Source: Eledone cirrhosa
Lineage: Eukaryota
Length of the DNA: 64,000 bases
Assembly (NCBI GenBank): GCA_964016885.1
Contig: OZ024745.1
Location: 108,562,001-108,626,000, forward strand
Reading direction: 5' to 3'
This document shows, in pieces, positions 1 to 64,000 of the stretch. Every line of letters begins with the position of its first letter. The stretch's first letter is position 1. A program made the position numbers and the translations under genes. Below the pieces are notes generated by a model, which searched no databases, had not been told where the DNA came from, and worked only from the letters and a program-made list of their open reading frames with translations.

Positions 1-205
1 TGTAAAGGCCAGATGTAGAAATTCATAACTTATTTCATTCAAAATCATTTGTTATACATATTTCTGTGGTGCTCATGATTAATCAAAGCAATCAACATGC
101 AACCACCAACACAACTTCATCAGGCATCATCTTAAATAATAAGATTGTTGTGTAACATTTACATTCCATATGGTCTATATATACATTCATATATACATAT
201 ATACA

Positions 206-270
<65 letters not shown>

Positions 271-295
271 CATATATACATATATATATATACCT

Positions 296-1480
296 AGTGA
301 AGAAATTCCAAACATGGAAGCAGGGCCTAGAACGAAGAGGTCTTAGAGTCAACCTGACAAACACAAAGGTCCTAGTAAGTAGAAAATAAAACAGAACACA
401 GATCCCCTTGGTGAAATGGCCTTGCTCAGCATGTAGGAAAGGTGTAGGTAGAAACTCCATCCTCAGCCCAATATGCAACCTATGGGTACACAAGTGATGT
501 AGTGAGATCTCAGGAAGTTTAGCAAAGAATGTAGGCTTTACATGTAGCGGGTGCACCAGGAGATTAAGCAGTAAACAACCAAAGGAAACAAGTGCTATCA
601 AATTCTGTGAGAGCTTGGTAAAAAAAAATAGACAACTTCTGCTAACTGGGTGACCGAATTAGCAACGGAGGTGGGTGTTCTGAAAGTATAGTAGCCAGTA
701 AGAACGGGATGGAAGAAGTTTAGTGAGCTACTACCACTGCTAGCTACAAAGGGCTTTTCCCTCAAAATGAAAGGCAGACTGTATGATGCATGAATACGAA
801 CAGCAATGTTGCATGGTAGTGAGACCTGGGCGTTGTGTGCAGAAGGCTTGCGGAGATTGGAAAAAAATGAAGCTTGCTTGCTCTGATGGATGTGTAATAG
901 TAATATACGTGAACAGCAAACGAACTGAGAGAGAAACTAGGCATAAGAGGAATCAAATGCTGTGTGCAAGAGAGGAGATTGCATTGATATGGACATGTGA
1001 TGCGTATGAAGGATAACAGCTGCATAAAAAAGTGAAGAGCGCTCAAAGTCGATGGAAGCCTTGGAAAAGATGACACAGGAAGACTTGGGATGAGGTGATA
1101 AAAGCTGACCTTGCCAAATTGCACCTCTCAAAGATGATGACACAGTAATACAGAAGACCAGACTTCCCACGGGCACAGGCGAAAGATGAAACATATACAC
1201 AGTATGCTCCCCACCCACCCTCCCACGGTGTAAGTATCACAACAAAAAGCACCCAACCCACACTGTAAAGTGGTCGTGTAGGCGTCATGACAAAAAGTAC
1301 CCATTACTCACTGTAAATGAGGTTGGCATTAGGAAGGGCATCCAGCTGCAGAAACCAGGCCAAAATCATTTCTGTATAAGAAAGGCATGGTCACCTGACT
1401 TAGCATTGCCAACAACAGGACAACTCATCTAACCCATGCAGGTGTGGAAGATTGGACGTAAAATGGTGATGATGATGATA
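296..1480 (+). mobile_element. Degenerate RTE-type LINE 3' fragment (RT C-terminal region, Cys-rich motif, 3' UTR ending in (ATG)n)
   Basis: Broken frames read WKQGLERRGLRVNLTNTKVL, KWPCSACRKGVGRNSI..CNLWVHK, RTGWKKFSELLPLL..KMKGRLYDA*IRTAMLHGSETWA, ERRLH*YGHVMRMKD and WDEVIKADL. The tail ends in GGACGTAAAATGGTGATGATGAT. Confidence 0.85.
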
Positions 1481-1685
1481 CATACATATATATATATATA
1501 TACATACACATATTTACACATACATATAAACATATAAATATATACATATACATATATATATATATATACACATATACACATATGCATATATACATATAAA
1601 TATATACATATGCATATATACATATAAATATATACATATGCATATATACATATGCATATATATATACATATATACATATATATAT

Positions 1686-1736
<51 letters not shown>

Positions 1737-2931
1737 TACATATATATATATATTGTTATACTTGGGGAGGGTCATATTTGTGTAATATTGCCAGAATTAA
1801 TAACAGAACACATATATACCACCCTTGCAAGCAGGGAAAAAGCAGACGTAAAATGAAATGATGATGATGATGATACATATATATATACATATATATATAT
1901 ACATGTATACATACACATATATATATAGAGAGAGATAAATACATACATATAAATATATAAGTACATATATATAGATACATATATATACATGTATATATAT
2001 ATATATATATACCAACATATATATACGTGTATATATATACATATACATACCCACATATATATATATATATATATGCATATAGATAAATACATACATATAA
2101 ATATATAAATACATATATATAGATACATATATATATATATATATATACGTGTATATATGTATATATATATGTATCTATATATATATATATGTATATACTC
2201 ACATATATACGTGTATATATACATATACATACCCCCCCCCCCCACACACACACATATATATATATACACATACATACATATGTGCTTTTATGTTGACTGG
2301 GAGGAAAAAAAGTTTAAAAGAGGATATAATAAATCCATTGGCAAATTAGTATTAAAAAAACCCTAGAGATACATACTAACACATACTGTGAAACAGATGT
2401 GGAAGTTATATGCGAGGTTTGTTTTTATGTATGTAACATAAATATATATATATATATATATCCACTAGTAGTTTTGACAATGAATATTTAGTTGTTTAAT
2501 AAAGGAAGTGGCTCGCCAGTACCAGTAAATAGGCTCCCAGGCTATTTAGTCGATAAGAGTGTAAGAGACCATGAACTGCAGCCCGAGTTAAAACAATTGT
2601 TAACCCTTTAGTATTTACATTACTCTATATACACTGTGAAAGTAACTGGTGCGTGTGTTTCTTATTGGCAACATGACCCTCCCAAAGTATAACAATATCT
2701 ATATACACTATTACATTTTAATGGTAAACACTTCATCTCACAGAATTATTTCACTTAATATCGAATCTATGACTCTTTAGTTGTGTCAAGGAAAAGACAA
2801 CCTCTGTAGTTCTGGTGACTGGATAAAATACACCCTAATTACTAAAGTGGATGGTGATAGAGTGTCTAGATGTAGAAACGATGCAACAGCCAGAATGTAT
2901 GTGTAGTTCAGCTCATTAACTATATAGTTCC

Positions 2932-3156
2932 TTAACCCTTTAGCATATACATTACTCTATATTTACTATTGTATTTTCATGGTAAAGGCTTTATCTCACA
3001 TATCTCACATGATATCGAATCTATGAGATTTTGATATTATTTATTTTGAGAACAATACCTTAACTTCAGTATGAGCAGTCAGTTACAACCGGTTTGAACA
3101 TAAAGAGGTGAGAGAATTGTGGCTGGATATGGTAGGTTTAAATGCTAAAGGGTTAA
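2932..3156. mobile_element. piggyBac-type MITE (~220 bp)
   Basis: TTAA|CCCTTTAGCAT...ATGCTAAAGGG|TTAA terminal inverted repeats. Other copies at ~2600-2775 (interrupted), 5149-5372, 7216-7444, 7780-7902, 8636-8851, 13217-13435, 30268-30485 and 43218-43446. Confidence 0.8.
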
Positions 3157-3304
3157 GACAATTTGAAATCTTTTCCACCATGAATTGTTAAAAAACAAGT
3201 TAAAATCCTTTAGTCATCATCTTATAATTCTTCTTCTGTTTTGCCCATTTGTAATGTACGTTACGCTTTAGTTACATACACACACATCTACTGACATCCA
3301 TGGC

Positions 3305-3822
3305 TTAAGAATTTTAGCAGAGTCAAATATTTTCGAAATTAAGAATTTTAGCAGAAAGTCAAATATTTTCGAAATTAAAAATTTAGCAGAGTCAAATATT
3401 TTCGAAATTAAGAATTTTAGCAGAGTCAAATATTTTCGAAATTAAGAATTTTAGCAGAGTCAAATATTTTCGAAATTAAGAATTTTAGCAGAGTCAAATA
3501 TTTTCGAAATTAAGAATTTTAGCAGAGTCAAATATTTTCGAAATTAAGAATTTTAGCAGAGTCAAATATTTTCGAAATTAAGAATTTTAGCAGAGTCAAA
3601 TATTTTCAAAATTAAGAATTTTAGCAGAGTCAAATATTTTCGAAATTAAAAATTTAGCAGAAAGTCAAATATTTTCGAAATTAAGAATTTTAGCAGAAAG
3701 TCAAATATTTTCGAAATTAAAAATTTAGCAGAAAGTCAAATATTTTCGAAATTAAAAATTTAGCAGAAAATCAAATATTTTCAAAATTAAAAAATTAGCA
3801 GAAAATCAAATAGCAGAAAGTC
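3305..3822. repeat. Tandem minisatellite, 38-40 bp unit (TTAAGAATTTTAGCAGA[AA]GTCAAATATTTTCGAAA), ~13 copies
   Basis: Near-identical adjacent units with no spacers. Confidence 0.95.
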
Positions 3823-4459
3823 ACGACCTGGGCTAAAAATAGTAGTCACTACCTGGTTTGTAAAACACTTTTTATTATTAAGTGGTAAAATAATTTTCTG
3901 GGACCCTGGCTAGAGTTGTATCCCTTCAGAGTTTAACAGTAAAATAAGCTTAAAAAGCTTTCTATTTTGCAGGAACCGGCTATGTAGCCTATTCCTTTCA
4001 TAAACTGATAGTTATTGAGGCGGTTTGTATATCATCATCATCATCATCATCGTTTAATGTCCATCTTCCACGCTTGCATGGGTTTGGACGGGAGGTTTCC
4101 CACTTGAGGCAAGATTTGTTGTCCTGCTCGTATAGGACTGTCTGGCGGGTTTTCTACGGCTGGATGCCCTTCCTAACACCAACCACGTTTACAGTGTGGA
4201 CTGGGAGGTTTTTACCGTGTTACCTACACGGCCACATTTGTGTCGTGACACCTACACGACCTCATTTGTTTCGGACTGGATGTTGTGGTACCAACATAAC
4301 TTCACATTTTGTTAGAGGTGCCTACTGACTGTAGGTTTCGCTTTGTACTTCGCTGTGTATAATATAATTTAATTTTATTGTATCATTCTGTCTGCTTCAT
4401 GGTTAAATATTTCAAACAAATGTGGTTCTTCAACCCTCGTAATATTAGACACACGATTT

Positions 4460-4587
4460 ACTGTTTCATTTGAAGGAAATCATCAGGAAAGCCCTGATGA
4501 TTTCCTTCGAATGAAACAGTTCTAGTCTTGTAGAAGCCATTTCTATGTTAAATATATATATATAACATAGAAAGGGCTTCTACAGCC
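4460..4587 (+). mobile_element. Fold-back element with degenerate hammerhead-like core (same family as 32280-32412)
   Basis: CTGATGA-tttccttcgaat-GAAA-cag..ttg-TA-gaagcc, preceded by its own inverted copy. Stem I does not pair cleanly in this copy. Confidence 0.45.
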
Positions 4588-5571
4588 ATATATATATATC
4601 ATATATGATGTGTGTGTGTTTTATTTCTTTTTAATATTGTTTACAATAGAATTGCACAGTAAATGTGTTTTAATCATATTTTTTCTAACAGATTGTTTTT
4701 GTTCAATCTCACTGACATTACTGAAGTTACCCTATCATCATATATTTAAAAGATATACCAAAATGATATACTCGTTATGTAAAACTATCATGTTATACTA
4801 ACATAATATACCCTCATGATATACCTACAGAATATAACAGCATATTATATTACTACCAAATTATTCTATACATATAATTTACATGTTACAATGATACACC
4901 CACACGATATATTAACATGATCTACAAGCATGTTATACTATTAATATGATAATTTAACATGCTGTACTAACAGGAATATTAGACATATTAACCTGAATGT
5001 CAGTAAAATATGAACCATGTGGTAATCAAATCCATGTCTTTTTGTTGATAGCTAGATGTAATTAACATTACAACATATACCTGAACCAATAAACTTTGTT
5101 TTTAAATAGTATGATTTAAATAGTATGATTTTAAAAAAAATGATCTGTTTAACCCTTTAGCATTTACATTACTTTCTATATATACTATTGTAATTTTGTG
5201 GTAAAAGCTTTATCTTACATAATTATCTCACACAATATCAAATCTATGAAATTTTGATATTATCTATTTTGAGAACAATACCTTAATGTTGGTATGAGCA
5301 GCCAGTTACAGCCAGTTTGAACAGAAAGAGGTGAGAGAATTCTGGTCAGATATGACTGGTTTAAATGCTAAAAAAGCTTTCCAAATTTTTCATACTGGCA
5401 TCAAACTTTTTAAAAATAAAATTATTTGTAACACATAAAATTTTATTAACAAAGCTAAATATTTAATGTAAAATGTATATAATAGGAAATAATTCAATTT
5501 GATATTTGAGCCGGCGGTGAAGAACACTTCTTGGGTATTTAGTGGAGTGTTTGATAAAGATACTCTTGTCA

Positions 5572-5758
5572 CAGCCGGTGAATTGGCAGTGTCGGTAGAG
5601 GGTCGGGCATGCTTTCCAGCATAGTTATGTCCCTTTACGATCTGAGTTCAATTCCCACCGAGGTTGACTTTGCCTTTCATCCTTACGGGGTCGATAAAAT
5701 AAAGTACCAGTAATGTACTGGGATAATTGCTGGCCTTGTGCCAAAAGTAGAAACAATT
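5572..5758 (+). mobile_element. tRNA-derived SINE family B (~185 bp)
   Basis: TTGGCAGT.TCGGTAG box A-like and GAGTTCAA.TCCC box B-like motifs; central GCCTTTCATCCTTACGGGGTCGATAAAATAAAGTACCAG; 3' GTAGAAACAATTAT. About 20 copies, e.g. 8143-8332, 24423-24606, 42402-42588, 51553-51744, 57278-57465 (+); 27777-27960, 39999-40162, 45445-45637, 50002-50190, 54118-54308, 54325-54502 (-). Confidence 0.85.
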
Positions 5759-5773
5759 ATATTATTACCATAA

Positions 5774-5957
5774 TAATTGTTTCTACTTTAGGCACAAGGC
5801 CAGCAATTACCCAGTGCATTACTGGTATTTTATTTTATCGACCCCGTAAGGATGAAAGGCAAAGTTAACCTCGGCGGGATTTGAACTCAGATCGTAAAGG
5901 GACGTAACTATGCTGGAAAGCATGGCGTCCGACACTCTACCGATACTGCCAATCCAT
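5774..5957 (-). mobile_element. tRNA-derived SINE family B, inverted relative to the adjacent copy
   Basis: Reverse complement of the 5572-5758 consensus. Confidence 0.85.
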
Positions 5958-8900
5958 AATCATCACTGTTTAACGTCCATTTTTCCAGGTTTGCATGGGT
6001 CAGACAGGTTGTCCATGTCAAGAGACAAGTCTGGCCAGGATTGACCATGATATACCTTGCTCTGACGGGACTGTAAATTTGTTTTTTACAGCTGGATGCC
6101 CTTCCTAACACCAACCACATTAACTGTGTACCAACATAATATATAAGCATGATATGTCACAATGATATACCAAAATAATATATTAATATCATCTACAAAC
6201 ATTTTATACTATCAACATGCTGTAATATTTTAAAACTTCTGCTATTCAACCATTTTGTGACTCTCGGTCCAATTAGCCAAGCGTATGATATCGAATGAAT
6301 AGAATTAACCATACACATGTACACCAGTTCCGAACACTATATTTCTAATGAAAAACACTGCCTATGATTTTAAAATAAATTTTAAGATAATCAAGAATTT
6401 GGAGGGACAAGTAATATTACTAACTTTCTCATTATAAATGTGATGTTTGGTTCATAAAGATTTTTACTTGAAATTATGCTGGAAGGTTTTTAGATAAATA
6501 TAAACACCATCAAATTAATAACTTTGTATTGTAGAACTAGGCACAGTTTCAGGTAGTTTGGCATCAAAAGGGTTTATTACAGTTGAAAATCTACCTTTTA
6601 AAAATATATGTAGTCCAAAACACCAACTGAATGTTTAGTGCTTTTATAGCTATATGTAGATGCATCTCTAAAATATAAATCCAGAAACTTCTGAACTGAC
6701 TATCTTTATGTATCATAAATAAACTCCAATTATTTTTCTTATCAATTTTTCTTCTTCAACCAGTGAAAAGATGTTTGTTGAAGATGAAACAAATGGATTT
6801 CTGATCTAATAATTTTCTTGTATTTGGATACTCAATTTCTCTTCAAGCAATGTTATACGGTTAAAGATTAAAGGACTAATATCATATTTTAAGTCACACT
6901 TGGTGGTTTGGGAAAACCTTTCAACATTTTCCTCTCGTTTTTCTTTTCAGATCATTATTTTATTTTTCAACTGAGGTTAAGATATTTATTTTCCTGCCTT
7001 GCATGCTGGTGTTTATTTCATTTAAAAGTTTACATGTGTCAGCGAGGTATGGTTTTTTTTGTGTACAAAAGTTTTTTTTTTTCTTAATCAAATCTCAAAA
7101 CTCATTCTGTTGATTCACTTCAAAATGTTTAACTGTAAAAGATTTTCACTTAAAATTTTTATTTTCTCAATCATTATAAGATCTAATATACATGATTGTG
7201 CTTCACTGAGGAGATTTAATCCTTTAGCATTTAAACTGGCCATATCCGGCCAGAATTCTTGCACCTCTTTCTGTTCAAACCGGCTGTAACTGGCCCCTCA
7301 TACTGATGTTAAGGTATTGTTCTCAAAATAAATAACATCAAAATCTTATAGATTGAATATTATGTGAGATAATTATGTGAGGTAAAGCCTTTACCACAAA
7401 AATACAATAGTATATATAGAGTAATGTAAATGCTAAAAGGTTAATAAAACCACAAAATGTCCAAATTTGTTATTGTACATACAAAATATCAAACTTCCTC
7501 TCCAATGCATGCTCTCATTCATTAGCATATAACTTTCCTCTTCATTATGAATGTAATCTTAATTGATTAGACAATTTTTATTTGCTGACTGCCTTATGTT
7601 ATCATCATCATCGTTGTTTTTATGTCCATTTTTCTATGCTTGTGTGGGTTGGATGGGTCCTTTCCACTCATTGTGTTCCTTCATTATCTCCTCCATGAGT
7701 CTCAGTGATTTGAGATCAGCTCTCACCCACACTTTTTCACCCAGCAATCATCATCCATGCATATCACATGCCCATACCAATGTTATTTATTTTAAGAACA
7801 ATACCTTAACATCAGTATGAGTGGCCAGTTATGGCCAGTTTGAACAGAAAGCGATGAAAGGATTCTGGTTGGATAAGGCCGGTTTAAATGATAAAGGGTT
7901 AAGACAATGTAAAATAATACCAGGGTGGGGAGATTCCCTAGGGATGCCTTCTATATCAAGAACACAGAGATAGGATGAAACAGACAATTAAAATGACACT
8001 TGTATAAAAAAAAAAAAAAAGCAAGAGAGACAATTCACAAAATTCCTATGGATTAAAAATGCTTAAAATCCTAGAAAGATATATTTACATATGTATTTAC
8101 TTGTTATTCTGTTTGGTGCTATAATAGTGATCAAATTGTGAAGGTGGATTGGCAGTATCGGTAGAGGCGTCGGACACCATGCTTTGACGCATAGAGTTAT
8201 GTCCCTTTATGATCTGAGTTCAAATCCCGCCGAGGTTAACTTTGCCTTTCATCCTTACAGGGGTCGATAAAATAAAGTACCAGTAACACACTGGGTAATT
8301 GCTGGCCTTGTGCCAAAAGTAGAAACAATTATTATTCTGAACCTGAAATGATGGACCTTTGACTACCTCATTCAGATGCATCATCGATTCATATAAATTC
8401 AATAGAGTTAATTACTTCATTTCATAAATACTTGTTACAGATACTTTCATTCCCACTATACTGTGACCAGTTAGAAATTGAAGCTAAATCTTACAGTGAA
8501 ATCACACTTTGTTACAAATAAGCAATGATTCTTCATCAGTTTTGAAGATGAGTGTTCCATATGTTCTATCAATGGAACATCCTGCTCATGAAATTAACGC
8601 CTAATTGGTTGAGTATTCCCCTGACAATGTACCCTTACCCTTTAGCATTTAAACCAGCTGTATCTGGCCAGAAAAATCTCTCACCTCTTTCTTTTCAAAC
8701 TGGCTGTAACTGACCACCCATACTGATGTTAAGGTATTGTTTTCAAAATAAATAATATCAAAATCTCATAGATTCGATATTATGTGAGATAAAGTGTTTA
8801 CCATGAAAATACAATAATATATATAGAGTAATGTAAATGCTAAAGGGTTAATGTAATTCTGAGTGAGATTTAGTGTGGCATATTGTGTGTTAATGTAGAC

Positions 8901-9167
8901 CCTTTGTATTACAGGTACAGTTCATCTGATGGGCTTTGAAACAACTTCTTTCTACCAAATTTTACTCACAAGGCTTAAGTTGAGCCGAGGCTGCAATAAA
9001 GGACATTTGCCCATATGATGCCATACAATGTGATCAAACCCTAGATTATGAAGTGAACTCCTTAGCTATTCTGTGTTCACAGTAAATAAGAGAAGACATA
9101 ATGAGTAATGTATTCCAAGATGTACTTTGCTGATGCTGGTAAATATATGATAACAATAACTTTTAAA

Positions 9168-9489
9168 GGCATTCCGTCAGTTACTATGATCAGTGTTCCA
9201 GATGATCTGATCAATGGAACAGCCTGCTCATGAAATTAACGTGCAAGTGGTTGAGCATTCCACAGACATGCATACACTTAATGTAGTTCTCAGGGAGATT
9301 CAGCATGACACAGAATGTGACAAGGCAGGCCCTTTTAATTACAGGTACAACTCATTTTTGCCAGCTGAGTGGACTGGAGCAATGTGAAATAAAGTGTCTT
9401 GCTCAAGGACACAACACGCTGCCAGGAATCAAATTCACAACCTTATGATTGTAAGCCTAATACCCTAACCACAAAGCCACACACCTTCA
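9168..9489 (-). mobile_element. tRNA/CORE-like SINE with a different 3' tail (family C)
   Basis: Minus strand has a tRNA-like head, then CCTTGAGCAAGACACTTTATTTCACATTGCTCCAG as in family A, then a distinct tail. The tail also occurs at ~8545-8925 (split by a MITE) and ~33900-34020. Confidence 0.7.
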
Positions 9490-10255
9490 ATAACTAAAAC
9501 TGACACAAGGCCATCAATTTTATGGGATGGGTTAAGTTAACTTAATTATCCCATATGCTTGAATATCAAACTCCAAAGTGATGAAAGACAAAATTGACCT
9601 GGGAGAGATTTGAACTCAGAATATAAAAGTAATAACTAAATACTACAGGATAATAATTAAAGATAACATCCCATATGTCATACACACACTCAAACACACT
9701 CACACACACAAAAAAGGAATCACTGCCAATTTTGGCAGGCAATCATCATTGAGATATTTAATAAATTATTGAAGAAACTTCTGTATAGTTGCTTGACCTG
9801 ATCAATGTTGTAGCCAAATTCTCTCTCAACAAACACCCAACTGTTATTAAAAGAAGTACCTCATATTTCACATTCAAAAACCTGAATGACAATATGTCAA
9901 AAAAAATGACAGAGAGGGTAGCTACAGTTAAAATACATTATCCATATGCTGGAAATTATTTCAGATTGACATTTTGCCTGTCCCATCTAGAAGAAAAAAA
10001 TGCAATTTTGAGTATTAAGTAGCATTTTAGTCATTCTGTAAACTATCGAACACATTTTTTATGAAAAAAAAAATTAGATACACAAATCAGGCAGACCTAT
10101 TCCATATTAAAACACAGTTATGCATCCAAATGCACATACACACATTTATCTATATATGTATGGTGTGTGTGTTTATGTGTGTATATATATATATATATGT
10201 ATATAGATATGTATGTATATATTATATATATATATGCATATATATGCATATATAT

Positions 10256-10329
<74 letters not shown>

Positions 10330-10388
10330 TATATACATACATATCATCATCACTGTTTTTAAATGGACGTAAAAACGATGATGATATG

Positions 10389-10458
<70 letters not shown>

Positions 10459-10530
10459 TATATATACATGTGTATATATATTTATATACATATATATATA
10501 TGTAGATACATGTGTTTATGTATGTGTGTC

Positions 10531-10606
<76 letters not shown>

Positions 10607-10730
10607 TCGATGTGAGAAAGAGTTCTGGGTTAAAGTACAAATATTTTAATCAGTGACTGGAAAGTTAAAGAAAGAGAGAGAGAGATAGGCAGCAACTTAA
10701 TTAACAGGTCAAATCGTTTGCTTGCCTTAC

Positions 10731-10916
10731 CTACAAGCAAGAAAGCTATTGAAAAGATCTTATTCCTGCGCCATTTTACTCCCACATTGTTTGTTGTTCC
10801 TTGACCTCTGCCGAAAATGCTGTCGAGAAGTAGCCAATACTTAGTTGCTAAATATGCCATGCAAGGTGTCTTCAGGGACTTTAACCTGCTGAACTGTTGG
10901 TGACATTTACTGCTGC
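10731..10916 (-). other. Unique-sequence island: candidate exon or conserved non-coding element
   Basis: On the minus strand a polypyrimidine tract plus TTAG/CAG acceptor precedes a stop-free frame (AVKCHQQFSRLKSLKTPCMAYLATKYWLL...IAFLLV), followed by an AG|GTAAG donor at 10730. The peptide is not recognised. Confidence 0.3.
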
Positions 10917-11799
10917 TAATGTGAGAGAACAGAGAGAAAGACTGCCTTTATAAGAAATCAATCAAGTAAATATCGGCACAAAGCCATTTTAACTTGGCAA
11001 TAAATGCACCAGCAGTAACGTCTTAAAAGAAGTTAATTTTCTGTCTGCCTGTCTGCTTGTCAGCCTTGTCACGTTTTTCATCTACCTTCTTTTTCCCTAG
11101 TCTCCTCTTTCACTTTCCATTTTGCTTTCTACCCCTTTTTCCCCATTATATCTCCTATCTTTCCTTTTCATCTGTCTGTCCCTTTATCTACCTCTGTATA
11201 TACTATACAAAAATATTGAATGCACAGTCTCCTCATCAATATCTATTTGTATCTCAGCCTAAAACATTCTTACTTCTTCACGATCAATATATTTATCACT
11301 TTATTTATTTGTTGTTGTTCTTATTTAGTCTATAAACCTATTCCTTCCATCCAATTTTCTCTTTCAATCTGTCTCTGTCTGTCTGTCTGTCTCTTTCTCT
11401 CTCTTTTTATATATATATTAATATATGTCTGATAGTTTATTCCTCTAACTTTCTATCAATCTGCCAGCCTAGCTATTTTATTTGTCTGTCTCTATGTAAA
11501 TGTTTATCACAAATGCTTTCTGGTCTCTATTATTACAAATTCTTGTATAATTTTTCTAGATAGGCAGGTTAAAGCAAACATAATGCCATATCTTACAAAA
11601 GATTGTATGTAACTCAAGATTTTTTGGTCTGTCAACCTAACCCCTATGTTACAGTCTTATGTAATATTTAAGGATGTGGTATTTATAAGCATCAGAATAA
11701 TTGTCAAAGAAGTTTTGATTTGATTTTGTAGGACATAAGGTTTTTTTTACTCCATAAGTCTTGGAGGTGGGTATTACCCAAGACTTTCGGCAGTTGTTA

Positions 11800-12175
11800 A
11801 TGACCAGAGAACATGTTGCCAGGCTACTCCTTTTTAAAAGACATTAGCAGGTAGAGAGTTCCAGAGGACTGACGTTTTAATGAGGAAGAACTAGTGCAAA
11901 GCCTAATGAGTTAAACACAAAATGGGTGGTGAGAGAAGGAGAGATGAGTGCCTAAGTGGAAGTGGCAAACATCAAGTATTCGTAGTGGAAGGAGCTGAGT
12001 GAGGGGGCAGTATGACTATGGGCCAGAGGCTGGAGCATGTCAGTGAGTCATTTTATACCACTATGCCAAGTGTCTTTACTCAGAATGTGCTCTAGAATGT
12101 CAATGTAAGTAACAGCAGCACTGTTCCAAATTTGAGAGCAGTACACCATTGCTGGATTCACTTGAGCCTTTTAGA
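11800..12175 (-). mobile_element. Old CR1/L2-like LINE C-terminal fragment
   Basis: KAQVNPAMVYCSQIW and FLIKTSVLWNSLPANVF resemble the RPxLEYCSxIW and WNSLP motifs of CR1/L2 ORF2. Confidence 0.6.
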
Positions 12176-12179
12176 GGGC

Positions 12180-12342
12180 CAACAACAATAGCAATAAAAG
12201 TAACAACAATAACAACAACAACAATAGCAATAAAAGTAACAACAATAACAACAACAACAATAGCAATAAAAGTAACAACAATAACAACAACAACAATAGC
12301 AATAAAAGTAACAACAATAACAACAACAATAATAGCAACAGC
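12180..12342. repeat. 33-bp AAC/AAT-rich minisatellite
   Basis: (AACAACAATAGCAATAAAAGTAACAACAATAAC) repeated about 4 times. Confidence 0.9.
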
Positions 12343-13937
12343 AAATTAAAATCAGCTTTGGTTACATTTGAACCACGAATCATTCCAGAGCAACTTAGAT
12401 TTTGTGGAAATAGTACCTATAGCCATATACGATATGTAAATGTATTTTTCAGCCAATGACATTGATACTCAACTTGCTAGAAATAGGAGCTAAATCTCCC
12501 TCAAATTACACACTATCATCTTAACAAAAAGAACATATTAGATAATACAGTTCTTGATATATTGTCTCAATAAAAGATGGGATGGTCATGGCAAGAATGC
12601 TTTTGATTACAGACCTGCTGGTACAAGACTTATTTGGGACTAAACAGCAACATATCAATTGATGAGAAATAAAGAAACATATCTATTGATGAGAAAGAGA
12701 ACGCAAGTATATGACTAACCGTATATATTTGAATATAAGCCGATCCAAATACGAAAATATATATTCCTTTTCTTAATTTTTTCTTTTTTTTGTTAAATTA
12801 TTGCTTTCTTTAACACTATATGTATGGTGTTTGAGTGTGTGTAAAGTGAATGATTTTAGCCAAATGCATGTCTGGTAAATTTATATATTTATATATATTT
12901 GTAAATTTTTCTGTATTTACCTACCTTCCCCCACAGTAGTAAATGTACACATCCAGAATTACGCATCCTATAATGGTTTCTGATTTAGGCACAGAGCCAA
13001 AAAATTGAGGGGAGGGTAAAGTTGATTAAATCTACTTCAGTGTATTACTGGTACTTTATTTAACCCAAAAATGATAAAAGGCAAAATTAACCTTGGCCGG
13101 ATTTGAAATCAAAAACTGCTGTAACTATGCTGCGAAGCATGGTGCCGACACTCTACCAATACTGCCAATCCACTGCCCTAGGATTACCCACCACTCTTGT
13201 ATATATATATTATATTTTAACCCTTTAGCATTTACATTACTCTATATATACTATGTATTTTCATTATGTATTTTCATGGTAAAGGCTTCATCTCACATAA
13301 TATCTCACATGATATCGAATCTATGAGATTTTTATACTATTTATTTTGAGAACAATACCTTAACATCAGTATGAGTAGCAAGTTATGGTCGGTTTGAACA
13401 GAAAGAGTTGAGAGAATTCTGTTCAGTTTAAATGCAAGATGATTAAACAGAGTCTTTACTGCGGGAGAGTCCCATTATTACCAGATGACTGGACAAGGAT
13501 TTTCACACTTCTTAATTGTTTTGCTCCCTTCAACAGTCTTGGACAGCTTTGATGTTAATAGAGAATGTCCAATCTGTATCCATACATACATGGGTCCCAC
13601 AATTCCTGATGGAGTTGTAGGGGCACAGTAGTGACAGACTGCAGACTGCATTTCTAGGACATTTTAATCCTGGCAATTCTCATCCCTCTCAATGTTTGAA
13701 CATGGCAGATTTCTTCCAGAGAAGGATAGAAAGCAAGAGAGAGATATGGAGGAAGAACCGACCCAGTACTTGACTGGTACTATTTTTTATCGACCTCGAA
13801 GGGATGAAAGGTAAAGTTGACTTAGGCAGAATTTGAATAGAGGGAGAGCAGAGAGCCACAATGAACACCCCAAAGCATTCGATTCAATGTTCTAATGACT
13901 GCCAATCCATTGCCTGTCTAAACTGTATCATGGATCG

Positions 13938-14140
13938 CACTCAGACTCAGACTCAGAAGCTCCCGCGTCTTGCGACGCATGAGGCAATCATAGTGTTCCA
14001 CCGCGTTCGGTCAGCAGCCAGTTGCACAGCGTCCCGCCATTGTCTGTTTGTCGCTCGCAGGTCCCTCTCAACTGTCTGGCACCAGTTCATTTTGGGTTGC
14101 CCTCTCCGTCTGCTTCCCTGTGGGTTCCATTTAAGCACTA
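13938..14140 (-). mobile_element. Young 5'-truncated RTE LINE 3' end with (TCTGAG)n tail
   Basis: LKWNPQGSRRRGQPKMNW..VERDL..W..AVQLAADRTRW, a typical RTE C-terminus. Nearly identical to 51188-51425. Confidence 0.85.
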
Positions 14141-14299
14141 CACGTTGCTTTTACATACTCTTATCTATGGAGCTACCACACCTAGTGTATAGATTGTAAA
14201 AGCTAATGAGATACATGCATTCATATGCACACATATCACATACATACATACATATCCACACAAAAATATTCATACACACACACATATACACATCTACAC

Positions 14300-14535
14300 A
14301 AATACACACACATAAACACAGATACAAATACACACACATAAACACAGATACAAATACACACACATAAACACAGATACAAATACACACACATAAACACAGA
14401 TACAAATACACACACATAAACACAGATACAAATACACACACATAAACACATCTACACAAATACACACACATATACACATATACACAAATACACACACATA
14501 AACACAGATACAAATACACACACATAAACACAATG
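14300..14535. repeat. 26-bp minisatellite (AAACACAGATACAAATACACACACAT)
   Basis: Direct tandem copies. Confidence 0.85.
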
Positions 14536-14972
14536 ATACACACACACACATTCATACACATAGAAACAAATATTTTACACACAACATATAAAATATACAC
14601 AAACACAATGATGACAGTGCTCCAGCATGTTCACAGTCATATACTGGCTGAAATTGGTTAAAGAATAAAAGAACATAGCTGTTTCTTATTTTGTAAAGCT
14701 GACAATTAGATTTGATCCCCTGGTCTTTTCTTCCCATAGCTTCTGATTCTTGCACCATGAACAGTTAGAGTAATCCATTTGTTCATGTCCATTCTGTGTT
14801 GTTTCTTCTTAAGGCAGCAGCAGCACCATTTAGAAGGATGGAGAGCAATTGTTGGATAGGTCAGCAGCAAAGAAATATACTGAGATAGGGGTTAGACAGA
14901 GAGGTAGATGTATAGATAAAGATATATATATATATATATATATAGATGAATGAGGAGATAGACAGATAGGTA

Positions 14973-15026
<54 letters not shown>

Positions 15027-15049
15027 TGAATGAGGAGATAGACAGATAG

Positions 15050-15120
<71 letters not shown>

Positions 15121-15284
15121 AGAGTGTGTGTGTGTGTGAAAGAGATGAATAAACATTGATATATATTAGTTGATTGTTAATGTGCGTGTGTATATATACA
15201 TGTATATGTATATATGCGTGTATGTATACATGTATATATATATATATATGCGTGTATGTATACATGTATATATATATATGCGTG

Positions 15285-15367
<83 letters not shown>

Positions 15368-15476
15368 GTATATATATATATGTGTCTGTATGTATATATA
15401 TATATATGTGTATGTATGTATATATATATATATATATGTGCATATATATATATATATGTGTGTATATATATATATA

Positions 15477-15557
<81 letters not shown>

Positions 15558-15602
15558 ATATATATATATATGTGTGTGTATATATATATATATATGTGTG
15601 CG

Positions 15603-15637
<35 letters not shown>

Positions 15638-15742
15638 ACCTTCACATACATGCATGCAGCAAGCATACACACAGACATACATACATATACATTAAGGGAA
15701 GAATGAATTATCCAAAAATAGATAGATAAATAAACATAAGTA

Positions 15743-15799
<57 letters not shown>

Positions 15800-17228
15800 G
15801 TGTGTACATATGTATGTGTTTATATTTGCCTATATAAAACCTTTCTTACTAAAAACAGTATGAGGAAATGTAGTGTTGCCATCATATAAAAACCAAGTGG
15901 CTTTCTAACCTTTTATGGACATGGTTCTAGCTTTGGGTCTTAGATACATTTACACATCATCAACTTTACCATTAGGTCTCAAATGGAATGGGCTGAACAC
16001 AGACAAGAAAAGGGACCCGATTAGGCCCTTTATTTCTTTCTTCCTTCCTTTCTGTTTCTCTTTCTGCTACATGTATATGTGTATATCTATTATATCTCTT
16101 TCTCTCCATATATATATATATATATATATGCCTACTTTGTAGCTTTATATATATATATATATGTGTGTGTGTGTATTATATAATGTATATATATATACAC
16201 ACATAGTATATATAATATATCTATAATATAGGATATATATAATATAAATATACATAATACAATATATATATAAATATATATATACATAATATAATATATA
16301 TATATATATATACATAATATATATACATAATACATATATATATATACATAATATATATACATAATACATATATATATACATATATATATACATATATATA
16401 TAATATAGGATATATATGTGTGTGTGTCTGTGTGTTGGTATGATAGTGGTGGCATGCTAGTCTATGTTGGTAAAGGTGGTGGATGAAATATCAAGAAGAG
16501 ATTTCTATTGGTGTATGGGAAAGTTGTAAAATGGAATAATTTGCAGTATATTGCCTGCTGGAATGGTACCTGTAATTGCTAATGGCCTAACTTGGACAAT
16601 GAACAAAGTTTAGCTGCGACAATAGTGCTTCTTTCTCTCCATCTCTCTCCTCTTCTCTCTCTTATCCTTTTAGTTGCTAAAACTATGCAAAGATACACCC
16701 ATCCATCCATCAATGAGAAGAATAGTCTTGAACAGAAGGTAAAAATAAAGAGAAAAAAAAAAGTGGTATCTAAAAAAAAAGAAGAAACCACCAACAACAA
16801 AAGAACAAAGAAAGAAAATAAAAAGAAGCAGAAGAAGAGAAAGAAAATGACACTTTGGCCCCCCAAAATGTATCTAAGGTATGGGTCTTAGTTTACTCTC
16901 ATAAATTTTGTCTTTTATTTCCATTTTAGTAGTGGGATTGGTGAACTCTTCTCATTGTTTGTTGCTCGGAGTGTTCTGATAATCCAAACCCCAAACTATT
17001 TGGTTTGATGTTCTTCTCCACCAAAAATAATGGTGAGGCAGTCCAGCTTCAGCCAAGCTAGAACATTAACACACCAGAGACGGATGGATAGAGAGAGGGA
17101 GGGATGGGGGGGTGAGAGGGAGGGGGAGATGTTGGTGGAGAGAGAGAGAGGGGGAATGTGTGAGAGAGAGAGAGGTTGGTGGGGGGAGAGAGGTTGGTGA
17201 GGGAGAGAGAGAAGGAGAGGGCAGGGAA

Positions 17229-17262
<34 letters not shown>

Positions 17263-17633
17263 GTTTGTGGGAAGAAAGAGAGGGGGAGGGCAGGGAATAT
17301 GAGAGAGAGAGAGTGGTTGATAGGGGATAGAGAAAGGTTGGAGAGAGAAAGGGAGAGGTTGGTGGGTGAGAGAGAGAGAGAGGTTGGTGGGCGAGAGAGA
17401 GAGGTTGGTGGGCGAGAGAGAGAAGTTGGTGAGTGAGAGAGAGAGAGAGAGAGGTTGGTGGGTGAGAGAGAGAGGTTGGTAGGGGAGAGAGAGATAAGTT
17501 ATTGGATGTCTATTGTCCTAATACAACAGCCAGGCAATAATACCACCTTAAGAGCTTCAAGTGACTAATCTATTAGACACCTTTACTTTGTCCTTCTTCT
17601 TTGTAGCAAAATTTTTTTTATTGTCAAAGTCAA

Positions 17634-17670
<37 letters not shown>

Positions 17671-17848
17671 GTTGTATCTTTATTGTTATTTTTTTTCTGG
17701 TGTCCTTTTATACCTTACATTAAAAAGGAAGTGTAACTTTTGATTGAAAATCCTTGTTATAAAGGTCAAAGAAATGGGTTTTATGTATGAGTGTATGATG
17801 TGTGTGTAACTGGATAGGAGGCAAATGTCGTTCCATATGATTTATCAT

Positions 17849-17882
<34 letters not shown>

Positions 17883-17918
17883 TGCACATACAGAATATAT
17901 GTTTATATGTATACACAG

Positions 17919-17956
<38 letters not shown>

Positions 17957-18454
17957 CATACATACATGTTCTATGAAGTATTCTGACCTCAGCAATGATA
18001 TTTTGCTTTTAATTTTATTACACCTAATATGCCATCATAGTGATATATTGTGGGAGTGTGACAAATACACTTCTACACTACTTTAATATCTTTATGACTT
18101 TCTTTGTGATTAGTAGAAAAAGATCCCTTTTTGTCAAGACTGACCATGTGTTTGTACCAGTAAAGTTCTCTAAGGTATAAGCAAGTTGTTTTGTGCAAGT
18201 CTAGCAGTTTCCCTTCTATGCCAGTTATCCCCCCTTCACACCACCAATTTTGTCCAACCAAAGACAAATGGCTGATACAGCTTGGCACCAGAGTCGTTGC
18301 AACTCATTTTTTTTCCACCTGAGTGGACAGGAGCAATGTGAAATAAAGTGTCTTCTTGTTCAAACAAAATATTATTGGAGAGATCAGAATACTTCAAGTG
18401 AAAAGAACATAGAAGAGTATGAATGTATGATATATATATATATATATATATATA

Positions 18455-19077
18455 CTAGCTAAACTACCCGTCCTTTTGACGTTTCAAGTAGCTTTCGATG
18501 TAGCTCATTAAACTAAACAAAGTAAATTTGAATACATAGAAGAAAAACGTACTTTATGTAAACATGAAAACCTTAGGCACTATTCCAGCGAAATAATTTT
18601 AGATAAATTTAAGCATAATATTGTAAAAGTTATGACATCATTTAATGTCTGAACATCAAGCTTGAAACGATAAATTATACAATGTCAAATCTATAACTTA
18701 GTAATCTGTTAGAAATTGCTGTTTGTGAAATATTCAAAATGATATTGTTAGTCTCTTTCTTTCAAGTACAAAGAGTAAATTAAAATCCGAATAAGCCAAA
18801 TTACGAAAGATAATTCTTGATTACGAAAGATATCTCTTGTCTTACTTAATCATGAAAATTCACACAAATAACCGAAACTTTTTTAATGTCGCCAAAGGCT
18901 CCAATATCGATTTTTGAAAGCCTTTGTAGATCATGTACAGGTTTTGTGCAAGGAGAACTCTGTAAAAAATTTCAAAGAAATCGCATGAATGGTTTAGAAT
19001 ATATGAGCCCTCATTAAAAATTGTCCACACACATATACACATACATACAGAAAACTACAGATTTATATATACACAGA
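18455..19077 (-). mobile_element. Non-autonomous Helitron-like element
   Basis: Minus strand starts TC, has a TGTA microsatellite near the 5' end, and ends with a short hairpin (CGTC..GACG) then CTAG|T. Architecture matches 34469-35110 and 49086-49751. Confidence 0.6.
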
Positions 19078-19219
19078 TATAAGCAAAAGAGATATTCAAT
19101 TTGTTGGTAATTCAACAAATATAAATGTTTATAACTGATTCAAAGCACTCGACAAGTTTTCTGGTGTATAATATTCAATGATATTAAATAAATGAAAACT
19201 ATATTTATAAAACCATATT

Positions 19220-19280
19220 TATTCTATTATATATATTTCAAGGGTACCAAAACTTTGGTACGCCCTCATCAGATAAAATA
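19220..19280 (-). ncRNA. Type I hammerhead ribozyme (minimal stem III)
   Basis: Reverse complement of the 19413-19473 ribozyme. Confidence 0.7.
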
Positions 19281-19412
19281 CAAAGTTTGTTTTATAAATA
19301 TTGACATAACCAGGAAAGAAGAACTTAATGGTTCAAGTTTATATCCAGGAAAAAACTTGAACTGTTAAGTTCTTCTTTCCTGGTTATGTCAATATTTATA
19401 AAACAAACTTGG

Positions 19413-19473
19413 TATTTTATCTGATGAGGGCGTACCAAAGTTTTGGTACCCTTGAAATATATATAATAGAATA
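19413..19473 (+). ncRNA. Type I hammerhead ribozyme (minimal stem III)
   Basis: Stem I TATTTTAT/ATAGAATA; CTGATGA 19421-27; stem II GGG.GTACCAA/TTGGTAC.CTT; GAAA 19454-57; stem III T-ATAT-A; cleavage triplet ATA (after 19465). Confidence 0.72.
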
Positions 19474-19727
19474 AATATGGTTTTATAAATATAGTTTCCA
19501 TTTATTTAATATCATTGTATATTTATATATATATATATATAATAATAATTGTTTCTACTTTTGGCACAAGGCCAGCAATTACCCAGTGCATTACTGGTAC
19601 TTTATTTTATCGACCCAGTAAGGATGAAAGGCAAAGTTAACCTCGGCAGTGAAGACTAAAATCCAAAGAGGGCTCGATAAGGATAAATATATATCAAGTA
19701 TATAAGAAATTTTAATCTGTTATTTTA

Positions 19728-19784
<57 letters not shown>

Positions 19785-19857
19785 TATATATATATATATA
19801 TACACACACTCATACATATACTGTCCTAAGACTGGCATAAATTAGTGTGTATATATA

Positions 19858-20690
19858 TACGAGGTGTGTCAGAAAAGTTCCAGGACTGATGTCATGAAAG
19901 ATTTATTTCAAACCCAAACTTCACACTAAGAGTTTTCTCCTTCAAAGTAATCCCCCTGGAGTCTAATGCACTTTTCCATCCCTTTCTGCCACGCTTGCAT
20001 GCACTCCTGGAAGGATTCTTCTGGGTTCCTCTGCAGTTCCGTCATCACGGCCTTTTTGATGTCATCCATGTCTTCAAAACGGGTGCCCTCCAGGTCGTAC
20101 TCGAAGATTCATGACACATCACTGGTGAAGACTGTCCCTAGCAAGTCTGGTTCGATTTCAAGATGCTCGAGGATGTCCTGGCACACTTGCATGCGTCGAC
20201 CCTTCTGGTCATCGTTCAGCAGTTTTGGCACCATCTTCACGCAGACTTTCCACATGTCCAAATCTTCAATGAGAATCTTCCAGACGCTGTCCCGATTAAT
20301 GCTCAGCTCATTTGCCATCAGTCGAACAGTCAGCCGACGATCGCTACGCACCATCTGCCTGACGCGCTCAACATTGACCTCAGGGCCTTCCACTCCTGGG
20401 GTCATCTTGCACCACTTAAAAACATGTGAGCGTGACATCGTCTCATCTCCATACACTTGCTGCAGCAATCCCAGTGCTTCTGACGGTGTTTTCAAGTTTG
20501 TTCGTTGCTCTGTGCTCATTGCTTGTTGACCTGAAACAGAGGACATGTATATAAAATTATGAAGAAAAAAGTTTGATCGCTGCAGCGAGCTAAGATTACA
20601 GTTACATACTCCAGGGGGATTACTTTGAAAGAGAAAACGCTTAGTGTGAAGTTTGGGTTTGAAATAAATCTTTTGTGACATCAGTCCTGG
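19858..20690 (-). mobile_element. Internally deleted mariner transposon with ~85-bp inverted ends
   Basis: EQRTNLK..QQVYGDETMSRSHVFKW..DRRLTVR..KVCVKMVPKLL..DQKGRR (mariner N-terminus) and C-terminal MEKCIRLQGDYFEG. The left end is TA|CGAGGTGTGTCAGAAAAG. Confidence 0.9.
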
Positions 20691-21090
20691 ATGTATAACT
20701 CTTCCTCACACTTTCACTCACTCACTGTTTCTCTTCTCTTCATTTCATCCTGTACACCACGAGGGCTATTTTTCTCTCTTCTCACATAGCCATCGCTCGT
20801 GTCGGGTCTGTTCTAAAAGCGCTCATATATTCACCTAGCTTATGCTAAACAGAATAATTTTTGAAGCTTGTTTCTTTCCCCTACGGTTAGCTATACTCTT
20901 TGTTGTTCTCCTGTCTCACTCGCTTTACGCGTTTCAATTGTCCTAATAACTTATTTTGGTTATTATTGCACCGACGTGAGGTATATGATTTTTAATGCAA
21001 TGAAATATCTATGATCGTCGGCAAATCACTGATGAGGGACTCATTTTATTACATGTTATCCATGTGCTACCTGCAGTATTTTTCTCTATA
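20691..21090 (+). mobile_element. Probable Penelope-like terminal fragment with half a hammerhead
   Basis: CTGATGAGGGA...TATCC at ~21030 with the GAAA half missing; ends in (TA)n and truncates the mariner end. Confidence 0.35.
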
Positions 21091-21206
21091 TTTTATTATA
21101 TATATATATATATATGTGGAAGATAGATGTTAAACGATGGTGATGATGATGGTGATGATATATATATGTATATATATACTGTCCTAAGACTGGCATAAAT
21201 TAGTGG

Positions 21207-21247
<41 letters not shown>

Positions 21248-21249
21248 TA

Positions 21250-21441
21250 AATATATACTCCAATATAAGCTGACACCACTATTTTATGTCTGAGAAATGG
21301 GCAAAAATCCAAACCTTATTTATGTAGAATTTGTAGTTGGTGAAAATCATCAAAATTTTGACCCTAAATATAAGCTGATCCTCTTTCTACCATTGATTTT
21401 TTGGTCTCATATTCCTAGGCTTATATTCGAGTATATACTGT
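21250..21441. mobile_element. pogo/Tigger-like MITE remnant
   Basis: Inverted ends TATATACTCCAATATAAGC / GCTTATATTCGAGTATATA(CTG|TA). A similar end occurs at ~12718. Confidence 0.5.
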
Positions 21442-21481
<40 letters not shown>

Positions 21482-21721
21482 TACATTGGTGCCATAAAAC
21501 ATGCAACCCACTTTGTAAGTGGTTGTGTAGGTGTCACGGTTAAAAGCACCCAGCAGACACTGTAAACGTGGTTGGCACTAGGAAGAGCATTTGGCCATAG
21601 AAAACTAGCCAGAAACTGTCCTATATGAGCAAGACACAGTCACCCGGCTCAACTTGCCACTAAATGGGTCAAATCCGTCTGACCTATGCAAGCATGGAAG
21701 ATGGACGTTAAACGATGATGA

Positions 21722-21764
<43 letters not shown>

Positions 21765-22724
21765 TGTATAGTGTGTGTAAATTGAATTCACAACCTTACT
21801 ATTGCGAATTCAACATCATACAAGAGACATGTATCAAATTTGCACTGCTCATATGAAGAGCTACTTCAAAAACAGTTTCCAATGGTGGGATCATATCAAT
21901 CTGGTCTCATTCAACAGTATGACAACAATCGCTGCTCATATCAAGGAAATGTTTTTGTATTTCAACCAGTCCTGAACAATAACCCTTACACAAATACATC
22001 ATAATCACAGATAATCTCTCCTGGTAATGTCACATCTAAGGCAACAAAGGTGGAGTCATTAGAACATCAGACAGAATGCTTTGCAGTATTCCTTCTGGAT
22101 TTCTGCTCTCTGAGTTCAAATCCCACCAAAGTCGATAAAAAAGTACCAGTCTAGTACTGGGGTCAATTCTTCTATATTTCTTTCTCACTTCTTTTTACTC
22201 ACTTGCTATCCTTCTCATACTTTATCCTTCCCTGGAAGAAATCTGCTGTGTTCAAACTTGAAGAGTAGATGGGTTCTGCTATGTTTTAAAATGCCCAAGA
22301 AATGCTGTATGTTGTTATGGCACCTCCTACAACAGTGGAAAACTACATTCCAAAGATTAACATTTCTCCTTAGAGCCAGAAAATACATCACTTAAATCTC
22401 TACAATGCTCAGATAACATGCTCACCCTCAATGGAATACTGCATTATCAGTAATGTAGATAGGTTGGCGGAGTGGGGACAGTCCATCTTGGAGTGACATA
22501 TTTATGAGGGCAGCACTTTTGGGTCTATTGTATATATTTGATTATGTTGAGGGGAGGGAGCAAATTCAGTGGTTGGTGGGAGATTAGTAAATTCAAGGGC
22601 TACACCACTATGCACAGTGCTGCAGATTCACTTATGGACATCTGATATCTTACCTCCTCTAAAAGGCTACCTTACCTATTAGCATAGTTACTCGTTAACA
22701 GAAATTGAGCCTGTTTCCGTAAGT

Positions 22725-23125
22725 TGTTATTCAACCTGCTAGAAATAATAGTTAAATCGCCATCATATCCCTCACTGTTGTCTTTAAAAAAAAAGGATGG
22801 GTACAGTGGACAATTGGATGATTATGGCTGGAATGTCTAAAAGCCTGGAATTAAACAAGAACACTGCCAAAATAATCCCTAACACCACCATTACCATCAA
22901 TCCACAAAATGCACAAGTCAATGAGAGAGTCTCTATGTCATCATTTGACTTACTAGAAACTGTAGCCAAATTTCCCTCAAATCACATTCTATTATGGCAG
23001 AAAAAGGAAACAACACATTGGATAATACAATCCCCGATACACTCACTAAGTCTTGGTAATGTCTGGAATATCTTTGGTCAGCCAAACTAGAGCAGATTGA
23101 GGCTAAATAACAACAATAACAACAG
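22725..23125 (+). repeat. Old dispersed repeat (family D; TGCTAGAAATA..AAATCTCCCTCAAATCACAC ... GCTAAACAACAAC)
   Basis: Related copies at ~9785, 12470-12650, 23500-23980, 36370-36540 and 47370-47440; probably a SINE body or tail. Confidence 0.5.
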
Positions 23126-24974
23126 CTGATTAATTATCAGTTAAATGATAGAGGATTGGAACAGCTATATTTGAATAAGTGTGGTTTAATTAATAACTAA
23201 TTAAAATGTTGTAGGGCAGAAAATGATAAGTGCAAATAGAATAATAAGAGGATGAAATTCTGAAGAGTTAAGATTGGTCAAATTATCTGTGAAATGAGAC
23301 TCTGGGCAGAGAGGGTGGAATTGTAGTTGAGTGGATAGTTTATCAGTAGAGGAATGGCAAATTTATGAATTATCTTTTCTTTTTATTTGTTGGAATTGGC
23401 AGAAGAGGAGACTGAGGTGCTCCTGACATTTTCTTGCCTTTCACAAGCTGAAGAGATTGATGCTGATGTTCAGCTTAAGAACTTCTATTGGTTGATATCA
23501 ACATAGTTGCTTGACCTGCTAGAAATAACACTTAAATCTTCTTCATTTCATACTCTACCAGTTTAAAGAAGGATAATAATATACTTCTAAATATACTAGC
23601 CTGAAAAAAACAACCAAAAAGAAATGATGATGATAGCTGGAATACCTTTTCATCATATATCTGCAACATAGTTGCTTGAGCTGCTAGAAATAGCACTTAA
23701 ATCTTCTTCATGTCATACTCTACCAGTTAAAAGAAGGAAATGTCACATTGGATAATAATTGTTTCTACTTTAGGCACAAGGCTAGCAATTACCCAGTGCA
23801 TTACTGGTACTTTATTTTATCGACCCCGTAAGGATGAAAGGCAAAGTCAACCTCGGCAGGATTTGAACACATTGGATAATAATGTTCTTCTAGATATACT
23901 AGCCTGGAAAGACAACCAAAAAGAGATGCTGATGATAATGGCTGGAATAATTTTTCACCATAGATCTGCTCAGTCAGGGCTAAGAAAGGGTTAAAGGCAG
24001 TGAATTTAACAGATTCTGTAGAGTCTCAGATAATATGTCCTGTAACATTTATTCCAAGTTACATTTATTCTAAGTTAAGAACCCACTAAGGTCAACTTTA
24101 CCTGGGGCTGATAAATAAAAGGTTTTTACTCCAGCATCCAAACTTCATGGCTAGGGCTTTCAAATTCTTACTCATAAACATACTGTATATTGCTAGATAT
24201 ACAAATACACATACCTACATGTATACAACTATGTCAGAGCAAACACTTTAATTATATATATATGTTAGTTATGGTGTAACTACAGTTACAGGCAGTGCTC
24301 CATTCGAGTTTAGATGTCTCTTTTTACATATAAACTCACATATCTGACCAGATGTTGAAGAAGACTCAGACCCTGTCATTATGATTGTACGCTGAAAGGG
24401 CAGTGGATTGGCAGTAAGGGCGGTAGATTGGCAGTATCGGTAGGGGGGTCGGACGACATGCTTTGACGCATAGAGTTACGGCCCTTGCTATTCTGAGTTC
24501 AAATCCTGCCGAGGTTAACTTTGCCTTTCATCCTTATGGGGTCGATAAAATAAAGTACCAGTAATTGGTATAATTGCTGGCCTTGTGCCAAACGTAGAAA
24601 CAATTATGATTGTACACTGAGTTGATCAATATTAAAACAATTGTAATATGCCAATAAAGTTTGTACATATGCTGTAACACTATCATCATCATCTAACGTC
24701 TATCTTCCACGCTAGCATGGGTTAGACGGGAATTGTCACACTTGAGGCAAGATTGATCGGGTGACCGTGTCTTGCTCATATAGGACTGTTTCTAGCAGGT
24801 TTTCTATGGCTGTGTTTTTTCCATTTGCAGTGTGGCCTTATGGAGATGGTAATGATGGTGAGAGTACAGACAGTCTAGTGGTAGCTATGGTGATGTTAGT
24901 GGTGGTGGAAGTCATCGACTGTAGTGAGAGTGTAGGTAATGGTAGTTATGATGATAATGGTGGTAGTAGTGATA

Positions 24975-26635
24975 GTGGTAGCAGCGGTGGTGGTAGCGAT
25001 GGTGTTAGTGGTGGTGTTAGTGGTGGTGTTAGTGGTGGTGTTAGTGGTGGTGTTAGAGGTGGTGTTAGTGGTGGTATTAGTGGTGGTGTTAGTGATGGTG
25101 TTAGTGGTGGTGGTAGTGGTGGTGGTAGTGGTGGTGGCAGTGGTGGTGTTAGTGGTGGTGTTATTAGTGGTGTTATTAGTGGTGTTAGTGGTGGTGTTAG
25201 TGGTGGTGTTAGCGATGGTGTTAGTGATGGTGTTAGTGGTGGTGATAGTGATGGTGGTAGTGGTGGTGTTAGTGGTGGTGTTAGTGGTGGTGTTAGTGAT
25301 GGTGGTAGCGATGGTGTTAGTGGTGGTGTTAGTGGTGGTATTAGTGGTGGTGTTAGTGATGGTGTTAGTGGTGGTGTTAGTGGTGGTGTTAGTGGTGGTA
25401 GTAGTGGTGGTGTTAGTGGTGGTGTTAGTGGTGGTGTTAGTGGTGGTGTTAGTGGTGGTGTTAGTGGTGGTGTTAGTGGTGGTGTTAATGGTGGTGTTAG
25501 TGGTGGTGTTAGTGGTGGTGTTAGTGATGGTGTTAGTGGTGGTGTTAGTGGTGGTGTTAGTGGTGGTGGTAGTGGTGGTGTTAGTGGTGGTGTTAGCGAT
25601 GGTGTTAGTGATGGTGTTAGTGGTGGTGTTAGTGGTGGTGTTAGTGGTGGTAGTAGTGGTGGTGTTAGTGGTGGTGTTAGTGGTGGTGTTAGTGGTGGTG
25701 TTAGTGGTGGTGTTAGTGGTGGTGTTAGTGGTGGTGTTAATGGTGGTGTTAGTGGTGGTGTTAGTGGTGGTGTTAGTGATGGTGTTAGTGGTGGTGTTAG
25801 TGGTGGTGTTAGTGGTGGTGGTAGTGGTGGTGTTAGTGGTGGTGTTAGTGGTGGTGTTAGTGGTGGTGGTAGTGGTGGTGGTAGTGGTGGTGTTAGTGGT
25901 GGTGTTAGTGGTGGTGGTAGTGGTGGTGTTAGTGGTGGTGTAAATGGTGGTGTTAGTGGTGGTGTTAGTGATGGCGGTAGCGATGGTGTTAGTGGTGGTG
26001 TTAGTGGTGGTGGTAGTGGTGGTGTTAGTGGTGGTGTTAGTGGTGGTGGTAGTGGTGATGTTAGTGATGGTGTTAGTGGTGGTGTTAGTGGTGGTGTTAG
26101 TGGTGGTGGCAGTGGTGGTGTTAGTGGTGGTGTTAGTGGTGGTGTTAGTGGTGGTGGTAGTGGTGGTGGTAGTGGTGGTGTTAGTGGTGGTGTTAGTGGT
26201 GGTGTTAGTGGTGGTGTTAGTGGTGGTGTTAGCGATGGTGTTAGTGGTGGTGTTAGTGGTGGTGTTAGCGATGGTGTTAGTGTGGTGTTAGTGGTGGTGT
26301 TAGTGGTGGTGTTAGTGGTGGTGTTAGTGGTGGTGTTAGTGGTGGTGTTAGTGGTGGTGTTAGTGGTGGTGTAAATGGTGGTGTTAGTGGTGGTGTTAGT
26401 GGTGGTGGTAGTGGTGGTGTTAATGGTGGTGTTAGTGGTGGTGTTAGTGGTGGTGTTAGTGGTGGTGTTAGCGATGGTGTTAGTGGTGGTGTTAGTGGTG
26501 GTGTTAGCGATGGTGTTAGTGTGGTGTTAGTGGTGGTGTTAGTGGTGGTGTTAGTGGTGGTGTTAGTGGTGGTGTTAGTGGTGGTGTTAGTGGTGGTGTT
26601 AGCGATGGTGTTAGTGTGGTGTTAGTGGTGGTGCT
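24975..26635. repeat. 12-bp satellite (GGTGGTGTTAGT)n, ~1.65 kb
   Basis: Tandem array. The Gly/Ser/Val ORFs are frame artefacts and shift frame at GT deletions. Confidence 0.95.
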
Positions 26636-26639
26636 TTTA

Positions 26640-27350
26640 GAAGCTATATTAGTGATCGCATGGGTGGAAGTAGAGTAGTGGTGATGATGATGATGATGGT
26701 GATAGAGCTTATATGAGTAGAGATGGTGGTAGTAATAGTGATGATAGTGATTATGACGGTGTTAGTGATAGTAGTAGTGGTGGTGGTTGTGGTGGTGGTG
26801 GTTGTGGTGGTGGTGGTGGTTGTGTTTGTGGTGGTGGTGGTGGTGCTTTTAGAGGTCATATTAGTGATTGCGTGGGTGGAAGTAGAGTAGTGATGATGTT
26901 GATGATGGTGATAGAGCTTGTGTGAGTAGAGATGATGGTGATTGTGGTGATGGTGGTGGTGGTGGTGGTGACTGTGGTGGAGGTGATTGGGGTGATAATG
27001 ACTGTGGTGGAGGTGATTGGGGTGGTGATGATGGTTGTGTGGTGATGACTGTGGTGGTGATGACGGTAATTGGGGTGATGGTGACTGTGGTGATTGGGGT
27101 GATGGTGATTGGGGTGGTGGTGACTGTGGTGGTGGTGATTGGGGTGGTGATGATGATTATAGTGATGGTGTTGGTGATTGTGTGGTGATGACGGTAATTG
27201 GGGTGGTGGAGATTGGGGTGGAGGTGACTGTGGTGGTGGTAATTGGGGTGGTGGGGATTGGAGTGGAGGTGACTGTGGTGGTGGTAATTGGGGTGGTGGG
27301 GATTGGGATGGTGGGGATTGGGATGGTGGAGATTGGGGTGGTGGCAGTGA
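26640..27350. repeat. GGT-rich low-complexity minisatellite (GGTGATTGGGGT / GACTGTGGT units)
   Basis: Degenerate tandem units. Confidence 0.85.
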
Positions 27351-29394
27351 TATTATGATAGTAATAATAATGGTTGTAGTATTGGCTATATAGTCGGAAT
27401 GTACAGGATGTTGTTAAGGGAAATCCAAAATATCCTTTTGTGTTATCCACTTTCATTTTCAGCTTAGTCAGCACTCTCTGTGGTAGTCTTCTCCAGAAGA
27501 TAGTAGCAGACTCTTTGATCAAAGAAATGTTCAGTTGAATCTTGGTGTGCTGATGCTGAGATTTTTCTCTTACATTTACATTTACTTAAACTACTTGATT
27601 TCGAAGTCAACAAACAGTACAGGTGACTAGGTGTAGGGGGAAAAGGAATATAACTTATAACTTAAGTATTGACCCCCAACTAAGTATAATAGGCAGTATG
27701 TTTGCAATACCACTACACTACTGGACATTTCCTTGTGAAATGCTAGAGAAATTTGCAATAAGTATCAGCTGTTAATAATTGTTTCTACTTTAGGCACTAG
27801 GCCAGCAATTACTCCAGTGCATTACTGGTACTTTATTTTATCGACCCCGTAAGGATGAAAGGCAAAGTTAACCTCGGCGGGATTTGAACTCAGAATGGCA
27901 AGGGCCGTAACTCTATGCATCAAAGCATGGCGTCCGACCCTCTACCGATACTGCCAGTCCAATGTCAGTAGAAAATCAGAGAAATGTGTTTGTATGATTA
28001 TTAAGTACTAATAAAGTACTAATTAAGTATGTAGTCAAATGGTTAAAAAGTTCATCTCATAACTGCAAGGTGTTAAGTTCAATCCCCCTGTATGGGATTT
28101 GGAGCATATATATTTTTTTATAACCTGTGGTCAATTCAGGTTTTGTAGATGAAATTTGATTAGCAGAAACTGTGCAGAAGTCTGAAAGGTAGATTATACC
28201 TGTTATGGTAAGGCCCAGCCTTGTGATGCACTGTTTTTATGCTGACTCAGCTTGAGAATTACATAAAGGGTACACATGTCTTCAGAATACTCACCCATTT
28301 ATATGTGTATTCAATGAGCAGGTAGTACATGCATAAGTGTACATACATATGAGTGTATATACATATAGGTGTACTGTATATACATATAGGTGTACATACA
28401 TATGAATGTACATACATATGGGTGTACATACATACATATGGGTGTACAAACATACTGAGAATTTGTGTAAGCATTGCAAAATACATAACTAGTAAAAATT
28501 TTCTCTGAGAAATCCCATAAAATGTCTATATTAAGTCAGACCTGTGTATTTTTGAAAAGATGCTAGAATAGCTCTCTTGCTAAGCTGTCAACAGAACTTT
28601 GTAGTATTATTTGTGTCCTTTCTTGAATGCAGTCGTGAAAACAAATATGTTTACTTTGAAGGTGCATTTGGATGTGCATATAGTGCATATTTTTATATTA
28701 ATATTACATTTTAAAATAATTATGCATGTTTATATGTACACCATTAGAATTTCTCATTTGTTTATTTGTTTGATGTTTCTTGTTGCTGTTTTATCTTTTC
28801 CTGTTTTTCTCAAAATTGTCTTTTACTCTTCTTCTTTCCCACTCCTTTACAGACAATATTTGATGGCAGCCATAAAAAAAAAAAGGAACAGCAAAATACA
28901 TTCTTGCCATTATCCATAAACAGTGAGTAATATAATAGCAACAAGAACAACAGCAAGAGGAAACTTAAATAAAAGAAAAGGCCCCAACAAAAAAAAAAAA
29001 ACAGAAGAGAATTTAAGCCTGTCCATATGTTCAAAATGTTCATAGGATAATGCTGATATCTGCTCAGTTTTTGAGACTGATGCTATAAAATTGACAGACA
29101 CATTTCTTTCATCTCCCCTGGCATGTGAAAACACCAAAATAACGTCCTATCACAACCACAAGAATAATGATCTTTTAAAGACCAACAAACATACATATTG
29201 TTATATCCAGGTGGTGGGCTGCACAATGAGTAAATAATTATGCACTTCATATATGTGAATATTGTTTGTTATTGTTTGTTTCTTTTCATGTTCTAAGAAG
29301 ACATTCAGTAATGTGTTTTGATCTTATTGCAGGATATTTTTTAGTTCTCTGTAAAACTATCACCAATGGTAATAAAAATAAGTATATATATATA

Positions 29395-29536
29395 GCGAAG
29401 GAAAGGTGGTAAGGAACCAGATGGACCATAACGCACCAAAGTACTCAATACTTAGGGTAGTAGAGTGGGTAATAGGAACAAGTATGACCCCGACGGCAGA
29501 GCTCAAGCCATTTCGACGGCTAATTCTGGAGTCCAG
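29395..29536 (-). mobile_element. Penelope-like terminal fragment (3' half of a hammerhead plus bulged hairpin)
   Basis: Near-identical to 39268-39400; a diverged copy lies at 42613-42735. Flanked by (TA)n. Confidence 0.65.
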
Positions 29537-29578
<42 letters not shown>

Positions 29579-29586
29579 ATATATAT

Positions 29587-29881
29587 TTCGTTTCTAAATT
29601 TGTTTAGCAAGATTCTTTATCTGAAAGCGTGTGTTGAAACCGATATTGTCATACTGTGGGAGGGTCATGTTGCCAATAAGAAACACATGCACCAGTTGCT
29701 TTCACTTTAATTTATTATAAATTTCCAGTTGGTTGGTTGGTTCCACAACCGGATGGTTGTTCCTATATTGTCAAAGTTCTTTCGTCACACATCCAACCGG
29801 AAATTTATAATATATTGAAGTGAAAGCAACTGGTGCGTGTGTTTCTTATTGGCAACATGACCTTCCCAAAGTATAACAATA
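29587..29881. mobile_element. Fold-back element (~85-bp arms) preceded by a degenerate hammerhead
   Basis: Arms ~29643-29730 and ~29795-29881. CTGA(--)A-AGC-GTGT-GTT-GAAAC..GTC at 29621-29650. Arm fragments also occur at 2637-2698 and ~1752-1775. Confidence 0.6.
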
Positions 29882-30888
29882 TATATATATCGCTGTATGT
29901 ATAGGGTACCGGTCTACTAATTCGTAGTTTGTGAGTTCATGCTACACCATGTTCATTTTGTTTTTCTCAAGGAAAAGAACAAAAACGATTTACTTTCCTT
30001 CAGTTTACTACATTCTAAAATAGATACCAGGCCCTCTTTGAAAGTTTTAGTGAATGGGTTACATTTGTACAGAGATGCTATCTTGTTAGCTTTACTGAGA
30101 AAAGTAACTGCTTATGTCAAATAGATATTTCTTTTATTTTACCAATCTCAATAGGTGTGACATAAATGGATATTCTATAAGTAATTATGATAATATTTCT
30201 AATTTACATGACTCAATTTTTCAATGAAGATACTGAAAAGACTATTTTAAAAGTATAAAAAAATACACTTTAGCATTTAAACCGGCCGTATCTGGCCAGA
30301 ATTCTCTCACCTCCTTCTGTTCAAACCAGCTGTAACCGGCCACTCATACTGATATTGAGGCATTGTTCTCAAAATAAATAATATCAAAATCTCATAAATT
30401 CGATATTATGTGAGATAATTATGTGAGCCTTTACTGTGAAAATATAGTAGTATAATATATTGTAATGAAAAAGTTAAGGGGTTAACAGGTCAATATGCCA
30501 AAAATATGACTATCAGGTGTCTGATACGATCTCCTATCACCATGACCATTACTACTCAACTGCTGCTCATACAGTCATTAATCAATGCTACTATAACTAA
30601 GAGAATGTGTTAAGTAAAAAGACCTCAAATCACCAATTGTTCTCCTATTGGTCGCTGCACATATATACTTAAGAAACACTAATCTGTCTAAGGTCCTTGT
30701 TAACACTCAGCAAGCTGTAGAGGATCTAATAATTAACTTATTTACTGTGAAAACCATCAATAATAATAATAATCATAATAATGGAATTAATCAATAAATA
30801 AAAAATAAATAAAACAATAATGATATAAATGTAGAATAACAAGTAATAATTTTAGTCAGTGTGTATATATATATATATATATATACAT

Positions 30889-31685
30889 TCTATTATTTCT
30901 TCACAGGTGCTTTTAATCTTATAGCCTGGTTTAATTGTTTTTGTGTGTGGTTGATTATGCTAATTGGGAGAGGAAATTGAGTATATATCTTATCAAATGA
31001 TTCTAAGGACATAATTTATAGTATATTGCTCTGATTATATAATTTATTAATTCATCATTGAGCCACATCGTGAATGGTTGCCAAAAACATATCTATGACT
31101 TTGTCTAGTTTGTGTATATGTAAATCTTTATATTTGATAATCTCCTATAAGGTTGAGATGCAATTAGGCAATATTAGGCTGCACTTTCTAGCAACCAGCC
31201 TACTAGCCGTAAGGCACCAATCACATTCTTTCTGACTTGACCACTGCCACGTTACAGTTCTTAGCCATTTTGAATTCGTTTCTGGCGGGGATCATTTAAG
31301 AAAAATCTTTGTCCAAGTGAGTTTGTTTCCTGATGAGTTTGAAGCTCGAGAATTTATCCTTGATAGGATATTTCCGAAAGCGAACGAAACCCTAAAGGGT
31401 AGAAACGTAATCCTGGTATGTGTATATACATTTTTTCTTCTAACTTTTATTTTATACCTAATTGTGTATGGTTGACGATATATTTAATCGATTTCCACAT
31501 GCTATTGAAATGCTGGGTAAATATTCTATGGCTATTGATCGCGAATAGGTCGTTTATTTATCTATTATTTCTTCACAGGTGCCTTATAGCCTGGTTTAAT
31601 TTTTTTTTTGTGTGGTTGATTATGCTAATTGGGAGAGGAAATTGAGTATATATCTTATCAAATGATTCTAAGGACATAATTTATA
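30889..31685 (+). mobile_element. Hammerhead-containing partial tandem element (Penelope-like pLTR/retrozyme), period ~672 bp
   Basis: Direct repeat 30889-31020 / 31561-31685, internal hammerhead, GT-AG intron-like segment 31416-31578, and (TA)n on both sides. Confidence 0.75.
31325..31406 (+). ncRNA. Type I hammerhead ribozyme with extended stem II
   Basis: Stem I GTTTC/GAAAC; CTGATGA 31330-36; stem II GTTTG/CGAAC extended by TATCCT-TGAT-AGGATA; GAAA 31386-89; stem III CCC-TAAA-GGG; GTA cleavage triplet (after 31401). Confidence 0.9.
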
Positions 31686-31859
31686 TATATATATAACTGT
31701 AAACGTGGTTGGTGTCAGGAAGGGCACCCAGCCGTAGAAAACCCGCCAGACAGTCCTGAGCAAGACAACCAATCTTGCCTCAAGTGGGACAATTCCTGTC
31801 CAGACCCATGCAAGCGTGGAAGATGGACGTTAAACGATGATGATGATGATGATGATGAA

Positions 31860-32237
31860 AGGGTGTTCCCCAAACATGTATACACACTTTAATTACCTGT
31901 GCATGTAATATTTATTAGAATGCACAGCCTTTCCCAAAAATAAAATGACTTAGACATAATTCAATTGTATCTAAACGCCCCAAAATGTTTGTATAATTTA
32001 AATAATTGTTTCTACTTTTGGCACAAGGCCAGCAATTATCCCAGTACATTACTAGTACTTTATTTTATTGACCCCGTAAGGATGTAAGGCAAAGTTAACC
32101 TTGGGGGGATTTGAACTAAAGGGCCGTAACTCTATGCTGCAAATAATGGTGTCCGGCCCTCTACCGATACTGCCAATTTAATTATTTTAATACATCTCTT
32201 AAAGATTTTGTCGTTTGTACATTTTTGGGATACCCTG
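31860..32237. mobile_element. Tc1/mariner-type MITE with a nested SINE B (32003-32178)
   Basis: Imperfect terminal inverted repeats GGGTGTTCCCCAAACATGTA / TACATTTTTGGGATACCCTG|TA. Confidence 0.55.
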
Positions 32238-32279
32238 TATATATATATATATATATGTGTGTGTGTGCGTAAGTCCCAG

Positions 32280-32412
32280 GTTCAATCGGGGGTAACCAGA
32301 TTTAATAAAGTACTCAATACATTTGTAGAATGAAAACATCAAGTTTAATATAGGAATGGCTTCTACAGGACTAGAACTGTTTAATTCAAAAGAAATCATC
32401 AGGCATTCCTGA
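32280..32412 (-). mobile_element. Penelope-like terminal fragment: degenerate hammerhead plus bulged hairpin
   Basis: Minus strand: CTGATGA-tttcttttgaat-TAAA-CAG..CTG-TA-GAAGCC, then ATTC-TACA-AA-TGTA-TT-GAGT. Confidence 0.5.
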
Positions 32413-32559
32413 TGATTTCTGTTTTAAACCTGATATATATATATCAGGTATATGGGTTGGCTGTATTGGTAGAGCATCAGACACCATGTTTTGTAGTATA
32501 GAGTTATGGCCCTTTATGTTCTGAGTTCAAATCCTGCCGAGTTAACTTTGCTTTATGAT

Positions 32560-32895
32560 GGAGGCACATGGCTTAGTGGTTAGAGCATTGGCCTTGCAAT
32601 CGAAAGGTTGTGAGTTCAATTCTCAGACCGGGTGATGTGTTGTTTCCTTGAGCAAGACACTTTATTTCACATTGCTCCAGTTTACTCAGCTGTAGAAATG
32701 AGATGATAGGACTGGAGTCCCTATCATTCCACTGCAAAGTGGTCGTGGAGGTGCCACGTAAAAAAAGCACCCAGCACTCACTGTAAAAATGAGGTTGGTG
32801 TTAGGAAGGGCATCCAGCTGTAGAAATCAAGCCAGAATCAGTTCCCGTCCCACCCCTGCAAGCAGGGAAAAAGCAGACGTAAAATGAAATGAAAT
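32560..32895 (+). mobile_element. tRNA-derived CORE-like SINE family A with RTE-derived tail
   Basis: TGGCTTAGTGGTTAG box A and GAGTTCAATTC box B; CCTTGAGCAAGACACTT..CAGTTTACTCAGCTGTAGAAATG resembles the CORE domain; 3' GACGTAAAATG tail. Copies at 45788-46114 (-), 56880-57236, 58993-59385 and 59397-59720. Confidence 0.85.
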
Positions 32896-33843
32896 GAATG
32901 AATGAATTTATATATATATAGAAGTAGTAACACAACAGTTAGTTCACCATAATGAGAACAATTGTTTCACCTTATGCGGATCTGCAGCTCGGACTGGTCA
33001 TGGTTATACGGAACAGGAAGAACAACCGTGTCCTCTGAAAAATATTACCTGTACAGGTAATCAAAATGTATATACATTTTGTGGGGACACTCTGTGTATG
33101 TATACACTCTGTGTATGTATACACTCTGTGTATGTATACACTCAATATAGTAATTATAAAAAATAAAAGCCTCAGAATTGTGAATACAAAAATTGACACA
33201 GTAGGAAGAACATAGGACTGTGTAGGGAAAGTGGTGAAATTGGCGGTGGAGAGGAGCGGAGGTGGGGATAACAAAGTAGGGAGGGGGGAGTTAAGAGAGG
33301 CAACAGAGGAAACAGTGCTGAGAAATAATTTCTGACATTTATCTGATCTAAAGAAAGTGAAAGATCCATATCCAGTTATCTCCCCCTACCTTGACACTCA
33401 TTCAACCAGCATGAGTTCTGTGAGCTCCGTAGGTAGCTCCTTAGAGCCAAGACAAGTTGAGAAGATTTCAAGGTCAATGAACGAAAGGCCTGACTCAGAC
33501 ATCACTTGGAGTGACGCCCACTCATTCATATACGTATATTCTTTTAACTGGTTTCATTTATTAGTTCGATGTCATGCTGAGGCACCACCTTAAGCAGTTT
33601 TTAGCTCATCATATCAACCCGAGTTCTTCATTTTATCGATCTCTATTTGTTAGACTGCTGAGTTGCAAGACATACTCAAACAGCACCAGTTAATTAATGC
33701 CAATGTAAATACAAACATGGGAACACAAACACACATACGCAAATATATTCATACACAGATTTATGCTCATAGACTCACATACATTTACTCCCCCCCACAC
33801 ACACACACACAGGTACACACACAGACATGCACACAAACATGCA

Positions 33844-33882
<39 letters not shown>

Positions 33883-34289
33883 AAAACTTTTGATTTTGAG
33901 GATGTTCCAGTTGTTTGATCAATGGAACAGCTTGCTCATGAAATTAATGTGTAAGTGCCTAAGCATTCCATAAACACATGTAGATATATTATGTAACAAG
34001 GCTGCCCCTTTGAATTACAGGGAAAGAGATATAGAGGGAAAATTGATCCCAGTACTAGACGGTACTTTTTTTATCAACCTCAAAAGGATGAAAGGCAAAG
34101 TTGACCTCGACGGGATTTGAACTCAAGAGAGCAGAAAGCTGGACGAATACCATAAAGCATTCTATCCAACGTTCTAATGACTCTGCCAATTTGCCACCTT
34201 ATATACATACATATAGCACCACATATATGATCTATATACATGATTCTTAATATATATATAATATATATATAAATATATATATACTAACC

Positions 34290-34463
34290 CCAACATGGAC
34301 ACACTAGAAGCGGAAGACCAAGGTTAACGTATGTTGATGCCCTAAGGACAGACACTGGTCTGTTGGAGACGCAGGACATGGCAGCGATAATGAGGGACAG
34401 AGACCGCTGGAGAGAACTCGTCCATGGATCTCGGGAATTTTACCCGCCTTAGAATAGAATAGA
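34290..34463 (+). mobile_element. Short RTE LINE 3' end with (TAGAA)n tail and 11-bp target-site duplication
   Basis: HGHTRSGRPRLTYVDALRTDTG..MRDRDRWRELV..*; ATATACTAACC duplicated at 34279-89 and 34464-74. Confidence 0.85.
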
Positions 34464-34468
34464 ATATA

Positions 34469-35110
34469 CTAACCGAATTACCCGCGCGTTGCTGTGTTTC
34501 ACACATTTTTTTTGTAAGAAAATGATGATTGATTTTAAATCAGTGATATAATTTATGGAGAAAAACTCTGCATTTCAATATTACTCAATGTAAAATGTAA
34601 TGCCTGAAAAATTGGAAAACATTATTTTTTGTAATATATCAAATCAAAATTACATTATTAAATCTTATTCTTATTTTGTTTCTTGTAAATAATTTCTTTC
34701 AAAATATCAATTCAAAACTTGATCATTTCATGTTTGCGTAAAGCATCATTTTCAAATTAGAAATTCAAAGTTCCAATACTCAAGTTATGGGCTTACAAAA
34801 TTTTCACTATAGGGGGTTTAACCCCCATTAGGGCGTCTTAATATTATTGAAATTTGTTGAAATTTTGTGAATAGGCCTCATATCTTGTCATTTACCTATG
34901 GTTTAAATTTCATATAAATCGAAAGGAAAAGATTTTTAGTAGGGGTTTGTGCCCCCGGGGAACCCTTTGATTAAAGTGAAATATACTTATCCAAGTACCC
35001 TGGGTAATGTAGTTTCAGAATATATAAGGTTATAGGGGTCTATCTCCAAAACCACAGGAGGAGTTCATGAACAAACAAACAGACAGAAACTACAACTTTA
35101 TATATATAGA
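34469..35110 (-). mobile_element. Non-autonomous Helitron-like element
   Basis: Minus strand begins TCTATATAT, has a TCTG/TTTG microsatellite, and ends with a GC-rich subterminal segment and TTAG|T. Confidence 0.55.
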
Positions 35111-35294
35111 TTATATATTCAAGCAATTAATAAAAGCAATTAATTAAAAAAATATGTTTGAAACTGTGGATAATGACACAAAAATATAAAAAATAAACAA
35201 AATTGATACAGGAAGGAAAGAAGGAAAAAGAAGAAAAGGGCAGAGCAATTCACCACCAAGTGCGACAATCGGCAAAAAAACAAGAAAATATTAT

Positions 35295-35365
<71 letters not shown>

Positions 35366-37292
35366 CAAGGTGACAACAAACAGTCTTATTAGTTTCATGC
35401 TTTATATAGGAAAGAGGAAAGAAAGTTTGACATGTCGGGCTAAAGTCCTTCAGCAGTACAAATAGAGACAGGATCACAATGGAGAAACAGAAAGAATGTC
35501 CAGTAAAGACACACACAAAAAAACAAAAAAAAACGAAAATGAAGAAGGAAAACAAAAAAATCATTTAGGTAGTCTTAGTAATGAGTAAGAACGCCAAGTG
35601 GAGTGTGTGTGCATTAGTATCGTTGATAAATGACATAAGGTAGAGAAGTGTTCCAGAAAATACCAACATTACAATCTGTAAACTATGCTGGCTCGTTTAC
35701 ACCCAGAAACTATTTATGTATTTTCTAAGATGCATGCAATTTTTATTTATGTTGTTTGAACCCTTTCATGTGCTCCTTAGCATATCCAAAAATTGGTAAA
35801 GAGAAACAGCCACAAGGTTTTCATTAACTGTAATCTTCTTTGAAATAAATTGAATTGCATTTTATTGAACTGTAATTTATTTCAGTAACATTAGTTTATT
35901 AAGTTATCAGTTATGAACATCTAACAACATTTTCTGTTGCTATTTATTTTGTAATTCTCCATTTTATAAATAAGCCAAATAAATAAAGATTTTCAATTCT
36001 ATACACATGCTATTTGGACGATACCTTTTGAATCTGGCAATCTTGGAATGGTGAAAAGTGTACATAAGTTAAAAAGGTTGAAAACAGCAGGTTTAGAGTT
36101 TCTTTTTCGTTGTGTCCATTTTTTTTCCAATAAGCCCATTACATATACTATCTCCTCACCTAATTCTCAGTTTTAATGACGAGGCACATGCTTCCATATG
36201 CCGTGTTGTGATCAATGGAGTACATCCATCTACATATTGGTCACTGTTTTCCCTAACTCTTCATTCAATGACATATGAGAACTCATTTATTTTTTACAAA
36301 AGGTATTATATTCCTCCTTTGCTAAATAAACTCATTGTAGAAGAAAACCATGTCGTTTTGTAACATACGTGGGACCAAATCTCCTTCAAATTACACCACA
36401 CTGTCTTAAAAAGGGAAAGTACTCATTAAATAGTGTCATCATAGACACTGTTTGAAAAAATATGTTATAATTATGGTTAGAATTTTTTTTATCATAAGTC
36501 TGTTCAATCAGAATTGACCTGGGACAAAGTAACAACAACAACATACACAAATTTTTTTTTTTTTGCAAATTCATTTTCGATTTTTTCTTCATATTTCTTC
36601 TCATTTTCATTCATTTGTCCCTCCAATTAACTCTTATACTTGATCCAGCCCATTAAATACTACCACCTGTAATCTCAAACTGTGTTTGACATCTTTTCAC
36701 TCTCCATCATCTTCAGCAGTACAATCACCTTCATCAATATCAAGATAAACACCATCATCACTTTCAAAGACTATCACCACTATCATCATCATTATCATCA
36801 TCACTATTACCGCCAACACCACCACCATGGCCTGCAGCACCACTGCTATCATCACCACCACAATCATCATTATTGAACCACTACCACCACCACCACCACC
36901 ACCACCATCAGCACTACTATAATCAACATTGTATTTCTATCGTGAACACCATCACCATTACCACTGCCTCCAACCCTGCCCTCCTCATCACCACTAGAAC
37001 AACAGGCCATAAAAGGTTAGAAAGTCACTTGGATTTTATATAAATGCAACACTACATTTCCTCAAACTGTTTTAAGTAAGAAAGGTTTATGTATAGACAA
37101 ATATATATATATACACACCACCAGCACTACTAAACCCCATCCATAGTGCTATCACTCCCACCATTCCCAGAACCACTATTTTATAGCCAGTTCTTTATCC
37201 CTACCACCCACATATTTTTTCTTGAACCTTTGAATATCAAACATTCAAACATAGCAATAATGTCAATGTAATTAAGTATGTTTATCTTCTCA

Positions 37293-37450
37293 CTATCACC
37301 TCTTTGGACCTCTCAAGCATCCTTTACGAAGATGTCGATTTACTATAGATGAAGAGTTGCAGGAAGCGGTCCATAAATGGCAGCATGACCAGCCAAGAAC
37401 CTTCTCGGATGGAGTAAGCAAGCTTGTGGACCGCAAGAAGAAGTACATCA
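37293..37450 (+). pseudogene. mariner transposase C-terminal fragment
   Basis: YHLFGPLKHPLRRCRFTIDEELQEAVHKW..QPRTFSDGVSKLVDR..KYI. Confidence 0.8.
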
Positions 37451-37512
37451 TACATCAAAAAACAAAAAGACTAGTTGAAAATTGTAATTGTTTAAACCCT
37501 TTGCGTCACACG

Positions 37513-38561
<1,049 letters not shown>

Positions 38562-38712
38562 CACATTTCCCGGCGTCGAAGATGCTACTTTTTTCCTAAA
38601 ATAAGTCTAACAAATCTACAATGCGTCCTGGAGGCTGAAGGTTGTTATTTTTTTTTACATTTTTAGTTGTCAAAACGACGCCGATATATATATATAGTAA
38701 TAATAATAAATT

Positions 38713-38883
38713 TGAAGACTAAAATCCAAAGAGGGCTCGATAAGGATAAATATATATCAAATATATAAGAACTGTAGAGCAAATATTTATTAAAATAACA
38801 GATTAAAGTTTAAGCAAAGAATCGCTGCTTTCACCCTTAACGTGATCTTCTGCTTAAACTTTAATCTGTTGTTTTAATAAATA
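38713..38883 (-). mobile_element. Fold-back Penelope-like fragment with a damaged hammerhead and GCTC..TC-GAGC hairpin
   Basis: 33-bp arms 38784-38816 / 38851-38883 flank (CA)GAAGA..GAAA. Family fragments also occur at 19650-19735 and 49641-49678. Confidence 0.5.
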
Positions 38884-39198
38884 TACATATACTCTAACCA
38901 TAACACTAAACCTAACCCTAACTTTAACACTAAACGTAACCATACCCCCCCCCCCCCCCCACACACACACACACATAAAAAAACCGAACCCAGGCAAGAA
39001 GATATGGGGTTCAGCTGCTCATAGCAGTCATTGACAACTTCTTTTTCCATCTTTTAAGGGTCTCCACCCTATCTTTATAGCATTTCTGTGCTTGGGCATT
39101 TTCTGACCGTGCCGAAAACTAAAAATAAAATTAGAATTTTATTTCTCGCCCTAGCACAGCTGATACATATATGTATGTATGCATAGGTACATACACAG

Positions 39199-39267
<69 letters not shown>

Positions 39268-39268
<1 letters not shown>

Positions 39269-39455
39269 CGAAGGAAATGTGGTAAGGAACCATGTGGACC
39301 ATAACGCACCAAAGTACTCAATACTTGGGGTAGTAGAGTGGGTAATAGGAACCAGTAAGACCCCGACGGCTGAGCTCAAGCCGTTTCGACGGCTAATTCT
39401 GGACTGAATTAGCCGTCGAAACGGCTTGAGCTCAGCCGTCGGGGTCTTACTGGTT

Positions 39456-39460
<5 letters not shown>
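39268..39460. mobile_element. Penelope-like fragment ending in a perfect 55-bp-arm palindrome
   Basis: Arms 39345-39399 / 39406-39460. Each arm carries GAAAC-GGCT-tgagctc-AGCC-GTC (hammerhead stem III plus GUC site). Confidence 0.75.
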
Positions 39461-39513
<53 letters not shown>

Positions 39514-39700
39514 GATAAATCTACCAAAAGTTTACGGTAGTGTCTAATCCGTATGAAGAACTCAATGTAATCCGGATATCATGAAAAGAGAAGATGCATT
39601 CAAAAACTACTTTCGGTGAAAAATAAACGGAAAACAGAGTCAAGATAAATTAATAAAATAATGAATAAACAAAGAAACAGTTCCTTATATTTAAAAAATT

Positions 39701-39840
39701 CATCATTTTACGATCGTTTCTAGGATATATATGTGTTAGAGTTGGTATGCATATTCTATAGATCTATGTACAATATTTATACAAACTATCAGAGGGAATA
39801 TACATACCTATACATATATATGCTGTCTTCAGAAATAATA
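39701..39840 (-). ncRNA. Type I hammerhead ribozyme with ~105-nt stem II insertion
   Basis: Stem I TATTATTT/AAATGATG; CTGAAGA (39832-39826); stem II includes ATATATATGT/ACATATATAT and GGTATGTATATTC/GAATATGCATACC; GAAAC-GATC-GTA. There are two mismatches at the base of stem II. Confidence 0.72.
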
Positions 39841-40802
39841 TATATATATATATACATATGTACGTATGGGTTATATATATAAGAAAATGAGGGTTTTTTT
39901 TAAATGAAAAAAAAACACAGATATCCTAAAAGATATTGTTTTTTACAAAAACAATATAAACAATTTTCAAAACAGCTCAAGATACAGTAATTTACTATAA
40001 TTGTTTCTACATTTGGCACAAGGCCAGTAATTACCCAGTACATTACTGGTACATTATTTTATTGACCCCGTAAGGATGAAAGGCAAAGTTAACCTCGGTG
40101 GGATTTGAACTCAGACCATAAAGGGCCGTAACTATGCTGGAAAGCATGGCGTCCGACTCTCTATACTATAATTGTTTCTACTTTTTGCACAAGGCCAGCA
40201 AATACCCAGTGCATTACTGGTACTTTATTTTATCGACCCCGTAAACAGTACACAGGGTTATGTTTCATACTTTAAAAGATTTTTTCAAACAAGCATGTGT
40301 ACAAAATCCTGTTGTGTTAAAAATAATAATTACGCATGAAGCAAATTATTCGTTAAAGTAATTACCAAATACGTTTTTACATAAAATGATGTAAAAACGT
40401 ATATATATATTTAAACCAAGTCTTGTATCGAACAATGTAAAATATTTAAGCAAATCCATACGTAAGTCTAAAGTAGGTAAGACCATAAAGATTCCCAAGG
40501 TTGATATCTACATGTATAAAAGAGAAGTTGGTTGGTTCGTTGAACCATACGAAAACTACATCGAAAGAGTGAGAGACACACAGAGGGAGAGAGATAAACC
40601 GTTGTACAGAGAGTGATACAATTAATGTGTTAGATATTCACAGAGAGAGTAACATCCCACGAAAGTCTAGAAATGGCTTAAACTATAGATCCTTTGATCT
40701 ATAGGAAGGTTTAACAATATTGCGTTAGCTTTTATAAAGTCGTTTTACAATCTTTGATTTTACAGAAGAAAGAAAAATTGATACTGTTCAAAATTAATTT
40801 AC

Positions 40803-41013
40803 CCTCCAGCTTTTATCCATATATTACTTACAGACCGTACTAACGAAGCAAAACACTTCAGAAGCAATGTTATGCGGTATATTGCTGTGTTTCAGATGAA
40901 GTCCTTTGGAGCTGAAAAAGATCATACTGACTATGGTTATTTCACAACATTTAAAATCCAAGGCCAATACTACCATTTAATTGGCAACTTACTCTTCCAG
41001 CCTAATAAGGAAG
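40803..41013 (+). pseudogene. Helitron Rep/helicase N-terminal fragment
   Basis: PPAFIHILLTDRTNEAKHFRSNVMRYIAVFQMKSFGA..FTTFKIQGQYYHLIGNLL matches the Helitron motifs KHFxxNIRxYNxxFQMTSFG and FKIQGQxYHxIGSLL. Confidence 0.85.
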
Positions 41014-41253
41014 TTTTATAATTGTTTAGTGTATGTCACTCTGACACACACACTCACGCACCCATACATTACGGTCTCACCTCATACCAGACAACACATT
41101 CGTTCACATAGATAGATTTTAAACCACAGTTTACAGTTAACAATATAGTGTCATAAGGTCATTTTTGATTCCATCTTGAGTACATGTTCTTCTCTGTAAT
41201 ATGTATTTAGTATATGTACAATATACTGTGTCTTCTCTTGATATATGGTTCTT

Positions 41254-41336
<83 letters not shown>

Positions 41337-41483
41337 GAAGTAATTCCGTCGGAAAAGTCCAGGAAAAAAGAGTGCTCTATGTAAGTGACCAGGATTTTTT
41401 CATTCTGAGGATTGAAAGCAAAATCTTTTGCTTTTAAGAAACCACTGGTAAATGGAATAATTGCCTTATGTTGTTTATTACAT

Positions 41484-41533
<50 letters not shown>

Positions 41534-41559
41534 TCCACTTTTGACTTAATATTGCTCTG

Positions 41560-42401
41560 GATATTGTCTATTGAGCTAATCGGTTGTAAATGGCGAAATA
41601 TTGAGGGAAATCGTGTGGAATATGTGGGAGGTGGAAAAAATTGTATTTTGAAGAGTTAAACGGCTGCCACGCCCTCCCTGAACAAAAAATGCAAAGTGTA
41701 AAGCTACTATAAGATGTGCAATGATAGGTTCTATCGTAATATAAAAGTTGAACCAAATAAATTGATTTATGTGTGAGGTGGACCCGAAGTTTCGAATTTG
41801 AACGAAATCGGTTGAAAAATGTGGGAGGTAGAGGCGGAAATTTGAGCGAAAAAGTGGTATTTTCGAATATTTAAGCGGCTGCCACGCCGTTCCTGAACAA
41901 AAAAAAACAACAAAATGCAAAGCCACGTTAAGACGTGAAATAATCAGATCTAGCGTAGTGTAAAATTTGAACAAAGTAGGTTGATTAATGTGGGAGCTAG
42001 AGCCGAAAAAGTGGAAATTTGAGTCTAAAAGTGGTATTTTTGAATATTTAAGCGCTACCACGCCGTCCCTGAACAACAAATGCAAAAATATAAAGCCATT
42101 ACAGGATGTGTAATGATAAATTCTATTTTGCTTTAAAATTTGAACGAAATCGGTGGCAAAATGTGGGAGCTAGAGCCAAACATCTTATTTTTCGATACCT
42201 AAAAAAAGGTGACCCCCCCCCCTATCGCTTTTTATCTGCAGAATGACCCCGGAATAAAAAAAAAAACGATACGCTGATATATAGAAAACACTCCCCGATG
42301 ACTAATCTATGCTCCTGTAAAGTTTCATGAAAATCGGTCGTAAGATGTAGGCCCCTATAAGTAATACACAGACACACAGACATACTTAATGTTATATATA
42401 T
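41560..42401 (-). mobile_element. Non-autonomous DNA element (Helitron-like end) with three internal ~180-210 bp direct repeats
   Basis: TATTTT.GAA..TT.A.CGGCTGCCACGCC..CCTGAACAA repeated at ~41640, 41858 and 42035. The right end resembles the other Helitron-like copies. Confidence 0.5.
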
Positions 42402-42944
42402 CGGTGGATTGGCAGTATCGGTAGAGGGTCAGACACCATGCTTTCCAGCATAGTTACGTCCCTTTACGATCTGAGTTCAAATCCCGCCGAGGTTGATTTT
42501 GCCTTTCATCCTTACGGGGTCGATAAAATAAAGTACCAGTAATGCACTGGGTAATTGCTGGCCTTGTGCCTAAAGTAGAAACAGTTATATATATACAGAT
42601 ATTTATATATATCAGAAAGGATTTGGTAAAATACCAGATGGACCTTGACCCACCAAAGTACTTGATACTTGGGGTAGTAGAGTGAGTAATATGAAAAGAT
42701 TCAGGACCTCAATGGCTGTTTTGACAGCTAGATCCTGTCTTGGCTGCATTGAATTGACTGACATCTGTGTGTAACCAATTCCAGGGGCACCCATTACCTC
42801 AGAGAGTTTAGCACCTAGGGAAGGGCTGTATTGGGATTGACATACAGTTGGGCAGGTTGAGATGTCTGTTGCCAGCTAGCTCTCCATATCTGACACAAGT
42901 GATGTTGATCTAGTAGCCGAGAATCCTCAGCCACGTCTATGAAG

Positions 42945-43600
42945 TGGTCAAATGTGCTCAGGTATTCTCCAGCTTTTTATATACCTGTGAGACATGGACA
43001 TTCACAGCAGAATAACAAGAAAATATTGACATTTAACTTGAGAGGATACAAAATTATTCATGAGCATCTATACAGAAAACACAAGCAAACAAAAACATAC
43101 ACACAATAATCTGTTGATAAATGGACAACTACAAAAATCTGCTAACCAATGTAAAGAAATGAAAAATGAGATGCTATGGTCCCATGACAAGATCTGATGG
43201 ATTGACTATGACCATCCTTTAACCCTTTAGCATTTAAATCAGCCATTACTAGCCAGAATTTCCTCACTTCTTTCTGTTCAAACTGGCTGTAACTAGTCAC
43301 TCATGCTTAGGTTAAGGTATTGTTCTCAAAATAAATAATATCAAAATCTCATAGATTCAATATTATGTGAGATATTATGTGAAGTAAAGCCTTTACTGTG
43401 AAAATACAATAGTAAATATAGAGTAATGTAAATGCTAAAGGGTTAAGAACCATTCAAAGAGTAAATAAAGCAGAGACGTTTGAAGAAGAAATGAGTCATT
43501 AAAGACTCCATAGTAAGGAATGGAAAAGTAAGGACTCCACAACAACACAAGTTATGGTTCACAACAGAGATGGATGGAGGGAAGTGGTACACTGCTCTCT
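42945..43600 (+). mobile_element. Old RTE LINE fragment interrupted by a piggyBac-type MITE (43218-43446)
   Basis: FLYTCETWT, LTNVKK*KMRCYG and NRDGWREVV motifs. Confidence 0.6.
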
Positions 43601-43736
43601 CCTCCTAAAACATTGCCTCTAAAAGGACCCCATGTTATGAAACCTACATAACAAGTACCTGTTTTAGTGGGGAGAATCCCATCAATATGTTTGTTGTTGT
43701 TGTATACACACACGCACATATATGTGTGATATATAT

Positions 43737-44290
43737 ATCATCATCATCATCATCATCACCGTTTTACATCCGTTCTTCCACGCTAGCATGGGTTAGACGG
43801 GTTGTCCTGTTGTGGGCAGTGTCTGGTCGGCTAACCATGCCTTGCTCATACAGGAACTGACCTGGCTTGATTTCTACAGCTGGATGCCCTTCCTAACACC
43901 AACCTCATTTACAGTGAGTGCTGGGTGCTTTTTCGTGGCGCCTACACATCCACTTTACAGTGTGGGCTGGGTGCTTTTTTTGCCGTGGCATCTCCACGAC
44001 CACCTTGCGGTGAGGGGTGTGGGGGCATATTGTCTATATGCTTCAGCTTGTACCCATGGGAGGTCGTGTACTCTGTATTACTGCGTGACGCCAGAAGTCA
44101 TGGTCGTGTGTCATTGCCTTTGAGAGGTGTAATTGGGTAAGGTCGGCTTTTATCACCTCATCCCAGGTCATCTTGGGTCTCCCCACTCCGCGGTTTCCAT
44201 CAACTTCTAGTGCTCTGCACCTTTTTATGCAGCTGTCATCCTTCATACGCATCACATGTCCATACCAGCGCAACCGCCTCTCCTGTGTGT
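43737..44290 (-). mobile_element. RTE LINE 3' fragment, same family as 296-1480
   Basis: QERRLRWYGHVMRMKDDSCIKRC..GRPKMTWDEVIKADL, then the 3' UTR and (ATG)n. Confidence 0.85.
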
Positions 44291-44917
44291 CAGGTCACCA
44301 GTTGGTGCTACTGGTAACATGTATCCCAGTACAACCTGTTTCATGGTCGGGTCGTTGGTGACTAAACTGGCAACCCCACCAAGGTTTCTTGGTGAGGAGG
44401 GTGGCTTTGGACATCCTGCAGAACTAAAAACAAAACCTGTCAAAAGGCAAAGGAGCTCTTAAGAGTCAATAGCCATCCAAAATCACTGGGAGAGATGACA
44501 CCTTAGCCTTTGTCAAGGCAGAATTCTAGGAGAAGGAAAACTCTGATATAACACCTGCAACCCTGATGGTATCCAATGATGTTGACTTGTTCTTCTTTTT
44601 GGTAAATATCATCTTGGTTAAGAGAGTGGGACTGGCTTTGTGCAGTGCCTTTGCTCACTATAAAAGCTTTACGGCACAGGCATTGCTTTATATCTGGAGA
44701 TCTCTCTGCACTTGTCGTCACATGGTACCATGGGCCCAGCACTATGTGTCAATAATTGTCACAAGTGTAGTGTTTGTACCAGAGTTTTCAAGTCGCTGGC
44801 TGGACTAAAAAGTCACACTCGTTCAGCGCATCGGTAGGGGTTCTCCTACTTGGATATAAAGTAGTGGCCGTACTCGAAAACGAGTTGGCAGCCACCATTT
44901 ATATGTATATATATATA

Positions 44918-45228
44918 TCAATGATATTAAATAAATGGAAACTATATTTATAAAACCATATTTATTCTATTATATATATTTCAAGGGTACCAAAACTTTG
45001 GTACGCTCTCATCAGATAAAATACAAAGTTTGTTTTATAAATATTGAGATATCCAGGAATGAGATTGTAACGGTTCAAGTTTTTCTTGGATATATAATAG
45101 AATAAATATGGTTTTATAAATATAGTTTCCATTTATTAATATCATTGATATTATACTCCAGAAAACCTGTCGAGTGCTTCGAATCAGTTATATTTGTTGA
45201 ATTACCAACAAATTAAATATCCCTTTAT
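44918..45228. mobile_element. Asymmetric fold-back element of the 19.1-19.5 kb family
   Basis: The left arm contains a full hammerhead. The right arm starts near the cleavage site and runs through the bulged hairpin. Flanked by (TA)n. Confidence 0.75.
44963..45023 (-). ncRNA. Type I hammerhead ribozyme (minimal stem III)
   Basis: TATTTTAT-CTGATGA-GAG.GTACCAA/TTGGTAC.CTT-GAAA-TATATA-TA-ATAGAATA. Confidence 0.75.
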
Positions 45229-45754
45229 TTATATATATATATGTGAGTCCTTTACTCCGTTGCTTCATTTGATATTTTAGCTCCCCACACCCTGTTGGTC
45301 GAGCACAAAATGTAACTTGAATGGTAATTGTCAAAGTGGTCTGTTTGATAATCGCCACTGAATGTGAACAAATTCCCCAGAAAGATAACAAGGACTTAAA
45401 GTTCTGTACAAAAGTTAACAAGAACTTGCTAGAACTAATATCAATAATTGTTTCTACTTTTGGCACAAGGCCAGCAATTACATAGTGTATTACTGGTACT
45501 TTATTTTATCAACCCCATAAGGATGAAAGGCAAAGTTAACCTCGGCGGGATTTCAACTCAGAATGGCAAGGGCCGTAACTCTATACATCAAAGCATGGCG
45601 TCCGACCCTCTACTGATACTGCCAATCCACCGCCCTTAGAACTAATATCAATAATGACTTACTATAAAGATTTGAATAATTAAAGAACACCAACCACAAG
45701 GCAAGTCATTTTTTTCAAATATATCTTACTGAACTAAGGAATTTCCTTCATTTT

Positions 45755-45787
<33 letters not shown>

Positions 45788-45789
<2 letters not shown>

Positions 45790-46114
45790 TCATTTCATTT
45801 TACGTCCGCTTTTCCCTGCTTGCAAGGGTGGGACGGGAACTGATTCTGGCTTGATTTCTACAGCTGGATGCCCTTCCTAACACCAACCTCATTTACAGTA
45901 AGTGCTGGGTGCTTTTTTGCCGTGGCACCTCCACGACCACTTTGCAGTGGAATGATAGGGACCCCAGTCCCTATCATCTCATTTCTACAGCTGAGTAAAC
46001 TGGAGCAATGTGAAATAAAGTGTCTTGCTCAAGGAAACAACACATCACCCGGTCTGAGAATTGAACTCACAACCTTTCGATTGCAAGCCCAATGCTCTAA
46101 CCACTAAGCCATGT
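45788..46114 (-). mobile_element. SINE family A
   Basis: Reverse complement of the 32560-32895 consensus. Confidence 0.85.
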
Positions 46115-46136
46115 ATATATATATATACTCTCACAA

Positions 46137-46167
<31 letters not shown>

Positions 46168-46574
46168 GATGTACACACACGTTCACACAAATATATATGC
46201 TCTTTCATTGCTTACATTTCTCTATCCTTACCTCCTCCTACATCCCACACATTGTCAGTTATCGATGGGGTGGGTAGACATTACCATTACTACCCCACTT
46301 CTATTTCCATCTCAGTTGCCACCTTAACCAGCCTATCATAATCATATTTAATTTTTCCAGTAAGGTAATAATAACTGTAATTCACCACTCTTCAGATCTT
46401 TATTTTCTGACTTCCCAAACCAACAAGCATTCAAAAAACAATACAAAAAAATAAAAAAGATACTTTGAAAAAGCAGGATCCCAGAAAGATAAGCAGTTTG
46501 CTTAATAATCTGTCCAATTATAGCTGTGTCTTTTAATGGCGCCTGTATGTGTATATATATATATATATATATAT

Positions 46575-46642
<68 letters not shown>

Positions 46643-47965
46643 GTATATATTTATATGTATATATATATGTATATATTTATATGTATATATATATGTATAT
46701 ATTTATATGTATATATATATGTATATATTTATATGTATATATATATATAAAATGGGCAAATTTCTTTGGCAAGTCTTAAATGTCAATTGATTGTAACATT
46801 AAGCCATGATGAATAGATTAGTAATAGAAAGAGTGGGTGGGGGTTTTATTTAAAAGGGGCTTCTTTCTTCCTTCTTTTTTTTTTTTTTTTTTTTTCTTAC
46901 CCTTTTTTAAGTGAAATTTTTTGTTTTGTTTTATAAAGAAAGAAGAAAGTAAAATTTGGATAGATAAAGTCCCACCTCACTCAGTAAGCAAATGAGGTCT
47001 GGGATCTTGTTGGTCTTAAAAACAAAATCAATAGACAGAAATTGCCAGAAAGCCTTATAGATGTGTGTTTTCACATGCACTGCACAATACTATCTAACAG
47101 TTGCACTCCTGGCAGAAAGAGCAGACCGAAATAAAGTGTCTTGCTCAAGGTTATAACATATCGTCTAATTCAGGAATTGAACTCACAGCCTCGCAATTGT
47201 GAATTCAACTCTCTAACCCCTAAGCCATGTGCTTTCATTGTCTATCCTACTGACATGACTATAGGAGAAGACACTTGCACCAAATGTCATGCAGCGAGAT
47301 CAAACCTGGAACCCTGTAGTTGTGAAGTTAATTCACTAACCACACAGCCATGCTTGACAGTTAAAAAAAATTAGATAGTCACATATGGAATTCTTTTGAT
47401 CATAGTTCTGCTCAATCAGAAATAATCTGAAGCTAAACAACTTTTTTTTTATTGGTTATAATAAAAAAAAAAATTTCAAATAGCAACACATTCATTCTCT
47501 CACTACACTGTCACCTAGAATAGGGCCTGGCATCAGGAATTTTCTTGATTCAATATTTTTCTCTTTCGTCAAGAAAATCGATATTTGCATTTTATTTCTT
47601 TTTTTGGTGGGGTGGGGTAGTTACAGGTGAAGGAAGGTTCTTTGAAAAATTAGAATGGGAAAAATAAATAAAATACATAGATCTGAAAGGGACAGAAAAT
47701 GGTGCCAAGTTACCAATGTTCCTCATGAGGTGGTGCCAGAAATAACAATTGACCGAGAAAAACTACACTTTCAACACCAACGATTTTCCTGATATAATTA
47801 TTAGATTGAAACAGATTAGATTTAATAATTTGCACCACATTCCTTTACTTTCTATTCCCTTCTCTCTCTACCTGTGTATGTATATGTGTGTATATATATA
47901 TGTACATACACACATTTACACATAATGTGGAAGTGTGTGTATATATATATATATAATAGGTGGAA

Positions 47966-47996
<31 letters not shown>

Positions 47997-49085
47997 AGGT
48001 GGAAGTGTATGTGTGTATATGTATATGTGTGTGTGTATGTGTGTATGGTTGGAGGGGAGAGCGACAGGAAATGTTAACTATTTAAATACATTCCTGACAG
48101 ATTATCGGGGCATAAGCCTTCTTCCATCAAAGAAAAATAAACAGAGCCTCCTTTTTACCCTACTTTACCCCACCACACCCCACTCCAATATTAAAGAACC
48201 TTCCCCACCCACCCTACCAAACCCTTCATCCTCATCTATCCAAAGAAAAAAAAAACTTACCTTAATAAAAAAAAAACATAAGTAACTAAACCTATTTAGG
48301 AAGTTTTGTTGTTGTTGTTGTTTGAATGTATGTAACCAAAATGAAAGATCAAATTAGAGTTCCATTCCCCTACCAGCGCTAGCTTGGTTCTTTAAGCATC
48401 AATCCTATTGGTGACTAGGTAATAATATAGAGTTGAGCCAATCAAATATTAAGAATCAAAGATGTTTTGATGCATTTTTGGTTTTGTATCTTTTAATTTT
48501 CAATAATGGTTAAAATTTTCTGCTGAATAACTGAAAATTCCACTAGATTTTCACAGGTAATTTGTGAATTATTGTTTTTTTTTTCTTTTTTTGGGGGGAT
48601 TTTTATTATTATTATTTATTTTATTATTTTTTGTGGGGTGGGGGATTATTTTGTATATTTATTTATTTTTTTGTATCTATTTTATTAAAAATTATTCCTA
48701 AAAATATTATAATGACAATTATGAATGGCAAAAATATTTCGGTCACACAAGGCAATCAAAGAAAATTGAGGGGATTATTTTAGCAATCACAATCAGGTGT
48801 AAAATGGTGAGGAATGAAAGGGGCTAGAATTGTATTTATTGGCTTTTTTTGTGGTTGTCAATTTATTAAAAATTTTTTTTTTTTACATTGCTTGATTGAA
48901 CCCTGATGAGGATTTGATATTAATGGGGTGGCAGCAATGGGTTGGATTTGAGGATGAAAAATTAAAGGAGTGGAATTTAAAAGAAAATTAGAGAAATTTG
49001 GCATAAGGATTAAAAGTATAAATGAAATAAATGATAAAATAAAAAGAGACTGTATGTTTCAATGGTAAAGACAAATAGTAGAATA

Positions 49086-49751
49086 CTAGCAGAATGACCC
49101 GGCATTGCTCGGGATTCTAAACATAGATTGGCATGTTTATCTCTACTTTCTGAAACAGTACAGAGAAGTACGGAATACCTCAGCCTGGAGATGGTGTCTA
49201 CATTTTGTGCTTATAAAAAAAATTTGCCGTAGATTACCAGGGGTTTAACTTAATTGGCTGCCTGAGAGTAAAATGTTCAACTCACGAAAGCCAAGACGAT
49301 GGAGTTAAGTAAAAAGGCATTCAACAAACCGAACATGTATTTGTTGTGCTATGGTACAATGAAAGCAATAGTTACAGAGCAGTAAGCATGTGTGACTGCA
49401 GTTGTGGAGAGTGTTGTTGTCTTACTCTTTTCAATGTTTTGTCGTATGTTCACCAATTGATGCAGAAGTCCTAATGAAAAGTGAAGTCGCCTTCGGTGAA
49501 CAGGCAAATAATCTTCCATTACAATTTTTCAAAAGCATGTAATTGCGTTCCTTCTCTTTTTTGTTGTTATATTTGCTGCTGTTTATATTTTGTTTTTTAG
49601 TATGCAAAAATATCTGTACACGAATATATAATTATATATATATTAAAATAACAGATTAAAGTTTAATCAAAGAATCGCAAAAAATCGGTTGGGTGGTTCT
49701 CGAGTTTTAGGGAGTCAGACAGACAGACATTCTTTGTTTTAGATATATAGA
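49086..49751 (-). mobile_element. Non-autonomous Helitron
   Basis: Minus strand: 5' TCTATATAT..(GTCT)n; 3' hairpin CCCG-AGCAATGC-CGGG followed by CTAG|T. Confidence 0.7.
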
Positions 49752-51187
49752 TATCCTAAGTGGAGTTATGTGAAGGTGTATTTGGAGAAGAAGAAGAAGA
49801 AGAAGAAGAAGAAAAAGAAGAAGAAAAAGAAGAAGAAAGAGTAGAAGATTATGATGGTGAAAAAGTAGAAAGAAGTAAAAAGAAATAATTCTTTCTAACA
49901 TTTGCACAAGTCCAGCAATTTGTAGGGAAGGGTACATATTCATAGTAGATCCATTTAATTTACTCAGGCTATTCTACCTACATTCACCTACCTTTAAAAA
50001 TATAATTGTTTCTACTTTTGGCACAAGGCTAGCAATTACCCCAGTGTATTACTGGTACTTTATTTTATCAACTCTATAAGGATGAAAGGTAAAGTTAACC
50101 TCAGCGAGATTTGAACTTAGAACATAAATGGCCATACCTCTCTGCTGTGAAGCGTGGTGCCCAACACTACCGATACTGACAATTCACCACCCTCTGCCAC
50201 TAATAATTGTTTTTATTTTTGGCACAAGGCCAGCAATTATCCCAGTGTATTACTGGGATCTATTTTAGAGCGTACCTTCTCAACAGTCTCAAGATCTCAG
50301 CATTAGATCTTTCAGTTTTTAAACCTAGCAGAGCCCATCTCCTCTCCAGATCTGAGCACAGAGAAAGTGAGAGAGAATGATAGAGAGGAAATGAGAAAGA
50401 AACATAGAGGAAGAATCGACCCTAGCATAGAACTGGTATTTTTTTTTTTTTTTGTCAACTTCAAAAGGTTGACCTCTGCAGATCTTGAACTGAGCATTCT
50501 ATCCAATGTTCTGCTAATTTGCCACCTTTACCATCTCTACTAAACCCTAAAATATTAAAGAGAGATTAAAGAAGAAATATGACAATTTTCTGTTTTAAAT
50601 CACAAAATCACTATTTTGCCATTTTGTTCTATTTTAGAGCGTACCTTCTCAACAGTCTCAAGATCTCAGTATTAGATCTTTCAGTCTATCTTCATCTCTT
50701 TTCTTGAATCTCTGGTGCTTACAGTTTATTGAATACAGAATGTAAATGAATTCTATCATCTATTGCCCTTGCTGGAAATAAAACAATTGTTTCTATATTT
50801 GGCACAAGGCCAACAATTATCCCAGTGTATTACTGGTACTTTATTTTATCGACCCCATAAGGATGAAAAGTAAAATTAACCTCAGTAGGATTTGAACTCA
50901 GACCATAAAGGGCCGTAACTCTTTGCTGCAAAGCATGTCATCAGACCTTCTACCAGCCACTAATAATAATAGTTTCTGATTTAGGCACATGGCTAACAAT
51001 TGTGGAGGAGGGGAAAGTCAATTTAATCAACTCCAGTGCATTACTGGTACTTTATTTTATCGACCCCGTAAGGATGAAAGGCAAAGCCAACCTCAGCCGG
51101 TTTGAACTTAGAACATAAAGAGCCGTACGTACCTCTATATCAGGAAGCATGGTGTCTGACACTCTACCAATACTCTCAATCCACCAC

Positions 51188-51421
51188 TCAGACTCAGACT
51201 CAGACTCAGAAGCTCCCGCGTCTTGCGACGCATGAGGCAATCATAGTGTTCCACCGCGTTCGGTCAGCAGCCAGTTGCACAGCGTCCCGCCATTGTCTGT
51301 TTGTCGCTCGCAGGTCCCTCTCAACTGTCTGGCGCCAGTTCATTTTGGGTCGCCCTCTCCGTCTGCTTCCCTGTGGGTTCCATTTAAGTACTTGGTTCGC
51401 CAGTCTCTCCGGGGGAAGTCT
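51188..51421 (-). mobile_element. Young RTE LINE 3' end with (TCTGAG)n tail, inserted in a SINE head
   Basis: LRLPPERLANQVLKWNPQGSRRRGRPKMNW; flanking CTCAA[T/A]CCACCAC duplication. Confidence 0.85.
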
Positions 51422-54400
51422 CAAACCACCACCCTCCGCCATTATTAATAACAATGGTTTCCAATTTAGGCACAAAATCAGGAATTGGAGCAGAAGGTTA
51501 AGTTGATTATATAAACCCCAGTACTTGACTGATATTATATTTTATTGACCATGGGTGGTGGATTGGCAGTATCGGTAGAGGGTCGGACGCCATGCTTTGA
51601 CGCATAGAGTTACGGCCCTTGCCATTCTGAGTTCAAATCCCGCCGAGGTTAACTTTGCCTTTCATCCTTACGGGGTTGATAAAATAAAGTACCAGTAATG
51701 TACTGAATAATTGCTGGCCTTGTGCCAAAAGTAGAAACAATTATATTTTATTGACCTTGGTGGGATATGAACTCAGAACATAAAGAGTCCAAACAAATAT
51801 TCTGCCAACCTACCAGTCTCCTAATAATAGTTTCTTATATAGGCACAAGGCCAGCATATTTTGGGGGGAGGGAGAAGTCGATTAAATCGACCCCAGTGCG
51901 TGACTGGTACTTTATTTTATCGACCCCGTAGGGATGAAAGGCAAAGTTAACCTCAGTGGGGTTTGATCTCAGATCATAAAGGGCCATAACTCTATGCTGC
52001 AAAGCATGGCGTCCGACCCTCTACCAATACTGCCAAACCACCACCCCTTACCATGCTCCTAATAATAATAATTATAATAATGGCAATAATATTAAGAATA
52101 TGGAGAAAAGAAGAAAAAGAAAAAGGAAAAAAGAAAAAAAAAAGAAAAAGAAAGAGGAAGAAAAGAGTGTCATGCAGAGATTTTTTATTATATTATTATT
52201 ATTATTATTACAAAAACCAAACAAAAAAGTCTGATGATCCACTATTCACATAATCAATGTTTCTCTGCAGAGAAAATGGACAGTGGTGAAGGTCGTGGTG
52301 GGGTTGATTTAGTTAGCAACCCCCATATGGAAGGAGAGAGAGAGATGAAAAGAAAAGAAAGAATGAGATGAAGAAGAAGAAAAAACAACGAAAGGAAAAA
52401 AGGAAAAGAAAAAAAGTTTAAAATAAAAAAATAAAAAAGAAACAAAAAAAAATAGAAAAAGACAAAAGAAAGAAAAATAAAGGAAAGGAAAGTTAAGAAA
52501 ATGAAAAAAAAGAAAGAAAAAAATGGAAGTCGAAAAGAAAAAGAAAGATCAAAACATGAAAGTCAGAAAGAAAGACAAAGAAAGATAGATAGATTAAAGT
52601 AAAAAGAAAGAAACAAAGAAACAAAGTTAGAAAAAGAAAGAAAGACATATAGATAAAAAGAAAGACAGAAATAAAGAAGAAAAGAAATAAAGAAAAGAAT
52701 GAAAAAATAAAAAGAAAAAATTGGTGCCAGTGTTCGGGAAGAGGCGTTGGAGGTACGCAAATATAGCATTTACTGCATCAGGGATAGCAAAAAGATGGAG
52801 TCAAAAGCAATTGATGTTATCGGGCTGATAATTACAAGAAGTGTAACTATATAACGTGGAGTGTTATTTTGTAAGTTCCTTATCGTCTGATGTTCCAATT
52901 GCTTCTTCTTTACATTATTTAGTAAAACTAACCTCTAATTTCTGCTTCCATTTATTACTATTATTTTTATTATTATTATAATTATTATTATTATTATCAA
53001 CCACATATTTGCAGTGATTACAGGAAGAAGAAAAGAAAAGAAAAGAAAAAAAGAAAAAAAGAAGAAAAAAAGAAGAACAGAAGAAAAAAAGAAGAAAAGA
53101 AGAAAAAAAGAAAGAACAAGAGACATACAAGGACAAAGGGTAAAACAGATAAATAAATAAATAAATATAAACAAAACAAGAAAAAAAAACTTTGCCAATA
53201 CAATACACAAAAAAAAAAGGAAAGAATTTCACAATGAATTGCAGTGAGTTCTATCAAATATTATATTATATCATATTATATTATAATAGAGGTCTCTTCA
53301 GTCAGTCTGCTGATGAAAAGGATTAGAAGAGGGGGGGGGGGGGGAGAAAACAAAAAGTGGGAGACAGAGAGAGAGGATGGGGGAAGAAGATTATAGAAGC
53401 TCTTTTATTCTGCAAGCCTGTTTTCTATGGCCATTTTGAGACAAGGAGTTTAAACTGGCTGTTCAAAGTCTGTCCAATAACAATAATTGGTGTTTTCATA
53501 TCCCTCTATTAAAGATGGAGGTCAGTAATATATGATACTTAGATCCATATGAAGAAAAAATAAATATAAATACAGCACATATTTCTAATAAATAAAGACA
53601 ACTGAGTTATTTTTACCTCCCTCTCTCTCTTTATTTATTTATTATCAAATGAGAGTCTTAAGTAAATGATGTAATTATTTGGTGCTGGTAGTAGTAGTAG
53701 TAGTAGTAGTGGTTGTAAGAAAGGTAGTTATAGTGTTAGCTGTGATACTAGAGGTGGTTATAATGATCCGCAGCATGTATAACAAACCAAATATTTCCCC
53801 AGTTATCTTATTTTCATAGATAACTCTCTTCGTATTTCAGGGAGGTTAATCCTTAATCTGGGACAGGACATCACACGTTGTGACTAATTCTCTGCTGACA
53901 ACCTTGTCACTTTGGTCACAAACCCAGGCACCTCTGCCCACAATGCAGAGAAGAGACACAAGGCCAGCAATTTTGGGGGAGGGAAAAGTCGACCAAATCG
54001 ACCCCAGTACTTGTCTGGTACTTTATTTTATTGACCTTGGTGGGATATGAACTCAGAATATAAAGAGTCCAAACAAATATTCTGTCAACCTACCAGTTTC
54101 CCAATAATAATTATTATAATTGTTTCTACTTTTGACACAAGGCCAGCAATTACCCAGTGTATTACTGGTACTCTATTTTATCGACCCCGTAAGGATGAAA
54201 GGCAAAGTTAACCTCGGCGGGATTTGAACTCAGAATGGCAAGGGCCGTAACTCTTTGCGTCAAAGCATGGCGTCCGACCTTCTACCGATACTGCCAATCC
54301 ACCGCCCTTACTGGTAATCATTATAATTGTTTCTACTTTTGACACAAGGCCAGCAACTACCCAGTGCATTACTGGTACTTTATTTTATCGACCCCGTAAG

Positions 54401-54511
54401 GATGAAAGGCAAAGTCAACCTCGGCGGGATTTGAACTCAGTTTGTAAAGGGATGTAACTATGCTGGAAAGCATGGCGTCCGACCCTCTACCGATACTGCC
54501 AAATAGCTTTT

Positions 54512-54850
54512 CAGGGAGGTAAATCCCTAATCTGGGACAGGACATCACATGCTGCAACTCATTCTCTGCCAACAACCTTATCACTTTGGTCACAAACCCT
54601 GGCACCACTGCCCACAATGTAAAGAGGAAGATAATCAAATACCAGGGATTGGCAGATTATTTCCTTTTCGTGATGGTCACCATCGAGACCTCAGAAGTTC
54701 TAGGTCACCACACTGCTGTTTTCCTCCGCAACATTGGGAAGTCTGCAGCCCACCTGAGGAAGGAGTTTCATGAAATAGAGTGGTTTTTACAGTGAGTATC
54801 ACTGACTATTCTCCATGGCAATACTATTGTCATTTTGTCAGTGGGGTGCA
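54512..54850 (+). pseudogene. CRE/R2-group non-LTR retrotransposon restriction-like endonuclease fragment
   Basis: SLIWD..AHNVKRKIIKYQGLADYFLFVMVTIETSEVLG..FLRNIG..WFLQ*VSLTILHGN follows the RLE pattern WD..KxxKY..F.P.A.ET.G..QR.S..IQRGN. A partial duplicate lies at 53836-53956. Confidence 0.7.
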
Positions 54851-55318
54851 GTTGAAGCCTACTCCTCAGACAGGGATCAACAGTCATCAATATGCCTCTT
54901 TTTCTGATGTGGAAAAATGTGATTTGTTGGTGATTGGCTTGCAGGTTGAGTAATCATACAAAAGCTCCATGGTTGGCTTGTGGAGTGGCCTAGCTATAAA
55001 GTGGGAATTTCTCCTATATATGTATTGTTTTACAGGTTTCAGTCATTGAATACAGTCATACTTATTTCCAGAATCTGGCATTTATCAACATTTTATCAAT
55101 CTCTATATTTTAACCTCTCAGTTACAAAACATAAAGGGGCCTAACATAAAGTACATCAAGTTTTAAAAGGAAATTCAGCTAAGATTTACAATGAGAATTG
55201 AAGATGTGAGTGATGAAAGAGAGAGAGTGAGAGAAATAACTATATATGTGTATGTATCATCATTTAACATCTACTTTCCCTGCTAGCAAAGGTTGGACTA
55301 TATATAAATATATATACA

Positions 55319-56208
55319 CAGGGTGCGGACGATAACTGTTTGCAAGATTACTGTCTAGGAAGAAATAACACAGTAGTTTTATTTTTTAAGATATATTTAT
55401 CAAACTTGGGTCAGTTTGTCTTCATCACTTGTTCTTTTAATCTCACTTGATAAACCCGCCATTGGCTTTGATGACGGCCTCAAGGCTGCCTCGGAACCGG
55501 CTACAGGCCTTCATCACTGTCCCCCAACTTAGGCCCCTAAAGGCACTTGTGATCCTGGCCTTCAGATCGTCTTTCATATTGCAGCTAGATCTGTTGGTGT
55601 CTCGTTCCACTGCAGCCCACACAAAGAAGTCAAGGGGGTTGCAGTCAGGCGAGCTGGGAGGCCAGATGTCAGGTGAAGTGTGGTCAACAAAGTTCTCTGA
55701 CAGCCAGGCTTGGGTCTTTCAGCTGGTATGGCAGGGCGCTGAGTCTTGCTGCCACACGTACAGTCTACCTGCAGCTACCTGGTCGATCCAGGGCTTTACT
55801 ACCTTGCTCAGAACGTGGATGTAGCCATCGGTGTTCAGCTTGAGGCCCTCAAGGAAGAAGTGAGGTGGCATGACGTCACCTTGACTGCTGACGACACCTA
55901 AGACCAATGTTGTTGCTGGAAACTGTCTGCATGACTCTGGGCACGTCTTTGGATGAGACAGTGTGCCACCTGTTGTTCTGGGAGTTGATCTTCTGGTCTT
56001 ATTTGTCCTTCCGGCGCGGATTCCAAGAAGAACTCCGTGTCTCTTCCACAAATTTGGAGGTTCAAAATTATTCATAATCAATTATTCTGAAAATAAATAA
56101 TGGAAATATAGTCACTGTTTTTATGAAGACAAGAGTGACAATGGAAGTAAAAAAAATTTGCATAAAATTAGCAGTTGAAAATTGCTAACAAATATCACCC
56201 ACACCCTG
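55319..56208 (-). mobile_element. Internally deleted DD37D (maT-type) Tc1/mariner transposon
   Basis: CAGGGTG..CACCCTG|TA ends. VLGVVSSQG..PPHFF..WQQDSAPCHTS*..WPPSSPDCNPLDFFVW has 37 residues between the two Asp by my count; one in-frame stop. Confidence 0.88.
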
Positions 56209-56879
56209 TATATGTCATCATCATCGCTGTTTTACGTCCATTCTTCTTCTACGCTAGCATGGGTTAGACGAGTTGTCCTGTTGTGGGCAATGTTAGGTCA
56301 GGTGACCATGCCTTGCTTATACAAAACTGACTTTTGTCTGGTTTCTACAGTTGGATGCCCTTCCTAACGGCAACCTCATTTACAGTGCGGACTAGGTACT
56401 TTTTGCTGTGATACCTACCTATAATGTTATATTTGGGGATTGTCATGTTGTCAATATTACTAATATATATATATATATACACACACACACAGAGTACACA
56501 CTGTAAAGTAGTTAGTATTAAAAAGGGCATCCAGTTATAGAAAATTTCCAAACATGGGGTTGAGAGGACTGCAGTTATATCAAGGCAGAGCAATCTCTCT
56601 AGCATAAGGGCCATGACAAAACATACCCAGTACTCTCTGTAAAATGTAGGAATGTATGTAAGTGAGATGTGGTTTCTCTGTCTATTTGTGAGAATAGTGG
56701 CTCTGATTGAGCGTTGAGTTGCTCAGTTATGACCCATCCAATGTATGGTAGTATAGAAAAGAGGACATATGATGATAATATACATATGTATATATGTGTG
56801 TGTGTTTATGTATGCAGATGTGTGTGTGTTTATGTATTATCTATGCAGATGCACACACACACACACATTATATATATAT

Positions 56880-57201
56880 GGAGGCACATGGCTTAGTGGT
56901 TAGAACATTGGCCTTGCAATCGAAAGGTTGTGAGTTCAATTCTCAGACCGGGTGATGCTTTGTTTCCTTGAGCAAGACACTTTATTTCACATTGCTCCAG
57001 TTTACTCAGCTGTAGAAATGAGATGATAGGGACTGGGGTCCCTATCATTCCACTGCAAAGTGGTCGTGGAGGGGCCACGGCAAAAAAGCACCCAGCACTC
57101 ACTGCAAATGAGGTTGGCGTTAGGAAGGGCATCCAGCTGTAGAAATCAAGCCAGGATCAGTTCCCGTCCCACCCTTGCAAGCAGGGAAAAGCGGACGTAA
57201 A

Positions 57202-57236
<35 letters not shown>
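56880..57236 (+). mobile_element. SINE family A
   Basis: Full head, body and (ATG)n tail. Confidence 0.85.
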
Positions 57237-58343
57237 ATATATATATAGATATATATACATACCATCCTCATCATCATTGGTGGATTGGCAGTATCGGTAG
57301 AGGGTCGGACGCCATGCTTTGATGCATAGAGTTACGGCCCTTTCCAATCTGAGTTCAAATCCCGCCGAGGTTAACTTTGCCTTTCATCGTTACGGGGTCG
57401 ATAAAATAAAGTACCAGTAATGCACTGGGTATTTGCTGACCTTGTTCCAAAAGTAGAAACAATTATATACATACATACAAAAACTCAGACACACACACTC
57501 ATATATCATGAGAGAGAGGGGGGAAGAGAAGGACAGAGAGAGGGGGAAGAGAAGGGGAGAGAAAGAGGAGGAAGAGAAGGGGAGAGAGAGATGGAGAGAG
57601 GGAGATGTACATCCAAATGAACCAAAACTGCCTGAAACTTTCTTCAGTTCTCATTTGGTTAATTCAGTTGACTGTTGGGAATTGTCAAGGAAGAGTAAGG
57701 AGAAGAGGAATGAGGGGAGAAGGGAGAGAAAGAGGGGTTTGGGGGGAGGGGTAAATAACTAGTGACCAGTTAAAGGTGCCACTTATAAATTATTGATGTC
57801 CAACTCCTATGTGTTGAAGTAGTAAGATGTAGCTGTGTAACCATGTAGTCATATAAGGTGGTGTAGTGTAATAACAATGGTGGTGGTAGTGGTGTGTGAT
57901 ATGTGTTTGTGTGTGTGTGTGTGTCCTTGTATGTATGTGCTTGTGTGTCTGTGTGTGTATATGTTGTTAGAGTTAATGAAAGACCAATATGGCCAGGTAG
58001 AATAAGTGGGGGTGGACCTGTAAGATGCGCGTATTGAAGCAAGGAAGTCACTTCATAAATCTCCTGATTTCTGTCAATGTGTTTTCAAGGATAACCCAAC
58101 CAGATCTTGGGTCTCACAGCTATCAGGATGTGTGTGTGAGTTTGTGTGTCTGAATGTATGCATGTATGCATGTATAGATGTATATATGTATTGTGCTTGT
58201 ATGGGGATTTGAGTAAGTTTGTCTGTTGCTATATGTGTGTGTGTATATGTATGTATAAATAAATATATTTATATATATATATAGTATTTTCCGTTCCGTA
58301 GTGTTGTAAAATTCCTTTTACTGAACTGTATCCATTTAAATCC

Positions 58344-58426
<83 letters not shown>

Positions 58427-58529
58427 TATATATAAATATATACACACATACACATATATCTAAGTTTGAGTGCATGTTTGTATGTATATATTATGGTGCT
58501 TGTATGAGGGTTTGAGTGTCTGTATATAG

Positions 58530-58567
<38 letters not shown>

Positions 58568-58571
<4 letters not shown>

Positions 58572-58957
58572 CACATAAGAAACAGAGAATCAGTGGTGCG
58601 ATGAATAAAATTTATTAGACATATTACAATCGTTTCTCTGCCGACCAGCTCGAGGCACGATCAATGCAATGATCGAGCCTGACTCTGAAATCGCAAGATC
58701 CTCAGATACGTCTTGATTCTACGAAGCAGAGTTTCCAAATCTTCCAAATCTTGGAAACTCTGCTTTGTAGAATCGATCATTACATCAATCGTGCCTCGAG
58801 CTGGTTGCCAGAGAAACGATTGTAATATGTCTAATAAATTTTATTTGTCGCACCACTGATTTTCCGTTTCTGATGTGATATTATACTCTGCTCTGTAAGA
58901 GCATCGAGTGCTCAAACGGCCTACTGCTTACGGATAATTTAAGCATCCCACACCTAT

Positions 58958-58958
<1 letters not shown>
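58568..58958. mobile_element. Fold-back Penelope-like element with hammerhead and bulged hairpin
   Basis: Arms ~58568-58737 and ~58751-58881. The right arm lacks the CTGAGGA segment. (TA)n on both sides. Confidence 0.78.
58618..58712 (-). ncRNA. Type I hammerhead ribozyme with extended stem II and minimal stem III
   Basis: Stem I GACGTAT/ATATGTC; CTGAGGA (58705-58699); stem II TCT(T)GC/GCAGA extended by AGGC.CGATCA/TGATCG.GCCT; GAAAC-GATT-GTA; AATAAA immediately 3'. Confidence 0.82.
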
Positions 58959-58990
<32 letters not shown>

Positions 58991-58992
58991 AT

Positions 58993-59716
58993 GGAGGCAC
59001 ATGGCTTAGTGGTTAGAGTATTGGCCTTGCAATCAAAAGGTTGTGAGTTCAATTCTCAGACCGGGTGATGTGTTGTTTCCTTGAGCAAGATACTTTATTT
59101 CACATTGCTCCAGTTTACTCAGCTGTAGAAATGAGATGATAGGGACTGAGGTACCTATCATTCCACTGCAAAGTGGTCGTGGAGGGGCCACGGCAAAAAA
59201 GCACCCAGCCCACACTGTAAAGTGGACGTGAAGGCGCCACAGAATAAAAGCACCCACCACTCACTGTAAATGAAGTTGGTGTTAGGGAGGGCATCCAGCT
59301 GTAGAAATCAAGCCAGAATCAGTTTGCGTCCCACCCTTGCAAGCAGGGAAAAGCGGACGTAAAAAGATAATGATGATGATGATGATATATATATATGGAG
59401 GCACATGGCTTAGTGGTTAGAGCATTGGCCTTGCAATCGAAAGGTTGTGAGTTCAATTCTCAGACCGGGTGATGTGTTGTTTCCTTGAGCAAGACACTTT
59501 ATTTCACATTGCTCCAGTTTACTCAGCTGTAGAAATGAGATGATATCCCTATCATTCCACTGCAAAGTGGTCGTGGAGGTGCCACGGCATAAAAGCACCC
59601 AGCACTCACTGTAAATGGGGTTGGTGTTAGGAAGGCATCCAGCTGTAGAAATCAAGCCAGAATCAGTTCCCGTCCCACCCTTGCAAGCAGGGAAAAGTGA
59701 ACGTAAAATGAAATGA

Positions 59717-59720
<4 letters not shown>
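58993..59720 (+). mobile_element. Two tandem SINE family A copies (58993-59385, 59397-59720)
   Basis: Two full heads and tails separated by a short (TA)n. Confidence 0.85.
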
Positions 59721-59756
<36 letters not shown>

Positions 59757-59946
59757 ACATATAGCGTGGAAGATAGACGTTAAACGAATGCATGCACACA
59801 CAAATACACACATCATCATCATTTTTACGTCTGCTTTTCCATGGGTCCTTCTTAGCACAGCATCTCTCCAGTTGGCACATTCCTTCGTCATCTTCTCTGT
59901 AATTTGAGGTCCGCTCTCACAACCTCTGCCCACTATATACACACAT

Positions 59947-59977
<31 letters not shown>

Positions 59978-60164
59978 CACACACACACACATATATATAT
60001 ATAGACATATATAGACATATATAGATATGGTGAAACAATTCCATAGACATACAGACAAACAGCCCACTCTATGTTAAGTCTCAAGTGAAATATAACTTAA
60101 GACTCATAATTGGGATCTCTTGATAATCTATCCTCCCACCACAACTTCCACCCTCCTGCCTCCT

Positions 60165-61415
60165 GTGGTGAGGGTGATGTTGGTGAGTATGGTGGTGGTG
60201 GTGGTGGTGGTGGTGGTGGTGATGGTGGGGGAAATGGTGTAGCTGGTGGTGAGGGTAATGGTGAGGGTGGTGTTGGTGTTGTTGTTGTTGGTGGTGGTGG
60301 TGATAGTGATGACGTGGTGGTGGTGGTGCTAGTGTTGTTGGTGGTGATATAGGTGAGGATGGTGGTGGTGGGGGTAATGGTGGTGAGGGTGGTGTTGGTG
60401 TTGTTGTTGGTGGTGATAGTGATGACGGTGGTGGTGGTGGTGCTAGTGTTGTTGGTGGTGATATAGGTGAGGATGGTGGTGGTGGGGGTAATGGTGGTGA
60501 GGGTGGTGTTGGTGTTGTTGTTGGTGGTGATAGTGATGTGGGTGTTGGTGGTGTTAGTGTTGTTGGTGGTGGTGATGGTGGTGGTGATGGTGGTGGTGGT
60601 GGTAGTGGTGGTGGTGGTGGTATAGGTGAGGATGGTGGTAGTGATGAGGGTGGTGGTGGTGGTGGTATAGGTGAGGATGGTGGTAGTGATGAGGGTGGTG
60701 GTGGTGGTGGTATAGGTGAGGATGGTGGTAGTAATGAGGGTGGTGGTAGTGGTGGTGGTATAGGTGAGGATGGTGGTAGTGATGAGGGTGGTGGTGGTGG
60801 TAGTGGTGGTGGTGGTGGTATAGGTGAGGATGGTGGTAGTGATGAGGGTGGTGGTGGTGGTGGTATAGGTGAGGATGGTGGTAGTGATGAGGGTGGTGGT
60901 GGTGGTAGTGGTGGTGGTGGTGGTATAGGTGAGGATGGTGGTAGTGATGAGGGTGGTGGTGGTGGTGGTATAGGTGAGGATGGTGGTAGTAATGAGGGTG
61001 GTGGTAGTGGTGGTGGTATAGGTGAGGATGGTGGTAGTAATGAGGGTGGTGGTAGTGGTGGTGGTGGTGGTATAGGTGAGGATGGTGGTAGTGATGAGGG
61101 TGGAGGTGGTGGTGGTGGTGGTATAGGTGAGGATGGTGGCAGTGATGAGGGTGGTGGTGGTGGTGTTGGTATAGGTGAGGATGGTGGCAGTGATGAGGGT
61201 GGTGGTGGTGGTGGTGGTGAGAGTGTTGGCTGTGGTTATGTTGTTGATGCTGGTGGCAGTGGTGAGGATGTTGCTGGTGGTATAGGTGGTGGTGTTAGTG
61301 GTATGGCTGCTGTTGTAGTTGATGGTAGTAGTATAGGAGTGTAGGAGTGTGAGTTTGTTGTGGCAATGGTGTGGGTATTAGTGGTGGTAGTAGAGACGGT
61401 GCTGGTGGTTGGGTA
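60165..61415. repeat. GGT-rich minisatellite (GGTATAGGTGAGGATGGTGGTAGTGATGAG(GGT)n)
   Basis: Tandem degenerate units. Confidence 0.9.
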
Positions 61416-61417
61416 AT

Positions 61418-61419
<2 letters not shown>

Positions 61420-61462
<43 letters not shown>

Positions 61463-62352
61463 TCTGTGTGTGTCAGAGTGTGTGGGTGAGTGTGTGTGTG
61501 AGTGTGTGTGTGTGAGAATGTGTGTGAGAGTGTGTGCGTGAGTGTGTGTGTGTGAGAATGTGTGTGTGTGAGTGTATGTGTGTGTGTGAGTGTGTGTGTG
61601 TGAGTGTGTGTGTGTGAGTGTGTGTTTGTGAGTGTGTGTTTGAGTGTGTGTGTGTGAGAGTGTGTGTGAGTGTGTGTGAGAGCGTGTGTGTGAGAGTGTG
61701 TGTGTGTGAGAGTGTGTGTGAGTGTGTGTGAGAGCGTGTGTGTGAGAGCGTGTGTGTGAGAGTGTGTGTGTGAGACTGTATATGAGAGTGTGTGTGTGTG
61801 AGAGTGTGTGTGAGAGTGTGTGTGTGTGTGAGTGTGTGTGTGTGTGAGAGTGTGTGTGAGAGTGTGTGTGAGTGTGTGTATGAGTGAGTGTGTGAGAGCG
61901 TGTGTGAGTGTGTGTGTGAGTGTATGTGTGAGTGTGTGTGTGAGAGCATGTGTGAGAGTGTGTGAGTGAGTGTGAGAGTGTGTGTGAGAGTGAGTGTGTG
62001 TGTGAGAGTGTGTGAGAGAGTGTGTGTGTGTGTGTGAGTGTATTTGTGAGAGCGTGTGTGAGTGTGTGTGAGTGTGTGTGAAAGTGTGTGTGTGAGAGTG
62101 TGTGTGAGTGTGTGTGAGAGTGTGTGTGTGTGAGTGTGTGTGTGAGTGTGTGTTTGAGAGTGTGTGTGTGTGTGAGAGAGTGTGTGAGTGTGTGTGTGTG
62201 TGAGAGTGTGTGTGAGAGTGTGTGTGTGAGTGTGTGAGTGTGTGTGTGTGAGTGTGTGTTTGAGTGTGTGTGTGTGAGAGAGTGTGTGTGAGTGTGTGTG
62301 AGAGTGTGTGTGTGTGAGTGTGTGTGTGAGTGTGTGTGTGAGAGTGTGTGTG
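61420..62352. repeat. Degenerate (TG)n/(GA) microsatellite
   Basis: Directly visible. Confidence 0.95.
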
Positions 62353-62509
62353 ATGCATTCATTTTCCAAGTGGGAAAACAGAGTAAAAACAACAAAACCA
62401 AAACAAAGCCAGCCTTTGGTGTTTTATCTGGAGAGCAACAACTTCAGAAAGACTATGAATCCAGGGAGAGTCAATGTCCTGCTCTTGGGAGAGACCAAAT
62501 AGAACATAA

Positions 62510-63900
62510 GTACCATCACTACTACTACTACTAACACCACTGCTACTATCACTAACAACAACAACACCATCACTACTACTACTACTACCACTGCCACCAA
62601 CTCCACCACCACCACCGCTGCTACAACTACTACTACTAACAACAACAACAACACCACTGCTACTAACACTAACAACAACAACAACACCACTGCTACTATC
62701 ACTAACAACAACAACAACAACACCACTGCTACTAACACTAACAACAACAACACCACTGCTACTATCACTAACAACAACAACAACAACACCACTGCTACTA
62801 TCACTAACAACAACAACAACAACACCACTGCTACTAACACTAACAACAACAACAACACCACTGCTACTAACAACAACAACAACAACAACAACTACTACTA
62901 CCACTGCCACCAACAACACCACCACCACCGCCGCCACTGCTACAACTACTACTACTAACAACAACATGGTGGCGGTGGTGGTAGTAGTAGTAGTGTTGTT
63001 CTTAGTAGTAGTAGTGGTGGTGTTAGTGGTAGTAGCAGTTGGTGGTGGTGGTGTTGGTGGTAGTAGTGTTGTTCTTAGTAGTAGTAGTGGTGGTGTTAGT
63101 GGTAGTAGCAGTTGGTGGTGGTGGTGGTGTTGGTGGTAGCAGTATTATTCTTGTAATAATAACACTACCACCACTACTTCGTTTAGCATTTCCACAATTA
63201 ATAATAATACTACCACCACTACTATTACCCTACTACTTTTAACATTACCATAGTTAATAATAATAATAATAATAATAATGATAATAATAATACCACTACT
63301 ACTCTTACCACTACTACTTTTAACACTACCACAGTTAGTAACAATACTACCACCACTACTGCTTTTAACACTACCACAATTGGTAATAATAATACTACCA
63401 CCACCATTACCACCACACCACCACTACTACCACCACCATCACCAACCACTACCATCACCACAACCACCACCACCACTACCACCACCACCACCACCACCAC
63501 TACCACCATCACCATCACTACCACTACTACCATCACCACTACCAACACCACCACTACCACCACCACAACCATCACCATTACCACCACCATCACCATCACC
63601 ACTACCACCACCATCACCTCAACCACCACAACCACTACTATCATCACCACTACCACCATCACCACTACCACCACCACCACCACCACCATCATCACCACCA
63701 CCACCATCACCAGTACCACCACCACCACTACCACCATCACCACTACCACCATCACCACAACCACCACAACCACTACCACCATCACCACAACCACCACCAC
63801 CACTACCACCATCACCACTACCACCATCACCACAACCATCACCACTACAACCACCATCACCATCACCACTACCACCACAACCACCACCACCACCACCACT
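62510..63900. repeat. ACT/AAC/ACC triplet low-complexity arrays
   Basis: Directly visible. Confidence 0.9.
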
Positions 63901-64000
63901 ATTATAATTTTTTTATGGGGTGGAGGAGAGAATTATACTATTTTTTTGTTATTTTAGTTGTACATGTTCTTGATCATGTTGTTCAAGATTACTTCACTGT

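Follow-up and report, generated by a model that had tools for sequence, protein, structure and literature searches.

A hammerhead-bearing partial tandem in Eledone cirrhosa, probably a non-autonomous Penelope-derived element

A 64,000-nt stretch of Eledone cirrhosa DNA (GCA_964016885.1, contig OZ024745.1, positions 108,562,001 to 108,626,000 of the forward strand; hereafter the window) contains a short element that carries a terminal direct repeat and a hammerhead ribozyme motif, is flanked by TA runs, and belongs to a multicopy family with a shared end. The element is probably a 5′-truncated copy of a non-autonomous Penelope-like derivative, of the non-LTR retrozyme kind, that was copied in trans by the reverse transcriptase-endonuclease of a Penelope-like element (PLE), with a pseudo-LTR at 31310-31691 and a residual body at 31027-31309. 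From its features we infer the enzyme, its template, and the cleavage, splicing, and folding into a rod that its RNA would undergo in vivo.

The element is laid out on the plus strand as a partial tandem. A (TA)11 target microsatellite at 30864-30885, where reads of the family stop, is followed by a left partial unit (segment A, 30889-31026), which starts 18 nt ahead of the AG in a 3′ splice-like site and is presumably an upstream pseudo-LTR truncated at its 5′ side. Segment A aligns within the window to the right terminal repeat (segment A′, 31561-31690) with 92.8% identity over 138 columns (E 3e-54), and a (TA)7 target microsatellite at 31682-31695 overlaps the 3′ end of the element. Across their initial 22 bp the repeats lie 672 bp apart, and thereafter 665 bp, as a 7-bp segment at 30911-30917 is missing from the right repeat. 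The unit length is 672 bp, and the window copy holds 1.2 units with one ribozyme. An earlier sequence-only reading had described a partial tandem of about 1.2 units between (TA)n flanks, which the alignment confirms; its account of the repeats as differing by small indels was right but incomplete, since two substitutions (30937, 30943) occur besides the 7-bp segment and a 1-bp gap (31021). Any target-site duplication is unreadable within (TA)n, and the 64-kb window holds no second copy of the element.

Between the repeats lies the body, segment B (31027-31309), which is predicted to form its own folding domain and has a CCAAT at 31217. The candidacy of a TATA-like box at 31294 was given up because a subfamily differs there. 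The element has a GC content of 34% and no coding signal, as had been claimed: stops interrupt all six frames, and its two frames of at least 70 aa have no Pfam match. A short interspersed repeat (31700-31860) directly abuts the right TA run.

The hammerhead motif occupies 31325-31406 on the plus strand. Stem I pairs 31325-31329 with 31402-31406 and leads into the core CTGATGA (31330-31336), stem II pairs 31337-31341 with 31381-31385 and extends into a 49-nt arm, and GAAA at 31386-31389 joins a 4-bp stem III (31389-31392/31397-31400) with a 4-nt loop. The motif predicts cleavage at a GUA site, after 31401 (31401/31402). The type I features are present (CUGANGA core, GAAA, NUH, and three helices with helix I open), and the hammerhead descriptor matched none of 3000 dinucleotide shuffles of the element; what had been called one textbook hammerhead is indeed a complete motif, for which self-cleavage is predicted. 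The MFE fold of 31310-31420 is the hammerhead (z −2.35, 2 of 200 shuffles as stable), and in longer sequence contexts, where other folds compete, the pairing probability of stems I and II drops to 0.05-0.35 in one set of predictions and 0.2-0.5 in another. Rfam gave no hammerhead match at the gathering threshold or at E ≤ 10, probably owing to the extended stem II, which would defeat its models. The motif had no match in metagenome and viral contigs, nor was its 12-nt form found in the paper supplements searched, a set that included PMC4209133 except for one file.

Further copies were sought by aligning four of the eleven listed public runs (X1, X4, X5, X9) to 30521-31720 at 85% likeness; X2, X3, X10, and X11 were set aside, as were X6-X8 with their small word shares. 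The material consists of contigs and 150-nt reads, none of which spans a whole unit. In X1, 3737 contigs matched the element at 85-100% identity, and the summed depth, which is not a copy number, was 13,066-169,312 per element bin versus 7 in the left flank. A second organism (X4) supplied 54 contigs of the family, so that at least two organisms carry the element. The alignments show a highly repeated family that is bounded by the 672-bp unit.

Among the 24 of 425 loose-end records listed, which were read outside 30749-30895 (the left boundary), one 3′ end of the family is preferred and lies ~290 nt downstream of the predicted cleavage. Ends at 31026, the left-copy counterpart of the 3′ end of segment A′, form the largest group listed in X1 (25 of 449 partial contigs) and recur in X4 (2 contigs of 12) and X9 (150 reads), that is, in three of the four runs. 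Beyond 31026 come (TA)n and then unlike flanks, and the window copy ends likewise. The circularly permuted endpoints anticipated by the sequence-only reading were not borne out among these 24 of 425 records, in which the largest group of X1 ends lies at 31026 and runs into (TA)n; scattered permuted ends may occur among the others. Pile-ups of X9 reads at 30933/30936, 31273/31276, 31354, and 31460 were considered as molecule ends and rejected: all lie on AATT sites, and the run is a reduced-representation library. Because the pile-ups are restriction artefacts, X9 depth was not used for copy number.

Segment A continues into the body in other copies, as seen at 31039 in 77 contigs, almost every one of which has an allele absent from the window copy, and in an X4 record covering 30981-31084. 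This join fits more-than-unit copies, and also short tails or permuted monomers. Its recurrence beyond this locus agrees with the sequence-only reading, as does the lack of any coding partner seen attached to the unit; no well-supported case of a shared branch into an open reading frame occurs among the loose ends listed. A joint from 31582 back to 30910 that resembled a circle junction proved to be the state of the repeat usual in the family, in which the 7-bp segment is present.

Variation among the copies is structured. At least one subfamily differs at about 31087-31163, with joints from 31086 to 31171/31177 and loose ends at 31164; body subfamilies also differ at 31271-31300, and a 6-nt insertion variant follows 31548. 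At 30904/31576 and 30980/31645, both repeats of the window copy carry C and A, respectively, alleles that are uncommon in the family. Positions 31176 and 31201 co-vary in X1 (0.39/0.39) and X9 (0.44/0.49), not in X4 or X5, a weak signal from unphased data. Within the ribozyme, almost no core variants are listed in DNA-type runs, a C at 31340 in other copies makes stem II wholly Watson-Crick, and the stem III loop varies in length (31394). In X5, one contig that accounts for 180 of 233 of the depth over the ribozyme is changed at core position A14 (31388), a change that is absent in X1 and present in 2 of 148 X9 reads. Two further X5 contigs, of a run whose type is not on record, match both sides of the ribozyme and not the inside (31308-31461).

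Downstream of the ribozyme is an intron-like GT...AG segment of 163 nt (31416-31578, plus strand) that is kept in genomic copies. Its splice-like sites are CTG|GTATGT (31416) and a pyrimidine-rich CAG|G (31578), and the commonest variant at 31576 preserves YAG. Shuffling yielded a comparable pair 13 times in 3000, under a descriptor that was composed once the sequence had been seen. No spliced joint is present among the 15 of 21 joints listed. The likeness of the left flank to the start of the intron, GTG(TA)nCAT, was discarded as a common pattern: among 91 TA runs, 9 have CAT at their end and 11 are preceded by GTG.

The intron-like segment is predicted to pair with the terminal repeat as a long rod, a feature that is new here. 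The 5′ arm of the rod (31414-31517) pairs with 31561-31660, with probabilities of 0.92-1.0 for the core helices and 0.6 for the helix at the 5′ splice site. A predicted clamp pairs 31310-31323 with 31664-31676 (pair probability 0.95-1.0) and encloses the ribozyme; if formed, it would keep the RNA joined across the ribozyme cut. Deleting the intron-like segment removes the 5′ arm, with a small difference in z (−0.66 vs −1.72). The 5′ end of the window copy (30889/31561) coincides with the junction of the predicted rod and its terminal hairpin (31518-31560), which may be a candidate pause site for reverse transcription.

The fold of the window copy is weakly unusual (z −1.6 as a circle, z −2.0 for the linear domain), and alleles from other copies strengthen it. 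Inserting 16 alleles that are in the majority in both X1 and X9 changed the fold energy by −19.1 kcal/mol, versus +7.1 ± 5.6 kcal/mol for same-type changes at random sites, none of 120 of which matched the drop. Folded as a circle, the majority-allele unit reaches z −4.9 (0 of 60 shuffles). For the linear domain, 11 alleles gave −14.6 kcal/mol, which was matched by 0 of 200 controls, or by 1 of 200 when the controls were restricted to unpaired bases. These majority alleles, which are unphased, were drawn from 40 variant rows listed out of 216, and some were transferred between the repeats by alignment; the one at 30943 disrupts a pair. The same alleles stabilise the opposite strand too, by −12.7 kcal/mol. 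The rod depends on G.U pairs, at −154 kcal/mol for the plus strand versus −112 kcal/mol for the minus strand. On the ribozyme strand, A/G variable sites exceed T/C sites, 37 vs 23 in X1 (p 0.02), with p 0.002-0.01 in the other runs, the runs not being independent. Such a bias would be expected if pairing that tolerates G.U is under selection or if A-to-I editing takes place, and either would act at an RNA stage.

Sequence homology to any PLE was not found, and a scan of the 92 of 183 complex frames that reach at least 70 aa revealed no reverse transcriptase or GIY-YIG domain, so the link to PLEs, with no autonomous partner seen, is drawn from anatomy. The available parts of PMC8557442 describe PLEs as occurring in partial tandems whose upstream copy is truncated; their pLTR contains a 5′UTR intron, introns are retained, and (TA)n is a frequent target. 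In Anolis Poseidon, reverse transcription starts internally, 85-92 nt past the ribozyme cut site, the enzyme cuts AT-rich DNA, and genomic ends coincide with the start sites; ribozyme cleavage is dispensable there, and no RNA reads end at the cut site (PMC11167929, as far as its text was available). A preferred 3′ end past the ribozyme is what such internal initiation predicts, unlike permuted ends. Across the clades described in the accessible text of PMC8557442, PMC11167929, and PMC4209133 (Penelope/Poseidon, Neptune, and Hydra, with the non-autonomous MRC1), the element is alike in its partial tandem, (TA)n target, and ribozyme upstream of a preferred 3′ end, and it has a putative counterpart of their retained 5′UTR-type intron. 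PLEs have an open reading frame for reverse transcriptase and GIY-YIG, whereas the element has neither, and the minimal palindromic hammerhead described for them contrasts with the stable 4-bp stem III and 49-nt stem II arm found here. Canonical PLEs have a ribozyme in both repeats; two-ribozyme copies of the element are predicted, and none was observed among contigs and reads shorter than a unit, a point against the PLE reading. Recently active Penelope families are described in one octopus genome, in the available part of PMC13282606.

The copying of the element may be pictured as follows. A donor holding at least one unit and a pseudo-LTR (clamp, ribozyme, intron-like segment, and segment A) would be transcribed, and its RNA, unspliced, would adopt the predicted rod. 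A borrowed enzyme would nick (TA)n and begin the cDNA at a fixed internal point directly past the rod, from which it would copy the RNA toward its 5′ side, crossing first the intron, then the ribozyme (left uncleaved or held by the clamp), and next the body, before entering the upstream repeat. The window copy would have halted 138 nt into that repeat, leaving 1.2 units and one ribozyme; with one ribozyme it cannot itself release a monomer. A full copy would span about 1.55 units and, having a ribozyme in each repeat, could set free a monomer of 672 nt. A further proposal, which is rather doubtful, is that the intron serves as a copying signal: its 5′ half would pair with the exon before the reverse-transcription start, only unspliced RNA would make the rod for the Penelope enzyme, and the clamp would hold the RNA across the cut, giving either a 672-nt circle or read-through.

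The sequence-only reading had proposed a candidate retrozyme. That stands insofar as the repeated unit, which resembles a retroelement and is non-coding, has a hammerhead and no coding partner was seen attached to it. It falls short in that the listed ends do not show the expected permutation and this copy has one ribozyme, so that ribozyme-to-ribozyme monomers, including the putative spliced form of ~510 nt, would need longer copies. Retrozyme and Penelope pLTR are not mutually exclusive, since animal retrozymes, 51-972 bp long, are derived from pLTRs in the available text of a recent preprint (bioRxiv 10.64898/2026.07.22.740005). Like the non-LTR animal retrozymes described there and in the accessible part of PMC7229834, the element is non-coding, low in GC, and self-paired, with a type I hammerhead, a repeated unit inside their size range, and a likely PLE origin. 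As defined in those portions, however, they have at least two ribozyme-bearing units and, where tested, circular RNA, and the window copy, whose 1.2 units include a single ribozyme, does not qualify as an active retrozyme under the two-ribozyme definition of the preprint. The circles blotted in that literature are 170-400 nt long, shorter than the 672-nt unit, and the available text of neither source describes an intron-like segment or a shared 3′ end. The preprint, as far as available, treats non-LTR retrozymes and non-autonomous PLEs as one, and by analogy the element would work like both. Plant LTR retrozymes, in the descriptions available, are alike in being non-coding with ~700 nt between ribozymes, but they have type III ribozymes in both LTRs, where the element has a single type I motif and none in its repeats, and they have a PBS, a PPT, 4-bp duplications, and a GC content above 55%.

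The main competitor to the linear template of the favored reading is a circular one, which we regard as possible but distinctly the less likely: a 672-nt RNA cut from a longer copy by two ribozymes, ligated, and copied for 1.2 turns from a fixed start by the same PLE enzyme. This is the idea of the sequence-only reading without its permuted ends. The two accounts need the same enzyme and differ in the template alone. The fixed start is compatible with either. A cDNA begun 290 nt past the cut must traverse the cut site, which a ligated circle permits, and the strong circular fold of the majority-allele unit suits a circle, yet no predicted helix requires closure, and stems I and II face competing folds in context. 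The family-rare alleles common to both repeats are expected if one template was read twice and follow equally from a tandem donor. In the literature, as far as the sources were available, circles are abundant from coral, mussel, and axolotl retrozymes (PMC7229834), and a 2014 paper suggested that PLE tandems have circular templates (PMC4209133); against this, cleavage is dispensable in Anolis Poseidon, the one PLE tested (PMC11167929), and eight of nine Xenopus dimers failed to cleave in vitro (bioRxiv 2026.07.22.740005). The window copy, moreover, has one ribozyme, and the multimers from which a circle would be cut are hypothetical.

Two other accounts are far less probable. That the unit is a terminal fragment or decayed piece of a coding PLE with its open reading frame elsewhere, rather than a mobile short unit, is very unlikely: a few single contigs do exit the unit into other sequence at 31423, 31461, and 31505, and most PLE insertions are 5′-truncated (bioRxiv 2026.07.22.740005, in its available part), but other copies join A to B and the intron to A, which closes the unit without an open reading frame, the listed loose ends with good support trace to indel variants, restriction sites, or TA flanks rather than to a shared coding branch, and no coding remnant was detected in the element. 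A DNA-level element, either a Helitron-like rolling circle or a fold-back MITE with a captured hammerhead, in which the rod would be a DNA hairpin, is about as improbable. Helitrons likewise produce partial tandems, and the window copy starts with TC and has long internal complementarity. It shows, however, no terminal inverted repeat and no CTRR end, and the G.U dependence of the rod, the strand-biased variation that points to an RNA stage, and the nearly variant-free ribozyme core all weigh against an origin in DNA.

The surrounding window is rich in microsatellites and tRNA-derived SINEs, and its repeats presumably resemble those of octopus. A second, unrelated hammerhead family occurs at 19086-19523 and 44905-45226, with motifs at 19272 (minus strand), 19421 (plus), and 45015 (minus) and a stem III region that is palindromic and TA-rich; each locus consists of an inverted pair between (TA)n, with an extension of roughly 85 bp on one arm only. 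This inverted, TA-flanked layout is the one described for Penelope-like insertions, in the source text available, and was counted for the PLE reading. Short interspersed repeats with tRNA-like heads are present in several copies (46054-46111, minus strand; 32560-32620; 31700-31860), one of which is a tRNA in Rfam (31 bits). Between TA runs at 29643-29882 lies a 93-bp inverted repeat whose arms are 91% complementary and separated by 54 bp; it may represent a MITE or a further inverted piece of a PLE. Frames at 19951-20705 have no Pfam match and read like a decayed mariner-type transposase. Very long simple-sequence arrays, GCGT/GT and GGT/GTG-rich with a strong GC skew, occupy 37490-38600, 24900-27400, and 60100-64000.

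Hammerhead-bearing, non-coding Penelope derivatives have already been described in many animals, and as a member of that group the element is ordinary. In the literature searched, neither this family nor a comparable rod is described, and repeat libraries or some supplements may hold the family. The value of the element is as a compact test case for more-than-unit copying by PLEs, for the role of the ribozyme, and for intron retention, the significance of which is called unknown in the available text of PMC8557442. With a 672-nt non-coding unit and many diverged copies, circular versus linear and spliced versus unspliced templates can be tested directly. If the proposed role of the intron is true, the rod would give a structural reason for both the retention of Penelope introns and the making of more-than-unit copies.
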